From: a virus
Taxonomy: Duplodnaviria > Caudoviricetes
Reading direction: 5' to 3' (one strand)
IMG/VR virus record: IMGVR_UViG_3300013383_000023
Location: 35,845-99,844 of that record
DNA length: 64,000 bases
Shown here: positions 1 to 64,000 of the stretch, one piece after another
Layout: the number at the start of each line of letters is the position of its first letter
Numbering within the stretch: the stretch's first letter is position 1
Made by a program: the position numbers and the translations under genes
Notes under the pieces: model-generated
The model's input: the letters and a program-made list of their open reading frames with translations, nothing else
The model's database searches: none
What the model was told of the DNA's origin: nothing

Positions 1-830
1 ATGCATTCGCTCCAGTAATTCGCTGGACAAATGATATCAAGCCTAAGTGTCTTAAGTCTTTGAATAGCACAACTTATGAGGCCGACACTGAGGACAAGTA
101 TGATATTGAGTTCAATGGTCTTGATGCCGAAGTATTGAAAGATCTTGCTATGGGCGGTCGTCGTATTGTTGTTCGTCTTCAGTTCAAGGATCTTCCTACA
201 CGTTATCGTAAATGGTCTGAGACTTATGAGTACGTAACTAAGGAAGGCGATACGAAGGAAACAATCGCTAAAGGCATTGCTAATACTATTAACTATCAGT
301 ATAAGCGCGCTCGTGTAAACGCTACAGTTGCTGGTACAAAACTCACACTCGAGGCTATGCCTTATGATGACGACAATGTTGTTGATTCTATTAGCTGGGC
401 AGCTAAGGTGCGTTTCACATGCAATGTGTATTACACAAATCCTAAGGATGCTGCTTTTGCTTCTAACAATAAGTACTTCTTGAAGGGTGTTACTATTAAT
501 AAGACTCCTGGTAAATGGTATGCAGCTTCCGCTAAGCTTGTTCGCGATCGTGAGGCTCAGTCATTTGGTTATATGGGTATCCTTAACCGTGGTGAAGGTA
601 CATATCCTATTATCAAGCCAGATCTTCAGACAAAGCTTGATGGTAAGTACGACTCTGTAACTCTTGAGTTTGAGAATACTTATCGTACAGCTGATGATTG
701 GATTAAGACAAACAAGCAGTCTGTTGAAATCTACGTAAACACTGGTAAAGGAGCTGATGTACTTAAGGCTATACAAACAGCTTTTGGTATCGCAACTGCC
801 GATAAGAGTGCAAGTGATACTAGTCACTAA
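1..830 (+). CDS. Virion structural protein (crAss-like capsid-associated/auxiliary capsid type), 5' truncated by window
   Basis: Frame open from nt 3 to TAA at 828-830. No in-frame TAG, highly biased codon usage, followed by a terminator. Lies upstream of the lysis and tail genes. Confidence 0.6.
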   Translation, partial: AFAPVIRWTNDIKPKCLKSLNSTTYEADTEDKYDIEFNGLDAEVLKDLAMGGRRIVVRLQFKDLPTRYRKWSETYEYVTKEGDTKETIAKGIANTINYQYKRARVNATVAGTKLTLEAMPYDDDNVVDSISWAAKVRFTCNVYYTNPKDAAFASNNKYFLKGVTINKTPGKWYAASAKLVRDREAQSFGYMGILNRGEGTYPIIKPDLQTKLDGKYDSVTLEFENTYRTADDWIKTNKQSVEIYVNTGKGADVLKAIQTAFGIATADKSASDTSH

Positions 831-840
831 TAACATATAA

Positions 841-880
841 TGCTAGGGTGGGGCTCTGCCCTGTTCTAGCATTTATTTTT
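841..880 (+). terminator. Rho-independent terminator
   Basis: TGCTAGGGTGGGGC-TCT-GCCCTGTTCTAGCA hairpin followed by a T-rich tract. Confidence 0.8.
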
Positions 881-903
881 TATTTACATTAATACTTATA
901 AGA

Positions 904-1860
904 ATGGGAAATTTAAATATTCATTGCTGCCCATCTACTTAGTATGATATAAATCGTTGTGGTCTTCCTATATATCATGTAACTATTCCAGAATGCGATT
1001 GCGGACATTATTGCAACAATCATCATTCTTGTCACTATAATGGATTTGGAGTAAATCCGGATTGGTGTAGAATTTATTATCACAATTGCTATTTGGATAA
1101 TCAATGTGGCAATCATTGTGGAATTAATAATATTTTCTTTAGCAATGATAGTGTTACTGATGTTATAGTGGGAAATATTGGATTTGTTATAGCTGTGTTA
1201 AGTCCATGTGATTCAGATAACGATTGCTCTTGGGAGTACGATAATACTGTATTAAAGGCTATTAATGATAAAGGTAACACGTTTACATTTATGGCTATAT
1301 CTGTTAGTAAATATGGAGAACCATGTTCTACTACGGTAACTTGTCGCAGTAAAAAGAATCCAGACGTATTTAATACTATTGATGTAAATGTGTATGATTA
1401 TGCCGATTCTATAACAATCGCATTCCAAAAATAGTTTAACTATGTAAATTATCACAAGACTCTCGAGTTTACTCCTATTGTTAATCTTATTAGCGGATAT
1501 CATCTTATAGATGATAAAGATAATGTTATGATCGTTAAAATTATTGATGGCGAAGATTATGCACAATTATCTAAATCCGATACTGGTGTGTATACGCTGT
1601 ATAACAATAATGATACTGAAAACAATAAGTCTGTGACAATTCAAGTAATGTCTAATATCTGCGCTCAGAATAAGAGTATGATATATAAAAACTATACATT
1701 CGAATTGCGCAATCAAGCTAATTCCGCAGAAGAATCAGAAGATGTTTATATGATTGATACTAAATATGATTCAGCAAATCATACATTTACTTACGATATG
1801 ACCAACAATGTGATTCATACTAATTCAATAGCAAACGAATTTGACTTTTACAAGAAATAA
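904..1860 (+). CDS. Cys/His-rich N-terminus plus Ig-like beta-rich protein (TAG=Gln)
   Basis: ATG 904 is in frame with track ORFs 1093-1434 and 1528-1860; only TAGs interrupt; ends at TAA. The 'TVTCRSKKNPDVFNTIDVNV' segment resembles an Ig-like terminal strand. Confidence 0.6.
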
Positions 1861-2288
1861 TGAACATATTACTTAAAAGAATAGCCAAGCGTGATAAATA
1901 CACAATTGGCAAATTGTACATAAATGGCACTTATTTCTGTGACACTATTGAAGATAAGGATCGTGGATTAACTTAGCAAATGAGCAATACAGAAATATCT
2001 AAGATAAAAGTATACGCTCAAACTGCTATACCTACTGGTAAATATCAAATTGTAATGACGTATAGTTCTAAATTTAAGAAAGTAATGCCCCTTTTATTAA
2101 ATGTTCCAGGATTTGCTGGCATCAGAATACATTCTGGCAATACGGCAGACGATACAGAAGGATGTATTATTACTGGATAGAACAAAGTTGTAGGCAAGGT
2201 CATTAATTCAAGAGTTACCACAGACAAATTATATAGTATAATCAAAGAGGCTTGCATTAAAGAAAAAGTTTATATAACTATATAGTGA
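1860..2288 (+). CDS. DUF5675-family putative cell-wall peptidase/endolysin (TAG=Gln)
   Basis: Reads MNILLKRIAKRDKYTIGKLYING.YFCDTIED...AIPTGKY...GIRIHSGNTADDTEGCII. Three in-frame TAGs, ends TAG-TGA. Confidence 0.8.
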
Positions 2289-2289
2289 T

Positions 2290-2817
2290 ATGGCAATTCT
2301 AAATTCTATTGTACATATGTATAATGCCGTAAGTGGTGGCACCGCATTAGGTAAGATTGGAATAACAATCGGCGCTCTATTAGCGTCATACATAGCGCCA
2401 ATAAGTGGATTACTATTATCATGCTTTGCGTTTACTGTAGCCGATTTAATTTACGGTATAAAAGTAGCCAAACGACAAGGATAGAAGATCACTAGCGAGA
2501 AGGGTTGGAAGGGCACCCTTAAGAAAATATTAGACGAATTCGCAATCATACTATTAGCTAGATTATTAGAGTTGTCAGTAATCGGAGAACACGGTGTTTT
2601 CGTATTAACTGGTGGAACTACTGTAATAATTGCTCTTACTGAATTATGGTCTATATTGGAGAATCTTAATACATTAAATCCAAAAGGGCCATGGAGAGGA
2701 TTGTCAAAATTCTTACGTAAGAAAGGAGAATAGTATACTGGTGTTGATTTGGAAAATTTATAGACGATTAAAGATGAAAGTAATAACAACGATAATAAGT
2801 TGGATACTGCAAAATAA
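2290..2817 (+). CDS. Phage holin (TAG=Gln)
   Basis: Several hydrophobic helices and 'DLIYGIKVAK..ITS.KGW' / 'ELWSILENL' holin-like motifs. Three in-frame TAGs; TAA at 2815-2817. Confidence 0.75.
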
Positions 2818-3424
2818 AAGAATCGCCTTAGAGGCCATTTTAAGCCTCTTGGTGGCATTATCTTTACTGTATGGGATAACTATGCGTAATAATAATAAAA
2901 AGCTCACAGAGGACTTAAAAATAGCTAATAATAACATTGAGGCCTATTAGGGGTTACTTAGTAACTCTTAGTAGGCCAATAGTGTTTTATAGCTACGTGT
3001 GAAAGATTTGTAGTAGACAAATGATAAGTAGATTAAAGATTTAGTATATGTAGCGAAGAAGAATAACGTCAAAACTAAACAAATAAAGGCTGCGGCAACC
3101 CAAACGCAAATTATAGACGTTACGAGTGAAAACGAGACTAGTATTCCATTAGTAAAAGATATTATAATACAGGATAGTATTATATATAATATATATACTA
3201 AGTTATACTATACTATATAGAAAGATAGTATAAAGACTAAGTTAAATGTATCTAATAAACAAGATCTTATAGTATATACTAAACGTGAATACAAGAATAA
3301 GAAATGCTTTTTAAAACGTTTATTTACATTAGATTTTAAAAAGATAGATAAGATTTAGTATAAAATAATAAACTCTAATGACTTGATCAAATAGGACAGT
3401 GTTAGAGTAATACAAATACAATAA
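2774..3424 (+). CDS. Spanin-like membrane-anchored coiled-coil protein (TAG=Gln)
   Basis: N-terminal TM helix followed by a coiled coil, directly after the holin. Ten in-frame TAGs; TAA at 3422-3424. Confidence 0.6.
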
Positions 3425-3425
3425 T

Positions 3426-4106
3426 ATGAAAACATTTTCACTCCGTACATTGATAGACGATATACTATTAATGATACGAAATAATAATATTAGTGAGAGT
3501 GAAGACTTCTCTAGAGCTTAGATAAGAGCGTGGATAATGCAATATAAGGCAGCTCTTATAAAGCAGGCTCATGATAAAGATGAAGAAACTGCCGAAGATG
3601 AAGACATAGACGATACTTATGTATCTATGAAGGGACCTCTAGAATTAGAAGAGGTTGAATCTTTGGACGATAATCACTTATTCACTAGAAGAACTAAAGA
3701 AGAAATACCGCAGCTATTTGATAAAAGCCCAAGGTCAATTATATCGGTGACTGATCAATCTGGCTGTACGATACAACAAATGCCGCAAGAACGTAGACAT
3801 TTTCATTGGTTCAGAAGATATACTTATTCTGAACTTACGTATTACTATGAGAATGGAAGAATATATATTCAAGGCAATATTGATTGCGATAGGCTTAAAT
3901 ATATATTTGTTACTGGTATATGGGATGATAGTTCAGATGATACTGATGAAGATGATGTTGATATACCAGGATGGATGGTCCCTCAGATTAAACAGTTTAT
4001 CATTAAGAACGAATTAGCATTTATGTTAAGACTTCCAAGTGATGATACCAACAACGCGACATTACAAGGAATTAAACCTCATGGACCACAAGATACGCAG
4101 AAATAA
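3426..4106 (+). CDS. crAss-like tail ring protein (TAG=Gln)
   Basis: Starts MKTFSLRTLIDDILLMIRNNNISESEDFSRA(Q)IRAWI, in frame with track ORF 3537-4106. Position in the tail module. Confidence 0.6.
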
Positions 4107-4539
4107 AAAATCGTATACTATCTATGACATGTACAGAAATTTTGACGAGAATGTGTCTTATTTTGATTTTAAGCGCATTTTGTCAGAGTTTAATAAACTT
4201 GTACTAGAATCTATTTAGGATCGCTCAGAGGGCTTTAAAATGCCCTATGGGCTTGGTTATATATGTATTGTTAAATATAGACCCAAATCGTTATCAAAAG
4301 AATGTTTGTCGATAGACTATAAAGCATCTAGAGAATACAATAAGCATATATATCATTTAAATGAACATTCGGATGGGTATAAGTTTAGATTGTTTTGGTC
4401 TAAGCTTCCGCAAACATTTCCAGATAGATATAAGTATTAGTTACAGTTCGTTAGATAGAATAAAAGACGATTAGCGCAAAATATATTTAATAACAAAGAT
4501 TATATAAATATAAATGATTTACAAATATACAAAATGTGA
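4081..4539 (+). CDS. IHF/HU-like DNA-binding protein of the crAss tail module (TAG=Gln)
   Basis: 'GFKMPYGLGYICIVK' HU/IHF-like signature. Three TAGs; ends at TGA. Confidence 0.6.
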
Positions 4540-5350
4540 GTCTGTTATAGCGAAAATATTAGCAGACTTAGATGCTTCTGAAAAGAATAATCGCATTACA
4601 GATATTCGTGAGTGGATCTTTGAGGCTATGGAAAAAATTGGTGCGCCATTACAATATGTTACGAAAGAGTCGGAATCAATGCCAATATGTGATTATTAGG
4701 TTCCGATTCCTGATGATTTGCACGACTTAATGACTGTAGCGTATTCGGCGACTCCGGATGGCCCATGGATACCAATGAGAACTAATACATCTTCTTTCAG
4801 AGAACCAGATCATCGTAAATTCTCGCATACAGAAGTACCAATAGTTGAAAAACTTCCAACAACTCAAGCTGAATTATATACATATAAAGGCGAACTTGAA
4901 TTACAAAGACATTTAAATGACGTTGAAGAATTAACATATTTCTTAAAACCAGGATGGATAGTAACAAACAGAGAACATGGGTTTGTTAAAATTTCATATA
5001 GAAGTATTACTACCGACGAACGAGGTTATCCATTAATACCAGATTTGTCTTCATATCAAGAAGCTATATATTGGTATGTTGTTATGAAATTGAAATTCCC
5101 AAGATATTTGAATGGATAGCTTGGCGGCCATAGAAAGTATACGGCGGAAATATATAATACGATTGTTAGAAACTGGAACTTCTATAGAAATCAAGCTTAT
5201 GCTGAAGCATTAATGCCTACCGAAGGAGATATGAGAACAATAAAGAATCAATGGAATAAACTTATCCCAGATTGGGATTCAGATGATTATTTGTTTGCTC
5301 CAGTTGGTAGACGACAAATGAATTATAACGATTACTATTATGGATATTAA
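4514..5350 (+). CDS. Tail tubular/ring protein (TAG=Gln)
   Basis: Joins track ORFs 4514-4699 and 4718-5119 through TAGs. 'TDERGYPLIPDLSSYQEAIYWY' motif; immediately upstream of the muzzle gene. Confidence 0.7.
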
Positions 5351-8300
5351 TAACAATTAGCAGCAGAATACATTTGAAGGCGGAATGAATTCCGATACTT
5401 CAGATACTAGACTTTCTCCGAATTAGTATAGAGAAGCTAGAAATGTTAGACTTGTTACTAATACTGGTAATAATTCTGCAGAAATTCACATGATAGAAGG
5501 CGTTGCTAAAGTTGGCGATCTGTATAATACAAAATAGATTCTCGCTACTACAAGTATCCGTGATTATGGAATTATAGTTGCAGACACATCCTCCGATACT
5601 AAATCGTTTAATGTATTCTACTTTAAAAATAAGAATAATAATGTAGAATTAGAACATTATGATTTTGGAGACATAAAACAAGTATTTAAACAGAATATAA
5701 GCGGTAATTTATAGAAGCCTGTAGATATTACTTGTAGATGGGAGAATGATAATCTACTTAAATTATATATAGCGGATGGCAAAAATCCAATGATGCTTAT
5801 TAATATATTTAAAAATTATGATGCAAATATAAGTATCGATGATTTAAGTATATACCCATCTGTAATTTTTAGTAAGCCAATATTTGAAGGATTTATTAAC
5901 GGGACACTTGAAGGCGGGTTATACCAATATTCATACAGGCTATATAATAAAAATGGATAGGCATCAGAAATATCTCCAGCCACTAATCTAATACCAATGG
6001 TATCATAGTCTGGTGATTACTATAATGGAGTTGAACAGGGTAAACCTTCTGGAAACGGAATTTAGATAAGCATCGATGTTAACTATAATAAACTTGAATA
6101 TATTCAAATAATCCGTACTCATTATGTTGAAGCTGGACAAGATCCTATTATAGAAATTATATACGATTCAAAGCTTACAGATGATTCATTTGTTTTTTCT
6201 GATTATGGAATAAAAGCGTATTAGACATTGACTCTTGAAGAATACAATTCTATGTCTGGAGAACATATCATTCCAAAAACAATAGAATCTAAGAATGATT
6301 ATTTGTTTGCAGGATGTATTAAAAAGTTTGAATCATACGATAATAACATAAAATCTGTATTTAACAATTTTGACGCCAGGTCATATTCGTGCGACATAGA
6401 TGGATATGTTACGCTGTATAATCAGAATGAATAGTTAGAGTCAAGATTTAAAATAGATGAAATTCCGGAACTCAATGACAATAATAAAGAATGGGATTGC
6501 ATAAATAAGACTGGCAAATACTATGATGGAAACAGTCTCGAATATGGAGGTAGGGGAAAATACATAAGTTGGAAGTTTGTAACTGCAGATTTATATGAAG
6601 ATACTACTCCGTGTGAAAAGAATACACTCGATAACGACTGTGTTTTATATGATAGTTAGCAAGAGTATTATATACACAACTAGGGCAAAGACATGGTTCC
6701 TAATGTAGCTTATAATGAATATATAGGAACTGTATTACCTTGTATAAGAAAGAAATCTGAAAAAGTACATAAGATAACAACTCATACTATAAAACGTAAT
6801 GGAGGTGCTGGATCTTATTATTATATTAATCTAAATGGCGTTAATTGGGAAAATGAATTTAGTCCTAATTATGGAGATCCATCAGTAGCATATTCTTTAA
6901 AATCATTAAGACGAGGAGAAACGTATAGATACGCAATTGTGTTTTACGATAGATTCGGATTAACTACTGAAGCTAAATGGATAGCAGATATAAAAGTTCC
7001 AGAACTGTATGATAATGGATTTAATACATTCACGGCACACGGTGGAACTGGAGACATAATATGCGAATCGAATGGATTCCGTTCAACAAGATGTGATTTA
7101 GTTACGCATCCTATTGGCATTAGATTCGAAGTAAATCTTCCAGATGAAATTCGAAATAATATAATTGGTTACGAAATAGTAAGATGTAATAGATCTGAAT
7201 AGAATATACGTAATCTTATGTAGGGCGTATTAGCTAGACCTATTAATGTAAAAGGCTATATGGATGGTGTAAGAACAGAAAAGTCTTATACTCCTACAGG
7301 ATATTTATCTACTTGTAGATATTGGACTGGCTCTCAAATAAGATACGCAAAAGGACAAAGCGCTGTTGACGAAGATGCTAAAAACGGAATTATTTATGAA
7401 TCTGATAATTCTGAAAACTTTAATTTGTATTAGTTTATATCGGCAGAAACAACGTTTCAACCAGATAGTGCTGAATACTTACTTAAAAATAAGAATGTGA
7501 CGCTAGCTGCTCAAAGGTATTTGTTCGGACAAAGTTGGGATCAACCTATAAATTCATGGAGTGGAACAGAATCTTACGCTACAAATTTGAATAAAATTGC
7601 ACTCGGCAGAATTGTAAAACCTGGCCCATATAATACAACCGTTAGATTCGGTGGAGTGTCATCTCCTAATTATAGAGACAGTAATAGACACGACTTAGAA
7701 AATGTGTATGGATTCGGGACTCAATCTTCAGCAAGCGTATTATTCCCATTTGATGTAGCTATAAAAAGACAAGGAATGGAATCTACTGACGAATTTAGAC
7801 ATTCTTGGTCAATGGCCATCTCGGATAAATATCAGCAATGGTATCAGAATTCGTATTTCGACTTTAATAAAAATTCCAAACGTGCATATTCTATAGTTGG
7901 TTCAAATATTTCAGATATAACTCCTTATTGCTTTTCTTACATAAAATTATATGAGCAATCTGATGATATAACATATAGGCAAACGAATACTTCTCATAAC
8001 GGAAGAATGACAACATTTTCAGCGTTTACTGGAGATTATGATAATGGAAATACATAGCAGTTTAGAAGCCTATATAATCAATATCCATATCATCTCAGTA
8101 AAGTTCAAAATGTAACTGTTGGAATTAATGATTGTAAGATGGCTTCAACTTATGATTATTATAAGTTATTTAATGAAAGTACTGATGGTAATTCGGAAAA
8201 TAAATCTATTCAGTTTAATTATTCAAATCAAGATAGTGTTGATGGATTTACTTATTACAACAACGTTGTAGAAATAGCAATTGGTCAATCGTTGGATGAA

Positions 8301-10253
8301 GAGTTTTTAAATAGAACTGATTATGCAGGAGAGGAATTCAGAGACAATTATAAAGGTTGGTCTAATACTATATTCGGAATTGGTGGAAGATGCATGTTGT
8401 TGTCGTTAAATTATCAAGACATATCACAAAACGCAGCAACGTTCTATAATACATCGGCTGCTACTTCTAGATATAATGAAAATGATGCGATAGTATATCC
8501 TAATTATACTGTGACATAGCCATTACCAGATTATATATACAGTTATTATTACAACGATCATAAGTATGACGTCAGACAGAATTATATCGTAAACGGATAG
8601 AATATATTTAGTAAGTATTTAGGCGGATTGGATTATCAAATAATCGATAATAAAAAGTCTAATATTTATAAAGCCAGTATGTTCGGTACATTCTTATGTA
8701 ATATATAGCAAACACCAGATATATATGGAGGTCAATCTTATCAAGACAGAAAGCAGAATATATATTACAGCTATGGCGATTTCCACACTCCTGTATCATA
8801 TAGAGATGACATTTTCGTATTTGATGGAGATACTTATATAGTACCATTAGAATATGTGTCAATGCATAAGTGGGCTACGTCTGATAGGCGCGTTAAGAAC
8901 CCAATGAGGACGTCTATAATTTATTCTATTCCAGTTGAGACTAGTATTAATGTAGACTTATCGTATGGTCATGAATTTAGTAAACATGCACTTGGCAAAT
9001 CAGAGGGAAGCCCTACTACATTCTTACAAATAAATCCGACTGTTGATCAGAATGCTGGATATACTCAATCTGATAAGTTATATTCTTATAATGGTGTATT
9101 CTCTACTAATCAAAAAGCTAGATTATTTTCAGCCGATCAACAAGAGAAAGATTACGAAACAAGCATAGATTATCGTACATATTATTCTTCACCGATGGAG
9201 GCAAACGAAAGAATAGATAGCTGGACAAAGTTCTAGACTTCAAACTTCTTAGATGTTGATACTAGATATGGTGCAATAAATAAACTTAGAACATTCTAGA
9301 ATCAATTATTATTCTGGCAAGACAGAGCTTTTGGTAAGTTTGCGGTTAATGAGAGAGCTATTATAACAGACAATTCTAACGCTGCGTTACAACTTGGCAC
9401 GGGCGGAGTATTAGAAAGATATGATTACATATCCAATATACACGGAATGAAACGTGGGCAGATTACCGACACTCAGTCTGATAAAGCTTTGTATTGGTGG
9501 GATGGAAACAATTTCGATATACTTCAATATTCTAGTTAGCTTACCAATATATCTAAGTCTAATAACATTTAGAATTATTTAATGTAGAATGTAAGTAGAT
9601 TTGACAGAAATCCAAGATCTACATTTGATTATAAATATAGAGAGGCAATATTCTCAATACTTTCTAAAACCGATTCTCAAGACGGACAATCTCTTATATT
9701 CAATGAAGATACTGGCACATTTACATCGGTAAATGATACGCATGATAATATGACTCCGCTTGCTATAAATTTTGATTTGTGCAAATACTTTATAACAGAT
9801 AAGTTTATTTATAAGAGCAATACTAGTGTTAATAAGCATGCATATTCTATATCTGAAAAGCAAATTAAACCATATATCAAATACGTGGTTAACAATTCAT
9901 ATTAGATTCCTAAGGTGTTTGATATTCAAACGTTTGGCGGATACTTCTAGGATGAATCTGAAAATAATATTTGGGACAATAAGAATGATTTAGGATTAAA
10001 CTTCTTTACACGGAATTCTACTATAAAAGATGACTAGTATTATCAAATATCTAATATAGAAGGATCCTAGATAACTAATAGAGAATATGATTATAGATTA
10101 GACATACCTAGAGCCAAAGTTGACGGTAAGCCTAGTTTGTTTGGAAATAGAATGAGAGGAAAAACTATGACTGTTGAGATGTATTCTAATAGTAATAGTG
10201 TTGATTTTTCATTACAATATATAATTACTAAATATAGAATATCATGCAGTTAA
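5340..10253 (+). CDS. Tail stabilization/muzzle protein, ~1,637 aa (TAG=Gln)
   Basis: N-terminus 'NTFEGGMNSD...YREARNVRL', internal 'KSLRRGETYRYAIVFYD' and 'DSWTKF'. Track ORFs 6228, 6693, 7497, 8139 and 8856 are all in one frame and end in TAG. Confidence 0.75.
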
Positions 10254-11032
10254 AATAGATAAAATACATTAAGAATAATCATTGTTTGTCAGGATTTGCT
10301 GAAGGTGTAGATGGTAATTCAAGTTAGAGTGTAGTTTAGCAGATGATTAATGATCCAGACTTTAAGACAATCGGTATTCAGTAGTATGATGCGTCGAAAT
10401 ATGTAAAAAACTTATCTACGGACGAATTGTCTAATTTTAAACCAGTATTTCCTAAAACTGGCGCTACATCGTCATTTAATATCGGAGGAGCGTTAAATAA
10501 AGCTGGAGGTATAGCATCGTCTGCGTTAGGTGCATTTTCTGCAATAAATAATGCATTTCATGCGCCAGTTAAATCTGAAAGACAAATGAATTCTGAAGCT
10601 GGAATAAGCAGGCAGTCTATAAATGGCGTATCTACATAGTTGTAGAATGATGTAGATACAGCAGGATAGATTAAAGAAATAAACGCTGAGAATACACAAA
10701 ACACATTGGCTGCAGCAGGAGCTGGAGCACAAGTTGGATAGAAAGTTGGTAGTCTTCTTGGCCCGATTGGAGGTTTAGCTGGTGGCGTCATAGGTGGAAT
10801 TGGAGGATTTGTTGCTGGAATATTCGGAGGTAAGAACAGAAAGCGCAAATTAATGGCCAGAATACGTACTGCAAATATAAATAATGCGTTAGGCAATAAT
10901 CAGCGATTAAGTTATGCTAATACACAAGGCCTTCAATAGCAATATGATGCAAATCACGAAAACACAGAAGACGATTTATTGTATGCGAACTTTGGTAAAA
11001 GTTCATTAAGAATGATTAGATATGTTAAATAA
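10244..11032 (+). CDS. Cargo/ejection protein with glycine-zipper TM segment (TAG=Gln)
   Basis: In frame with track ORF 10427. Contains 'GSLLGPIGGLAGGVIGGIGGFVAGIFGG'; TAA at 11030-11032. Confidence 0.65.
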
Positions 11033-12743
11033 TAAACAATTAGGTAAAATATGGACGCCTGAAGGTCCTTCTTATGGCCCAGTAAATAGTCTTGTTGGTA
11101 AGGGAGAATCTATTGTAAACCTATAGGATTAGACTGGATCTATTGTTAGAGATGGTTAGTACGGACAAGATACAATCCCGTCAAACGTTAAACAAAATGA
11201 TGACAATACTATATTTGGTAATCTGTTAAGACCTAATGGTCAAGAGACATTTGCATAGGCGGCAGCTCCATACACACAACAACTTGAACAAATAAATAAT
11301 ATGGAGAAGAAGTATAAAAATTATGGAGATCGTAGTTCGTTGTCAAAAAGAACAGCAGAATTCCAATAGATGCAATTTAATAAAATAAAGTAGCCAATAA
11401 TGCAGAACCTTAATAATCTCGCACAAGAACAAGTTAAAGTTCATCAGATGCAGCAATAGCAACAATACAATTGTGGTAAATTACCTGGATTTGAAATAGG
11501 GGCAGATGGATTTTATAATTATCTTCAAGGAAATACTGGTTTTAAATATTTTGATAATGATTATCTGGCAAGAACTCCAAATTACATTCCAATGATTGGT
11601 TAGGCTAAATTCTTGTCTTCTAATAAAGCCGGCAATACAGATGGAGCTTATACTCCTTGGAATGGTATGGGGAGATCCGCACAATGGATGGAAAATATGC
11701 CAGGATATTGGGATGCGACATTAACGATGCTTAATGGAGAAGGAAAACCAAACCCAATATTTAATGCTGCGGTAAATGGCAATATTCCTTACACTAAGAA
11801 CCAGCCTAATATATTAGGTAGATTTGAAGGGCTTTATGGCCCACAGCATGCTTCTCCAGATATGGAATCTGATTATATAAAGCCTGTACTTGGCAATTTC
11901 GCTAGAAGGGTTCCAAGATATAACCCATTAGATGGCAAAGCTCCAACATTAGACTAGCTGTCAATATTAACAAATAAACCATACTCTACCGATAGAAATG
12001 GATTGTTAGTAAATAAGTATTATACTGGAGGTCTTAAGTCTGACGCTCCGACAGAAAATAAATATAGCCCAGAAGGCCGTAAATCATTCTGGAAACGATT
12101 GAGTGATAAACTTACTCTAAATCCAAATGATATTGGTGATTATCATACTATCCCAAGCCTTGCTACAGCTGGAGTTGGTTTAATGTAGTATTTAAGAGCT
12201 TAGAAAGACGATCCTAAGGGTTCTGATGTATACGCTAGAAACAATTATGAAGATGAAGGTCTTAGAGGTCTTGCTGGGCTTAGACAGAATCCTTACGAAA
12301 TACTTCGTCAAATGTATGATGCTGAGCGTCGTGGCGCATATTCAATAGCAAATTCTGCTAACCAAATTGGTAAAGCGAATCAAAGAGTGGCATTAGCATT
12401 AGGTTCGCAATCTAATATGGCTAAACAATTAACTGCTATAAACGAAGCCAACCTTAATCGTAAACAACATTATTATGATCAAGCTTTATCTACTGGAGCT
12501 CAGAATGCATCTAGAAGACAAGATGCTAATAAGTACGATTTTGAGACATTTACTAAAGCTCATGCCGCAAAGGAGCAAATGAAACAAATGGGATTACGAA
12601 ATGCATTATCCGCATTGTGGCAATATAATGCTAATGCATTTAAACGTGACATGGGAAATAAACAACTTAAATTATATAACAAAACGCTCAATCAAGACCA
12701 AGCTAGATTACTTGCTCAGATTGCTGCTCAATACAATATTTAA
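11022..12743 (+). CDS. Cargo/ejection protein (TAG=Gln)
   Basis: Joins in-frame fragments 11613, 12003 and 12312. Gln/Ala-rich helical C-terminus. Confidence 0.65.
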
Positions 12744-12745
12744 TT

Positions 12746-14077
12746 ATGATATTTTAGTACGATTAGGCATTGGAAATGCCGACCATGAATGTATATGATG
12801 ACGGACTCATGCAGTAGTACATAAATGCTGTTAGAGATGATTATAAGCAAGGTTTGGCTGATCAAAAAGAGTTTGTTACCAAATATGGAGATTTCTATAG
12901 TCCTATACAGAAAAGTGTTGATTGGTGGAACGAAAACGTAAATGATCCAATTCGAGACTTTGTTGCACAAGCATCATAGTCTGGAATTGATATGAGGTCT
13001 CCTGAATTTAGAGCAGCATTATCTAGATTGCAAAACAGTATGCCATATGGAGAAATGTAGCGTCAAAAACAGCAAGCTAAAATGGCCGAATAGTATATTT
13101 AGAATCGCGACGCTTTAATTAGAGCTGGTAAATTTGATCCAAACTTTGAAAAGTATCTACTTAATGGCAAGACGCTAGAAACATGGGATCCAATTAAAGA
13201 CGGTTTGTGGACAAGAACGTCTCCAGAACAGCTTAATGAATTATCTGCGTTTGCAGCATTATCTACAAATGGTCTTAAAGATTCGTTCATTAAACGCGAA
13301 AATGGATACGATCATTATGGTATTACTAAAGAGAGAGTCCAAGATGCTATTGGTAGAAATATGTTAGATTATCTAAACTCTAATTCTGGAAAGTATTATC
13401 TTGACTTAATAGCAAAGGCCAATAATCTCGATATTAAAGATCCAAAGCAACGTAATCAAGCATAGCAATTACTTTTAGATTAGGCTGTAGCTAGATCTGG
13501 AAAAGTTAGCGATAATATTAAAGTTAACGAATATGATCTACTTAAGGTAAAGAATGATTATGATGTACAAATGGAGAAGATGCGGGAGGCCAATGACATT
13601 GAAAAGTTGTTAATGAAAGGTGCTTACGGATCAACAAATGGATAGTCTGGAGTATTTGCTGCACCGAAAGGTATGACGGCAGAGTTTGTTCCTACTGGTT
13701 ATCGTGTTACTCATTCGCCAGAATATTAGGGCAATATGACTAATAACGAATATAATGGACCTGATGGGAAAGTGTCTAAATCAAGTACAACAAAACCAAC
13801 GTATGCTGAAGTATATAATATAAGCGATCCGAAAAACGCAGATATATATGTAATTAATGATAAAGGCGTTATGCACAACCTTAAAATTGGGAATCATAGT
13901 AATCACAATGTTCGTTTTTATCCAGTAAAAGGTGCAATCACAGAAGGGAGGACTGGATTTTATTATCAATTGGGACAATTGACTTGGGCAGATAATTCTG
14001 GCAAGGATATTAAATCTAAGGACAATGTATGGATTAGACTTAGAAAGCAATACGTTCCAAATAAAACTAATAAATAA
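12746..14077 (+). CDS. Cargo protein (TAG=Gln)
   Basis: ATG 12746 is in frame with fragments 13205 and 13736; its TAA overlaps the next ATG. Confidence 0.6.
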
Positions 14078-17000
14078 TGAATAATAATAGATTAATTTAC
14101 AGAGACGCAAAACCCGCTAACTCAGAACGTGCCAATTTGTTTGACAGATTAGCAAATGAAGCTCGTGCAAAAACTGCTGCTTTTAGACAACGCCCAGATG
14201 TATCTAAGCGTCCACGCAATGTTGAATGGGTTGATAAAGTTATTAATCAGACAAATAAGGATTTATATGGAGATGTTGCTCAATACATCAAGCCTGTATC
14301 ACGTAGTTAGGCTATAAAAGATCGTTTAGATTTTAAAAAACGATATAATGACTATTGGGATTAGGTGCGATATAGAAATAAGGTAGATCAAGAAGAGAAC
14401 GCTGAAATAGAAAAAGAGCGACAATCGTTATTCGGAAATGGCTATGCCTCCAAAGTAAGTAGAGTTTTACCTATTGATCTAGCAAATCTTTCTTATACTG
14501 TTAAGAATATTGTTAATGATATTGCAGCGAATAAGGCTAGCGGTGGTGCCGAAGCATTAGAAAGCGATAATAGAGATTTGTTAACTAAGTCAGATTTAAA
14601 AGACGATGTAATAAACTATCTTAAAATTAAGTAGCAGTTTGACTTAGTTAAAGAAGCCCTTCCGCAAACAACTGGAGATAAACGACGTGAACTTGAGAGT
14701 GAATTGTATAGCTACAAACAATATCTTGAAGATCCAAACAATATCTAGAAAATGTCAGATTACGCTAATGCAAGAAATCGTGAACATGGATTTTGGAGAT
14801 AGTTTGGGGACGCTCTACGTGATGCTCCTGGTACAATGCTTGAACACGCTCTTGGATATACTGGAAAAGCAAGAGAAGAAATTTATGGAAGTCCAGAATT
14901 AGCTTAGAAAGTACGTGATAAGAGCTTGGTAGATGACACTGTTAAAGCTCTTATTTCTAAAGGCAGAGACTCATTAAAAGGAGAAGTTGGAGATGCTGCG
15001 TATTAGGCAGATGATTATTCTCTTGCAATAGCCGGAATTGAAACAGAAGACAAATCTGACAAAAACGAAATAAAAGAAAATAATGCTAGAGCGAACTAGC
15101 TTAGACTTGATGAAGCTAGAATTAGACAGAACATTCCAAGGGTTTGGACTGAAAAGTCTTAGATAACACAGGACTAGTCTTTATTTAATCCAGATTATTG
15201 GAAATACTGTGTTCCTGGAACTGTTGGATCTTCTATATCTTCTGACAATTTCTGGAAAGCTATGGCCATCAAAGGTGGTACAGCAGCGCTTGGAGCTGCG
15301 ATTGGAGCAGTAACCGGAGGCTGGAAAGGCGCCGCTTAGGGGGCTGTTAGTGGCTGGAATGCAGGTTCTGTTTTTGCATCTCCATGGGATGTGGCATCTG
15401 GATTTGATGAGAATAAAGTCGAAATCCATGACAAGTATCTTGATAATCTTTAGAAAAACCTCGATGCTAGAACCGCGAGCGATAACGCAGATGGTAAAGT
15501 ATCGCCATTAAAAACAGCAACACTTTCATAGCTTTAGAAATAGAGTCTTGAGTATTGGCGCAAACGAGGAATGTCTGATGATTATATAAATAATCATTAT
15601 GATATTAGTAATGATGAAGGTGTTCGTAATGTATTAAATGATCTTGCATCTGGCAGAACATCAATTACAAGCCCATTGGTTAAGGAATGCGCAATGGACG
15701 CAGCTCTTGGTCTTAATGCTCAATATTATTCAGATAATGTTGTTACAATGAGTGACACCTTCGTTGGATTGGGTGTAAATTGGCTTCCTGGAGGAAACTC
15801 GTTTAAGCTTGGAAAGACTATAATTAAGGGTACTGGTAAAGTAACTGGTATTACTGCTGCTGGTAAAGCGATTGCTAAATCAAAATTTGTTAAATCTGCT
15901 GGGAATATAGCAAAAAAAGCAAAAGATTATATTGGTGTTGAGCGCGGAAATAGCATGATAATGTTTGATAACGCAGCATCTAGAGTTGCTTCTACTGGGG
16001 CTGCAATTGATGCTACTGAAGCTGCTGCTGGCGGAATGGCAAACTCATTTAAAGCTGGATATAATGCGGTTGGCGGAGCCGCAGAAGAGCTTGGATTTGG
16101 TTTAGCTGGTAAGGCTGCAGCCGGTACAGTCGCTGGTACTGGAAATGTTCTAGTTAGAGCTGCGAAATCTGCATTGCCACAGAAGTATCAGCAATTTATA
16201 GATGATTTTGGAAGAGCTGCCGTTAATAAATATCAAGGAGTATTGGATAAACTTGCTCCAGTTGGTTCGTGGAGAAGATTGGCCGCTAAATATGGATATC
16301 AATATGCCAAACGTAGAGCCATTGGTGCCTTTTCTGAGGCGACAGAAGAAGGTAATCAATATCAGTTTTCTCAGAAAGACTTTTCTAAGTATAGATATGG
16401 ATTACCATCATTAACGGATTTGTTTATTGGTCACACTGAAGCTACAATGAATGCCGTTAAATCGTATGCATCATTATTTGGCATATGTGATAGTGAGCTT
16501 AAAGACGATATGGAATATTGGAACAATGTTAAGGGCGGAGCCGCTCTTGGCATGGCCAATGTTGAAGCTGCTATTCAGTCTGGTTTGTATACAAAAGAAG
16601 CTTATCAATAGCACGCTGTTAATAAAGCTCTTCAATAGGAACTTGCGAAGAATCGTGAAGACGAAAATATGACTAGGCGTTCAAATCAAGCTGTTTCTCA
16701 ACAAATGGCCAAAGGTCGTGGTGATGCGGTTATTAATTATCTTGAAGAACAAAAAGCTAATGATCAACGCAGATCAAAAGATCAGCGCATGGCTTCAGAC
16801 AAACAATGGGATAACAAAATATAGACTGCTAGAGAAATACAAGCTCTTACAGAAAATAAACAGCTTACAAGACGTCTTGAAGCTAAAGGTATAAAGTATG
16901 GCTCTGCTCAATATAATGCAGCTATTGCTGACTATTATAATTCTAGACAGCAGATTAGATAGAATCAAGAGGATATTAATGATATAAATCAACGTGTTCA

Positions 17001-20000
17001 ACAACGTGGAACTACGAAAAATAATTTGGATGCAGTTAGGTCTTATGTTGAATAGGAAGTAGATCAACAGATAAAACAGTCTGGACAGAAAGTATCTGAC
17101 GAAGAACGTGCTACTATTGTTGAAAACAGAGTAAAGGAGCGCGCTGCTATCAATGTTCTTTATAATCAATTATAGTCATTACTAGAGTTAAAGTCTAAAG
17201 TTAATACAGTAAAAGGATTCTTTAGAACATTAAAGCGTAATAAATTAAACAATATACAAAGTCATTCTATTGCATTAAAACATCTTAACGATCAAATATC
17301 TCAAGTAAAATCTTAGATTAATGAGCTTCATAATCTTAGAGCTGGAATACAAAACGAAGACGAACGATTTGATGTATTTGAAGGTAGATCAGAATCCGAA
17401 ATATATGATGATATAAACAACTCTAATGGCTTCATGAGAGATGGTTATGTTCAAGATCTTTCTCAACAAAAAGCTTTATTAGAATTCGACAATCAATAGC
17501 ATTTAATGCATATTGATCAGATGAATTATGGTATAGTAGAACGCGAGCGTGATACTAAAGGCTTGATTAATAAAGCTAAGAATCTAGTTTAGGATGTTAG
17601 ATATGAATATAATCCAGAAGAATATGAAAGACAGCATAAAGACAGAGTTGAACGATCTAAACGGGCAAAAGAATATTCTGATAAAGAAAAAGAGATTAAC
17701 GCGAAAATAGAAACTAGCCAAAAACAAATAAAAGACCTTAAAGAGCAAAACAATAAGAACTTTAAAGAGAGCAAATAGGCTGTTGCAGAAGAAGATCAAA
17801 ATATAACCAAACGGATATCCGATCTTGAAAGTGAAATAAAGAAAAATCAAGATGAACTCAATAATCTTCGCTCTGAAGCTAAAAAGCAGAATGATGAACT
17901 TAATAATCGAGAAAGACTAGCTAGCTCTAAACGCAAAGAGGATGATAGATACGTTCAACGTATTAATAGAATTCTTGACGTTCAAAAAGAAGACGATGCT
18001 CTAAATTGGATGGTTCAAGATATTGCTGAAGGTAATGCTGGACAAAAGATCGATGAATTGTAGGCAGAAGAATATTTTAAATAGTAGAAACAGGAAGATC
18101 AAGAAGATCAGGCCACTGCAGCTGATTATATTAGATATTAGAACGGTATAAGCGAGTTTGAGTCTAAAGAAGAACAAGAATCCGCTAAACGTGAATACGA
18201 AGAAGCTAAGAAAAAGCGTGAAGAGAAACTTAAACAGAATGGTTAGAAATGGAATAATCGTAGACAACGTGTATTAAGGTGGGCCGCAGATAAGCTTTCT
18301 AAAGCAAAAAATAAATATAAAGGTACGACGTATTCCGCATTAGGCGTAACTCCAGAATTCTTAGAAAATTTTGCTACTAGAATGATGTCTAGCGGTATCA
18401 TTGGAGTTTATAAGATAGGCAACTTTATTGATGACCTACGAGCTACTTTACAGTTCGCCGCAAAGACCAAAGGTCTTTCTGACAAAGATGTAGACAATGA
18501 GATTAAAGAGAACAATTCTGCGATAGTACGAGCTTATAAACGAGTTTCCACTAGAGTTTCTATGGCCTTAGCATTAACTGGAGCAAACGTTAAAGATTTG
18601 TTTAGTACCGATGATGAACTTGCATAGCATTTAATTTAGATTCCTACTGAGAGATAGAATCTTAAGCAGAATTCAAATTGGACTTCAGCTTAGTTAGCAG
18701 TTAAACAAAAGTTTGATGCGTCACAAGCGTAGATTTCTAGAGATGACTTTTACACTACTTACGTAAATGAGAATGGTAAAGAAGTAGCATATCGTAATGT
18801 TATATGGAGTGCATTTGGAAAGAAAGAAGATCAAGATAGTGCATCTTTGAAGAATGCTAAAGCAATAAGATCCGGAATATTAAATTATATTATTACTGGT
18901 GATATTAGTTATATTTAGAATATTGTTTTATCGTATGATAATGATATAGAGCTTTCTATAAAGGATACTCCAGGATATGATAAATTGGTAGCGTTTGCTA
19001 CAAATTTGTATAATAATATCCAAAGTAACGGATTGATGCCATTAGATGTTAATCTAAACATATATGGCAAAGCGAAGGACGGGTCAAATATATCGAGTTA
19101 GGCTGATATTGTATTGATTGACAGAAACGGCAACGCTATAATTTATAACGTGCTCACATCAATCTATTCTAATATAATGAATACTGGTCAAACATCTCAA
19201 GACTTAGGTACGATTAAGACTTTGGTGAGTCGTGCTATTTCTGAAATGAAGCCAGTTATTGAAATATTCCAAAATAAATACGGTCTTAATGTAAGCTGGG
19301 CTTCTATCATTCCAATACAAGTAGATCCAGGAGTTTCTATAAATGTTGAATCCGACGTTAATGGAGTTGGCGTTTCACTTAATAATATAGAAGAGCATTA
19401 TAATGTAGATAGACAACGTATTAATGGAATGCTTAATTTAGCTATTCAGAAATACAATGATTACGCTAGATATTTAGGTGTTGATCAAAGAGTTGGTATT
19501 GATCCATCAAGTATGCCAGTATAGCAAGTGTTAGATATGATTGATTCTATAAATAATTCTACTGAATAGTTAATCAGAATAGCTAATACTAACACTAAGA
19601 AGTCTTAGGAAACATAGTAGACAGAAAAGCGTACTGCTCCTATTCAAGATAATACTACTTATACAGAAAAAGAATAGGCTTTTATAGAGGCAGTAACTGT
19701 TCTTGATGGAATGATATCGAATATGCAACAGCAAGAAGGATTAGTTGACGATAATTTTATATTACAAACATTAGCTTGCCAAACATCTTTGTATCAACTT
19801 CTTAAGAGCAAAGAATCGTCCATAGATAACCTTAATCCATATAGTGAAGTAGTTGTAAAAGCATTGGAATATCTCGCTAAAAATTCTACTAACTATTCTG
19901 GATGTCGTAAAGCCATCAATAATTTTGTTAGTATGTCTATAGCTAATGACACAATGACTACATCATTGGATTCTGCTAACAACATGGAAGTGATGCTTAA

Positions 20001-23000
20001 GACGGCAAATTTGTGGAATAATATTTTTGGATAGATTTTAAGTTCTTAGGATTTATCTAACGATACAAAAATTCAGCAATGGTATTCTGAGCTTGCCAAT
20101 AATTTCTTAAAGCCATTATTGGACAATGCTAAATAGGACTTGCAAAATCGTAAAAATATAGATCCAGTTTCATATAATATCTTTAATAAAGTATTTGGAC
20201 AAACTCAAAATCTTATAGATCAGTATAACCAAAGATATAAAGTAGCCACATCTTAGCTTATTGATACTAATGATATATCTGTATTAAATAGCATGTCAAC
20301 AAGAACTATTAATCCATATACACGTGCTACATCTACATCTTGTTAGCCGTCTTTAAGTTCTATGCGACAGTCTAACTTTAGATCTATGGTTACTCAAAAA
20401 GATTTTACTGCTAATGCTAAAATATCGTTTAAGTTTGATAACAGAAATAATCCATTAATGATAATTAAGTATAATGGTAATACTGTTATACTTAATTTTG
20501 CAGAACCTATATCCAAAAATGGCTCTACAAAGAATATGGAGAATTATCGAGCTTATGCTGCTCCGTTTGTTAGAAAGCTTACATAGCTGATGCTTAAATG
20601 TCAAGCCGACCCAACGTTACATATATCTACTAAATTAAAAAAGCGTAGAGTTACATTTAACTATGACAATGGTAAGAATGGTCGTAAATATGAGCAGCAT
20701 AATGTTTCTCAGTTTCTATTTAGTTCTGAAGAGAATGGTCATAATATGTTTACCATCAAAGTATCTTCTGAAGATAAAATAGGTACATTGAAAGACAGAA
20801 GTGGTAATTTGATAATCTGTGATCAAAAAGGTTAGTCTATTGGTAATTTTGTAGATCCAGATACTGGAAACGGAAAATACAATCCTCCAGTTGGACAGTT
20901 AATATATATGTACAATGATGGACGTAATGAACAACATGGTAAATACACGCCAATTGTTCTTTCAGTTTAGTCGTTTGGTCAGTTAGGTATGACATAGCCT
21001 TTAATGGAATTGATTCGTCAGAGAGCAAATGGCAATATGCAGACTGAAGATGGATATGATATTGATGATCTCATTAGTCTAGTAATGTTTACACAAGACC
21101 CATCTAGTAGATATCAAGTAACTAATAATGCAATAGCATTTGGCGACCCTGGTATTGTAACAATTGGTAGAGTTAACTATAACGTTAATGACACTAATGA
21201 TTATCAAAAGCTTACTGAAGCTATTAATAATCTTCGCGTTTGTGAAAATATAGAATTACTTAATCAGAATTTAACACTATCCGATAACGATGCTTTGCAA
21301 AAAGTTTCTAGTATATTTAAGAATACAGACGAGAAGGAAGTAAGACTCCCTAATGGTCTTGTATTTACTAGAGATGATTTTATGCATCAAGAAAACGGCA
21401 TTATTACAGGATCTACATATCTTGGTTATATGATGCGTAACAATATTATTGGAACAAATGCCACTAATGTTGATGATACATATATTGAAATTGAGAGTAT
21501 AAGTCTTGAAAGAAATGATGATGGAATTGGAGATGCATCGAATACTATTAAAGAATCTAATTCTAAATCTGCTACAGCTGCTAAAGTTCAATCCGGACTT
21601 AATGGGCTAATGAGCGGAATCTTTAAATCTCAGAAACATAAACCTGGAAACGGTCTGAATGAAATAATAGATCAAAGTCAAATCGTTGGTAGAACTGACG
21701 AAGAAATAGAAGACTATAAGCGTAGAGCTTCTGATGTTATTCGACAAATGCTTGGTGATGGATCTGTAAAGACCATGCAATTTAAGAGTAGAGAAGAACT
21801 TAATGGCGAAAATCAAACTTCTGTTATTGCTGGTATTTGCCATTCTTCGTTTATCGAGCTTGGAACATTCGCTCCGGAATCTACTGTATATCATGAGGCG
21901 TTCCATAAGATATTAGAGCTTACGATGCCCTCTGCTAAAAGAGATAAGTTATATCAAGTTTATAGAAACAAATATAAGAATCAGAACTTATCGGAACGAG
22001 ATGTTGCAGAAGGGCTTGCCGACATGTTTACCAGTTACGTTCAACATAATATATTAGACAAGAATCTTAAAGGGTTTAAGTATTTCTATGGATGGTGTAA
22101 GAGAGTATGGTTCAATATGATGATGTCTATCAAATTCGGAAATCAATGGAAGAACTTTAAGGCTCTTTATGCACAAATGCTTCGTGGAGATTATAATGGC
22201 AAGGATTCGTATTCTGAAAATGTAGAAAGATTCAAAAATCAATTTGGAGATTCTTTGTATTACGAATTGGAAGATAAATAGTCTGGAGAATCAGTCAAAT
22301 TTGAGCATATCGCTAACATATCCGAAGCTAGAGAAGTAGCCAAATCATTGGCGTATTTAGTAATAAAAGCAAACGGTCTCGATAGTCTTAATCCGTCTGG
22401 AACAAAACTTAAACTTAATCAATCTACTCCAAATAAATTCAATCTTATTAAATCTGGTCTTGTATCATTATTAAGAGCTGATGGTGTAGATGTGTCACAA
22501 AAGACAGACGCTCAACGTATTTATTCTGAGGTTCTTGAGCAAAAGATAGAAAATGTAGAAGAAACCGATAAGAAAGGAAATGTAATAAAGAGGCAAATTA
22601 CTACTTATCCAAAATTTGCAGCGTTAATTCCGTTGATTAATCAATATATATCTTCTATATCTACTGGATTTAATGGACGTTTACAAGATATTGAAGATGA
22701 AACCGATTCTGATGTAGATTAGGCTGTAAAAGATAATATTGATAAATTTGATAAGGCATCCTATGAATTTAATCCATTAGATCAAGTTGTGGATCGTGTT
22801 AAAGTATTTTTCGGAACGTTACCTAGAGTAAAATATGATAGTTCTTCTAAAACATATAAATATGAAACTATTAACAGATTAGGAACTCCAGAATTTTATG
22901 ATGTTAGCCAAGTATTTACTACATTAACATCTGAAGTAAACGATTTGTCTAGTATAGAAGATCTTACTAAAAAGCTCGAATCTATGAAAGATCGTGATGG

Positions 23001-26000
23001 GTTACATAGGCAAGTGTATCATAAATGGAAGGCTCTTTGTGATTATCTTGACAAAAATCCAAACGATAATGATGCAAGACAGTTACAGATATCTGTTGCT
23101 AAATCTCTTAAATGTCATGTCAATAATTATGTATTCTGTTATAGTCAACGTGATTAGGAAGGCAATCTTATATCTCAAGTAAAGAATACAGAATATGACA
23201 GGGATACAGTATTCGCACCTAAACATTGGTTAGATAATCTTTACAACGGCAATACTGGAATATTTAGTACAATAAGAGATTCTAATGGCAATCCTGCTGT
23301 GAGTGCTGATGTTGATATATTAAAGAATGTATCTAACATGTTCGAATAGTTGAGATCTGAGTTAAGTAGAGCAACGTCTGCCACTTCCGATAGTAGTATA
23401 ATAAATCTTAATGGTGTACAAATAGATCTTGATGACCCTGCAAGCTTTAATTATTTAAAAGGATTTGTAGTACAACTTTTAAATAGTGTTGGTATTCCAA
23501 TCAATAACGAACAGCTTGATTATATTCTTAACAACAGATTTGATTCTAGTGACGCTCGAGGTCTTTCATTGTTTATGAACAGCAATAGTACTGATTCAAT
23601 GACTCCGTTCATTAATATTCTAGGTTCGCTTGTAAATAATGATGGTACACTGAATAACAAATACGCATCTGACGGATATACTAATTGCGGATTTATTAAA
23701 GAATTAGCAAATTGGATGGGTCAGTATAATAGATCTAGACAGACATCTAGTCGCCTTGGATTTGATTCTAAGAGATATTATCAAGTATCATAGAACTTTG
23801 CTATATCGTAGATTACAGACATGATTAATAGCCAGGACGAAAGTAATGATATATATAACGCATTACTAAATTCTAAGTATATGATGCTTGTTGGTCCAAG
23901 TGGAGCTGTTATGGGGTCAATATTTGCTAAAGCTATTAATAGTAAGCGTAAGTTTAAATTAAGATTGTTAACTGATATTGGAAGCAAAACAGATCGTTCT
24001 GACGATATTGGCAACACATATACTAATAGAACTGAATAGGATGACTTTATTGCTAAATACACAGCGCTTAGAGAAGGCTATGTATTATTTCCAACTCTTG
24101 CAGATAAATCTGGGTTCGTATATATTGATATTAATAATTATGGTAATTCAGAAATATCTATTCCAGGATTAAGTTTTGACACACAGTATGATGAACATGG
24201 TCATAGATTGTTAAGTGTAAAATCAGCTCCAAAAATTGGCTATAATCCAACAATTGGAAACTATTTTATACCTGATAATCGCGTTCTTGATTAGATGATA
24301 GAGTATGCAGAGCTTGAAAAGGCTAGAATTCTTGAAATAATGCAAGAGTGTGGATATGAAGATCGCGATAAGATTGATGGCTATGAAGACAATCCAAATG
24401 TTAAGTTTATCCCAAAAGAATATCGAGTAAAGAATATTCATACCGGGAAAGGTATTAGATTTCAATCGTTGAGAGATTTAGTTCTCGAAGACGGCGTTAC
24501 AACTGTTAATTTGTCTGACGAAAATAAAACTCCTGCAGAATTAATGAATCTGGCTAATAAAAATTTCTTCAATAAGACTCAAGAATAGAAACGTCAGATT
24601 ATGACAATGATTCTAGCTAGAGCTAATAAGAATATAGTTAATAAAGCTCTTAGTCTTGGTATTATTACTGTAGGAAACGATACTAATGGCGCAACTAAGT
24701 TAACAAATATGACAAGAAACGTATTTGATAACTTAAGAAATGTTGCATTAGATAATGAAGAGGTCAGAGCTCTCGCTAATTATTTGTTTAAGAATAATGC
24801 TGTATTTGCAAATGAGAAAGATAACGATAAGATTACCGCTAAACGTAATCTTTGCACAAGTTTAGCTATTGCCGCATTGCTTGGAGATGCTCAAAATAGA
24901 CATATAATTGGCACGTAGGAGACTCAAAGATGGTATGTGGGCAATCCTTCATCATTTAAAAATGACGCCGATATACAGAAACGTATGGGTTCTCTCATGT
25001 CAACTGGAGAAGATAATATAATGTATTACGGAGCTCCTAAATACTATAATTGTGCAGAAGTAGCAGATTATGTTGTTGGACTTAGCGAGGACGACCACAA
25101 TAAGTTTCACAATCTATTCTTAAATGGAGAATTAAAAGAAACTCTTGCAAATGCATTAATATCTAAGCTTAAAGATGGTGAGGACAACTAGTCTAAGATT
25201 AGGTATATATATGACATGGTTTATTCTCCAGATATGACTGTAGATAAAATAGAAGCAGAATTTAATAAACTTGGTCCAGAAGCTATTGAACAAATGAATA
25301 AGGCTAAGAAGAGAGCTTCTGATTTTACTAGATCATACGATGAAAATAATGTGGCCGATGGATAGTCTTATATGTCTGATAGAATGTGCGAGCAATTGCT
25401 TAAATTTAATGGCGCATGGGTTGGAGATGTTCCAAGAGCATTTGAATTAATACGTAAAGATAATTTGACAGAAAAAGAATATTATGAAGCATATAGATTA
25501 ATTCAGAAAGCTGTTAATATCGTTACTGTTAAATATACAGCATATGGAACTCGTATCCACCCTATAACTGGTGAACCTATAACATACCTTAATAAGTTTG
25601 CTATAGCTCCTATATTTAAGAATATTGCTACTGGTAAAATGAAAGATATTTGTCAGTATATGACTGATCATAATATTGATAATCTTTTATTTGATTCTGC
25701 AGTAAAGATTGGTTCATGCAATCCTATATAGTTTAATGGGGTTTCATTTGATAATGATCTTACTATATATCAACAGCCTTATGCTAATCTTAGAAAACAG
25801 ATGAATACAGATCCAGAAGAAGGCGACGAAATGCATATCGGTACACAGATGGTTAAGGTTGTATTATCGAATCTTATTTAGAACAGATTATACAAGAATA
25901 AATCTGGAGAGCTTATTGAAGGAAAATAGATTCTTTCCGATATGATGAATTGTATTGATAAGCTTAGAGATTTTGGAGAACAAGAATTCTTAGATCAATT

Positions 26001-29000
26001 CTTTACTAATGGCTCAGTTGATGAATCGAAGACGTCTAATTGGCTTACTGATCAAATGGGATCTAGAAATGCAACGGAACAATTAGTATCTGCGTTATCA
26101 CTTAAGCCGGGAGAAGATGGCAAACTTCACCAGAATATGCCAATAGCCGCTACTGCATCTTCTAAATGGGTTGAAAGTATCATCATATCAAATGTCAATA
26201 AGAAAATTGTAGATATTATGACTCCTGGCACTTCTTTTGTTCAACGTTCTGTATTCGCTATGGAAGATGAGAACAGAAAAGAAGGTGAAGGAGAAATAAA
26301 AGGCGCGGATTCTTACAATGGCCAAGAGCTTAAAATGATTAATAACAAGAACTCTATGGATGCTATAGTATCTCTTGATTATTTCAAGGATATTATCCCA
26401 AAGAGTATTAAGACGTTTAAAGATGCTCGTAAATGGCTTATAGACAATAAGATTATTGGTAATGATGCCGATGCAAATACTATTGGATATCGTATTCCTA
26501 CGTAGGCAGAATCATCAATTCACGCAATAAGAATTCTTGATGTAATTGATGATGTAAAAGGATCTGTTATACTTCCTAAAGCATTTACTACTGTAACTGG
26601 TTCGGATAAAATATATCAATGTTCGAACCAGTATAATATAAAAAACTCCTTTAATTGCTGGAAACTCCATATTGTGTGGACAATCAGCAGCCAAGCCCTT
26701 TAAGGGAAGGTTCAACGACTATCGAAATCATAGTATAAGAGAAACACTTATATGAAGAAGAGAGTAGAGTACACGAAAGTGGAAATGGGGAGCTTTTAAT
26801 GTATGGTAACAGTACATTAATTGAAGATATAGTCTGATCTCATTGGTAACAATGAGTTAACAAAAATGTTTGATATTGATCACCTTTATTTACAAAGATT
26901 AAACTTCAAAGTAGGTGAAGATGATAAGGTGATAGAAAATGCATACGATGCTTCACAAAAAGAGTTTTATCAGAACAAACTATTGAATACAATGATGGTA
27001 CTTCTTCTTGATACAGACAATTCCATGCATCTTCTATTCAAGTCTATTGATAACGATACTACATTGGCGCAAGATTGTGCTAAAGCTATGAGAAAAGATA
27101 ATTCTACTGCTAATCAAGCTTATAACTTTAATACATTATCAGAACAGGTTGGAAGAAAAAATACGTTTATTTCTGGTAAATTCGGTATAGGCCCTTATGC
27201 TCTTAACTTGACAATGCAAACATTGTTAGAACAATTTAATATGGACTTAAAGCCTAGCTCTATTCCTGCTAAAATTGGTAGGTCAAAAATCGGTAATCAC
27301 TTTACTGACGAAGGGGATACCACATTGGCGTGGTTAAGCGCATTTATCAACGGTAATGTCGACAATGTTAAAGACCCATGGGTGGCTAGACTTAATTCTA
27401 ATAATACAACGTTCAACATGATTAATTTCTTACTTAAACTTGGTTATGGAAAACAGGCCGTTTGGTTCTGCGCACAACCTATACTTAAGAAGTATGCTGA
27501 ATTCTAGAGCGTTAAGAATTGTAAGCTGTTACAAGACCCATAGAATTTTTAGTCGCAGGATGTAATGCTTGATAAGTTCTTAAAAGATAATATAGGAATG
27601 AGTCTTGAATAGGTTCGAGCGTAGGTAAAATCTATTCGTAAAAATGGCAGTAATCTAATCAAAAATACATTAGATAATGTTCTTCTTAAAAGTGCAGCTA
27701 CCGAGAATGGCGCTTTGTCTGAAAAAGAGACTAAAGATTTGTAGAAGAATGTAATGCTTACGTGGTTTGCATTAGAATCATCTGCAGAATAGTTATCTAG
27801 ATTAATTCAATTCTCGAAGATTGATACTAGAAAAGAAGGTAAAACGTTCTCGCAATTGACTGCTTACAAATATGGTTATCAAGCTTTATATAACGATAAC
27901 TACGATTAGTCTATGACATTTAATCAAAAGACTGCCAATTCGTAGTTAATGTATAATGATGAAGATTTAGCAAAACTTAGAGAGGGTACTTGGATTGGCC
28001 CAAAAACTAGAAGTGTTCTTAATTCTATATTTAAAGCAATGTCTAAATAGATGTTTGTTGCAAATAATAACTTTAGATCTAAAATTATAAAGATGGCCGA
28101 AATGTTGTATCCAAATTGTAAATACACTGGCAAACTCTCGGCCAATCTTATAGATGATTTGACTACTGGAGCAATATCGTAGATTAAGTGGCAATGGTCG
28201 GCGAGACGGGCTTAGAATCTCCTGGAAAGCACATTTGACAATTATGATCTTAATCAATTATTTATTGGCGATAATTCTGTCGCAAGAATGCTCGATGAGA
28301 TCAATTCTAAGATTGCAAATAATGAAGAATATTCAAGTAATGGCAAAAAGAGAAATTGGAACGAATTTAAAGATAATGAACTGCTTAACAGATTGCGTAG
28401 AAATTATGATTTAAGCAGCGATAATCAAAACGCTCCACAGTTTGTTGTTCTTACTAGAGCGTTTGATGATTCCAAGTTAGATACTGATAGACTTATTGAA
28501 GATTGGGAACAGTTGTTGCAAAGCGATAATGATTATGTTAGATTATTTGCTAATATGCTTGTTGCTTACGCTATGCTTACATCTTGTGAATACCAAGGAA
28601 AGAATAAATTAGCTAAATACATTCCATCTAAATTCTTATCTGGAGAATTATATGACTCTAAGGTTGATGGTGTTAGTTTTGCGGAATATATATAGTCTAG
28701 ATTAAATAATGATAATTTCGAAGACTTAAATATAAACTCAATTGTTAGCAATTAGATTAATAATAGAAATTTTGTAAAACGTAGAAATATAAAAGATTTC
28801 GATTAGTTTTACGATAAGCGCAACGACACATCTATACTTATAACCAAAGATAAATATAAAGAAAATCCTGCTCCTAGATATGTATCTGTAAAATCAGATT
28901 AGCTTTCAGCTGACGGAAGAATTACTAACGATCTATATTTATTATTTAATTACAACGATAAAGATCAAGCTGTGTATATAAAAATCTCAGAATAGGGATA

Positions 29001-29880
29001 CCATAATAAAGGCTTTGATATATTTGATTATAATCAATATGGCAATCCTATCGTTAACGATGCTATTGGTAATGACGAATTTGATTCAACTGAACAAGAA
29101 GATACTAATCTTAATCAAGATGAAGCTACTGATATGAAAACGGACGAATCTAATATTTCGGACAATACTAATTAGAATGTAGATAACGTTGCTCAGCAAC
29201 ATGTCGAAATTTATGAAGATGGATTTATTCAATTTGAAGATTACGGCCCTAAATTTAGATTAAGTACAGATAAAAAAGTTGTTGAGTATACAAATATTGG
29301 AAACGTTGTGATTCATGGCGATAATAATAAGTCTATTAGTATGAGCGCTTCTAATTTTTAGAAGTTCGTAGATATCGTAGAAAAATGGTTTGATGGTGAA
29401 TCCTTATACAGCAAAGATGGAACTAATAAATCTATTAAGTATAACAAAGATTTAAATTATAATGTAAATAGTATAATTGATGATATTGGTGGCTATGATG
29501 GAAGAAATGCTTATTACGCGAAAAATGATGTTGCAAAATATAATAAGCAGACACACAGCGTTAATATAAGTAATATTAATATGTATAATTTATATAAATT
29601 CGCAGAAAGCGGTTTGTTTGATAAAATAAATAAACTTGATATTACGAATATTAATGGCTATCCAGGCGCTAGCATTGCAGATAAATTATATAGTATACTT
29701 AATAATGTTGGAGTAGATAAATCTGATGTTGAGTCTGTAAAATCACTAGAAACATGTAATGATTTATTTGGTGAAAACGATGTAGATTTGCTTGCTAAAG
29801 AATTTGGTATTGATAAACAGACTTTAATGCAAGCCTTGGAAGAAGGAGCAAAGAAGCGTAAAAATTGTAAAGGAAAATAA
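14077..29880 (+). CDS. Giant virion RNA polymerase polyprotein (~5,180 aa after splicing; zincin HExxH plus two-barrel RNAP); exons 14077-26607 and 26869-29880; TAG=Gln
   Basis: Fragments from 14077 to 29581 share one frame and are broken by TAG. HEAFH at 21892-21906. 'GYRIPT(Q)' precedes the active-site motif 'TGSD|FDID', which is rebuilt by removing the intron. Confidence 0.85.
26608..26868 (+). ncRNA. Group I self-splicing intron (261 nt, no homing endonuclease)
   Basis: P1 is CTGGTTCGGAT/GTTCGAACCAG with a U.G pair at the 5' splice site. Core elements P AATTGCTGGAAA, Q AATCAGCAG, R TTCAACGACTAT and S AAGATATAGTC are present. Terminal G at 26868; P10 ATATCAA/TTGATAT; in-frame TAA inside. 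Confidence 0.93.
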
Positions 29881-29882
29881 TT

Positions 29883-32800
29883 ATGAATATATGTCCTAAT
29901 AAAAATAATCCTAAGATAGCTTAGGAGTTTAACGACATAGTTTAGGCCTTAAATAGTGAGGATTTAGCTTATGATTTTTGGGATTTAAATGGAGGTTTTG
30001 GTGCAGATAAGTAGATGGATGGAAGTCCGTCTACTTATTACCAAAAAATGATTTAGTCTGGAAGATCTAAGGAAATAGCTATACGAGCAAGATACGCTGC
30101 ATATAGAATGCAGAGAGATATAGATTAGTCTGTAGCTACTAAAAGTCCATTAGTAACTGATGGTATACTCAAACGTAACAGGATGCACGCTATTGACAGA
30201 TTAAGAGAGGCAGGATTGTTGAATAGGCAAGATGCAAATGTTAATAAGTATACTAAGCTTATAGTAGATAAGAATTATACTACAAAGCGATATTATAACA
30301 GAAAAACAGGCGAATTCAGAAAGGCGGTTTTATTGGATGTTCGTACTGGTGAATATTGGAATAAAGTAGACTTGATTTTAAGGCAGTATGGATTAACTGC
30401 AGAGATTGTGAATGGTAATGAGCTTCGTATTCCAGAAAGAGTTATTATGGATCCAGAAATAGATAGATCTACTAGAGATTCATACATAACTGGACGTCTT
30501 TGCAAATTCTTAAGTGCTAAAACCGGAGTTAATTATGTAATTTGTAATAATAGAGAAGACTTTAAACAGAAAGTAAAAGCTTCTGGTATATATTTAGGCA
30601 TTGATTTAAATCCTAATGCATTATATGCTACATCTGGTAACACTGTATATATTATAAAAGGTATAACTTCATCTAAAGCTACAGTTGAAGAGTTTATGCA
30701 TCCAATCGTTACGGCATTACAATACTTTAATACCAATACATTTGATTAGATATTAAGGGCATTAAGAACAAGTAACGACTCTAATATATAGGCTATAATA
30801 CGAGAAGCGTCTATAACATATGCCAATTTTGATCAACAGACAATTGACAATGAAATTGTAGCACATTATTTAGCGGAATGTCTTAATTCGAGTTTATTTC
30901 ATAAATATGCTATAAATTGGGGTCAAGAATTAAATAGGTTTGCAGTAAATGTATTTGACAATATTCACGATTCTTATACAGAATATATAAAAGATGAATA
31001 TGGATTTACTGATGAAGACATAAAGAATAACAAGTTATTCACATTTGATATATTTAGCAAAGACTTTAAGCTTAATAATTTTAATGATCTTGTTAAACTA
31101 TTTAACTATCATAACGTAAAGATAGATGGTTTGCATACTAATTTATATCAAGCAGCAGTAGATCGTGGATTACATTTGCTAGTAGGAGAATTGAACGATA
31201 AATTACCAAAAGCATTTTATAATCTATATAATAGCGATTTGCAGAAGTTTAATATTGCTGACAAAATATCTAAATATTATCAAGATCTGTTTAAATCATA
31301 TAGATAGGATAGTAGTAAATCCGTTATTGATGCCAAACGTGAAAACGCTATAAAGGAAACTATAATTCGACTTCGTGGTCAAAACAACAAAGACGCACTT
31401 AGCGTATTCTTATTAGATGCATTCCAGCAAATAGGTCTTACTGATACCTTTAACGCAAATCCTGATTGTGTAGTGAATCTTATGCAGAAATACGCTAAAG
31501 ACGGATACAAAACAATGCCATTATCTGAAATATAGAATTTATATAGTAGAGTATATGATACGTATAAGCAGATTTATGATACTATATATGGCAATCTATC
31601 AAATGACGAATTGAGTAAAGAAAAACTAGTAGATGAAAAAGGTAACGAACTTGGGACACTATTAGAAGCTTTAACATTAGTAAGAAATTCATTAGATGAT
31701 TTATATAAATAGATAACTGAGGCTTAGTTTGTAGCGGCGGAAAAATTTGCAAATTAGATCATAAACGAAACTGCTGGTAGAACATAGATGACTGATAAAG
31801 ATGGTAAACCTGTATATCTCGGCATGAACGCCGAAAAGTTTTCAAGGTATCGTGATTAGATGATTGACTGGTTTATGTATAATTATTTTAATCACGATGT
31901 TACCGTATTTGACTTCTTTAAGAATTTTGATGCGTCTTCAAATGTTGCTACAGCCAATATCGCTTATTTAATTCAACGTTAGAAATCGCTAGCTTCAGAA
32001 CGTTCTTATAATAGAATTGTTCGTATTATGAATCTATACAAAGAACTTAGACCTAAAGTAAGTATAGGTAACTGGCAAAAAACTCTTATGGAATTCGATA
32101 GAAATGGATATCCTACTGGATATTTTGCTAGTAAATATAATTATGGTCAATGCGAACAAGATATGCAAGCTGAAATAAACCAATACGTAAAAGATTGGGG
32201 AAAATAGCATGGTTATACATATCAAGTTAATCAATATGATTCATCTGTAGATTACAATTCGCTAACTGGAGAGCCATTTTATAATGAGACCTGGGAGTAC
32301 GATTAGAATGGAAATCCAATTGCTCCAGATTGGATAGAATTTTAGCGTGGTATTGAAAAAATCAAAGGTAAATATATAGAGCGGCGTTACACTGAGCAGT
32401 ACTATTTAGAACGTCTTAGTAAACCATTTAGAGAAGATGATTCAAATCCTGGTCATGGATTATCTCCAAGAACTAGATATTACTACGATTAGGCTCAATC
32501 TTAGGTTAATTATTTTCTTGATAAATGCTATGATGAAACTGATGGGTTTTCGCATCCAGAAAGATTGTCTGCAGCAGACCAAGAAGAATATGATATGTAT
32601 AAACAAAAACTTGAAGATCTTGCAAATCCTTTTGATCATGACGGAATAGCTAAATCTTCTGAAGATTTTCAAATGGCTCAAGAAATTCAAGCTTGGAATG
32701 CATATTGTCAATCAAAGTTTTCTGTAGAAACATTTAGACATAAATTTGAAAATCATGTTTCTGAATTAAAACACGAATTGGATGAGGCTGAAGCTAGTGG

Positions 32801-35800
32801 CGATTAGGAACGTATCAACAAGGCGTCTAAAGCCTTAAATGATTTCTATAAGTATAATGCTAAATATGATATAGCTCCAGAATATTATCAAATGGCTTTT
32901 GGTAATAGTCCCAAACATGATGATTATCTTTCAGACGTATATAGACAGCTACGTCGTTCATTAGCAAATTCTACTAGAGACAGTAAAAATAATCTAGTCG
33001 TTGATTTGAATAAATATGAAGATACCGCAGGATATTTTCTTTTATGTAGATATCTTGACCAGAAGATCGGCGATGCAGAATTTGCGGAGAAGTCGCAGTC
33101 TGATGAAGACGATAGTTCAAACTTTAAAGAATGGTTTACATCTCAAGCCGTATTATATAGAGATGGTAATGGGATGTATACAGATGCGTATACTGGTTAG
33201 AAATCAGTTTCTCCTACAAATTCTTCTAAAACATTTAAAGCACATCTTCTTGAACATTGGGTTGAAAAGATAGTAAAATCTCAAGATAAAACAATCGAAG
33301 GACTTGTCGATTAGAGTGGTCAATTAATGGATTTCAGCGGAATGTCTGAACCAGAAATCATGAAATGGCTTGATGAAAACGTTTTGACATATGAAAAAAC
33401 TGTATTCGTAAAAGATAAAGATGGCAATTATGTATTAGATGCCGATAGAAATAGAACAACTAAAGTTGTAAGATAGAATATATCATGTCTTTCTCAACTT
33501 CTTCCATCTAAGAGCGAAATTGTCGTATATGGAAGGAAAATTTCTTCCATAACATGGAATCCATCTGGTAGAGTATATACTGAAAAGTATAATAGCAAAA
33601 GTAGTAATCAATTTGTTAATGAGAATTTTGACAAATCTGTTGGTACTCAGTATCACCCAAAGGCATCTAAGTACACAAATACGGAGTATGGCAAACTTTT
33701 GCCTGAATAGCTCTAGTTAATGGACGCTTTAACGGAAGAAATTAAACGATGCTTCAATGATATGGGATTTGAAGGTATTTATGATAACCGTGTCCCTTAG
33801 ATTGAAGCTGGAGGATCTGCTATGATTTCCAGGTGGTTTAGATCGCCTAAATCTTCAATCCTTAAATTCATAGACAATTACTTTACTGGATAGCGTCAAG
33901 ATAGCGATATTCGCGATGTTAGAGATTTACCAGTAGATTTTACTGGAAATAGAAAGTATACATTGGCAACTAGATTTATGAATAAACTTCAAGATCCTAA
34001 GCATTTGTCAACAGACTTAGTGTGTGGAGTTATGTAGCTTATTATAGAATCTGAGAATTTTAAAGCATTTAAAGCTATTGAAAATGAAATACTTACTGCC
34101 GATAAGGTAATGAATAAACAGTCTAGAGGTGGAGATCAAAGTAAAATGTCTGCAAAATAGTCTAATTCATATACTTACTTTAGAAAAATGCTTTAGACTA
34201 TGTATTATCAAGAATCTGGATTAGGTTTTGGTTCTGATTAGCCACTAAGTGTTAAATCAAGAAGAATATGGACTATTATAGGCACTTTTGTTGGTGTTGC
34301 ATCGTTACAGATGCTTGGATTTAATACACCATCAGCTGTTGCTGGATTTGTTGGTTCGACAATATATTTGCTTTCGTATTTCGGGCAACAAACAGGTCGA
34401 CTAAATTTAACGGATATTGTATATTCTATTGGAAGAAGTTTGCCTTCTTTAATATATAGTCTTGTTAATTGTGGCACAATATTACCTTCTTCAAAAATCC
34501 CGGCGTTAATGTATTTAAATGATCTTTCGAAATCTAAACGTGAAGGATTCCGTGATACATATAAATCTAGATTAAGAAAGGTTGGATCACACTTAGCGAT
34601 GGCTGTATTTGAAATGTGTGATAGAATCGGAAACTCATTTTTAACTGTAGCAATGTACAAAAACTATAGACTCATAGATTCTCTTGACAAATATGGAATT
34701 GACCCAGGATTTTATTCTTGGGAAGAATTAAAAAACATAGCCGAATAGAAAGGTATATCAAAGTCTATTATTAGAATGGCCTATTATATCAAGTCTAGAA
34801 ACAAGACTCTATTTGATGCATATAATTTTAGTCATAAAAGCAAACAATTAAATATTGAAGATTGGGCTAAAGATTATGTAACTTCAAGACTGAAAGAAAA
34901 TGTTAGATCTAGATTAAATAATGGAGCGGCTTTAGTTAATGGCCTTGGAAATTCTGATATTCCGTCTCCATATGAAAAACATATTGGTGTACGCAGTTTC
35001 TTTGGCATGCGTAAATGGGCTGTAAACGCCACAAATGAAGTACTTGGAGGAAATAATACATATAGACATACTACTGAAAAAAAATCAAATGATAACGATG
35101 TAAATTCATAGGGAAGAACTGTTAAAGGCTCTAAAGAAGAAGAAAATAAGAGTTACGGGCCAATGACAAATGAAGATAGATATTATCGTGGGCATTTTAA
35201 TCCTGCTACAGGACGTGAAGATTCTGCAATTTTTAGAAATTTCTTTCAAGGATTATAGACTATCTATTACAGGATTAAATAGGCTATGATTAATGACAAA
35301 AATTCTAAAATGAAACCAAAATTTAACAAGGGTCAAAAGAAAGCGTTTTATATATTAGCATCTGCTGCGATTACTTATATAGCAATGCTTTTTACGTAGC
35401 CGCTAATTTCGCAATGGGCCCATTATCCATAGTATATTAATAAATCTAATATACAAGACGGGATGAATGGCTCGCAGCAAGAAATTGCTCTAAAATATAC
35501 AACTGGTATCGCTAATACACCATCAGAATATTTTTAGAAAGGCGTATGGAGAATGATGCTGTATAATGCATACGAAAGAGGCGTATCTAGTTATTTTAAC
35601 AATTATGTCCCTGGCATTGGAATGGTCGATTTCTTTACAGCGCCATTTACACAAACTCAATAGCTGCAAAATACTGGTAATCTAAATTTCGGAGACGCTG
35701 TTGAAATATGGTGGGATGCGTTTTGGAGATTTTAGACATCTAGAGGTCCCTCTGATGCTTCATATGTTTAGAATAAAGACGATTTAGTTAGAAGTGGAGG

Positions 35801-36146
35801 ATATAAAAAATATCCGAAAAAGGTGTATAATATGCAGAAGGGCATCGGTCTTTCAAAGAATATTCATACTTCAACGTCAAACCCAGCGCTTGAAAATAAC
35901 ACGTCTTATTATAGAGATAATTTGGGTACTATTGGCCAATCTGCGAATTCATTTAGATCTGTCAATATGTTTGGAAAACATGTACCAATTAAAGACTACT
36001 GGATGAATCATGGTCCGTATTAGTATAATCCTAATAAAACTAAAGAATTTAAATCCCCATATCGCAGTTATAGCAATACTGGATTTGCAGCTCCTCCACC
36101 ACCTCCAGCTCCTGTTGCTCCTCCTCCACCACCTCCAGCTCCTTAA
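29883..36146 (+). CDS. Large cargo/ejection protein (~2,087 aa) with degenerate zincin motif, TM segments and poly-Pro tail (TAG=Gln)
   Basis: Fragments 30183, 32565, 32892, 34311, 34776 and 35823 share one frame. 'VEEFMHP' motif; ends APPPPPAP-TAA. Confidence 0.7.
36091..36143 (+). repeat. Direct repeat encoding a poly-proline tail
   Basis: CTCCTCCACCACCTCCAGCTCCT at 36091-36113 and 36121-36143. Confidence 0.9.
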
Positions 36147-36184
36147 TATATGAGCCTATAAATAACTTACCTATAAATAGAAGA

Positions 36185-36230
36185 AAAACAAAGGGTAACA
36201 TTCTACATCTGTAGAGTGCTACCCTTTTTC
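36185..36230. terminator. Bidirectional terminator between the convergent late and early modules
   Basis: AAGGGTAACATTCTAC-ATCT-GTAGAGTGCTACCCTT hairpin with an A-run upstream and a T-run downstream. Confidence 0.8.
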
Positions 36231-36233
36231 TAT

Positions 36234-36713
36234 TTAAACAATTAAATCATTTTTAGTATACTCATAATACGAACCATTATAGTCCGCTGGAGGTATACTA
36301 TCGTGTCCATCAAATCCTAATATTGATTTAGATAACAATTCTTCAAAAACTGTATCATAATCATTCCAGAATTTTATGATGGTTATTTTCTCTTTTGCAT
36401 TCAAATTCAAATAAGGAGCTGTAAATTTTCTTAAATTTCTATTAGTATAGAATTGATAAATAATATAATGCTTATTATTTATTGTTCTATTCTTTACAAA
36501 CTTAACTTCTATTAAACTGCTTAATTTTCGTGCAGTTTTAATACTTTGTTCAGTTCTTATTGAATCATCATACATTAAGTATATTTCGTTATCGAAAGTT
36601 GGATTGTCAGTATCGTTAATATATAAATTAACAAATCCTGATTCTGTCGAGCAATCTTCTTTCACAAGACAATCGCTCAAAAAAGGCAATATTATTTTTG
36701 CTAAATCACTCAT
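36234..36713 (-). CDS. Hypothetical protein
   Basis: 159-aa ORF overlapping the stop of the upstream gene. Confidence 0.7.
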   Translation of the reverse strand: MSDLAKIILPFLSDCLVKEDCSTESGFVNLYINDTDNPTFDNEIYLMYDDSIRTEQSIKTARKLSSLIEVKFVKNRTINNKHYIIYQFYTNRNLRKFTAPYLNLNAKEKITIIKFWNDYDTVFEELLSKSILGFDGHDSIPPADYNGSYYEYTKNDLIV

Positions 36714-37716
36714 CTAAATTAAGCATTTCTACTCCAAAATTAGTATAATATTCCTTGCTATGATCCCATTTATTATTAGTCTGATGCCAACAAATATCTT
36801 TTAATGCATTTAATACATTTACAATATTCTTACCAGATTCTACATCTTTAGTTTTTATTTTAAGCAATCTAACTTCATTTACTTGTATTGTATCAATTGC
36901 TATAATATAGAATCGCATATCCCAGTCACGCAATTCTTGATTACGCTCATTTTTAAGATACCATTTAACGGCTAAACTATAGAAATATAATTGCCTTGTA
37001 TAATCATAATGGTTTACACTTTCTTTAAAATTATGTATATTAACAGTTGTTTTTATATCTGCTATTACACATTTCTTATTATCAAAGTCAAACCATACAT
37101 GATCAAGTAATGACTTACATTTTATAACAGAATCTTTATCTGTTAATGGATTTTGGAATGAATACTCCCAATTAATATGAAATTCGTGATAATACTCTCC
37201 GACTTTTGGATATAATAAATTCCAAGCATATCCATGCTCTTTTACTAAATCTTTAATTTTACAAAGTCGTTCATACTCCCATTTACTAACAGGAATACGT
37301 TTATCATTACGTTTCATATAATCAATATATCCCTTTAATGTAGAGGCCATTTCCTTTGCTTTAGACAGCGTTTTATCGTCATCCTTATAACTTGTCTTAT
37401 AGGCAGCTTTATATGCGTTTATAAGTGCTTTATCTGGCTCTATTTCAAGTGTATTTATAAGTTCATCACAGAACTTATCTTGATTTGGAGTAGAAGGTTT
37501 TTTAAAGTCAGTAACTATATAATCTTTATCAAACTCTTCTGGCTGTAAAAGAAATTCATGAATCATAGTACCATTTGTCATAGCTTGAGTAGAATCTTCT
37601 TTTACCTTCCCAGTTAGTTTGTCATGTAAATAAATAGGCCCATACTTCAAAAACCAACCAATATTGGAATTTGAAATACGGGTCATATCTTCATAATACG
37701 GTATTTTAATATCCAT
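36706..37716 (-). CDS. PD-(D/E)XK exonuclease (DUF3799/ExoVIII-like)
   Basis: 'ISNS', 'GTMIHEFLLQP', 'KSLLDHV...IADIKTT' and 'YTRQLYFY' motifs. Confidence 0.8.
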   Translation of the reverse strand: MDIKIPYYEDMTRISNSNIGWFLKYGPIYLHDKLTGKVKEDSTQAMTNGTMIHEFLLQPEEFDKDYIVTDFKKPSTPNQDKFCDELINTLEIEPDKALINAYKAAYKTSYKDDDKTLSKAKEMASTLKGYIDYMKRNDKRIPVSKWEYERLCKIKDLVKEHGYAWNLLYPKVGEYYHEFHINWEYSFQNPLTDKDSVIKCKSLLDHVWFDFDNKKCVIADIKTTVNIHNFKESVNHYDYTRQLYFYSLAVKWYLKNERNQELRDWDMRFYIIAIDTIQVNEVRLLKIKTKDVESGKNIVNVLNALKDICWHQTNNKWDHSKEYYTNFGVEMLNLDE

Positions 37717-37742
37717 TTTCTAGCAATTCAAGTTCTTTTATT

Positions 37743-38657
37743 TTAACATCTACAGCATGCCACACCTTCACGGCATTTATCGCATATAGGGTCGGATTCG
37801 TATTTAGAAACTTGTTCCACGCTTTCGTCTTCTCTTTCTGAAGTCTTCCTATTTCTGTTATATATGTCGACATTTTCGTCAATAGTATTAATATTCATTA
37901 ATTTTGCAAGTTCGTTATAATCTTCTTCTGGGAAAGTCTTAATTTCGTTTATGAATTCAATAACGTTATCATAGCTTTTTGTCTCAAAATTAGAACTTAT
38001 AAAATTAAATACAGATTCACATCTATTTGAATCACCAAGTTTGTCATCGATAACTCTTCTAATCATCTCATCTGACAATCCATCAAAATGCATTAAATAT
38101 CTTACACGACTACATCTATCTTTAAGATAATCAGACAATTTAGTAGATTCGTTACATGTCATTAATACTATTTTTTTGCACGTATCTTGCACTCCATCAA
38201 GAAATGATAGCAAGTCTTCAGAATACCAATTTTTATTCTTTTCGACTTCATCTAATATAACTACAACGTCAGTATTAATCTTAGTAAAGAATTCAACTAA
38301 TTTTACAGATGGATACGTTTCGTCAATCACTATAATTGGCAGTTCTGATTTATTAGCTATTCTTTTACAAGTTAAAGTTTTGCCAGAACCTTTAAGTCCC
38401 TCAAGTAAAACTCCTACCGATTTGTTGTATTTATTAAAATAAGATAATGTTCTATCAATAAGAGCGTCTTCTTGTTTACTAGAATATATTTTAGATGGAA
38501 CTGTTAAATGTCCATCTATTTCAAGATATGAATAACCTTCATATCTTTCGTATTTAAGATTATATACCTTACCTTTTTTTAAATCGTAATTTAACCCTTT
38601 TGGTGACAGAGTAATTCTATCTCCAACTTTAATAAAATCATTATTCATTTGGTTCAC
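37743..38657 (-). CDS. AAA+ ATPase
   Basis: Walker A GLKGSGKT, Walker B VVILDE, 'LLSFLDG', 'DRCSR'. Confidence 0.85.
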   Translation of the reverse strand: MNQMNNDFIKVGDRITLSPKGLNYDLKKGKVYNLKYERYEGYSYLEIDGHLTVPSKIYSSKQEDALIDRTLSYFNKYNKSVGVLLEGLKGSGKTLTCKRIANKSELPIIVIDETYPSVKLVEFFTKINTDVVVILDEVEKNKNWYSEDLLSFLDGVQDTCKKIVLMTCNESTKLSDYLKDRCSRVRYLMHFDGLSDEMIRRVIDDKLGDSNRCESVFNFISSNFETKSYDNVIEFINEIKTFPEEDYNELAKLMNINTIDENVDIYNRNRKTSEREDESVEQVSKYESDPICDKCREGVACCRC

Positions 38658-39048
38658 TGCATTTAATGTCTCGAATCATTTCGTCTACCTGTTTATGATT
38701 TCTCACCATATAACATTTCATCTTACTACGATGTTTTTTAAGGTAGTATTTAAAAAGCTTAAACCGTAATGGAAATGATTCTGTTATCATTCCTTTACAT
38801 TCTACTACAAATTTCTTTCCCTTATAGCTTCCTATAAAATCTGGCAAATATGTAATCGGTCTAATCTTTTCATTTTGAAACTCGAACTTATTAAGAAGAG
38901 TGAAATGCTTTGGCTCATATTTAGCCGATATTCCGGCATTAGTAAAAGCTTCATAAGTATAGAGTTCGAGTTTACTTCTGAAATTTATTCCATACTTAGT
39001 GACTTTTGTCGCATTCTTCACTCTTCCTGTAGATTTAAGATTCCTCAT
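38641..39048 (-). CDS. DUF1064/T7 endonuclease I-like PD-(D/E)XK nuclease
   Basis: 'GINFRSKLE', 'TYLPDF' and 'VVECKG' motifs. Confidence 0.8.
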   Translation of the reverse strand: MRNLKSTGRVKNATKVTKYGINFRSKLELYTYEAFTNAGISAKYEPKHFTLLNKFEFQNEKIRPITYLPDFIGSYKGKKFVVECKGMITESFPLRFKLFKYYLKKHRSKMKCYMVRNHKQVDEMIRDIKCSEPNE

Positions 39049-39188
39049 AACGCGCCTTCATACGTATATTATACGATTTAGGCTTGTTAGATTCCTCTTT
39101 TTTGAATTTACGCAACTCGTAATGTGTTGTTACAAGCGCGGCAAGTGCTCCTGCTACTATACCGAGAGCAAACGAAGTTATACATACT

Positions 39189-40166
39189 TCAATCATTTTT
39201 ATATTTAGTTAAAGTGTTATCTAACCAGTCTTTAATTGTGTTAAAACCATTAATCTTAACAGCATCAGATATATCCTTAGCTTTAAACTTTTTATTAATT
39301 AGAAATGAATCTAATCCATATTTTTTACTAAACTTTCTAGTTCGTTGAACACCTGTTTTATCTCTATCAAATAGCAATAAAACATGCTTAAATGTTGATT
39401 TACACCAATTTACAACATTATCATCAATAAATGTAGTTTCACTAGATGGAGATATTGCGTTGTACCCCATTTCGTATAACACCATTACATCTTTCATTGA
39501 TTTTGTTATAATTAGTATACTTGTTTTGTTTAAGTTTAATTGATTAAATCCTTGTATGTCAGATGAAGTCATATTGTTACGCCATTTAGTTTGTTTTGGT
39601 GCTAATGGTCGATATATCTTAAAATGATTATTGACTTTATACGCATACATTGGACAATCGTTTTTATATATTGCTCTTACTATATTATTTAGCAAAAAAT
39701 ACCTTATACTGAACACATTGTATAACTTAAGAGTTTTTCTAGTTATTCCAAATTGTGTCCAGTATAAGTCGTCTGCATCCGTAAACGGTTGACGTACTAT
39801 CCCAATATTACATCCAGACGACGGAGTATATTGAACAGTTCGAGAACGAATGCTGTCTGGATTAGAAGCTTTAAGGATTTTTAATAATTCTTTTTCTAAT
39901 CCTTCTCTAGTTTTTACACCAGACATTAATTTACAGAATGTAATAGCATTACCAGATTGTCCAGAGCCATGATCTTTAAATAATAAATCACGATTCCTAC
40001 TTGGGAACACTGCAAAACTAGGTATTTTATCTGTGCTTCTTAGAGGACTATTATATAGCTTTCCTACTTGGAACTTACCCATATAGTATGCATAAATATC
40101 ATAATCACTCAACTTTTCCAGAATATCTTTAAGACTCATGGTTATGGCATTTTTAGTGCTATACAT
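39189..40166 (-). CDS. dnaG: DNA primase (Toprim)
   Basis: Degenerate N-terminal Zn-finger region 'SPLR.DK.PSF...FKDHG'; Toprim motifs 'IITKSMKDVM' and 'FDRDKTG'. Confidence 0.75.
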   Translation of the reverse strand: MYSTKNAITMSLKDILEKLSDYDIYAYYMGKFQVGKLYNSPLRSTDKIPSFAVFPSRNRDLLFKDHGSGQSGNAITFCKLMSGVKTREGLEKELLKILKASNPDSIRSRTVQYTPSSGCNIGIVRQPFTDADDLYWTQFGITRKTLKLYNVFSIRYFLLNNIVRAIYKNDCPMYAYKVNNHFKIYRPLAPKQTKWRNNMTSSDIQGFNQLNLNKTSILIITKSMKDVMVLYEMGYNAISPSSETTFIDDNVVNWCKSTFKHVLLLFDRDKTGVQRTRKFSKKYGLDSFLINKKFKAKDISDAVKINGFNTIKDWLDNTLTKYKND

Positions 40167-40182
40167 AAGCTTAAATTTTATT

Positions 40183-40259
40183 GCGCCGTTCCAGGAGTTG
40201 AACCTGGTAATCTAGCCATTAAATGTGGCTTGCATTGAACCGAAAATGCTATAACGACA
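40183..40259 (-). tRNA. Atypical tRNA-Lys(UUU)-like gene (A33, weak acceptor stem)
   Basis: Cloverleaf with D stem GCAT/ATGC, anticodon arm AGCCA-CATTTAA-TGGCT and T arm CCAGG-TTCAACT-CCTGG. Confidence 0.55.
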
Positions 40260-40263
40260 AATG

Positions 40264-40347
40264 TACCGCAAGCGAGACTTGAACTCGCACGACCATATGG
40301 TCATCAGATTTTAAGTCTGAATTGTCTACCAATTCCAACATTGCGGC
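40264..40347 (-). tRNA. trnL: tRNA-Leu(UAA)
   Basis: Acceptor GCCGCAA/TTGCGGT, anticodon arm TCAGA-CTTAAAA-TCTGA, long variable arm, T arm GCGAG-TTCAAGT-CTCGC, discriminator A. Confidence 0.92.
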
Positions 40348-40392
40348 ATATGGACTTTTAAACAGAGTCCTAACTGTGCTCCACCAGACTTT

Positions 40393-40995
40393 TTAGAAAG
40401 GTAAGTCACTACCTATATTCTTCTCAGTTTCCGGAGTACTTTCCATTGCGGAAGCAAGCGGGTCGACAGGTTTTTCAACGTCTGCTTGGACTGGACGCTC
40501 AACTAAATCGCGAGCGAACATCTTAATCTGAGAATCTTTTACGTCCATTGGTTCTACATACAATCCATTCTTGGATACTGTAATATATCCCTTCTTATCG
40601 TATATTACCTTAAGACGCAACTTCTTCTTTGTAGGAATTAATGGAGTCAATGTGGATTTAACCCAATTAATCATGTCTACAAATGTATTTAATTCAACTT
40701 CTGGACATTTTTCAAAGTAGCAATTAATAAGTTGAATAATTCTACCAAACTGTCTATTATTTGCATTTTGCAAATCTTCGTCTGTCTTAATATACAAACC
40801 CTTGGTGTTTTCCCATTCTGTAAAATCAGCTGTTTTACCAGCTTCATTTTCGAATACGATTTTAAGAAATTGTTTACCCTGCGCTGAAGTCTCTACTGAA
40901 ACTTCTTTAAGAGTAACATTCTCGTTAATACCAGGATCCATATAATTAGAATCAAATGCATTATTATTAATTGTAGCTGTATTCGTACTAAACAT
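40393..40995 (-). CDS. Single-stranded DNA-binding protein (OB-like)
   Basis: Acidic tail ending 'SDLPF'; adjacent to the Sak4-like ATPase and the primase. Confidence 0.65.
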   Translation of the reverse strand: MFSTNTATINNNAFDSNYMDPGINENVTLKEVSVETSAQGKQFLKIVFENEAGKTADFTEWENTKGLYIKTDEDLQNANNRQFGRIIQLINCYFEKCPEVELNTFVDMINWVKSTLTPLIPTKKKLRLKVIYDKKGYITVSKNGLYVEPMDVKDSQIKMFARDLVERPVQADVEKPVDPLASAMESTPETEKNIGSDLPF

Positions 40996-40997
40996 AA

Positions 40998-41159
40998 TTA
41001 TTTCGTTATTTCATTAATTCTACTTCTATATTCTTCTTCTGATTCCTCGTTGGCCAATTTCACATTCGTATTACAAATAAAATCCCAAGAAGGAAGCTCT
41101 GCTTTATTAACATATGCTAATGCATATGCGTTTATAAGATTATCTAATAGTTCTTTCAT
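40998..41159 (-). CDS. Small hypothetical protein (53 aa, below track cutoff)
   Basis: ATG overlaps the upstream TGA; fills the gap exactly; starts MKELLDNLINAY. Confidence 0.55.
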   Translation of the reverse strand: MKELLDNLINAYALAYVNKAELPSWDFICNTNVKLANEESEEEYRSRINEITK

Positions 41160-41902
41160 TTCTTATAAATTTTATCCCAATGCGTTGTTATTGTGCCGTC
41201 TTCGTTACCAGTAGCAATAACAATATCTTTATTAGAAATATGTCGTGCTCTAGCTTCCATTATAGTATCATCTGTACCACCTTTAAATGAAATGTGAGTT
41301 TCATTCCCTTTTCGATACACATATCCTACAGCGTCTGCTAAACCACAAACTATCTTTCCTAATTTTCCTACTAAATCGATTTCTTTTGCCGATGTTTCCA
41401 CACCATCTTTTTCTACAATACTGTCTTTAACATGTCCTACGAGAATAAATTCATCGCACAGGTCTTTGAACATGTCAATGACTTTCTTTACTGCAGTTCT
41501 AAGATATCCGTATCCAGCACCATGTGGTAATGTTGTTACATCGGTGCCAGTCCATTTCTTTCCGAGTTCTGTTTGTCTATATAATTGACAAGCATAACCC
41601 ATGCAGATATCTTCTAATCTAGTAGCATTATCAATTGTTATATGTTTATAGAAGTTGTATCCTACTTCTTTATTTTTTGCCCTAATTGCAGCAGCAGCTT
41701 CTCCTAAATCTGTAATTGTTCTACATTGTATAGCCATTGCATCTATAAATGTTGAACCACCTTCTAAGTCTATAATTAGATTATTATCTAATTGTGCGAG
41801 ACATGATGTCTTACCTGCCTTGGGAAGGCCATATAGAATTAAATATTTAGGATTCTCTGATACTGCTTTAATTGGAGAAGTTGGTAATATTAATCCATCC
41901 AT
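41156..41902 (-). CDS. AAA_24/Sak4-like ATPase (ssDNA annealing)
   Basis: 'LYGLPKAGKT', 'IIDLEGG', 'ITIDNAT' and 'ILVGH' motifs. Confidence 0.8.
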   Translation of the reverse strand: MDGLILPTSPIKAVSENPKYLILYGLPKAGKTSCLAQLDNNLIIDLEGGSTFIDAMAIQCRTITDLGEAAAAIRAKNKEVGYNFYKHITIDNATRLEDICMGYACQLYRQTELGKKWTGTDVTTLPHGAGYGYLRTAVKKVIDMFKDLCDEFILVGHVKDSIVEKDGVETSAKEIDLVGKLGKIVCGLADAVGYVYRKGNETHISFKGGTDDTIMEARARHISNKDIVIATGNEDGTITTHWDKIYKK

Positions 41903-41941
41903 GCGTTATACGTCTTTAATGGTTAAATTATTAAGCTGTTA

Positions 41942-42388
41942 TTACGCAGCCATTTTAATAGCGATATCGATGATAAGTTTCTTCTTCTTTGGAGTGAAGA
42001 ATTGTGCATACTTGCTTGGAGTAAGAATATAATCAAATGGGATTACATCATATCCAATCTGAATCTCATCATCGAAAATACGAACGGGTGTACCGTCTGC
42101 AAGCTCGTAATCGTACTCATCCTTTCCGCTATTATACTTGGATAAGAACTCACATGCCTTATAGAAATTAAGGTTGTCGGACAAATCTTTAGGCTTTGTA
42201 AAGAACACGTCAATAGTTTTCTTCTCAGTCTTAGGCTTGAGATATGGTGCAAAATTAAAAATTGCATCAAGAAAACTCTTGTTCATATCGTTAATCACAT
42301 TTGTTGTGTTCTTTTTAGTACTCTTATTAATCTTAAAGTTATATGTCTTCATAAATTCAGCCTTTCTTTTATATATCGTCATTAGCAT
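41942..42388 (-). CDS. Hypothetical protein (start may be the internal MKTYNF)
   Basis: 148-aa ORF ending ...IAIKMAA. Confidence 0.7.
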   Translation of the reverse strand: MLMTIYKRKAEFMKTYNFKINKSTKKNTTNVINDMNKSFLDAIFNFAPYLKPKTEKKTIDVFFTKPKDLSDNLNFYKACEFLSKYNSGKDEYDYELADGTPVRIFDDEIQIGYDVIPFDYILTPSKYAQFFTPKKKKLIIDIAIKMAA

Positions 42389-43311
42389 TCAATAAAGTTA
42401 TTATGTGCTAAGTCATTTTCAAATTCAAGTATGCATGGTTTACCTCCGTCTCTATTCTTTAGTAGATGAAGATATATTTTATTCTGTGTAGGAAGACGCA
42501 TAGGACCATATTCTTTAATATGAAGAAGTTCTGGTCTATGAATAACGAACACATAATCACTTGCTTGAAACATAGCATCAGATGACGATAAATCACTACG
42601 CATTGGATAATGCGTTTGTGGATTGTTTATACGTTCCGGTTTTTCTATCTCTCTGTTCATTTGAGAAAGTTGAATTATACTTGTTCTAGCTTTCTTTTTA
42701 TGTTTGATGAACACATTTTCAAGTTCAGATATAGTTTCTATTACACTTCCAACTCTCTTTGTTAATAGAGAATGGTCATAAAATATGACAAAATATTTAT
42801 CTGTTCCCTTAATGTATTGTTGATAGAAATTTTCAATAGCAGTATCAACTTGTTGTGGAGTACCTGGATTATCTATAAAATAGATTGGATACTCTTTTAA
42901 TTCATTGGATACATCGATTACTTTTTTCAGAGTACCGTAATCGAGGTCCTGTTGAGAACTATACAAAGTAGAAGTCGTTACATTGAGCTTATTTGATAAC
43001 GTTCTTCCGATTTGCCTAAATCCAACCATCTCTAATGAGAAAACTAATACTACTATATCTTTATTTTTATTCAAATCAATTAAATCTGTACTTATCAAAT
43101 TTGCAAAACTTGATTTTCCACTGCCCGATATTCCAGAAATTGTATATATGGTATTTGGTTCAATACCTCCCATACATACATTGTTAAATTTATTCCAGCG
43201 AGTTTTTAATGATGATATTGTATGATCTCTGCGACCTTTTATATACTGAATTGCTTCAGCTACAACATCGTTCATTGGGCGTATAGAAAGATTAAATGAG
43301 TTCGTTTCCAT
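42382..43311 (-). CDS. dnaB: DnaB-like SF4 replicative helicase
   Basis: 'ISGISGSGKS', 'FSLEM', 'LSQMNR', 'SDL.SSDAMFQASD' and 'KNRDG' motifs. Confidence 0.9.
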   Translation of the reverse strand: METNSFNLSIRPMNDVVAEAIQYIKGRRDHTISSLKTRWNKFNNVCMGGIEPNTIYTISGISGSGKSSFANLISTDLIDLNKNKDIVVLVFSLEMVGFRQIGRTLSNKLNVTTSTLYSSQQDLDYGTLKKVIDVSNELKEYPIYFIDNPGTPQQVDTAIENFYQQYIKGTDKYFVIFYDHSLLTKRVGSVIETISELENVFIKHKKKARTSIIQLSQMNREIEKPERINNPQTHYPMRSDLSSSDAMFQASDYVFVIHRPELLHIKEYGPMRLPTQNKIYLHLLKNRDGGKPCILEFENDLAHNNFIEC

Positions 43312-43858
43312 ACCCCATATCCTCCTGTTTAATATCTTCTGTCATCTCTTGTTCAGACTCTTCCCATGTATGATCTACAAGCCAACGCCACATAGTTTTC
43401 ATAAAACACATATTACCAGTTTTCATCTTTTTATTTATCTCGAAATCAAGACATTTATTAAGATGCTCGGCCATAGCTTGGCTATTACCTACAAGCTGAT
43501 TGTACATATTTCTACATTTGTTGACGTTAGTACGTAAGAATGATTTAACACCATCTTTTCTAGTAACATATACAGGATACATTTCGTAAAACAAATCGAA
43601 AAATTCTTTTTTAGGCTTTACTAAGTCTAGCAATTTTTCGGTAGGTTTATAAATTGTATTTTTACCTCTCTCTATCGATGTAATGAGTCCTAACTTGATT
43701 AAGTTTGGTATGTCGTCGTCATTTAAAAGGCTGACTAAACGATGGACGTCTTGATTATTTTTTTGATTCTTATCTAATACCAAACTAAGGAAAATTAATT
43801 GATTTGAATTTATAGATTCACTAGCATTTAATAATGCAGTGTTAAGTTCTACAATCAT
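43292..43858 (-). CDS. Putative replication protein (wHTH; initiator/helicase-loader-like)
   Basis: 'FDLFYEMYP...K' and 'MWRWLVDHTWE' motifs typical of phage replisome organizers; lies between the polymerase and the helicase. Confidence 0.55.
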   Translation of the reverse strand: MIVELNTALLNASESINSNQLIFLSLVLDKNQKNNQDVHRLVSLLNDDDIPNLIKLGLITSIERGKNTIYKPTEKLLDLVKPKKEFFDLFYEMYPVYVTRKDGVKSFLRTNVNKCRNMYNQLVGNSQAMAEHLNKCLDFEINKKMKTGNMCFMKTMWRWLVDHTWEESEQEMTEDIKQEDMGYGNELI

Positions 43859-43882
43859 CTTATACTCATAGGTTAACGATAA

Positions 43883-45808
43883 TTATTCAAATAGTTCCAA
43901 TTGTACCGTTTGCAGCGCATTTACTATCTTCTTAGCCTCCGATATATAATACATATAATTTATATGTCTTTTTTCTATTGGAGTATCATCAAGAAGGTTT
44001 AAAATAGCAACTCCAGATTTAGTAAGCATATTAGTATACTTAACTTTCTTTATAGCATTTTTAAAGAATATTGCATCTGGATTTTGGTTATCATCTACTT
44101 TATATAAATAATAGCCGTTTGTACTAGCATAATAACGATTTATTCTAGATATAAACTTATTGTTGTATTCAACTTTAAATTTTTTATCTACTCTTTGTCC
44201 CATTAAGAATTCTTTTATATCTTTACAATTCTTAATAGTTTCTATAATAGGAACTTTATTAACAAAGTAGTTTATTACAGCCTTAGGAATAATGGTAGGA
44301 GATAAACCTTTCCCTAATTTTGTATCTGTAATAAACATACCTTTCTTTTCTATCAATTTTGGGTCATGTGATATGCCATAACCTTCGATTATTCCGAAAT
44401 AATCGTTTATCGCGTATTGATAAAACGCTTCATAGCATCCTGTTTCGAATGTTAATTTTGTTATCTGTTCAACATCAGTAATAGCTTCTTGGACAGCATT
44501 ACGACTTGACTTTTTTACAACGTACATTACACCGTCAGTATTAGCTTGTACTATCTTACAACCTAATTTAACTAGACGTTCAATGAGCATTAACAATATC
44601 AATTGTCCGTTAATTCGGATTTTAAAGACATTGAATGGGTCGTACATCCAACTATTAACATCTTGCATTTTACCTGTTACAGAGTTCAGAACCAATTTTA
44701 AAGCAAGATTCTTATTCTTCTGCCCGCTATGCTTCGCATTTACTCTTTCTTTATATACTCCTTCGTAAATGCTTAAGAAGTCTTTACCGAGGTGACGTGG
44801 CGTTAATTCGTAGATGATTAATAAACTAGGATACATACTTGTAACATCAGCATGTCCTATATATTCATCTTCACTCGGAAGAAATATTTCTGGTGAGTTT
44901 ATACTGTGAAGACCTCCAACTCCAACAGAATACCTTCTATTTGAGAGCACAAATTGCTTCTCATAACCTTTTCGCTCCTTAGATGATACTACTTGCTTTC
45001 TCATATCATCAAGTACTGCTATTAATTCGGGTGTTTGAAATGAAATAAATGGGAAAATAACATCTTTTAATGGTATTTCATCCATTGGAGACCTCTTCTC
45101 CTTTAATACATTGTAACTAATGTTTGTTTTGTTACAATATTCTTTAGCAAGATAAGTTTCCCCAAACTTTACGCTATCCATACTAAGGGCATCTATTCCA
45201 TATTCATTCTCAATCCAAAGTCGTAGCTCTACGTCTTCTTTGCAGCGATTGAGTAACTCTGCAGTAGAATCTACGTCATTAATATTATAACTAATCATTT
45301 CGTCTATTTTAGAATCTGGTATAGGGCTATTAAAATCTCCATCATATTCTTGCACATTCTTATAATACATTGTCATCTGCATTGATTTCAATCCTACTCT
45401 CAGTTTTCTTGAAAATAACATTGAAAGAATGTCCATAGATTTAAAATAATTAGCGTATTTCCAATGAGACAATTTAGATCTTGTATCTTCGTTGTCTTCA
45501 TCATTCACAATTAATTGCGACATATTATACAAAGACTTACAAATATCGTAATATGATTTATTATTCATTACTTTATGATATTCTATAATGTAGTTAATTA
45601 TTAAATCATCATAAAAATGATTATTGTACCCTACAAATATAGCGTTCTTTGCTTTAAAATAGTCGCATAATTCATCTATTTGTTGTTTTCTGTTAGATAT
45701 CTCAAATTTGTAATATTGATTTGTTTCTGTATCTTTTATTGTTACATGAAAGCAATTAGGAAACACTTCAATATCATAAACTTTAGCTATCAAATCTTTA
45801 ATAATCAT
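43883..45808 (-). CDS. polB: Family B DNA polymerase
   Basis: Exonuclease motifs 'YDIE', 'GYNN.FYD' and 'YNINDV'; polymerase motifs 'DVTSMYPS', 'KLVLNSVTG' and 'ANTDG'. Likely start is ATG 45808. Confidence 0.92.
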   Translation of the reverse strand: MIIKDLIAKVYDIEVFPNCFHVTIKDTETNQYYKFEISNRKQQIDELCDYFKAKNAIFVGYNNHFYDDLIINYIIEYHKVMNNKSYYDICKSLYNMSQLIVNDEDNEDTRSKLSHWKYANYFKSMDILSMLFSRKLRVGLKSMQMTMYYKNVQEYDGDFNSPIPDSKIDEMISYNINDVDSTAELLNRCKEDVELRLWIENEYGIDALSMDSVKFGETYLAKEYCNKTNISYNVLKEKRSPMDEIPLKDVIFPFISFQTPELIAVLDDMRKQVVSSKERKGYEKQFVLSNRRYSVGVGGLHSINSPEIFLPSEDEYIGHADVTSMYPSLLIIYELTPRHLGKDFLSIYEGVYKERVNAKHSGQKNKNLALKLVLNSVTGKMQDVNSWMYDPFNVFKIRINGQLILLMLIERLVKLGCKIVQANTDGVMYVVKKSSRNAVQEAITDVEQITKLTFETGCYEAFYQYAINDYFGIIEGYGISHDPKLIEKKGMFITDTKLGKGLSPTIIPKAVINYFVNKVPIIETIKNCKDIKEFLMGQRVDKKFKVEYNNKFISRINRYYASTNGYYLYKVDDNQNPDAIFFKNAIKKVKYTNMLTKSGVAILNLLDDTPIEKRHINYMYYISEAKKIVNALQTVQLELFE

Positions 45809-45830
45809 AGTTCTAAGACTCTTGATTAGA

Positions 45831-45937
45831 AGAGGTAGAGGAATCAAACCTCCCAGTAACCTTACACCAAAGTTCGACGATCAGGGTCATTCACCAACAT
45901 TATTATTAAGATCATCTATTACTGTACCATAACCTCC
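45831..45937 (-). ncRNA. tRNA-like element A (acceptor plus T arm, no D stem)
   Basis: GGAGGT-TATGGTA-CAGTAA...TTACTG-GGAGG-TTTGATT-CCTCT-ACCTCT. Confidence 0.65.
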
Positions 45938-45984
45938 AAGAATCTATCGTTTCACAACGACGGTTCTTTACCACTAAACGGAAG

Positions 45985-46043
45985 AGAATACAGAGGAATC
46001 CAACCTCTTACATTCTCACGAATGCCACGACTGTGTGTATTCT
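45985..46043 (-). ncRNA. tRNA-like element B
   Basis: AGAATAC...GCATTC-GTGA-GAATGT-A-AGAGG-TTGGATT-CCTCT-GTATTCT. Confidence 0.6.
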
Positions 46044-46086
46044 GGCTAAAGAAAAACAAAATATATAAATTAAATAAAAACAGTTG

Positions 46087-46199
46087 TGGAGAGGTGGGAG
46101 TCAAACCCACTACGAGCCCGTAAGAATCACATCGTATACTGAAACAATTGCTCGATTAATAATAGTATTGCATGATAAAACTCGTATTCCAAACTCTCC
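46087..46199 (-). ncRNA. tRNA-like element C
   Basis: GGAGAG-TTTGGAA-TACGAGTT...GGCTCGTA-GTGGG-TTTGACT-CCCAC-CTCTCC-A. Confidence 0.7.
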
Positions 46200-46245
46200 T
46201 TGTAAATCGTACTGACTTAAAGCTCTGACGATTTATATATTGTGT

Positions 46246-47103
46246 TTATGCTGCCTTTAACTCAGCATTCTGCTGTGATATATCCAATATCTTTGCAGAA
46301 TTCTTTGAAGGTATATTACACGTCTGCAATATAGGCTTCATGATAGCAGAAATATGATTAATTGCGTCCGGTTGATCTATATGATGAACCTTGAATCCAC
46401 AATAGAGTCCTCTTCTAAACTCTGTAAGTTCTGACCTAAGAAACTTATCTCCGAGTTTATAAGCATCTGTTGTAGCTTTTATATACGCTTTTTCTGCTGT
46501 TTGTCTTTTTCTAAATCTACCGTAGAATAACGTATGATCTTCTGGTTGAAGTTTATACGGATCTCCCTTGATAGTAGTTAAGACCATATATCGTTTACTT
46601 CTCTCACGCTCGGTAACCATTATCTCACTTACAATCTTGCTAAACACATCACTGCGCATTTTGTTATGTTCGTCAAGACTATTCATGTAAATAAGCTTAT
46701 CTTTATCAGAAAGTTTATCGATATCTTTTAGTTCTGGACCAGGATTTTTCTTATCCCATTTATTCAGACGATTAACTGCTACACCATGAAGATAATCATT
46801 GTGCGTCAGTTTCGTACTGGATGCTTTAAACGTTGGTGTCCAATTTTTCGGTTGCTTAAAACTTCCAGCTTTGTTCTTTTCCATATTAGCTAAATAACGT
46901 ATTTTAACGTCTTCTGCTGCCTTTTTAAGAGTCTTGCCTATAACATATGTCACTCGGCTAGAAACAGGCCGTGAAATGCAAATTAAATTGCCTTCTTGGT
47001 CATATTTTGGTTTGTTTACGGACTCTCTAAAGAATACAAGATTTTTATACGTAAAATTATTTTTATTTGCCAATTTATTTAAAGTTTTCTTATTCGTTTT
47101 CAT
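46246..47103 (-). CDS. Hypothetical basic protein
   Basis: 285-aa Lys-rich ORF ending ...AELKAA. Confidence 0.75.
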   Translation of the reverse strand: MKTNKKTLNKLANKNNFTYKNLVFFRESVNKPKYDQEGNLICISRPVSSRVTYVIGKTLKKAAEDVKIRYLANMEKNKAGSFKQPKNWTPTFKASSTKLTHNDYLHGVAVNRLNKWDKKNPGPELKDIDKLSDKDKLIYMNSLDEHNKMRSDVFSKIVSEIMVTERERSKRYMVLTTIKGDPYKLQPEDHTLFYGRFRKRQTAEKAYIKATTDAYKLGDKFLRSELTEFRRGLYCGFKVHHIDQPDAINHISAIMKPILQTCNIPSKNSAKILDISQQNAELKAA

Positions 47104-47142
47104 ATTGATTATGTTTTAATTATACATGTTGCTTTGATAGTG

Positions 47143-47198
47143 AAGGTGTAACTGAGTCGAACAAGTTCGTGATTTTTCGCACGTTACCATAAACACCC
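47143..47198 (-). ncRNA. tRNA-like element D (minimal)
   Basis: GGGTGT-TTATGGTAA-CGTG..CACG-AACTTG-TTCGACT-CAGTT-ACACCT. Confidence 0.6.
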
Positions 47199-47209
47199 AA
47201 TATAATTAA

Positions 47210-47761
47210 CTATAGAGTAAATTCCGTAGTAAATGTTTCGTTGTCATCGATCTCTAGTTCAATCTTGGCATTCTTATTGAATTCTTCAATATCTGCCTTA
47301 AGAGCTTGAATCTTAATATCAATGTCGCCAATAAGCTGCGCACACTTAGCGTTAGTAAACACCTCATCCTTACTGATGCCTTTCTTACTAAGTTTTGCCT
47401 TAGTCGCAGGATCAATAGTATGTTTAGTTTTTACAATAGTAAGATGCGTTTTCTGCTCATTGAGCTCATTAAGCATATAAATACGATAATAGTGATCGTT
47501 TTTAATATCCTTAAAATTAAACTTCTTAATTCCACTATTAATAGCATTCATAAGAAGCTTTGATTTTACACGATTAATTGCCATTTGAGTAATCTGATTA
47601 TAAAGAGACTTCAAATCATATTTACGATATCCATCTTTCACTGCCTTCTTAGACATAAGATTAGTAGACTCAATAGTTTTCCAATAAGAAGAAATCTTCT
47701 TACTAAGATTATCACGTGTATTAATAATATTTGTAGAGTTCAAATTAATTGATTTATTCAT
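47210..47761 (-). CDS. Hypothetical coiled-coil protein
   Basis: Likely start MNKSINLN at 47761, because the track extension runs through a tRNA-like RNA. Ends at TAG. Confidence 0.7.
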   Translation of the reverse strand: MNKSINLNSTNIINTRDNLSKKISSYWKTIESTNLMSKKAVKDGYRKYDLKSLYNQITQMAINRVKSKLLMNAINSGIKKFNFKDIKNDHYYRIYMLNELNEQKTHLTIVKTKHTIDPATKAKLSKKGISKDEVFTNAKCAQLIGDIDIKIQALKADIEEFNKNAKIELEIDDNETFTTEFTL

Positions 47762-47814
47762 AAGCTTGATATATTTTAAGTTAATAATAAATCTTGAACT
47801 ATACGTCTTCCTAG

Positions 47815-47868
47815 AAGGTGCCCAGGAGTCGAACCTGGGTTTTATCTGGGGTTTCCAGCCACACACCC
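47815..47868 (-). ncRNA. tRNA-like element E (minimal)
   Basis: GGGTGT-GTGG-CTGG..CCAG-ATAAAAC-CCAGG-TTCGACT-CCTGG-GCACCT. Confidence 0.6.
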
Positions 47869-47988
47869 GTCCATCATAACCATTAAAATACATTAGTAGC
47901 TGGTTAGACTACTAATGTTATATTGTATGCAATTAAACATATATAATAATCTAATTAATATTCGTTTTAACTGGGGTCTCCAGTACTA

Positions 47989-48552
47989 CTAATCAATCTG
48001 ATCAAATTGTACGTGTCCTTTCACATTTATTGTTTCTCCAAATGGATTAAGGGCAAACTTATGAGAGAATGCCATAGGATCGATATGAATGTTAATCTTT
48101 TGTGCTTTATCTGTATTGAAATCTCCTTCCGTGGGGTCTCCACTGTCGATTCCCATGACTTTACAGCTCAAGGGACTATTCTTCATACCAAACTTTGTAG
48201 CTATTAACAATTGGTCAATAACATACGAGTAATCCTCATTTTGTATACCCTTAGTTGCAATAACTCCCAAAAGACCATTTAAAATCTTTTGGTTTGTATT
48301 GTTCTTTTGTCCGCTAATTGCAGACGCTACTTTCATTGCAAACTCGTTAAAGGAAATAGTTCGCTCGTCTCCGATTAAACGATTCCACCATTTTACGCAG
48401 GTCTTGCCAAATGTTATAGAACCATCTTCACTTACACTACACGAACTATATACTTCCTTCTTGTCGTTATCTACAAGAATCCCCTTAATTGTAGGATCTT
48501 CAAGTAGATATTGTACAAGCAACGCGTCTGCACGAGACAGACGGTTGTTCAT
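47989..48552 (-). CDS. Hypothetical protein
   Basis: 187-aa ORF starting 2 nt after the upstream stop. Confidence 0.75.
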   Translation of the reverse strand: MNNRLSRADALLVQYLLEDPTIKGILVDNDKKEVYSSCSVSEDGSITFGKTCVKWWNRLIGDERTISFNEFAMKVASAISGQKNNTNQKILNGLLGVIATKGIQNEDYSYVIDQLLIATKFGMKNSPLSCKVMGIDSGDPTEGDFNTDKAQKINIHIDPMAFSHKFALNPFGETINVKGHVQFDQID

Positions 48553-48554
48553 AA

Positions 48555-49181
48555 TTATTCCTCAACTGTAGCTTCAACGTGAACTGTTGCATCAAGTGCC
48601 GGATCGTCAAGAATACCGCACTGCTTCTTGTATTCTGTTACATATGCAGTATCCTTACTAATCGTCTTTCCAAGCAGCGATGATTGACCCTGCAGGTCTG
48701 AAATCAAATTATCAACGCGAGCCTTCTCATTCTTATTCAAACGATTAACCGCTTCAGTAAGCTTTTCAAGACACTTAAAGTAAATTGGCTCACCAGACTT
48801 GGCTATATTTTCAATTGCCATCTTAATATTCTCATTTGTAGGCTCTATGTCGAACTTCGGCATCTGCAATGGCAAGGTAATTTCAATTTCCTTACCAGCC
48901 TTATCCTTAATGCCCTTGTTGAGAATAATCATAGGAGTACCATCAATGTCCTGAGCGTACTCCATACTTATTACATCGATCTTACGAATCTTATAACGAT
49001 GGACAGGTCGTATCGGCAGAAGTTCTCCATTTTCCGAAACGTTTTCTCGCTTCTCGTTGAACTTCAGATCAACATTTACACAAGATACTGTGAACAACTG
49101 ACGGCCAAACATTGAACCATACGCCATAACAACTTTACGCCCCCTTGGGCTAATTTCTACGTTAATATTTACATTATTCAT
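48555..49181 (-). CDS. Hypothetical protein
   Basis: 208-aa ORF with an A-rich leader. Confidence 0.75.
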   Translation of the reverse strand: MNNVNINVEISPRGRKVVMAYGSMFGRQLFTVSCVNVDLKFNEKRENVSENGELLPIRPVHRYKIRKIDVISMEYAQDIDGTPMIILNKGIKDKAGKEIEITLPLQMPKFDIEPTNENIKMAIENIAKSGEPIYFKCLEKLTEAVNRLNKNEKARVDNLISDLQGQSSLLGKTISKDTAYVTEYKKQCGILDDPALDATVHVEATVEE

Positions 49182-49194
49182 AATAATTTTCCTT

Positions 49195-51170
49195 TTTGAT
49201 TTCGTGATTGATTCACCACGAAAATTATTTTAATCTGTTGTGTTCATAAGAACTATTAATGCCTTACGGCAATTCGCTTATACTCTTTATTACACAAATT
49301 TGGTTAACCGTGCATATGAGAGGTCGTTTTTGTAATTAGTAATACACAAACCGCACAACTATGTTGCTATGGACGAATTATCGACTACTTTGTTCGTCTA
49401 TCTATTACTGTGTATTACTAGTTATAAAGCTATAAACTCCACAATTGGTGCAGTACAGTCATGTACTAGTAATACGAATTATTTTATTATACTTTATAAA
49501 ATTACTTGAAATAACCGTCAAAGGCTCTAATGTGTCCAAGCATCGTGGAGAGTTCCAGTGCTGAGTCATTCCAAGTTACTATTATGTCTGCTATTTGTAC
49601 AGTCTTTCGATACTGATTAGGATAGCTCCCCTGTTCTATTTCGGCAAAGGCATTTTGTAGGAAGAACAATCAATAACCTATTTCCTTCTTAACGTGAGGA
49701 GTACGTTTCTTTATCGGACCATCTACTCTTCAGAAGAGTCTTTGATGCTACGGCTTTTTACTTCTTTGCTGAACAATGCTGTTTATGTTTCAAAACACCC
49801 ACATCGACCATTATTCCAGGATTTCTTTGTTTATCGTGCGCGAATATCCAGGATTCCAACCTGTTACGGCCCATGCTTTATTCGATACGCTACCGATACT
49901 TATTGCACTCGTTTTCCGCTGTACGCTACGCGATTACTCGCCTCGCTTATTCTACGTAGAGACAGTACGTAGAATTTCTATGGGTTCCCGTAAGTCTGCG
50001 TCAAGTTTACACATACATTTCACTGCATATTTTACCTTATAGACCTTTTGACGATAACGGTTGGCACTATTATTGCTCTGGCTTATTACATATTTTATCT
50101 TTACAACAGACATGTGAATATGCTCAAGTCGAACCGCAATAAGATTGTTAGACAATATAAATTACCAGCTTACTATTCTGTTTGTTTTTATTCTGTAGTA
50201 CTTTGAACTACACTTCTACACGTTTGAATTTCTGTTTCATATTTAGAGTTATACTTACAGCACTGTAAAGATATTTGTAAGTGTACTAACTTCTAATTGT
50301 TTGTTTCGGTTATCCATGTATTAAGAAGATGAAAGGTAGGTCAATATATCTGGAGTGATATATCTCGAATACAATTCACGTTACGCTTTGTACGCTTCCA
50401 AGCGACAGATGTTTAGTCTGCATTAAGAACTTCTTTTGACTGTAACGTAGTCGCCGTTTATCATATCCATATTAGATTGCTAATGTCTTTTCTGGATATT
50501 ACCATCAGTCTTTTTCTCACGGACTCGTGGCGTGGGTCGGTCTTTCCGACACAAGCTTCCTCTGCTTGCTCGTCATTTAACTTTTATATACCGCATAAAC
50601 GACTAAAGGCTGGCGGTCAGTTATTACAAATAGGGAAAAGATTTTCAGCATACACATTACCCGATCACTGCCACCCATTAAACTGAGATGTGACGAATCT
50701 AACGTCAAGGATTTTGTTTAAGCACTATATTTACGATATAGCTGTAGGTAGATTCTTACAGTCTCTCTTAACTAGTCTATTCTTTTAGCTATTTTTCCTC
50801 CCTTCATAATGGCTTTGGAGACCATGAACACTAGAGTAAGCGTAGTACAAATCTATTAGGTTTGGAAGCTAATAGTTGCGGCTCGTGTGTCGTTCGCTCA
50901 TACTTGTGTACCTCAATGTATAAGATTCCGATACGGTTCATTATGCGCTTCTTGCGACTTATGCGTTTCACTGTTTATCCATCACCAAACGGTTCTCATG
51001 GCAGTTAGGAGTTGATACAACGCTTCTCCTACTTGATATTTGCTTTTCACACAAATATCATTTCGTCTTACCTTTTGCGTATTCTCGCCCTTTGAGAGGG
51101 TTAACATATTCTCAGACCAAGTAATTATTACATCGATTCTTAGGCTAATGAGACCTAATATGAATCTGAA
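49195..51170 (-). ncRNA. Candidate very large structured non-coding RNA (~1.9 kb), or a cluster of RNAs
   Basis: No credible ORF. Dense hairpins, some with GNRA loops on the - strand (49260-49271, 49600-49615), others at 49949-49975, 50536-50550 and 51034-51060. A 12-bp stem pairs 49337-49348 with 49409-49420. Confidence 0.6.
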
Positions 51171-51174
51171 CTAA

Positions 51175-51540
51175 TTATTCGATAATGCGTACACTATCAT
51201 TAGCAGAGTGATTTTCTTCAACTTGCTCTTCAGTTGCCTGTTTTGCTATAAATACAAGAGGATAATGGATTATTTTCTCTTGTACGACACGATAGGGTAC
51301 AGGTACTCTAATTGTATCTGGATTAGAAACTTCATGTTGTGTTACAGAATCAATTTTATTCTGCAACTTATTAGTTAGACTCTCTACAGCATTCTTGTAC
51401 ATAGTCAGCTGCATGTCTACGGGCAATACCACTTGTTGTGCAGGTGGTGATGCCATTGGTTTAGTATCATCATTATGACCAATAATCCAGCCAAATGTTA
51501 ATAATGCTAAACAACTTGCTATTGTTACTACTTTTTTCAT
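51175..51540 (-). CDS. Membrane-anchored hypothetical protein
   Basis: N-terminal hydrophobic helix; preceded by the ATTATCAAAATG leader motif. Confidence 0.75.
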   Translation of the reverse strand: MKKVVTIASCLALLTFGWIIGHNDDTKPMASPPAQQVVLPVDMQLTMYKNAVESLTNKLQNKIDSVTQHEVSNPDTIRVPVPYRVVQEKIIHYPLVFIAKQATEEQVEENHSANDSVRIIE

Positions 51541-51713
51541 TTTGATAATGATTTATTTTTCAACATGATAGTTGTGTTCTATGTCTACTGGACCGTCATC
51601 TTCGCTTCCGTTTGAGACTGCAGTTCTCACACGCCTTAAGACTTCCTCCAGGACATCCACGGCTACCTTTAATTTGCGCTTTATTAAACTTCTGGCAGCT
51701 ACGAAGAACGCGG

Positions 51714-53267
51714 TTATTTTTTTGCCACATCCTCCGCATTTGAAGTTCCAGAATTTGAAGCTTCCTTTGCGGACTCTCCAGATTCAGCCTCCTTCGCAGC
51801 TTCGCTTTTTTCAAGCGGTTTAATATTAGCATCACTATACTTCTCAACCTTGTCAGATTGAGGCAAGAACAGATTGCCAATTACGCCAACTTTTTGTTGA
51901 ACATTGTACATAAGATTTACAAACGACTCTTCGATAATAGACGTCTTTGTTCCAGCAATTTCCTTAGCGAAGTATTCGCTTCTAGTAAAGAAATATAATT
52001 TCTTAATAGACCCAGGTGTACCAGGCTTATAAGCGTCTACTACCTTTTCTGGAATAGCCTTATCAAAATGTGTTAGATAATGAACCGCCTTATTGGCAGT
52101 ATCAAGCTCTGTCTGCAAAACCTCTTTTGCGGACTTAGTAAGCTTACCTTTAAGTTTATCTGTGTTTTCTGCGGTAACATAGGTGTTATACCACAAAACG
52201 ATAAACTTAACAATTTCTGCCACCTCTTCATCAGATAAAGCGCATTCTCCTCTGAATTTAAGAGCGCAGCGCATAGACAGAAATGCTCCAACCGGAGATT
52301 CGTCTTCAACACAGTATTTTGCAAGATTTGAACCAATTTGCCGAAACATCAATGTAGGTTCTGTAATGCTAATTGCGTCCTGAATCCAATCATCAATGTT
52401 TCGAGAATCAAGTACAGCTCTCTTCTCGCTACTATTACCATCTCTTTCGAGTTCAGCATATCTATAATCTTTAATAAACTTAATAGCTGTAAGAATATTG
52501 TTTTCAACACTCCTGCTATTACGTTTGGCAAAGATCTTATTTAATGCTGCAACAAGCTGATCTTTTGTAGTAATCTTTTTAGGATCCATTTCTACTTCGG
52601 CATCAGCCTTCTTTTTGTCGTCTTGAATCTTTTTGGTTACATCTTCTGGAATATCTTCCGGTTTGAAATCAAGTACTCCTTCTTCTCCTGTTGATTGACT
52701 GATTCCAGCCTTCACCAAATCTTCTGGAGTTGGAAGTCTTAATTTATCGGCATCAGGAAGTTTTACACCAAATGTACTTGCAAGATTCTGAAGCTCGGGG
52801 AATGAACTCTTCCGAATAAGCAATGATATCGGTGTGGTAGTGTTAACTACCTGTTCCAACAATGTTCCAAATACAATAGTGTCCACAATTCTACTTGCTC
52901 CATTAAGGAACATTGGCGAATACTTTTGAGCTGCTGCTGAATCCTTACGGTACTTATCGTCCATAATACCAGCAAGCCTTACATATCCGTCTGCAGACAA
53001 TCCAGAACCAGATGTTTGTTTCATTACTCCAAGGATAGAAGCAAACTCATTTTGTTCTGCTTTATTTGCAGTTGGTACTGGGGCTGATTCTGATGGATTT
53101 TCCTTTGGTGTAGGAATATCTGGAATCTGCCCTGTTGGCTTCTCTTCATTTGTCTCTGCAACTTGAGTTGCTGCTTCAACTGCATCTTTCTTACCTTCAG
53201 CTACTGGAGCTGTTTTAACGTTATTGTTAACTGTATTAACGTTCTTCTTTTTATTCTTCTTACTCAT
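51714..53267 (-). CDS. Hypothetical protein (517 aa, low-complexity termini)
   Basis: Long ORF with the leader motif and biased codon usage. Confidence 0.85.
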   Translation of the reverse strand: MSKKNKKKNVNTVNNNVKTAPVAEGKKDAVEAATQVAETNEEKPTGQIPDIPTPKENPSESAPVPTANKAEQNEFASILGVMKQTSGSGLSADGYVRLAGIMDDKYRKDSAAAQKYSPMFLNGASRIVDTIVFGTLLEQVVNTTTPISLLIRKSSFPELQNLASTFGVKLPDADKLRLPTPEDLVKAGISQSTGEEGVLDFKPEDIPEDVTKKIQDDKKKADAEVEMDPKKITTKDQLVAALNKIFAKRNSRSVENNILTAIKFIKDYRYAELERDGNSSEKRAVLDSRNIDDWIQDAISITEPTLMFRQIGSNLAKYCVEDESPVGAFLSMRCALKFRGECALSDEEVAEIVKFIVLWYNTYVTAENTDKLKGKLTKSAKEVLQTELDTANKAVHYLTHFDKAIPEKVVDAYKPGTPGSIKKLYFFTRSEYFAKEIAGTKTSIIEESFVNLMYNVQQKVGVIGNLFLPQSDKVEKYSDANIKPLEKSEAAKEAESGESAKEASNSGTSNAEDVAKK

Positions 53268-53370
53268 AATTTTGATAATTTGAGATTTTATCTCAGCCTT
53301 CCTTACAGACTAATTTTGTTAAATACTTTTGCTTATAATATTATTGTAATGATTGAATTATAAATCTTCT

Positions 53371-53760
53371 TCAACTTGTATCATAAACAAATGGTTGATC
53401 TCTACTCATGATAGCCTTTGAACTTGTATGTCCTGCTACTGTATTAAATACAATGATTTGATAATCCTTACCTGTTGATTTTGTCTCAACGAATGTATCT
53501 TCGCACTCTTCTACGGCAGGAGCTACCTGCAACGAGCACGTCGATGTCAACATGGGATTATTTGCCAAATCTTGTTTAATAATACACTTCTTAGTCTCAT
53601 TTACAACATGAGCGTTCGAAGTTGCAGCACGTCCAACAAATCCGGCTAACATGCTTAAGAAACAAGCCCAAAATAATCTATTAGACTTGTTCAATTTTGC
53701 TATTGCGATGCACACAATTGCACCAACAACTAATAACATAATTTGCAGCATGTTAAGCAA
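53371..53760 (-). CDS. Two-TM membrane protein (possible anti-sigma factor)
   Basis: Two N-terminal hydrophobic helices; overlaps the end of the sigma gene. Confidence 0.6.
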   Translation of the reverse strand: MLNMLQIMLLVVGAIVCIAIAKLNKSNRLFWACFLSMLAGFVGRAATSNAHVVNETKKCIIKQDLANNPMLTSTCSLQVAPAVEECEDTFVETKSTGKDYQIIVFNTVAGHTSSKAIMSRDQPFVYDTS

Positions 53761-54322
53761 TTTTTAATTTGTTAAACACTTGTTGTCGGAATCTAAATAG
53801 GATTGATTTTATTGTTCCTATTGGTGTTCCTAAACATTTTGAAATATCTGCAATTGTATAACCATCTGTATAGTACATTGTAAGTACTTTCCTCTTAATC
53901 GGAGTTAGATTTGTGAATTTAGACGTGATGCTATCAAGTGTCATATTATTAACAATGTCACTTTCATGACGATTTTGAGTTTGATTAAAATCAATTCTCC
54001 AATCGTTAGGATCAACATACACCTGCTTGCCCTTAATTGTACGCAGATAATCTATTGCAGTATTTTTAGTTAAAACTCGTAACCATCCTCCAAAAGAGTC
54101 GTAATTTACGAATTTAGAGAGTTTATCATGAACTTTCACAAAAACAACATTAGCTATATCTTTAGCTTCGTCTTTATCTTTTATATAGTCATATAATATT
54201 CCTTCTACAAAAGATTTATAATTGTAAAAAATCTGATTAAAAGCTAGTTTATCACCAGCTTTCGCCTTTTTGATAATGGCAATCTCTTTATCTGTAATTT
54301 TTGGTAAAGTAGATTTATCCAT
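53753..54322 (-). CDS. ECF-type sigma-70 factor
   Basis: Region 2 'GDKLAFNQI...EAKDIANVVFVK...SFGGWLRVLTKNTAIDYLR'; region 4 'DGYTIADISKCLGTPIGTIKSILFR'. Confidence 0.9.
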   Translation of the reverse strand: MDKSTLPKITDKEIAIIKKAKAGDKLAFNQIFYNYKSFVEGILYDYIKDKDEAKDIANVVFVKVHDKLSKFVNYDSFGGWLRVLTKNTAIDYLRTIKGKQVYVDPNDWRIDFNQTQNRHESDIVNNMTLDSITSKFTNLTPIKRKVLTMYYTDGYTIADISKCLGTPIGTIKSILFRFRQQVFNKLKIA

Positions 54323-54410
54323 ATCAACAAATTTAACCGGTTATTAAGTTGTCACTGCTATATGAGACGGCGCTCGTTAGTACGTACAAGTTAAATCAAT
54401 AACTTACACG

Positions 54411-54827
54411 TTAAAATGGTAACATTTCATTAAACACACTATTAAATTCTAATTTGAGTCTCAAACATAAACTACAATGTAATTTACGTTTTTCGGCATC
54501 ATTTATAGATTTGCATTTATTTAGCATACCAGTAGCTATTCGAAGTAATACTCCAAATGTCTCTTCTGATATACTTCCAAATTTTAATACAATACTTCTG
54601 TTAACAAATTCATTTATATTCCTTAATTCGATATTTGTATAAGCATTAAGCCACAATGTATCTAATTGATTATTATTTATTAACATGTATTGATCAAGAT
54701 TCTTATTTTTATCAAGATAATTATATATCTGATATTTTAGCCAATCTTTTTGAATGAATTTTAATAATGGTGATTTAATTAATAGTTCACTCGAATAACG
54801 ACCCTTTTCCATGCATAACTTTATCAA
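54411..54827 (-). CDS. Hypothetical protein
   Basis: 138-aa ORF ending EMLPF; overlaps the upstream gene. Confidence 0.65.
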   Translation of the reverse strand: MIKLCMEKGRYSSELLIKSPLLKFIQKDWLKYQIYNYLDKNKNLDQYMLINNNQLDTLWLNAYTNIELRNINEFVNRSIVLKFGSISEETFGVLLRIATGMLNKCKSINDAEKRKLHCSLCLRLKLEFNSVFNEMLPF

Positions 54828-55308
54828 ATTTATTAATTAACTTACATGCCGCTTCGGCTGTACAGTTACATCTTACTTTAATGACGCTTACCATCTTTGT
54901 AAATGATATTTCAGATTGATCCATCTTTAAGTATATATTATATAATTCAAGTATTTCGTCACTTGTAAGTTTAATAGAATTTGTGTAAATGCCACGATAT
55001 ATTGGCAAGTTGCCGTAATCTACAGGAAGTAACATAAATAACCATCTTCCTCTGTCATACATTATACTATTCAATACATCATTGTCTGCAATTAATTCTT
55101 TTTTCTGTAATACAGACTTAATGAATTCAGAATCATATTGTTCTTCATCTTGCGCGTGCATAAAGTTATTTAACAATAATCCACGCTTTGCTGTTAAATT
55201 GGGATACCACCCAACAAATTGTACTATACATACGATTTTGTTATTTTGAGCGATGTACGTACCAGCTTGTTCTGGGAATGTTTTCCAATCAATGTTTCGT
55301 ATAATCAT
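54787..55308 (-). CDS. Hypothetical protein
   Basis: 173-aa ORF within the operon. Confidence 0.7.
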   Translation of the reverse strand: MIIRNIDWKTFPEQAGTYIAQNNKIVCIVQFVGWYPNLTAKRGLLLNNFMHAQDEEQYDSEFIKSVLQKKELIADNDVLNSIMYDRGRWLFMLLPVDYGNLPIYRGIYTNSIKLTSDEILELYNIYLKMDQSEISFTKMVSVIKVRCNCTAEAACKLINKFDKVMHGKGSLFE

Positions 55309-55309
55309 A

Positions 55310-55630
55310 TTATTTACAATTTAGTTCTTCTTGTCTTATCCATCCTTCAATGTTCTCAAGGTTTATTTTGTCGTTATCAGACAAATCTTTCCAAGGAATT
55401 AATCTATGAAATACATCTGATTCATTTTGGCCAGGATATCTCATAAACATATAATTTAGAATTTTAGTCTTTTCACTATTGTTACTAGGACTACTTGAAT
55501 AATTTCCGAAGTACGATTTATAAATAAGATTTAATACTCGTGTATATATCTTATATTTATACAATATAACACAGATACATCCACATTGTTGTAATCGTTC
55601 TCGTACTGCTTGTTTATACCCTTTCTTCAT
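55310..55630 (-). CDS. Hypothetical protein
   Basis: 106-aa ORF with the ATTATCAAAAATG leader. Confidence 0.7.
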   Translation of the reverse strand: MKKGYKQAVRERLQQCGCICVILYKYKIYTRVLNLIYKSYFGNYSSSPSNNSEKTKILNYMFMRYPGQNESDVFHRLIPWKDLSDNDKINLENIEGWIRQEELNCK

Positions 55631-55670
55631 TTTTGATAATGATTAAAGTAATAATGTTAATTAACTCTAG

Positions 55671-55753
55671 AGAGAGGCTCGGGCTCGAACCGAAATTTAC
55701 GCTAATAGAGAAACAGACATTAATATGCTGTCAGCCTGATTACTGAACCTCTC
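55671..55753 (-). ncRNA. tRNA-like element F, abutting the tmRNA coding piece
   Basis: GAGAGGT...GCTGACAG...CTATTAGC...TCGG-TTCGAGC-CCGA-GCCTCTC. Confidence 0.6.
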
Positions 55754-55755
55754 AT

Positions 55756-56150
55756 TTGGAAGTTTAACGACATTCCAGGTCGATGCTTGTTGTTATTGCT
55801 GCACTTAGCTCAAGACTTTACTTACGCTACGCAAGTGTAGTCTACAATATTACTATTGTTCTGATTTATTATTTACTATAAGTCTCGTATTTACCTTTCG
55901 AACGCATCAAAAGCCAATTCATCCCCATTGAATAGTATACCCATATTCACATATAGATATACTTGCTATAAATACTATTTTCTCAAACTGTATTTATATT
56001 ATTAGTAATCCTTAAAATGCATTGTAATACTTTCAGTGAATAATAATAAAACAATTTAAGTTATAAAAATAGATAATCTAAGCGGTGGAGATGCGCGGAC
56101 TCGAACCGCGGTCTACGTCCGTATTCTAATACTCAAACGACTTTAGTTTC
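55756..56150 (-). ncRNA. ssrA: Circularly permuted two-piece tmRNA (acceptor piece ~56150-56084, IVS 56083-55927, coding piece 55926-~55756)
   Basis: GGGGATG pairs with upstream CATCTCC-A-CC, giving G3.U70. T arm CGCGG-TTCGAGT-CCGCG; P2 TGCGTTCG/CGGACGTA. Tag ORF at 55863-55822 with a stop-codon hairpin, followed by two pseudoknots. Confidence 0.88.
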
Positions 56151-56309
56151 TTTATTGTAAATGTATAGTTAGGTCAGTTCTATACATTCGATTTAAGCTT
56201 ATTTAAATTCGTTTTAAGACATTTCTGAAGTCTTTGTGGTTAATTACTCCATTTAACAATATACTCTGCCTTAAAACGAATTATTTAACTTACATCATAA
56301 CGTTGGATT

Positions 56310-56605
56310 CATGGCTTATAGCTCTTAGTATCACGTTAAATACATCTTTTGATACATACATGCTGTACGACTTACCTTTCATAGGATATCTCTTATCACG
56401 TAAACAGGGCTCAATGGCTCTCATGTATACATTGACCTAGATAACATAGTTTATACACCCTGTTTTGAGTGTGTTCTACCCATACTTGGCTCAAGGCTCT
56501 TGATGATTGTGTTAATTCACAATGGCTGCGCTTGTGTCTTTATCCCGCAGAATCTATTCCAACTGTAATCATCACGCATAGTATTTTGGCTCTAGGCTCT
56601 CATAC
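56310..56605 (-). repeat. Four interspersed AGAGCY-N2-3-RAGCC motifs in a structured intergenic region
   Basis: - strand copies AGAGCCTAGAGCC (~56600), AGAGCCTTGAGCC (~56500), AGAGCCATTGAGCC (~56421) and AGAGCTATAAGCC (~56325). Confidence 0.7.
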
Positions 56606-56624
56606 TTTGGTATTTGTGCAAATT

Positions 56625-57140
56625 CTAGAATCTAATTTCGAAACTTACATCCCACAAACCGATATTGTAATCACGAAGAATATTTGAAATCTTATTAGTC
56701 ATTTCAGACTTCCAATCATCGATCTCTTCAAGAGCCTTATTGTACTCTTTAATAATCTCATTACGTTCTTTCGCATATTCTGTTGTTGTAAATTCCTCTG
56801 GCTTCGGATACTTCTCCTGAAGCTTCTTAAAGTACTCTGCATCACGCTCTTTATTGTCAGCTTCACCAACAATGAAATCACGAATAGACTTAGTCTTCTT
56901 AAGGAATGTCTGGGTTACAGCTTCTTGTTTGCGTCTTGTCTGCAGCATTATAAGAGTCTTATTGTTGATATATTCAGATTCTCCAATCATTCGCATTGCG
57001 TCTTTCTTTGCACGCTCATCATTATTCCTCTGAACTTCAGCCATTGCTGACTCTACGCCTTTAGAAATACTATTAAGACCATTAATCTTAGACTCAATTG
57101 TTTCTACTGTTGCTGCTACGTTTTTGCTCTTGTTTGCCAT
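56625..57140 (-). CDS. Hypothetical coiled-coil protein
   Basis: 171-aa ORF with the leader motif and a TAG stop. Confidence 0.75.
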   Translation of the reverse strand: MANKSKNVAATVETIESKINGLNSISKGVESAMAEVQRNNDERAKKDAMRMIGESEYINNKTLIMLQTRRKQEAVTQTFLKKTKSIRDFIVGEADNKERDAEYFKKLQEKYPKPEEFTTTEYAKERNEIIKEYNKALEEIDDWKSEMTNKISNILRDYNIGLWDVSFEIRF

Positions 57141-57174
57141 AATTTTGATAATTTAAATGCTTGTTAATTTGATA

Positions 57175-57489
57175 TTAATATTTCGGTTCTATAATTTCGC
57201 TTACAGAGCCTGGTACTATTGTTGTTTCAATAGTTTTGAATCCTTCTTCTTTACTATAATCTTTGGATTCATAATGAATAGTCCACAAATCTTGATGGTT
57301 TTTAAGATATGCGTCCCATTGCTTTCTTTTGCCATTAGTACTTGACATAAATCTGCAAGTAAACATAGAGATTAATGCTCTACGTGCGTTTGATGCAGTT
57401 TTTATGTTTGGGTAATAAAGGCTACTTGTGATTTTCTTACCATCCTTGACACGCATGATGTCAATTCGATACATTTTCTTCAAATTCAT
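57175..57489 (-). CDS. Hypothetical protein
   Basis: 104-aa ORF. Confidence 0.6.
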   Translation of the reverse strand: MNLKKMYRIDIMRVKDGKKITSSLYYPNIKTASNARRALISMFTCRFMSSTNGKRKQWDAYLKNHQDLWTIHYESKDYSKEEGFKTIETTIVPGSVSEIIEPKY

Positions 57490-57622
57490 CGTAATTACGA
57501 GTGTTTATTTTATTTCGATGATATGGTTCCATGTGTTTATGCGAACCACGTCCTCGCTTATTTTCCGTCTCATCACGATATTGCGCTTTAACGGCTGGTC
57601 TATCACGTCTTGTTCTACACAT
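57461..57622 (-). CDS. Small basic hypothetical protein (53 aa)
   Basis: Starts MCRTRRDRPAVK; ATG overlaps the end of the upstream gene and the ORF fills the gap. Confidence 0.45.
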   Translation of the reverse strand: MCRTRRDRPAVKAQYRDETENKRGRGSHKHMEPYHRNKINTRNYDEFEENVSN

Positions 57623-58094
57623 TTTCTGTAATTAGAAATAATTTATGCAACTGATAAATGGTTTGAATCATAGAAGAACTAATTCCTTTAGATACCAAAT
57701 ATCCATAATACTTTTTATTTTCATAATTTTCAGCTAATTTGTGTATAGCTTTTACAAGGTTTTTGTTTTCAAGTCCATCAACAAAAACACTATTACATTG
57801 CATTTTTAAGTTAGAAATGAATCTAATAGGCTCTTTTTCTGGATCTCCACATAATTTTGTTAAAAAGCTAATTGACGCTCTTGTTTCTTCGTCAGAATCA
57901 CATTCTTCTTTGTTAAATTCTTTCGACTTGGAATTTACAACTCCTTTTGCAATAAGCTTTGCTATTTCTGCATTACTTAATACTGATACAGAAACTTCAC
58001 TTGAACCACTTCTATTACAAATAGAATTAACAATTTTTGTAATCCCTGAATCTGAAATTTCGTTTCCGTTGTGAAATATTACTATTGCTCGCAT
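57615..58094 (-). CDS. Hypothetical protein
   Basis: 159-aa ORF with a TAG stop. Confidence 0.7.
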   Translation of the reverse strand: MRAIVIFHNGNEISDSGITKIVNSICNRSGSSEVSVSVLSNAEIAKLIAKGVVNSKSKEFNKEECDSDEETRASISFLTKLCGDPEKEPIRFISNLKMQCNSVFVDGLENKNLVKAIHKLAENYENKKYYGYLVSKGISSSMIQTIYQLHKLFLITENV

Positions 58095-58549
58095 TTTGAA
58101 GTCTCCTCGTTTGTTAAAATTAATGATGCTGTTGTATCCTTTTTAAGTTCTTGTGGTATTTTAGGGGCAATTTCATCAGTTTCTATTTGCCTACTATAAA
58201 TATCATAATTTAACTTATACTCTGATACTAACGATTTCATTGTAACTTTATGTTCTCGTGATAAAACTACACGTCCAACTCTATCTACCATTTGTGGAGA
58301 CATTTGTTTAAACACATTTTTAATTTCATCATCGAGTACTAAATTGTCATGAAACGTTTTCAGTTCATCAATTTTAGTAAACTCAGGATTAGTTTGTGCC
58401 ATTAATTGCACAGAAAACCATACACTGTCTTCTTGATTGGCAGATTTATCTGTCTTACCATGATCACAGGATGTTACACACATAACCGCACATAATGCGA
58501 CTATGACTCCGATTAACCATACAGAGATTTTGCCGAATGTTCTTGTCAT
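58082..58549 (-). CDS. Putative lipoprotein
   Basis: Signal peptide ending VTS-C; leader motif; TAG stop overlaps the next gene. Confidence 0.65.
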   Translation of the reverse strand: MTRTFGKISVWLIGVIVALCAVMCVTSCDHGKTDKSANQEDSVWFSVQLMAQTNPEFTKIDELKTFHDNLVLDDEIKNVFKQMSPQMVDRVGRVVLSREHKVTMKSLVSEYKLNYDIYSRQIETDEIAPKIPQELKKDTTASLILTNEETSKCEQ

Positions 58550-58621
58550 TTTGATAATTTTTAAGAACGTTAATTAAGTTTATTGCCCATTGTTTTACAT
58601 TAGTTGGAACTAATGATAGGT

Positions 58622-59062
58622 TTAAATACCTACGGATTTTAAGATTTTGCTTTTCGTGTTCAATACTGAAGCAAGTAAGTCATAATTAACAAACTTACAG
58701 AGTTTTTCCCGTTCACTCAGGCTATCATCAAATGTAAATACGTCACGAAATAGACTTAATGCAAATACTAGAGAGTCTCTAATAATTTCTGCGTTATGAT
58801 CTATTTTTTCAATATCTATAGGATGATAAAACCCTATAAAGATTGTTATACACGTTTTCGAAATTGAATAACGTATATCAACACTACGTAGTTCTACAGT
58901 TTTAATGTATCGCTTTTTAATCATCCACTTACGGATGTAGGTACTAAAATTACTAGCGACATTAGCCTTTTTTGTAACATTCAAACTTGATTGAACAGAT
59001 ACAGTCATTTCTACCTTTTTTCTTCTTTCGAAGACTGAAGGTCTTGTTTTTAAACTTTTCAT
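58622..59062 (-). CDS. Hypothetical protein
   Basis: 146-aa ORF. Confidence 0.65.
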   Translation of the reverse strand: MKSLKTRPSVFERRKKVEMTVSVQSSLNVTKKANVASNFSTYIRKWMIKKRYIKTVELRSVDIRYSISKTCITIFIGFYHPIDIEKIDHNAEIIRDSLVFALSLFRDVFTFDDSLSEREKLCKFVNYDLLASVLNTKSKILKSVGI

Positions 59063-59168
59063 ATTATTATTAATTGATTAATCTAATTTAAAAAGGTAAG
59101 AATTGTTTCGCAACAACCCTTACCAAATAATCATTATTAACAATTTAAAATAACACTAATGAGTTTTC

Positions 59169-59231
59169 ATGTCCATCTGTATTCATAGAGGCTTTGGACT
59201 CTTATGCATTCCTGCATAGCTACATTAACAT
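59169..59231 (-). ncRNA. Twister self-cleaving ribozyme (type P1)
   Basis: AUGU-UAA-UGUA-GC-UAUGCA[GGAA]UGCAUA-AGAG-UCCA-AA-GC-CUCU-AUGAA-UACA-GA-UGGA-CAU; P1-P4 and pseudoknots T1 (UCCA/UGGA) and T2 (GC/GC) all pair. Confidence 0.85.
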
Positions 59232-59254
59232 TCTAGAGACTCGGTAGTTTGATG

Positions 59255-59461
59255 CTACCAAGTCTTTAGTAAAACATAAAATACATAAATCAAACCAAGT
59301 GTAAGCATTGCTATGAGTATAGCTATTAGGTTTAACCCAATAACTGCACACATGATACTCCAACCTATCCCTAATCCTATTATTCCAAGACAACAGAATG
59401 TAGATAGTAATAATTTTGCTTGTTGTTTATTAATCATTGTTAATTTCAAAGAATTTATCAT
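59255..59461 (-). CDS. Small two-TM membrane protein
   Basis: Two hydrophobic helices; TAG stop. Confidence 0.6.
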   Translation of the reverse strand: MINSLKLTMINKQQAKLLLSTFCCLGIIGLGIGWSIMCAVIGLNLIAILIAMLTLGLIYVFYVLLKTW

Positions 59462-59681
59462 TCCATGCAGATATAAAATATATACAGAATATAATTATAC
59501 TTGTACATATTACTGCAAAAGCAAACCCAAGTATCCAAATACTCACATTAGCGTTCCCTGGACTCATTAAGAGCCCAAAGAATGCTAATATTGATGCCGT
59601 TAAACCAATTCCACTACAGAATAAATGAGGAAATATTCTGAAGAATGATTTAATTCTATTTTTATGAGAATGCATCTTCAA
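59430..59681 (-). CDS. Small two-TM membrane protein
   Basis: Two hydrophobic helices; overlapping operon arrangement. Confidence 0.6.
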   Translation of the reverse strand: MKMHSHKNRIKSFFRIFPHLFCSGIGLTASILAFFGLLMSPGNANVSIWILGFAFAVICTSIIIFCIYFISAWNDKFFEINND

Positions 59682-59865
59682 TAACCTTTTTGTCTTGTTC
59701 TGATAAATCTTTTCGATCCATCATAAATATGGCTTCCATCAATCGGCTTCTATTATGTTCACATGCGGTCTCATATCCATCTTTAAAACCTAAACTATAC
59801 GCATTACTTAAACTACGTTTTGTAATAACAGACTTGCGTTTCTTTGGAGTTTTCTTTTCTTCCAT
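59662..59865 (-). CDS. Hypothetical protein
   Basis: 67 aa; 'AYSLGFKDGY' motif. Confidence 0.6.
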   Translation of the reverse strand: MEEKKTPKKRKSVITKRSLSNAYSLGFKDGYETACEHNRSRLMEAIFMMDRKDLSEQDKKVIEDAFS

Positions 59866-60255
59866 TTATTTAGATTTATAAAATTGTACATTTTTTAAAG
59901 TGTCACCTTTATATGAAACCCCAGCTTTGCGATACTTTACAATACGCTGAGGAGTATTATTTTTAAATATTATACCAAGATATGCATGAACATTTGTTCT
60001 GTAACACAGGATAATATAATCATATACACTTTTAGGAAGTGTAATTAGATCGCAAATATTCTGATCGTCATTAACATATTTGACATAATATTTTGTTGTA
60101 GTTTGACCTTTAGTATTTTGTTGAGTTAATGTGTATATACATGATATATCATTATTCCAACAAATACATGTATCAACTTTAGCTGTTGTTTTTGTAACAG
60201 CTTGTGCAAATACTATTTGAGATAGCAATAAGCACACAATAAGTAACTTTTTCAT
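59866..60255 (-). CDS. Secreted hypothetical protein
   Basis: Signal peptide MKKLLIVCLLLSQIVFAQA. Confidence 0.65.
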   Translation of the reverse strand: MKKLLIVCLLLSQIVFAQAVTKTTAKVDTCICWNNDISCIYTLTQQNTKGQTTTKYYVKYVNDDQNICDLITLPKSVYDYIILCYRTNVHAYLGIIFKNNTPQRIVKYRKAGVSYKGDTLKNVQFYKSK

Positions 60256-60509
60256 TTTTTAGTTCTTATTTTTGTTTTAGCAATGATGAAATGTCCATCC
60301 CAATCATTATATAACTTACGCAATGCTCCTACGCGCAATGCTGCGTTTGTCTCTGATAGACCATGAAATAGCTGCATTGTACAACCATCATGTTTGATGA
60401 AAATAGCCGCATTTTCTTTTAAGGCTACGTCAGGTTTACCTTTAGAAGATTTTCTAAACTTTGGGTAGTTTAAACATGTTGCTTTTTCATCTTTTGGATT
60501 TTTTGCCAT
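60252..60509 (-). CDS. Hypothetical protein
   Basis: 85 aa; ATGA overlap with the next gene. Confidence 0.6.
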   Translation of the reverse strand: MAKNPKDEKATCLNYPKFRKSSKGKPDVALKENAAIFIKHDGCTMQLFHGLSETNAALRVGALRKLYNDWDGHFIIAKTKIRTKK

Positions 60510-60697
60510 TCCTTTTTAGCTTCTTTGTTGTTTTTAAATTGAATAGTTCTCTTTTGGCCATCTGGAAATTCTATAGATATTTGCCATTCATAAGCGTATC
60601 TACCAAATAATCCATAAATGGTATTATGAATTCTAATTATGTCTTTTAATAATGGATCACAATTTTCTCGTTTGATTACATGTTTTTTCGAATTCAT
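60470..60697 (-). CDS. Hypothetical protein
   Basis: 75 aa in an overlapping operon. Confidence 0.55.
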   Translation of the reverse strand: MNSKKHVIKRENCDPLLKDIIRIHNTIYGLFGRYAYEWQISIEFPDGQKRTIQFKNNKEAKKEWQKIQKMKKQHV

Positions 60698-60920
60698 TTA
60701 TTTTAATTTTTATTAGCACTTCGTCAATATCGTCACACCAGAACTCTTTTATATGCTCTGCAATATACAACATTTGCTCTTCTTTAGACATATCGGGATT
60801 ATTGTTAATGAAATTCTGTATCTTAGCTTTGACAATTTGTTGTTTGCAAAATGTGTATAAAAGAGTTCTTTTTTGTTGTAATGTTAGTGACGTTTCTGTT
60901 GATTTTTTAGTTCTTGCCAT
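60657..60920 (-). CDS. Hypothetical protein
   Basis: 87 aa. Confidence 0.6.
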   Translation of the reverse strand: MARTKKSTETSLTLQQKRTLLYTFCKQQIVKAKIQNFINNNPDMSKEEQMLYIAEHIKEFWCDDIDEVLIKIKINEFEKTCNQTRKL

Positions 60921-61080
60921 TTGTTTTGTATTGTTTTACTTTAAGTAATACTAACATGTTTTTGTATGATATGGCATATTCTATCAATCCAGTTTCATCT
61001 TGAAACACTCCTAATAGTATTGATATTAACAATTGTTGGTTCATTGTCAACATCAAATAATTCAACAAATTTAGCCATAA

Positions 61081-61302
61081 TTACTTATTTTTAAGAAAGT
61101 CAACAACATCACGTACTTCGGAAGCTTGATGGACTTGACCATCAGTCGTTACATAACCAATTACTGGATACATCACTCCGCCAATATTAAGCACGATATT
61201 ATCGTCCTCATTATCACGGAATACACAACTAATTGAAGATGGATTTACATGTAAATCACCTGTTTCTTCATACTTTGGAATGAATTTAACTAATTTAACC
61301 AT
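61081..61302 (-). CDS. Small beta-rich hypothetical protein
   Basis: 73 aa with the leader motif. Confidence 0.65.
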   Translation of the reverse strand: MVKLVKFIPKYEETGDLHVNPSSISCVFRDNEDDNIVLNIGGVMYPVIGYVTTDGQVHQASEVRDVVDFLKNK

Positions 61303-61314
61303 TTTGATAATGTT

Positions 61315-61590
61315 TTAATAATTACTACGTTCAAGAGAATCTATTTTTTCTAATAGTTTTGTATATTTTGCAATGTCAAGTGTTGAATCAGTATTATTGG
61401 GGAAAAATATACCATCAACATATCTAATTAATGAGTCTTGTACAAATATTGTCTCATCAAGATTCTCAACATTACTTCTTAATCTCTTATTTGCATTTTT
61501 AAGATTAATGTTTTCTACAATTAAACTGGCTAACGATATTATCAATATTAATAATGATATTACAAGCCATTTCATCTTAGAATAATTCAT
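61315..61590 (-). CDS. Membrane-anchored coiled-coil protein
   Basis: N-terminal TM helix; leader motif. Confidence 0.65.
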   Translation of the reverse strand: MNYSKMKWLVISLLILIISLASLIVENINLKNANKRLRSNVENLDETIFVQDSLIRYVDGIFFPNNTDSTLDIAKYTKLLEKIDSLERSNY

Positions 61591-61621
61591 TTTGATAATG
61601 TTTTAATTTTAACGAACTTAT

Positions 61622-61652
61622 AAACGAAGTACCAAGAAGGCGGTTTTTAAAA
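61622..61652 (-). promoter_or_regulatory. Repeated promoter-like motif, copy 1
   Basis: TTTTAAAAACCGCCTTCTTGGTACTTCGTTT; near-identical copy at 63103-63132. Both lie downstream of a hairpin and upstream of genes. Confidence 0.5.
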
Positions 61653-61692
61653 AGCTCGGCGTAGCACTTGTTGTGTGCTGACGCCTTGCTCT

Positions 61693-62472
61693 TTAGTATG
61701 GAAGTTGGTCGTTTGACATTGGATTAGCCTGCTGTTGTGGCTGTGGATTCTGCTGTTGCATTTGTGACTGATTAGCAAACGGTGGTTGCATTTGCTGTTG
61801 TGGTTGTGCTGTGCGATTAGCGTCTTGAGTTGGTGTAGGAGGATTGAATGCTGCATTGAGGATGTCATCCTGACTTGCGTGTCCTTCTACGGCTTTCTCA
61901 AAGAATCTGTCTTCCATTCGTTGACCTTGCTCCCATGGAGAATATCCGTCATAATAGTTTGTTGTGAACCCTCCTTGTTCGTTTGGAACCATATTCTTTA
62001 TCCAAACAAAGATGGTTACTGAATCTCTCGTGATTGTTTTTCCATGTCTGTCTTTGACTGGATTGCCATTCACGTCATTCATGTAACATAAGCCTTTTCT
62101 TAACTTGTAGTTTGTTACCATTCCTCCTTTGAATTCGAGCATGCTATAGAGTACATCTCTTTTCTTAATGAGGTCTGGTTCTGCGTCAAGGTCTGTTACC
62201 AGCTTGTTCATGTTAACCATTTGACGTTTTTCTCCGTTTACGATTTTCTCTTCGCAGTAGTTCTTCAATCTTTCGATTACTTCTGGTTTCTCGTCGTTAA
62301 ATACGATAATATTACGACCTTTTGTTCCCATTGCTGACTCATCGTTGATTGTGAATACTGCGAACTCGCTTAATTGTCCTTGGCGATTTGGTTTCTTGCT
62401 TTGTCCTAACGATATTGCTGTTGTGATGTAGTTAGAAATTTCTTCGCCTTTGATTACATTAAAATTCTGCAT
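61693..62472 (-). CDS. SSB-like/hypothetical protein with Gln/Pro-rich tail
   Basis: 259 aa with a flexible Q/P tail ending 'NDQLPY'. Confidence 0.7.
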   Translation of the reverse strand: MQNFNVIKGEEISNYITTAISLGQSKKPNRQGQLSEFAVFTINDESAMGTKGRNIIVFNDEKPEVIERLKNYCEEKIVNGEKRQMVNMNKLVTDLDAEPDLIKKRDVLYSMLEFKGGMVTNYKLRKGLCYMNDVNGNPVKDRHGKTITRDSVTIFVWIKNMVPNEQGGFTTNYYDGYSPWEQGQRMEDRFFEKAVEGHASQDDILNAAFNPPTPTQDANRTAQPQQQMQPPFANQSQMQQQNPQPQQQANPMSNDQLPY

Positions 62473-62865
62473 AGTTGTATGATTTAATTGTTTATAATTT
62501 GCTTCTTACTTTCCTTCAAGATGCTAAAGGGCTATTTATTAACATGTAGCTCATGTCGTTGTATTGATTGACAACGGGCAATTGTAGTGGGAAAAGAGAG
62601 TTTCATATATCCTTTTATTCTCTCGTTCTTCCTCATGCTTCCTGGTTCTTATCCAGCACCTCAATCCCAAGGAAGAATGGGGAAAGAGGCGATTAAGGGA
62701 AGGAGATAAGAAAGGGAAGGGAGGAAAAGGAAGGAAATGATGGGGTTAAACGGAGGAGATAAGAAAGAGGAAGAACCTATTAAGCTTGAACCTATTGAGA
62801 ATTACCAGTACTGAAAGAATTAAAACCATTGGGCTGAATGTTCAAGTATTCAAACCCAGCGATTC

Positions 62866-63081
62866 TTACAATGGCAGATTCCAACTTTTTAATTCTTCTC
62901 CGTCTTTTATTATACCGATGTGAAGATAGTCGGCTAAGTTACATGTCATGCTCAGTTGCTCATGGACAATCTTCATGATTTCCTTCCAATCATTACACCA
63001 ATACAGTTTGCCGACTCCAAGATTACTACTTAAATGGTTAATAATATCAATTGAACAAAGAGGATAAGAAAGGGATGGCAA
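62866..63081 (-). CDS. Hypothetical protein
   Basis: 71-aa ORF; start uncertain. Confidence 0.4.
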   Translation of the reverse strand: MPSLSYPLCSIDIINHLSSNLGVGKLYWCNDWKEIMKIVHEQLSMTCNLADYLHIGIIKDGEELKSWNLPL

Positions 63082-63102
63082 CGCTATTCAGACCAACCCT
63101 AT

Positions 63103-63132
63103 AAACGAGTACCAAGAACGAGGTTTTCAAAA
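63103..63132 (-). promoter_or_regulatory. Repeated promoter-like motif, copy 2
   Basis: TTTTGAAAACCTCGTTCTTGGTACTCGTTT. Confidence 0.5.
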
Positions 63133-63190
63133 CTTTCTTGTCCTGTGCTTAAGCATTTGTTGTTTAGAAGGCTTTATGTAGCATTTGTTG

Positions 63191-63218
63191 AAAAGAAAAC
63201 GCAGCCCCGAAGGGCTGC
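63191..63218 (-). terminator. Rho-independent terminator
   Basis: GCAGCCC-TTCG-GGGCTGC followed by GTTTTCTTTT on the - strand. Confidence 0.75.
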
Positions 63219-63225
63219 TACTCTC

Positions 63226-63411
63226 TTATTTGGCATCGTTGTCGCTTATGTAACGCACGTTGCTGAAGAAGTTGACGGTCAAGCGCAGAGGATAATGCTT
63301 GAGGAATTTAGCGACGTCTACTAAACGCTCTTCTTCTGTTGCGTACTCTGGTGACGTTCTGAATTTACCGTTAATCTTGACAGTGAATTGGTAAGTTGTA
63401 ATCTGTTTCAT
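63226..63411 (-). CDS. Hypothetical protein (likely start MKQITT)
   Basis: Internal ATG at 63411 with an AT-rich leader. Confidence 0.55.
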   Translation of the reverse strand: MKQITTYQFTVKINGKFRTSPEYATEEERLVDVAKFLKHYPLRLTVNFFSNVRYISDNDAK

Positions 63412-63572
63412 AGTTGTAATTATATTTGTTAATAATGTGAATTGTCGTTTTAGCGAAAAGGATAAGTAAGACAACATCGCTTCTAAGGCCATTTAATTGC
63501 GTTCTAAGCGCATCAAATACACAGCCTGGTAAGTTGTACCAGAACTGTGTAGATAATGCATTAGAGACGAAA

Positions 63573-63833
63573 TTAGAGTAAGGCAGGACTCAGTTCGATG
63601 TAAAGACCATTCATGTCCATGCCATTGTAGAACATGCACGCATTAACGTAGCCATTAATACGACCATAAATGTACTTCTTGAGAACCTCAATAGCCTTAG
63701 AAACTGGCACATCGTACAGCTCTTTATTAAGCCAGTAGCTGCTGAAGGCTTTGAGCCCTTCATTAGATGACAGAACTTTGTTAGCGATCTCTTCTGGTGT
63801 CATTTCCATGACTTGATTGTAAGAAAAATACAT
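63573..63833 (-). CDS. Hypothetical protein
   Basis: 86-aa ORF with an AT-rich leader. Confidence 0.65.
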   Translation of the reverse strand: MYFSYNQVMEMTPEEIANKVLSSNEGLKAFSSYWLNKELYDVPVSKAIEVLKKYIYGRINGYVNACMFYNGMDMNGLYIELSPALL

Positions 63834-64000
63834 AGTGTTATAATTTAATGATTGATAATGTTAATTAACTCGATACAGTGTAGTAGATTAGTAAGATAGA
63901 ACGACATAATGATGTTAATAATCCAAATCATTTCATCCACATGAACAGTCTAACTCCAACACCAAACTTCGTTTGACCTGATTTCGATGGCCAGGGGGTG

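Follow-up and report, generated by a model that had tools for sequence, protein, structure and literature searches.

The phage that carries the elements described here is a gut crAss-like phage (Suoliviridae, Oafivirinae-like). Within the window, the whole 64,000-nt stretch of DNA that was analysed, the minus strand is the coding strand for every gene from 36 to 64 kb, and it is on this sense strand that six short tRNA-like elements (el1 to el6), two real tRNA genes and a two-piece tmRNA gene are found (Table 1). A preliminary description had placed the six elements on the same strand, with boundaries that agree with ours within 1-2 nt. The end of el1 lies 18 nt 5' of the ATG of the DNA polymerase gene (45811), el4 is located between ORFs of 183 and 285 amino acids, el5 lies 53 nt 5' of the start of the former ORF (47761), and el6 is separated by 40 nt from the next ORF (ATG 55630). 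Conserved leader motifs are found directly 3' of the elements, a conserved terminator-like hairpin is located just 5' of el5, and a twister-P1 ribozyme is matched on the minus strand (47.8 bits, E 1.5e-9). A scan for sigma-70 promoters gave 87 matches as compared to 87.9 expected from shuffles, with a consensus that is unsuited to Bacteroidales or phage polymerases. Since Pfam and PHROGs named only the DNA polymerase among the neighbouring proteins, the neighbours give no hint of function.

Table 1. Elements and RNA genes in the window (positions counted from its first nucleotide)
Feature	Position	Strand	Description
el1	45830..45938	-	top-half tRNA mimic, long variable central helix, T loop TTTGATT
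el2	45985..46043	-	59-nt mimic, 7-bp acceptor AGAATAC/GTATTCT, GTGA-capped hairpin, T loop TTGGATT
el3	46087..46200	-	113-nt mimic, acceptor GGAGAG/CTCTCC, linker TTTGGAA, T loop TTTGACT
el4	47143..47199	-	56-nt mimic, acceptor GGGTGT/ACACCT, linker TTATGGTAA, 4-bp hairpin, T loop TTCGACT
el5	47815..47869	-	54-nt mimic, acceptor GGGTG/CACCT, hairpin CTGG/CCAG, 6-bp T stem, loop TTCGACT
el6	55671..55754	-	83-nt mimic with D-like hairpin, directly 3' of the tmRNA coding piece
tRNA-Leu(UAA) + tRNA-Lys(UUU)	40183..40347	-	real tRNAs, in this phage's primase slot
tmRNA gene, two-piece (permuted)	55822..56142	-	RF04321, 33.4 bits, E 1e-4, below gathering score

The architecture that had been ascribed to the six elements is confirmed in outline. 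Each combines an acceptor stem of 5-7 bp with a T arm, and between the two lie a GG-containing linker or a D-like hairpin and a variable middle; the T stems measure 4-6 bp, and the T loops have the form TT(C/T/G)GA... Several details have to be amended: the acceptor, given before as 6-7 bp, mostly consists of 6 bp plus a mismatched first pair and reaches 7 bp in el2 only; the term D-arm-less does not apply to el6, whose 4-bp D-like hairpin carries the GG within its loop; and the T arm, while present in all six, has an imperfect stem in el4 that is perfect in a close relative. Read along the minus strand, el1 is composed of GGAGGT, TATGGTA, a long helix CAGTAA..TTACTG, the T arm GGAGG-TTTGATT-CCTCT and ACCTCT, and el2 of AGAATAC, ..GTCGTGG, CATTC-GTGA-GAATG, AGAGG-TTGGATT-CCTCT and GTATTCT. 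The central domain of el3 is long and AT-rich with a closing helix TACGAG/CTCGTA, and its T arm is GTGGG-TTTGACT-CCCAC. The hairpin of el4 is CGTG..CACG and its T arm contains one extra base, el5 combines the linker TGTGG with the T arm CCCAGG-TTCGACT-CCTGGG, and in el6 the D-like hairpin TCAG-TAATCAGG-CTGA is accompanied by the acceptor GAGAGG/CCTCTC, 37 extra nt and the T arm TCGG-TTCGAGC-CCGA. Position C56 of the T loop, near-universal in tRNA, is replaced by U or G in el1 to el3. Neither the mimics nor the phage's own tRNAs have an encoded CCA.

A strict T-arm motif was defined by a perfect 5-bp stem, a G..C closing pair and the loop TTNRANN. It is present ten times on the minus strand of the window and once on the plus strand, as compared to a mean of 0.67 (sd 0.78, maximum 4) in 100 dinucleotide shuffles. 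Thermodynamic prediction recovers the elements in part: the proposed shape is the minimum-energy fold in el1, el2 (z -2.98) and el5 only, it appears in el3 in the centroid fold only, and the T arm is absent from the computed folds of el4 and el6. Over the six elements, folding energy relative to shuffles is not significant on its own (z -0.25 to -3.0).

Canonical tRNAs they are not, as ARAGORN at its default settings and Rfam RF00005 find only the tRNA-Leu and the tRNA-Lys. A cloverleaf anticodon arm with its 5-bp stem and 7-nt loop is missing from the six, the middles, which are deleted in relatives, being hairpins with loops of 4-8 nt or long AT-rich helices. Intron-split tRNAs are rejected too, since the inserts of 4-75 nt are too short for group I introns and an Rfam intron is absent. 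When introns were allowed or thresholds lowered, ARAGORN made many implausible calls, which were discarded; a tRNA-Pro with a 766-nt 'intron' that includes the 3' half of el5 has its 5' half within an ORF, and el5 has a local acceptor partner.

The elements are maintained by selection on their pairing. The preliminary description had stated that the sequences differ while the pairing is kept, and comparison with one close relative bears this out. Among 80 stem pairs, assigned by eye in pairwise alignments with this single relative, 54 are unchanged, 20 show double compensatory changes, 4 carry a single change and still pair, and 2 are broken, so that 24 of the 26 changed pairs are still able to pair (binomial P 8e-9 if the chance of pairing is 6/16). 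The relative is the sole one from an IMG/VR scan using the DNA polymerase, and a metagenome scan with the 285-aa ORF found no further close relatives. Compensatory pairs are distributed over the acceptor (three), the T stem (two) and the base of the central helix (two) of el1; over the acceptor (three, plus two wobble changes) and the hairpin (one) of el2; and over the acceptors of el3 and el6 (two each). In the relative, the T stem of el4 is perfect (AACTG/CAGTT) and compensatory changes are found in its acceptor and hairpin, and el5 shows a compensatory change of C-G to U-A in its T stem. The middles, by comparison, are rewritten or deleted (el3, el6), the centre of el3 differing in both sequence and length. 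That stem pairs are kept while middles diverge or vanish argues that the mimics are not decaying pseudogenes.

For the search in more distant relatives, a covariance model (R1) proved unsuitable as the family search that the preliminary description had envisaged. With seven 43-nt minimal elements from relatives as its basis, it is poor in information and cannot span long middles, and its best match in the window, el2 (15.4 bits, E 0.25), lies amid noise; MAFFT did not align elements of unequal length in register. We therefore relied on a descriptor, controlled for by strand, shuffles and offsets. In 80 relatives (1.12 Mb) the strict T-arm motif occurs 253 times in sense and 7 times in antisense orientation, and only 59 of these motifs fall within tRNAs called by ARAGORN. 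Among 157 T arms outside tRNAs, 66 have an acceptor partner matching at 7/7 positions at most 130 nt away, as compared to 17 once the 3' strand is shuffled and 5 in the offset control. Minimal mimics of 41-50 nt occur in many lineages. This bears further on the view that the elements are remnants of a former tRNA array which decay neutrally. Relatives do contain real tRNA arrays at the corresponding place, the acceptor of el3 matches that of a relative's tRNA-Ser, and the middles appear unconstrained; still, neither the strand bias and the minimal forms nor the retained pairing fits decay, which we regard as most improbable. The random decay of tRNA genes, named beforehand as the opposing case, is thus rejected on the 20 double compensatory changes.

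In the relatives, mimics and real tRNAs share fixed slots. Thirty distinct loci in front of the DNA polymerase gene contain 19 mimics and 11 ARAGORN tRNAs (Met, Asn, Ser or Leu, plus two without an assigned type), and the element ends 24-29 nt 5' of the ATG, with a conserved leader behind it. The primase slot is occupied by a mimic or a tRNA in 36 of 50 loci, mostly ending 22-28 nt 5' of the start codon (range 17-30, one at 57); in our phage it is the tRNA-Leu/tRNA-Lys pair that takes this place, ending 16 nt 5' of the start of the primase-like ORF (40166). The el5 slot holds tRNA-Gln, tRNA-Thr or mimics in 13 of 53 relatives, and the slots before the 187-aa and 208-aa ORFs contain neither mimic nor tRNA. 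This alternation at a fixed distance before the polymerase and primase starts lends indirect support to the earlier idea that the elements may be processing signals, as does the position of el6 and its homologues next to the tmRNA gene. To say that they punctuate the transcript is, however, an overstatement, as only 4 of the 24 intergenic gaps of at least 25 nt on this strand contain mimics; a fifth such gap contains the two real tRNAs.

Phage tRNA genes are frequent hot spots of recombination and module exchange, and one might therefore ask whether the elements act at the level of DNA, their RNA fold being incidental. One slot can hold different tRNAs or mimics depending on the relative, and there are signs of exchange between strains with about 90%-identical flanks: the el1-el3 block does not align at 80% identity, and in three metagenome strains the middle of el6 is replaced with a short D-like hairpin. 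Yet selection on DNA would not require compensatory changes that keep RNA pairing, nor would it confine the elements to the sense strand, and we hold this explanation to be very unlikely.

The surroundings of el6 deserve separate mention. The tmRNA, 70 nt upstream of it, consists of an acceptor piece ending in ..CATCTCC-ACC, a spacer of about 170 nt and a coding piece that begins with GGGGATG, and it carries the pair G3:U70. Covariation supports its acceptor pairing when cr131_1, cr130_1 and Dulem virus 42 are compared, G3:U70 and A73 being present in every one, and the relatives' counterparts are annotated as tmRNA. In cr131_1 and cr130_1, as well as in the close relative and three metagenome strains, the tmRNA coding piece is likewise adjoined at its 3' end by an element of the el6 type, and in Dulem virus 42 a tRNA-Leu-like gene is found in this position after the tmRNA. 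The six elements resemble the tRNA-like domain of tmRNA in having an acceptor and a T arm, a stemless GG-containing substitute for the D loop, and a helix where a tRNA has its anticodon arm, but they differ from it in lacking a tag reading frame, pseudoknots and the conserved A73-CC. As G3:U70 is present in the tmRNA of the four phages compared and in none of the six elements, we reject their assignment to this class.

But what would these elements do? We are inclined to believe that they are signals derived from tRNA and addressed to the RNase P and RNase Z of the host, similar to the t-elements of plant mitochondria, although both the cleavage and the identity of the host enzymes are what we infer. 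That mimics occupy spots where related phages have real tRNAs indicates that they are probably cutting marks. They would have kept only what the enzymes of tRNA end maturation read, the coaxial helix of acceptor and T arm, with the GG-containing stand-in for the D loop presumably propping the elbow. Probably co-transcribed inside long minus-strand messages of the replication region, the mimics would be released by RNase P, acting at their 5' side, and by RNase Z, or another activity that trims tRNA 3' ends, acting directly 3' of the discriminator base. The cuts would split the polycistronic RNA and provide the downstream message with a short, defined leader, which before the DNA polymerase would measure 18 nt in this phage and 24-29 nt in relatives, and the 3' terminus of the tmRNA coding piece would be set by the cut at el6. 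Neither a CCA-adding enzyme nor an RNase Z-type gene was found in the phage and CCA is not encoded, so that host enzymes must handle its tRNAs; the twister-P1 match on the same strand makes RNA cleavage of these transcripts plausible. Against cleavage we count the 11 stacked pairs that acceptor and T stem form in the mimics (mostly with 6-bp acceptors), since the length gauged by RNase P and RNase Z is about 12 pairs, as well as the missing C56 in el1 to el3, the weak folding energies and the few gaps that are occupied.

The conserved leaders could also be promoters, in which case the elements would be located at transcript 3' ends, outside a polycistron. As uncleaved structures of stability or insulation at the ends of transcription units they would then shield the preceding RNA against degradation by 3' exonucleases or prevent the downstream leader from folding. 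Both the leader motifs directly after the elements and the terminator-like hairpin 5' of el5 would agree with such a role, for which however a generic hairpin would be enough, and neither the retention of T loop, GG linker and acceptor/T-arm geometry nor the filling of the same slots by real tRNAs would be explained; we consider it distinctly unlikely.

Then again, el1 to el3 stand in tandem, uninterrupted by an ORF, and compensatory change maintains each of the three, even though one cutting mark would suffice, and this suggests that the excised RNAs may matter themselves. Trimmed by RNase P and RNase Z and provided with CCA, they might be decoys, sponges or cofactors of proteins that recognise the top half of tRNA, examples being immune nucleases that act on tRNA 3' tails, acceptor-modifying toxins, the CCA-adding enzyme, EF-Tu or SmpB. 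The divergence of the el1-el3 block between strains with otherwise similar flanks would also resemble an arms race. However, few phage RNAs would face a very large pool of host tRNAs, the fixed register before starts and the interchange with tRNAs would be superfluous for a decoy, and G3:U70 or another recognisable aminoacylation identity is present in no element, which makes it unlikely that such RNAs are the product. A more specific form of the idea, that CCA-tailed mimics would shield the tRNA pool as anti-defence decoys for nucleases that disable the acceptor or tail, appears improbable to us. Cas12a3 of Bacteroidetes, reportedly described in 2026 as an immune nuclease that inactivates tRNA at its 3' tail or acceptor end, would be one such target. 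If this were true, the fast turnover of sequence with kept shape would reflect an arms race.

Coming back to cleavage by tRNA-maturation enzymes, there are several systems with which the elements can be compared. The tRNA-punctuation model of mitochondria is said to have been put forward by Ojala, Montoya and Attardi in 1981. A precedent for tRNA-like processing signals is provided by the t-elements of plant mitochondria (Forner et al. 2007, PMC1920247). Like these, the phage elements are non-decoding mimics of acceptor and T arm that lie on the sense strand at gene boundaries, in positions common with real tRNAs, and cutting by RNase P and/or RNase Z is thought likely in both. Different from them, t-elements are organellar with mapped transcript ends, whereas the phage mimics are known from sequence, occupy only some junctions and include tandem copies. 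The role proposed for el6 after the tmRNA coding piece has a parallel in mascRNA and the MEN-beta tRNA-like structure, which at the 3' ends of the long non-coding RNAs MALAT1 and NEAT1 recruit RNase P and thereby generate the 3' terminus of the RNA that precedes them, the released piece being trimmed by RNase Z and given CCA; these are, however, eukaryotic, nuclear and experimentally proven, and have a full cloverleaf-like fold with an anticodon-like arm. In phage T4, the stable RNA species 1 and 2 (rnaC, rnaD) are non-decoding RNAs with tRNA-like ends that share a transcript with tRNAs and owe their maturation to the tRNA-processing enzymes of the host, but they are restricted to the tRNA cluster, whereas the crAss-like mimics are placed before protein genes. 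YrlA-type Y RNAs of bacteria and phages contain a tRNA-like module, and for one of them both cleavage by RNase P and addition of CCA are described (Chen et al. 2014, PMC4201824). They differ in module orientation and in having a Ro60-binding helix and an adjoining Ro60 gene, and we reject this class too, as the 99.8-kb phage genome gave no TROVE match and the Rfam scans no Y RNA family. In the literature on tRNA-like or non-canonical tRNAs of crAss-like phages and Crassvirales and on tRNA-like processing signals of phages, we found no description of the elements.

If the proposed cuts are real, an abundant group of human and animal gut phages would use the tRNA-maturation enzymes of its hosts on its messages and on its own tmRNA. 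Such use of tRNA enzymes is known in organelles and for a few long non-coding RNAs of eukaryotes, and our literature search found no description of it in phages. It would explain why few tRNAs are reported in spite of the many sense T-arm motifs, why tRNA genes are located at fixed distances 5' of replication genes, and by which route a decoding tRNA may decay to a signal of 41-50 nt. For annotators the mimics represent a new class of feature, and for experimenters they are compact candidate substrates of RNase P and RNase Z.

The six tRNA-like elements el1-el6 lie in a crAss-like phage. Its virus record, of which the window comprises bases 35845-99844, is 99.8 kb long, and its DNA polymerase is 60-64% identical to those of the crAss-like phages cr131_1, cr130_1, cr272_1, cr273_1 and Dulem virus 42, the first four of which are classified in Crassvirales, Suoliviridae, Oafivirinae. 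All genes between about 36 and 64 kb point along the minus strand, and it is on this strand that the elements read as tRNA-like, in keeping with the sense orientation assigned to them in the preliminary description.

Elements and other features of the minus-strand region (window positions unless stated)
Feature	Position	Strand	Basis or remark
el1	45830-45938	minus	tRNA-like element
el2	45985-46043	minus	tRNA-like element
el3	46087-46200	minus	tRNA-like element
el4	47143-47199	minus	tRNA-like element
el5	47815-47869	minus	tRNA-like element
el6	55671-55754	minus	tRNA-like element
DNA polymerase	45811-43883	minus	PHROG 1252 match
Polymerase leader	45812-45829	minus	element to start codon
tRNA-Leu(UAA) and tRNA-Lys(UUU)	40183-40347		real tRNAs; ARAGORN, Rfam
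Two-piece (permuted) tmRNA gene with G3:U70	55822-56250	minus	Rfam match and comparison
285-aa ORF	46246-47103	minus	between el4 and el3
Hairpin, 11 bp, with U-rich run	47890-47918	minus	between 187-aa ORF and el5
ORF-free stretch, about 2 kb	49182-51174	minus	position conserved in all relatives looked at
Twister type-P1 ribozyme match	59231-59169	minus	in 367-nt intergenic gap
Seventh mimic	7881-7928 (genome)	plus	late-gene strand, about 27.9 kb ahead of window start

All six consist of an acceptor-type stem of 5-7 bp, a linker or hairpin carrying GG, a middle of highly variable size and a T arm directly followed by the 3' acceptor strand. The linker of el1-el5 is short and purine-rich (TATGGTA in el1 and el4, TTTGGAA in el3, ..GTGG in el2 and el5); its place in el6 is taken by a D-like hairpin of 4 bp whose loop carries GG. 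ARAGORN and Rfam, run on the window, called none of the six a tRNA, their tRNA calls being confined to tRNA-Leu(UAA) and tRNA-Lys(UUU), and CCA is encoded neither in el1-el6 nor in these real tRNAs. A strict T-arm descriptor (perfect 5-bp stem, G..C closing pair, loop TTNRANN) matched the minus strand of the window ten times and the plus strand once, against a background of 0.67 +/- 0.78 matches in 100 dinucleotide shuffles. The ten take in the two real tRNAs, the tmRNA, two other sites and every element but el4, which satisfies the descriptor if one mismatch is allowed. Since folding energy does not set the elements apart (z -0.25 to -3.0), the case for the elements is built on this motif excess and on comparative evidence rather than on thermodynamics. 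Outside the window, a seventh mimic (AGCTATG / GG-rich 16-nt linker / ATGTG-TTCGAGT-CACGT / CATAGCT) is likewise intergenic, the preceding ORF ending at about 7857 and the next starting at 8028.

The collections searched yielded a single close relative, a contig of 96.5 kb from human gut (loci L001, L112 and L113), whose polymerase is 92% and whose 285-aa ORF is 81% identical to that of the window. This ORF has no Pfam or PHROG match; to the eye, a CGFKVHHID..N..H stretch at its end resembles an HNH nuclease motif. The relative carries all six elements in unchanged order. Among 80 stem pairs, 54 are unchanged, 20 show two-sided and 4 one-sided changes that are still paired, and 2 are broken. 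Of the seven acceptor pairs of el2, three have been exchanged through changes on both sides and another two altered by single changes compatible with wobble pairing; the el1 acceptor GGAGGT/ACCTCT has become GGGAGC/GCTCCC with the linker TATGGTA kept. The middles of el3 and el6, on the other hand, are altered both in sequence and in length. Three metagenome strains have a short D-like hairpin in place of the el6 middle, and the interior of el1 and the block of el2 and el3 cannot be aligned at 80% identity, with flanks at about 90%. Neutral or random decay of tRNA genes, the case that would have undone the preliminary description, is rejected on account of pairing that is kept while middles are rewritten, 24 of the 26 changed pairs remaining paired in this one relative (binomial P about 8e-9, presuming site independence, with pairwise alignments and stems delimited by eye). 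On comparison of the sequences, the pattern of change is that of an RNA selected for its top-half shape only, that is, acceptor and T arm.

The family extends to distant relatives. With a profile built from five polymerases we obtained 80 additional loci (58-66% identity, 1.12 Mb), in which the T-arm motif occurs 253 times in sense and 7 times in antisense orientation, only 59 motifs lying inside ARAGORN tRNAs. A perfect 7-bp acceptor partner lies no more than 130 nt away from 66 of the 157 distinct non-tRNA T arms, as compared to 17 when the 3' strand is shuffled and 5 when it is read from a position 4 nt beyond. The elements grade continuously from near-tRNAs whose anticodon arm is spoiled to forms of 41-50 nt that contain an acceptor, an ATGGT-type linker, a T arm and nothing else.

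Where do these elements stand? The preliminary description took them to punctuate the early transcript; however, only 4 of the window's 24 minus-strand gaps of at least 25 nt contain a mimic (a fifth contains the two real tRNAs), which argues for specific slots instead. Before the polymerase gene, 30 distinct loci have an element with its discriminator 24-29 nt ahead of the ATG, namely 19 mimics and 11 ARAGORN tRNAs (Met, some of them initiator-type, Asn, Ser, Leu, and two to which no type was assigned); the spacing in the window is 18 nt. The primase slot is occupied in 36 of 50 loci, either by a mimic or by a real tRNA (Leu, Met, Trp, Lys, Pro); most of these stand 22-28 nt ahead of the gene (17-30, with one at 57). 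In the window this slot contains the two real tRNAs. The slot of el5, before the 183-aa ORF, is occupied in 13 of 53 loci, 12 times by mimics or a tRNA-Gln and once, in Dulem virus 42, by a tRNA-Thr according to ARAGORN, although our script had listed it as a mimic. No locus examined has an element at the start of the 187-aa or the 208-aa ORF.

The leaders between element and start codon of polymerase and primase are themselves conserved in the window and its relatives (15-29 nt). That of the polymerase reads ..AGAACC-N2-3-AGAGTC ATG, or has the hexamers in swapped order; that of the primase contains a palindrome, GCTTATAAGC or ACTTATAAGT, whose symmetry survives sequence change. These leaders could be translational operators or promoters, and the latter possibility counts against a role of the elements in processing, as does the terminator-like hairpin just ahead of el5, which is kept in the close relative with compensatory changes. 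A different leader, ..(C)ATTATCAAA(A) ATG, is common to many minus-strand ORFs (63833, 61590, 61302, 58549, 57140, 55630, 53267 and 51540), of which two (63833 and 55630) additionally have GAGTTAATTAACATTAT in common at a more upstream position.

el6 starts about 70 nt past the tag stop codon of a two-piece tmRNA. The Rfam permuted-tmRNA model matches 56142-55822 with 33.4 bits (E 1e-4); despite this score below gathering (47), comparison with relatives confirms the identity. In all cases the 5' acceptor strand (GGGGATG in the window; GGGCCAT, GGGCGTG and GGGGGAT in three relatives) finds its partner in a 3' strand located upstream of it. The acceptor pairing covaries in the four phages, with G3:U70 and A73 constant. 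The conserved tag frame ends in ..VDYT(H/C)VA (..IVDYTCVA in the window, ..VVDYTHVA in relatives), unlike the usual ..ALAA of bacterial tmRNA; the ARAGORN tag call, AAITTSIDLECR, is in a different frame. Both cr131_1 and cr130_1 carry a tmRNA annotation. The place after the coding piece holds an el6-type element in the relatives examined and a tRNA-Leu-like gene in Dulem virus 42 (locus L031, 3363-3985). An insert of about 540 nt, which contains an annotated 474-nt ORF, separates the tRNA-Leu(UAA)-like halves of the latter (5' GCCGTGA.., 3' ..TCACGGC) behind the CTTA of the anticodon loop, and the gene is possibly an intron-split tRNA.

Two further RNA candidates lie on the same strand. The twister match (47.8 bits against a gathering score of 67.2; E 1.5e-9 for 600 nt searched) suggests that minus-strand transcripts may be cut in more than one way. 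The ORF-free stretch, in which Rfam found nothing at gathering score, is a candidate for a large RNA with structure. T-arm-like hairpins that lack an acceptor partner lie in it at 50702 and 49859, the former (TGACG-TTAGATT-CGTCA) covarying to TGCTG/CAGCA in cr131_1 and cr130_1.

Among known systems, the closest are the t-elements of plant mitochondria (PMC1920247), the punctuation model of mitochondria, 3'-end signals of the mascRNA type, the tRNA-like domain of tmRNA and Y RNAs of the YrlA type (PMC4201824). Class tests of el1-el6 as tRNA, intron-split tRNA, tmRNA domain or Y RNA failed. Structurally they agree with the definition of a t-element-like signal, a class whose defining criterion is transcript ends and to which they are compared here by sequence. 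No description of such elements turned up in the literature on phages, crAss-like phages included.

Recognition of tRNA by RNase P, RNase Z and the CCA-adding enzyme relies on the elbow and on the acceptor helix stacked upon the T helix, and the conserved part of the elements is exactly what these enzymes read. The phage genome has no gene for a CCA-adding enzyme, an RNase Z-type enzyme or Ro60, and its tRNAs are thus necessarily handled by host enzymes in any event. Doubt comes from the three tandem mimics, each maintained though one cutting mark would do, from the 11 rather than 12 stacked pairs in most elements and from the absence of C56 in el1-el3. That excised mini-RNAs serve as decoys is unlikely, as they would compete with the host tRNA pool. 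On balance we lean slightly towards el1-el6 being processing signals for tRNA-maturation enzymes, and consider it quite probable that they are at least substrates of these enzymes, whatever selection acts on; at el6, a cut by RNase P on the 5' side would then generate the 3' end of the tmRNA coding piece.

Follow-up and report, generated by a model that had tools for sequence, protein, structure and literature searches.

Genomic setting of the ORF-free interval

Between two minus-strand genes of a 99.8-kb phage lies an ORF-free interval of 1,993 nt (49182-51174, minus strand), which holds the structured RNA locus described here. The upstream gene (51175-51540, minus strand) encodes a 121-aa protein with a hydrophobic N-terminus and occupies a constant position, and the downstream gene (48555-49181, minus strand) encodes a 208-aa protein and is a constant neighbour of the locus. 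All coordinates refer to the window, the whole stretch of 64,000 nucleotides that was analysed, which is the final 64 kb of a virus record of 99,844 nt. The minus-strand run around the gap comprises, in order, an ECF sigma factor (53753-54322), two small proteins with hydrophobic N-termini, a 517-aa protein and the gap itself; beyond the gap follow four hypothetical genes and then DNA polymerase B and DnaB. The ECF-type sigma factor is followed by a 129-aa membrane protein (53371-54322 for both, minus strand), a possible anti-sigma candidate, and the same order was observed in Oafivirinae records.

The 208-aa protein belongs to a family of 250 clusters at 50% identity. Its structural model (pLDDT 94) consists of a beta-rich domain and a 50-residue helix; it had no clear PDB match by Foldseek or VIA (best Z 3.6) and no Atlas hit, negative results that carry no weight as evidence. 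Two basic proteins with pI values of 9.7 and 9.8 are encoded just downstream of the locus. For the one encoded at 47210-47893 no sequence match was found in the PDB, and the neighbours of the locus matched no Pfam or PHROG family.

The phage was assigned to the Suoliviridae (Delta crAss-like). Its nucleotide and protein matches were all Crassvirales and belonged to the family Suoliviridae wherever they were classified; the top match of the DNA polymerase, among the matches listed, was an Oafivirinae genome (64%). With code 11 the ORFs cover 48% of the whole genome, and with code 15 they cover 88%. TAG stands for Gln in a large part of the genome, including positions 1-36000 of the window on the plus strand. 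ARAGORN detected no suppressor tRNA for TAG in the genome and found only a tRNA-Lys and a tRNA-Leu. These form the tandem tRNA-Leu(TAA), tRNA-Lys(TTT) at 40183-40347 (minus strand), and tRNAs are often found a few genes downstream of the RNA in homologous loci. A group I intron (26576-26856, plus strand; Rfam, 88 bits) lies between the ORFs 25942-26505 and 26866-27507 and probably splits one gene.

The gap is the largest of the genome, even under code 15 (TAG = Gln). Its longest stop-to-stop frame on the gene strand measures 69 aa, or 75 aa with TAG read as Gln, and no conserved ORF was found in it under codes 11, 15 and 4. Only 47 of 394 indels between related intervals were multiples of three and kept the frame, versus nine of nine in the flanking genes. 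Thus, the gap region is not coding. An earlier note on this DNA had described a stretch of about 2 kb without ORFs between co-oriented genes; this description proved correct, and no conserved protein-coding signal speaks against it.

The same gap with the same flanking genes was present in 17 annotated genomes covering the Oafi-, Louti-, Uncou-, Beari- and Boorivirinae, that is all five subfamilies. From IMG/VR and other assemblies 164 complete intervals were recovered (51 non-redundant) with lengths of 1,977-2,285 nt, and one distant interval measured 1,871 nt. Across the subfamilies the interval length of 1.9-2.3 kb stays within about 15%, and the base composition is almost constant. A profile built without the three distant subfamilies still detected their intervals with E values of 1e-6 to 1e-10. 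Every lineage sampled devotes 2% of its genome to the locus, while the neighbouring proteins have drifted to about 25% identity (23-33% for the downstream protein across these genomes). Suoliviridae are common gut phages, and every subfamily has kept the locus. The order of the domains described below is constant and never altered, and peripheral helices were gained and lost among lineages. Such a fixed domain order with variable peripheral helices resembles that of large single RNAs.

Covariation and strand of the conserved structure

Covariation was analysed in a MAFFT alignment of 65 homologues with a mean identity of 53%. We used our own R-scape-like G-test with background correction and a tree-based null, not R-scape itself. 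Twenty-one pairs, spread along the locus, were significant at E<=0.05, and 17 of these were canonical (Watson-Crick). When compensatory events were counted on the tree, 22 helices exceeded the best score of the null; the outermost of them lie within the first 30 nt and the last 130 nt of the locus. Alignments of single clades extended the supported helices as far as the terminal hairpin, and the conserved structure spans approximately 51156 to 49186. The supported helices contained 462 G-U against 92 A-C combinations. Consequently, the molecule is single-stranded and has the sequence of the minus strand. Hairpins of the T-loop type were three-fold enriched on the minus strand only (2.2 versus 0.7 in shuffles).

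The earlier note had taken the density of hairpins as a sign of RNA and had listed nine inverted repeats together with GNRA loops, all read on the minus strand. The strand was right, as the G-U excess demonstrates. Hairpin density failed as an argument: the mean MFE z-score of 150-nt windows was -0.4 on the minus and -0.5 on the plus strand, compared with -1.2 in neighbouring coding windows, so that the locus folds no better than shuffled sequences. GNRA hairpins are present, though barely more frequent than in shuffles (2.2 versus 1.8 per locus). All nine inverted repeats exist on the minus strand where they had been placed, and family-wide covariation backs three of them, namely 49949-49975, 50725-50741 and pairs within 51034-51060. 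The stem 51006-51031 is only partly conserved in the family as a whole and is supported in the Loutivirinae. The stem 49600-49615 is shared, with GNRA loop variants, by a few related lineages and not by the family. Three further stems (49260-49271, 50464-50499 and 50536-50550) fall into variable, lineage-specific stretches. The ninth, 49725-49739, is impossible as written because it would leave a 1-nt loop; here the supported helix is the enclosing stem 49720-49747. A 26-nt inverted repeat of the window itself appeared in none of the covariation lists.

The helices that exceeded the null had a span of at most about 245 nt, both among all homologues and when three clades were aligned separately. 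All supported helices are thus local, which is compatible with either of the two readings offered by the earlier note, one rRNA-sized RNA or a tandem set of RNAs. A long-range pairing of 51106-51111 with 49842-49847 was rejected on account of uncompensated changes. The segment 51069-51073 is complementary to the loop 49960-49964 in most homologues; its changes were transitions on one side only, and homologues that have lost the hairpin still carry the 5' motif. Short complementarities of conserved motifs to rRNA were set aside as expected by chance. Neither a palindromic kissing loop nor another direct sign of multimers could be established.

What carries the case is the comparison of homologues, with its synteny, covariation, strand asymmetry and indels that break the frame, and not hairpin density. 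On these grounds the minus strand of the gap almost certainly encodes a large non-coding RNA which is structured and conserved across the Suoliviridae.

Domains and tertiary motifs

Covariation shows a chain of compact domains, each of up to about 240 nt, which are described here in the 5' to 3' direction of the minus strand. The first conserved hairpin (51142-51156) starts 19 nt past the upstream stop codon in this genome. It carries a 7-nt loop with an invariant CAUUA and has the look of an anticodon loop; no partner for the CAUUA loop was found. In two loci (L201 and L146) this hairpin has moved further upstream, and a sequence resembling a tRNA T-arm comes after it, immediately 5' of the RNA. 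Next comes a multibranch domain (51065-51117), closed by the covarying helix 51114-51117/51065-51068 and containing an inner hairpin at 51089-51099. The covarying hairpin 51034-51060, which has a loop of the UGAAA type, is the last stem of the earlier list.

A probable pseudoknot occupies 50963-51031, where the loop residues 51020-51023 of the stem 51006-51031 pair with 50963-50966. The pair 51022-50964 was CG in 43, GC in 10, AU in 6 and UA in 6 homologues. Within this region the segment 50979-51001 corresponds to the kink-turn consensus, with a covarying stem, a 3-nt bulge, tandem G.A/A.G pairs and a short capped stem. The strict kink-turn pattern with a covarying C-stem was found in 54 of the 65 homologues, and also in Boori-, Beari- and Uncouvirinae. 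The predicted kink-turn, a near-invariant core with a freely covarying outer stem, is accordingly common to all five subfamilies.

Two covarying stems enclose a conserved purine-rich internal loop at 50798-50836, which we infer to be loop-E-like, and a covarying hairpin with a conserved 7-nt loop follows at 50724-50742. The next element (50658-50713) resembles a circularly permuted tRNA elbow. It consists of a T-arm (50691-50707), an acceptor-like hairpin, a D-like segment and a closing helix. The acceptor-like hairpin is closed, has a G.U at the third pair and contains 6 pairs and a bulge. The tertiary pair 50700-50667 equals the pair 56-19 of tRNA and was CG in 19, AU in 8 and GC in one homologue. 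Along the tree, positions 56 and 19 underwent three changes each, and every change of one coincided with a change of the other on the same branch. In the pair count 98.8% of the cells were paired, a value that was reached in none of 500 shuffles and compares with 30-52% in slid controls; these controls favour a structure that was itself drawn from these sequences, and the count on the tree is the better evidence. The elbow with a TTNGA loop is present in 28 of the 65 homologues, with variant T-loops in other lineages. It occurs in this clade and in many Oafivirinae-like lineages, and it is missing or unrecognised in the Loutivirinae, Uncouvirinae and Bearivirinae. Consequently, the elbow cannot be a universal core.

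An H-type pseudoknot with three stacked major-groove triples was predicted at 50572-50617. Its pyrimidine loop runs parallel to the purine strand, and the triple 50607.(50597-50578) was U.A-U in 27 and C.G-C in 24 homologues with 5 switches on the tree. A second H-type pseudoknot lies at 50507-50533 and is formed by 50531-50533/50519-50521 and 50522-50525/50507-50510. The hairpin 50347-50360 has a 6-nt loop with a conserved CCA end. Loops ending in CCA or CCAAA recur in several hairpins of the family, for example at 50347-50360 and 50810-50824 (minus strand).

Downstream of a covarying hairpin at 50096-50112 lies the largest supported domain, which comprises 233 nt (49835-50068) and is closed by 50064-50068/49835-49839. 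It includes the hairpins 50011-50030 and 49949-49975. The latter has a near-invariant 7-nt loop and is lost in four loci (L144, L242, L320 and L332). The covarying stem 49720-49747 and a covarying hairpin in the variable 3' third (49307-49324) follow. The terminal conserved hairpin (49186-49226) stands directly ahead of a tract resembling a ribosome-binding site and the 208-aa gene, and it may be either the 3' end of the RNA or a leader of this gene. Altogether, the motifs for tertiary contacts which are shown by covariation, as predicted elements, are the kink-turn, T-loop hairpins, pseudoknots, a triple helix and the permuted tRNA elbow. The elbow, the triplex and the kink-turn are small modules of 56, 46 and 23 nt and offer an entry to what giant phage RNAs do.

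Relation to known RNAs and possible function

An Rfam 15 search of the window gave no match at the gathering score to GOLLD, ROOL, OLE, raiA, RNase P or introns at the locus, and nothing better than E 4.9. At the gathering score, 14 homologous loci yielded only flanking tRNAs. ARAGORN found no tmRNA or tRNA-like match at the locus. The earlier note had likewise recognised no family signature. The literature searched, which included few subscription papers, contained no description of this RNA. We regard the family-wide giant structured RNA locus as real and as apparently belonging to no described family.

The closest known systems are GOLLD and ROOL. Both are ornate and phage-borne and assemble into cages made of RNA alone; ribosomes are pulled down with GOLLD (PMC12286853). 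The present locus resembles them in being phage-borne, large, ornate, defined by covariation and pseudoknotted, here as read from the alignment (PMC12286853), and the extensive covarying structure with pseudoknots typical of this kind of RNA was found. It differs in size (about 2 kb versus more than 800 nt for GOLLD and 659 nt for ROOL) and in lacking an Rfam match. Unlike GOLLD and ROOL it occupies one fixed place ahead of DNA polymerase B outside any tRNA island. By analogy, the locus may work most like GOLLD and ROOL, yet it belongs to neither. If it is one transcript, it is more than twice as long as GOLLD, the largest ornate phage RNA in the literature searched, and longer than 16S rRNA. 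OLE is similar in being a large structured RNA with a kink-turn and an adjoining gene for a protein with a hydrophobic segment, but it is bacterial, has about 600 nt and shares no sequence match with the locus (PMC9723947).

No promoter or terminator of its own, internal or conserved, was found for the locus, and a Bacteroidota -7 promoter box was not positioned upstream. This makes co-transcription and excision the most likely course. The start of the first hairpin 19 nt after the upstream stop codon also points to processing from an operon transcript. In the reading we prefer, the RNA would be co-transcribed with the leftward genes among which it lies, those between ECF sigma and DNA polymerase B, and host nucleases would cut it out of the operon transcript. 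Its domains would then pack into one RNA or RNA-protein particle, as in GOLLD and ROOL, with the basic downstream proteins (pI 9.7 and 9.8) as candidate partners. During infection this particle could serve in trans as a scaffold or decoy. Host machinery which reads the elbow of tRNAs, for instance ribosomes, RNase P or defence nucleases that attack tRNAs, might be engaged by the tRNA-like surface of the particle. We consider the chances of such a released, trans-acting scaffold or decoy to be evenly balanced. The narrower proposal of a single machine of about 2 kb, in which tRNA mimic, triplex and kink-turn together act on host translation or tRNA-directed defence, is tentative and on the doubtful side. 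If true, a gut-phage family that is among the commonest would carry a giant RNA of a new class.

Several other explanations have to be weighed. The locus could be a fixed-order array of smaller structured RNAs (about 60-250 nt) which are cut from one precursor and have roles of their own; RNase P would then cut at the permuted tRNA element, and an end would be shielded by the triplex pseudoknot. We hold this to be rather unlikely. All supported helices are local, and whole modules are lost, such as the elbow in the Loutivirinae or the hairpin 49949-49975 in four loci. Moreover, RNase P cuts YrlA of M. smegmatis, in which T arm, acceptor and D segment follow one another as they do here (PMC4201824). 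However, the RNase P determinant named in that study is a 7-bp stem (PMC4201824), of which the acceptor-like hairpin with its 6 pairs and a bulge falls short. The preserved length and order and the absence of visible internal promoters and terminators also speak against an array. It is improbable that the locus instead acts in cis, as a giant control element within the mRNA of the replication operon, either a processive antiterminator or a ribosome-recruiting element for the downstream genes. Such an element would share the operon strand, as observed, and no minus-strand terminator was found; the last conserved hairpin abuts the start of the next gene, and the downstream neighbours are constant. 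Dicistrovirus intergenic IRESs, too, work by tRNA mimicry with pseudoknots. To our knowledge, however, the known bacterial cis-regulators are far below 2 kb, and most conserved motifs of the locus lie 1.4-1.9 kb from the downstream start codon.

A ribozyme or an intron-derived catalytic RNA could account for the invariant unpaired nucleotides and the triple helix, since triple helices occur in catalytic cores, and a group I intron does exist elsewhere in the genome. This origin is very improbable: the models of group I and group II introns, of RNase P and of small ribozymes all stayed without a match (E<=5 here; gathering score in 14 loci), and the locus neither interrupts a gene nor encodes an intron protein. 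There is scarcely any likelihood that the conservation reflects a DNA-level element such as a replication origin or an ssDNA structure. The interval is conserved, non-coding and upstream of replication genes, but the excess of G-U over A-C, the kink-turn, the T-loops and the tRNA elbow are features of RNA. In addition, iterons are absent, and the skew turns at position 35842 of the window, away from the gap. The faintest chance of all is left for a derived two-piece tmRNA or Y RNA. The succession of a T-arm, an acceptor-like hairpin whose third pair is G.U, a D-like loop and a pseudoknot matches the permuted order of tmRNA, including the two-piece form with its D-stemless tRNA-like domain, and a tmRNA-like gene stands at a similar place in phage phi14:2. 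The 56-nt module also shares with the Y RNA YrlA the permuted order of T arm, closed acceptor-like stem-loop and D-like segment as well as the 19-56 pair (PMC4201824). Yet no conserved tag reading frame follows the pseudoknot, no CCA end is encoded, and ARAGORN and Rfam were negative. In comparison with YrlA the elbow has no D stem and no recognised Ro60-binding helix, and it makes up less than 3% of the locus. A TROVE/Ro60 gene was not found in this genome, and the element is absent from some subfamilies.

Candidate viral RNA motifs of 29-151 nt were derived from IMG/VR by Fremin 2023, whose text never names crAss phages (PMC10690425); some of these motifs may be fragments of the locus. Among experimental findings, the closest parallel comes from the intergenic RNAs of phi14:2, where a gene-poor stretch of 1.7 kb, about 5 kb ahead of DNA polymerase B and on the same strand, is transcribed above most genes (bioRxiv 10.1101/2020.03.07.982082). 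Their place is similar, yet they are not homologous to the locus: nhmmer found no homologous locus in phi14:2 (1-30 kb) or in crAss001 (1-50 and 72-103 kb). One of the two highly transcribed 'long non-coding RNAs' of phi14:2 (NC_021806, 4030-4500) matches annotated tmRNAs of the Cellulophaga phages Calle_1-3 and ends in a T-arm and an acceptor strand; it looks like a tmRNA, which Rfam misses at the gathering score. About 100 nt of the other intergenic RNA (3256-3364) recur at 75% in parts of phi4:1 and phi17:2 that carry no annotation; this RNA is a candidate for a separate ncRNA. In crAss001 an unannotated gap of 905 nt (95965-96869) directly follows the TROVE (Ro60) gene. Inside it lie a tRNA-like element (Rfam tRNA, 47 bits), which is interrupted by a long insert, and a further T-arm; they are candidate Y RNAs or intron-bearing tRNAs.

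Follow-up and report, generated by a model that had tools for sequence, protein, structure and literature searches.

A probable two-piece tmRNA gene of a TAG-recoded crAss-like phage belongs to a permuted form conserved across Suoliviridae

Does a minus-strand locus of a gut phage, in which the 3′ half of a tRNA-like acceptor precedes its 5′ half, encode a genuine two-piece transfer-messenger RNA (tmRNA), and if so, where did this gene come from? The window analyzed here (the whole stretch of 64,000 nucleotides) is the final 64 kb of a 99,844-bp IMG/VR virus record. The original prediction, made from the sequence of the window, proposed that a crAss-like phage carries a tmRNA gene in circularly permuted form, that this permutation was independent, and that the RNA may act at stalled UAG codons. 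The existence of the gene is borne out by its anatomy, by covariation, and by homologues in related phages, and we consider it very probable that the locus specifies a genuine two-piece tmRNA, the local member of a gene conserved throughout Suoliviridae. The two further proposals fared less well.

Under the standard genetic code, the window has just three open reading frames (ORFs) of at least 350 aa. Reading TAG as a sense codon opens the plus-strand genes at 5340–36146, including a 4,208-aa frame, and reading TGA as sense has no effect on the ORFs of the window. The DNA polymerase is 60–64% identical to those of cr131_1, cr272_1, cr130_1, Dulem virus 42, and a Bohxovirus (Crassvirales, Suoliviridae, Oafivirinae). 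Both results agree with the proposed crAss-like assignment and, judged by these genes, the source is a TAG-recoded gut crAss-like phage of Crassvirales, family Suoliviridae, the hosts of which are presumably Bacteroidales. The tmRNA gene sits amid minus-strand genes that use the standard code. No smpB had been visible in the window, and none was found anywhere in the 99.8-kb genome.

On the minus strand, the acceptor 3′ half (56113–56084; GAC-CGCGG-TTCGAGT-CCGCG-CATCTCC-A-CC) lies upstream of the 5′ half, which begins at 55926, and 157 nt (56083–55927) lie between them. This is the arrangement of a permuted tmRNA (acceptor 3′ half before 5′ half, with an intervening segment), and it was the same in all variants and relatives. 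When coordinates were recomputed, every sequence element listed in the original prediction was found in its place. The features are given below in their minus-strand order.

56188–56220, minus strand: conserved leader with two CTTAAA(A/T)CGA-like words, immediately upstream of the acceptor piece and near-invariant in five variants.
56161–56187, minus strand: 5′ hairpin of the acceptor piece, with an 8-bp stem (ATGTATAG/CTATACAT) and an 11-nt loop; 8/8 pairs form in 5/5 variants.
56114–56143, minus strand: 3′ strands of P2, comprising P2c AAGTC (56139–56143), P2b GTATT (56128–56132), and P2a CGGACGTA (56114–56121).
56094–56110, minus strand: T arm CGCGG-TTCGAGT-CCGCG, with 3/5 stem pairs covarying; it aligns to the T arm of the Rfam models tmRNA_permuted and tmRNA.
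56084–56093, minus strand: acceptor 3′ strand CATCTCC (56087–56093), which pairs with GGGGATG, discriminator A (56086), and CC (56084–56085).
55927–56083, minus strand: intervening segment of 157 nt, with hairpins IH1 (55968–55997) and IH2 (55934–55963).
55907–55926, minus strand: acceptor 5′ strand GGGGATG (55920–55926) and D-loop analogue AATTGGCTTTTGA (55907–55919), from the Rfam alignment.
55880–55906, minus strand: 5′ strands of P2, comprising P2a TGCGTTCG (55899–55906), P2b AATAC (55887–55891), and P2c GACTT (55880–55884).
55822–55863, minus strand: tag frame CAG AAC AAT AGT AAT ATT GTA GAC TAC ACT TGC GTA GCG TAA, read as (A)QNNSNIVDYTCVA and a stop, homologous to the tags of relatives.
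55820–55836, minus strand: stop-codon hairpin ACTTGC-GTAGC-GTAAGT; close relatives keep pairing in 93% of its cells.
55757–55809, minus strand: two pseudoknot-like folds after the tag, PK-a (55783–55809; GCT/AGC, GTGC/GCAT) and PK-b (55757–55782; CGAC/GTCG, TGGAA/TTCCA).
55670–55754, minus strand: tRNA-like element adjoining the coding piece on its 3′ side, with a 6-bp acceptor-like stem (GAGAGG/CCTCTC), a T arm (TCGG-TTCGAGC-CCGA), and no usable anticodon arm.

A blastn search of 50,697 phage records with the locus as query returned zero matches, and the neighbouring ORFs (171 aa, 106 aa) belong to no PHROG family and have very few relatives. With DNA similarity this low, protein searches and the Rfam model were the routes to relatives. 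Contigs (ENA, Logan, IMG/VR) that encode homologues of the downstream 106-aa ORF supplied five distinct locus versions. The locus order is identical, with an identical neighbouring gene, on 13 contigs from independent ENA/Logan assemblies, and the halves keep this order in four diverged locus variants. An assembly artefact, acknowledged at the outset as something that could undo the prediction, is excluded by this agreement. A related explanation holds that the locus is the remnant of a host tmRNA (e.g., the attachment site of an integrating phage) or a mis-assembly with the halves misordered. Integration often occurs at tmRNA genes, and prophages contain fragments of such genes (PMC9004378), but both halves are present here and covary together, the same order recurs in 9/10 related complete genomes as well as on the 13 independent contigs, and the locus is no copy of a Bacteroidota tmRNA, being much smaller and having a different tag. 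We regard a remnant or mis-assembly as extremely unlikely.

Upstream of the acceptor piece, words similar to those of the leader are repeated at the equivalent position in cr131_1 and cr130_1. The leader, with its CTTAAA(A/T)CGA-like words, is a candidate promoter or processing signal. The word TKTGWGAAWAT, considered as a general promoter-like motif, showed no enrichment in the window, and scans for sigma-70 promoters and terminators found nothing exceeding chance.

Covariation was scored on an alignment of the five locus variants (86 pairs in 15 helices; 430 pair cells). Standard pairs fill 99.1% of the cells, compared to 33–45% in slid-partner controls, and 18 pairs show changes on both sides, a result that 0/500 shuffles equalled. 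The covariation in related phages that the original prediction named as a check is strong. In the acceptor, 55920–55926 pairs with 56087–56093 (GC, GC, GU, GC, AU, UA, GC), forming the 7-bp stem with G3:U70 and discriminator A (A73) that characterizes tmRNA. The whole stem, G3:U70 included, is invariant among the five close variants. Across 12 Suoliviridae sequences, G1-C72, G2-C71, and G3:U70 are invariant, whereas acceptor positions 4–7, the T stem, and P2a covary; this fixed G3:U70, together with the GGGGAUG/CAUCUCC pairing, confirms the Ala-type acceptor stem that had been described. Alignment to the RF04321 and RF00023 consensus also identified a T-loop of the GGUUCGAnUCC type, the preceding (G/A)AC junction, and the D-loop analogue GG..UUUGA, the region of which can be aligned with GGGGnUGaAaUGGuUUCGAC in the Rfam consensus. 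The gene does not encode a complete CCA: the discriminator A is followed by CCG in the window, CAA in L128, and CTA in L127, and only A-C is common to all 8 sequences compared at the discriminator and 3′ end, so CCA must be added after transcription. When the two pieces were folded with RNAcofold, the intermolecular acceptor stem was reproduced (z = -3.4), and the 5′ hairpin of the acceptor piece was predicted as well; other genera also carry a hairpin there, with another stem sequence.

The three-part P2 of the original prediction stands, as a long helix of the kind expected in a tmRNA (three segments, 18 pairs in total), with covariation strongest in P2a. Among the five close variants, 7/8 P2a pairs changed on both sides with 100% pairing, and a comparison of 8 Suoliviridae sequences showed a different but still complementary P2a in every one. 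The block GTAAATAC in the P2 region is kept across eight Oafivirinae-type sequences and differs in three Loutivirinae/Boorivirinae genomes. Both hairpins of the intervening segment retain 100% pairing, with changes on both sides at one pair of IH1 and three pairs of IH2; family-wide, the spacer measures 16–231 nt. This segment would be removed from the two pieces or serve to separate them. The spacer of cr130_1 contains a tRNA-like element with GCCA at its end.

Downstream of P2, no pk1 was found, as had been reported, and there is no room for one: just 16 nt (ATAGTAAATAATAAAT) separate P2c from the CAG codon. Not every reduced tmRNA has pseudoknot pk1, and its absence does not exclude membership. 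For the two H-type pseudoknots placed after the tag, the helices are present and PK-a stem 2 changed on both sides at 2/4 pairs. In the remaining three stems, the five variants show no changes beyond wobble pairs; these stems are compatible with the fold but leave the pseudoknots unproven by covariation. The region 3′ of the tag diverges between genera.

The sensitivity of standard finders is limited at this locus. Neither ARAGORN in default mode nor Rfam at gathering thresholds reported anything here; homologues in relatives pass these curated thresholds. The Infernal-type check with Rfam models succeeded in extent and fell short in score: the whole of RF04321 (tmRNA_permuted) is matched at 55822–56142 (minus strand) with 33.4 bits, compared to a gathering cut-off of 47 (E-value 9e-5 in 1.2 kb, 1.8e-6 for the genome). 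ARAGORN, allowing for permuted genes, was silent by default and called a permuted tmRNA at a relaxed threshold with a tag (AAITTSIDLECR and a stop) other than the predicted one. We rejected this alternative tag: its start GCA is ACA and its stop AAA in L127 and L131, and the stretch is a covarying helix. Joining the pieces in silico likewise led ARAGORN to call a tmRNA in relaxed mode only, again with AAITTSIDLECR and a stop. Because standard finders miss the window copy, tmRNA counts in crAss-like phages are underestimates.

Full-length permuted tmRNAs were found with RF04321 in 9/10 GenBank Suoliviridae genomes (Oafivirinae, Loutivirinae, and Boorivirinae), with scores above the cut-off in four relatives (70.6, 63.3, 54.4, and 49.6 bits). 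Of the 9 GenBank relatives that bear the gene, 8 receive a permuted tmRNA call from ARAGORN in default mode. Three copies already carry the RefSeq feature 'transfer-messenger RNA, SsrA' (cr130_1, NC_055901.1 82000–82390; cr124_1, NC_055899.1 34357–34713; cr52_1, NC_055888.1 81171–81551), whereas those of cr131_1, cr272_1, cr60_1, cr10_1, Dulem virus 42, and a Bohxovirus are unannotated. By sequence homology, the window gene is a local member of a permuted tmRNA conserved across Suoliviridae, of a kind already catalogued in RefSeq. The novelty claimed for it is not supported, given this annotation and the published two-piece tmRNAs of phages (PMC9004378). We found no discussion of tmRNA in crAss-like phages in the literature; the term is absent from the Yutin 2021 analysis and from the 2023 Crassvirales review.

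The reading frame of the tag provides a separate line of evidence. The frame of the window, with the C-terminal end ...AQNNSNIVDYTCVA, matches the position and register of the tags of relatives (e.g., GNDNNIVDYTHVA and GNVNNIVDYTNVA, each followed by a stop) and shares the core ..V.DYT..A and stop with their consensus, GN..VVDYT[HC]VA. The tags given by default ARAGORN in the 8 relatives are GNYNVVDYTHVA, DNYNVVDYTHVA, GNDNNIVDYTHVA, and GNVNNIVDYTNVA, together with GNINVVDYTGLQEAA, GNNFVTDYTQLAVA, GNTSYVTDYTRLVA, and GNTSYVMDYTRLAA. The Rfam alignment terminates on the same stop codon as the tag frame. The locus thus has the short frame, conserved C-terminus, and stop within a hairpin that are typical of tmRNA. 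Synonymous variation affects codons for Asp, Tyr, Thr, Val, and Ala, and the stop is TAA in some sequences and TGA in others. The hairpin over the stop was confirmed at 55836–55820, and in the corresponding helix of cr130_1 (ACTCAC/GTGAGT) a Cys-to-His and a TAA-to-TGA change jointly keep the pairing. Synonymous codon changes, combined with these coupled changes of stop and hairpin, are the signature of a translated tag.

The start of the tag is less firmly placed than its end. The predicted frame begins in register with the tags of relatives, but its exact resume point is uncertain because a 1-nt indel lies just upstream. The codon (CAG, Gln, in the window; CAU, His, in the nearest relatives) differs from the GGC of most of the family. 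CAG had been called atypical, and it does align where GenBank relatives carry GGC or GAC. In the clade of the window, a Gln or His codon appears to have replaced Gly at the resume position. We also considered resumption immediately downstream of UAGUA, as the spacing in E. coli would suggest; this gives NNKSEQ and a stop in the window and was rejected as out of register with the conserved frame due to the 1-nt indel.

The tag also bears on whether the RNA is a decoy, charged and bound to host SmpB/EF-Tu chiefly as a competitor or inhibitor of host trans-translation and not for productive tagging. A phage without smpB must draw on the host pool, pk1 is absent, the resume codon has drifted from the family GGC to CAG/CAU, and a tmRNA without a coding sequence from mycobacteriophage DS6A is reported to inhibit E. 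coli tmRNA (PMC11915505). A pure decoy would not need compensating changes that couple the stop codon to its hairpin, however, or a frame that is open, in register, and conserved as a peptide over three subfamilies with synonymous changes. We thus consider a decoy unlikely, and a translated tag in a genuine tmRNA remains the preferred reading.

Beyond the coding piece, a tRNA or tRNA-like element is found in all five variants and in most genera inspected. In the window, it is called by ARAGORN at a relaxed threshold only, and 2/6 of its acceptor pairs covary (GGAAGG/CCTTCC in relatives); at the equivalent place, the Rfam tRNA model matches cr10_1 (48.4 bits) and cr60_1 (31.5 bits). The element at 55670–55754 is a probable end-marker of the coding piece. 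Its lack of an anticodon arm, the reported presence of more such elements in the early region, and the GCCA-ending element in the cr130_1 spacer would also fit pieces that are merely tRNA-like processing signals punctuating a long early transcript, with no trans-translation. Such punctuation has no need for half-acceptor strands that pair across 157 nt, a fixed G3:U70, a covarying 18-bp P2, or a conserved peptide frame ending in a stop hairpin, and Rfam tmRNA_permuted is matched over the whole length. Punctuation is, in our judgement, very unlikely, and more so than a decoy.

A role at stalled UAG codons was assessed in eight complete relatives. Five of these are TAG-recoded and carry both tRNA(CUA) and the tmRNA, and cr113_1 is TAG-recoded with tRNA(CUA) and no detected tmRNA. 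cr10_1 has the standard code, no suppressor tRNA, and the tmRNA, and the eighth relative, the Bohxovirus, has the tmRNA. Since the standard-code cr10_1 has the gene and the recoded cr113_1 shows none, the tmRNA is not tied to recoding; these two genomes contradict such a link as a rule, and the suggested action at UAG is unsupported. In the TAG-recoded genome of the window itself, no tRNA(CUA) was detectable. An attractive but wrong idea is thereby corrected.

Based on these features, we propose how the two-piece tmRNA would work. The gene would be transcribed together with the standard-code early/middle genes of the minus strand. Host RNase P would cut at G1 (55926) and on the 5′ side of the tRNA-like element (~55754), with the two cuts bounding a coding piece of ~170 nt, and host 3′ processing and the CCA-adding enzyme would complete the acceptor piece. 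The acceptor stem and P2 would hold the two pieces together, host AlaRS would charge the complex, and with host SmpB and EF-Tu it would enter stalled ribosomes, where translation would resume at CAG and append (A)QNNSNIVDYTCVA. Because the phage has no smpB, function depends on host factors. The likely benefit is added ribosome-rescue capacity in infection, while host mRNA is destroyed. Since the tag ending differs from the host ...NYALAA, tagged proteins may meet a different fate. One of the most abundant families of gut phages would keep a ribosome-rescue RNA with its own tag while relying on host SmpB and AlaRS. For studies of processing and tag specificity in Bacteroidales, the locus also provides natural material, a compact two-piece tmRNA whose end-markers are tRNA-like.

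Regarding origin, two-piece tmRNAs are known in Alphaproteobacteria, some Betaproteobacteria, and Cyanobacteria. On the genome, the models of these lineages (RF01849, RF01850, and RF01851) scored at best 7.9, 10, and 17.1 bits, compared to cut-offs of 50, 84, and 70, respectively. The alpha, beta, and cyanobacterial models gave only local matches to the tRNA-like core on the window and most relatives, and stayed under the cut-off in the four relatives tested. A codon-degenerate pattern (AACU|GGN-GAR-...-YALAA and a stop) recovered at least 120 stretches, nearly all labelled Bacteroidota, and among the matches listed 111/112 tmRNAs called by ARAGORN were one-piece (351–409 nt, tags GENNYALAA/GETNYALAA, CCA not encoded), in keeping with the earlier statement that Bacteroidota ssrA is one-piece. 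Profile-HMMs for three groups (one-piece tmRNAs of Bacteroidota, permuted ones of the alpha type, and a second permuted group from phages) gave similar and low scores that favoured none of the three. The Gly resume context common to most Suoliviridae and Bacteroidota points to a Bacteroidota ancestor, and hence to a separate permutation. The Suoliviridae tmRNA may therefore represent a further independent permutation, from a one-piece tmRNA of Bacteroidota hosts, with no pk1, a tRNA or tRNA-like end-marker, and a private tag (..VVDYT.VA); we hold this view tentatively, at somewhat less than an even chance. The predicted independent permutation thus gains from the sub-threshold alpha/beta/cyano scores and the Bacteroidota-type AACU|GGC context, and is plausible but not proven. 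If it is true, the private tag may route rescued proteins to another fate.

In an IMG/VR scan for a T-arm plus acceptor pattern, roughly 40/117 viral stretches showed the permuted order. Two-piece tmRNA has been described in the OM43 phage Melnitz, as well as in pelagimyophages and cyanophages, and ARAGORN called 53/133 unique phage tmRNA structures two-piece (Buchholz et al. 2022, PMC9004378). Like the window phage, Melnitz-type phages are lytic phages with a permuted ssrA near early genes and no smpB, and extra ribosome rescue has been proposed as the role of their tmRNA (PMC9004378). Their genes group with alpha, gamma/beta, or cyanobacterial permuted lineages (PMC9004378), whereas the window gene has local core matches only; unlike in the Melnitz-type comparison, no glutamine riboswitch was found with it.

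Bacterial two-piece tmRNAs (RF01849/RF01850/RF01851; merged as RF04321) share with the window gene the succession of acceptor piece, intervening segment, and coding piece, and the joining of the pieces by acceptor stem and P2. The window gene differs in having no pk1, a tag unlike ANDE.FALAA, and a tRNA-like element at the 3′ end of the coding piece; its ..CVA ending also departs from the ..LAA of canonical degradation tags. The one-piece tmRNAs of Bacteroidota resemble most Suoliviridae in their GGC Gly resume codon after AAC, AAU, or ACU, and they resemble the window gene in not encoding CCA and in the GGGGAUG/CAUCUCC stem, which also occurs in Parabacteroides and Bacteroidales genomes. They measure 351–409 nt and have pk1 to pk4, compared to ~290 nt in two pieces and a different tag ending in the window.

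The closest comparison is with the Suoliviridae relatives. The window copy differs from them in its resume codon (CAG, Gln, vs. GGC/GAC), in the region 3′ of the tag, in a 157-nt spacer with two conserved hairpins (inside the family range), and in being missed by default ARAGORN and scoring under the Rfam cut-off. The Gln (or His) resume codon, the long structured spacer, and the degenerate tRNA-like end element are particulars of this copy. The relatives share with it the permuted order, the G3:U70 stem, discriminator A without an encoded CCA, the tag core with its stop hairpin, the lack of pk1, a coding piece followed by a tRNA or tRNA-like element, placement among early/middle genes, and, in the Oafivirinae-type relatives, the GTAAATAC block in P2.

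The late genes of the phage (window 5340-36146, + strand) are TAG-recoded, with one late frame of 4,208 aa containing 68 in-frame TAG codons. Despite this recoding, ARAGORN found no tRNA(CUA) across the whole 99.8-kb genome, whereas one is present in each of six recoded related Suoliviridae. For another relative, Bohxovirus sp. PV686213.1, reading neither TAG nor TGA as sense restored long ORFs, and the summed long-frame length stayed low; a different genetic code, intron richness, or sequencing errors may account for its short frames. The giant TAG-recoded frame of the window is itself broken, between frames 14077-26703 and 26821-29880, by a group I intron, for which the Rfam score is 88.4 bits. 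The intron and an ARAGORN tRNA call that adjoins tRNA-Leu(UAA) lie at:

26576-26856, + strand, group I intron
40183-40259, - strand, tRNA-Lys(UUU)

The tRNA-Lys(UUU) call has the anticodon loop CAUUUAA, in which A replaces the near-universal U33, and it was absent from the matches to the Rfam tRNA model at the gathering score. This may not be an ordinary tRNA-Lys.

Directly upstream of the tmRNA, three related genomes (cr60_1, cr52_1, and cr10_1) carry RAGATH-20 and RAGATH-9 RNAs with scores above the Rfam cut-offs, located by Rfam in the fetched stretches at:

L160, 2063-2164 and 3099-3256
L159, 2116-2218
L158, 2934-3112

The corresponding space in the window (56285-56620) is occupied by a different structured region, picked out in the original prediction, which is without an Rfam match. 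That prediction also proposed a twister ribozyme at window 59169-59231. In the nearest IMG/VR relative, a type-P1 twister match precedes the tmRNA by about 3 kb (L003:1928-1991, the same as 442-505 of the diverged locus variant L127), scoring 52.4 bits, below the cut-off of 67.2.

The related genomes cr131_1, cr130_1, cr272_1, and cr113_1 share a recurrent hairpin (1-3 copies per genome), often next to the tmRNA pieces. Its loop of roughly 15 nt (GGTTCGTGAGAATAG) is conserved, its stems of 6-7 bp covary freely, and it matches no Rfam family. The two hairpins in the tmRNA spacer of the window (55934-55997, - strand) look like diverged copies of it. Within the tmRNA gene, the tag region of two locus variants (L128 and L129) is identical to that of the window, and their T stem and P2a are completely different (for L128, columns 116-150 and 351-440 of the five-variant alignment A1). 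This pattern suggests intragenic recombination or very uneven rates of change.

A further group of viral permuted tmRNAs was found in seven IMG/VR contigs (L030, L061, L097, L117, L118, L120, and L126), with very short spacers (17-21 nt) and the tags GEQVELAMAA or GVQTEMAMAA. Because the members with upstream sequence inspected share the Bacteroidota-like resume context AACU|GGC, permuted tmRNA genes with Bacteroidota-type features may not be confined to a single phage group.
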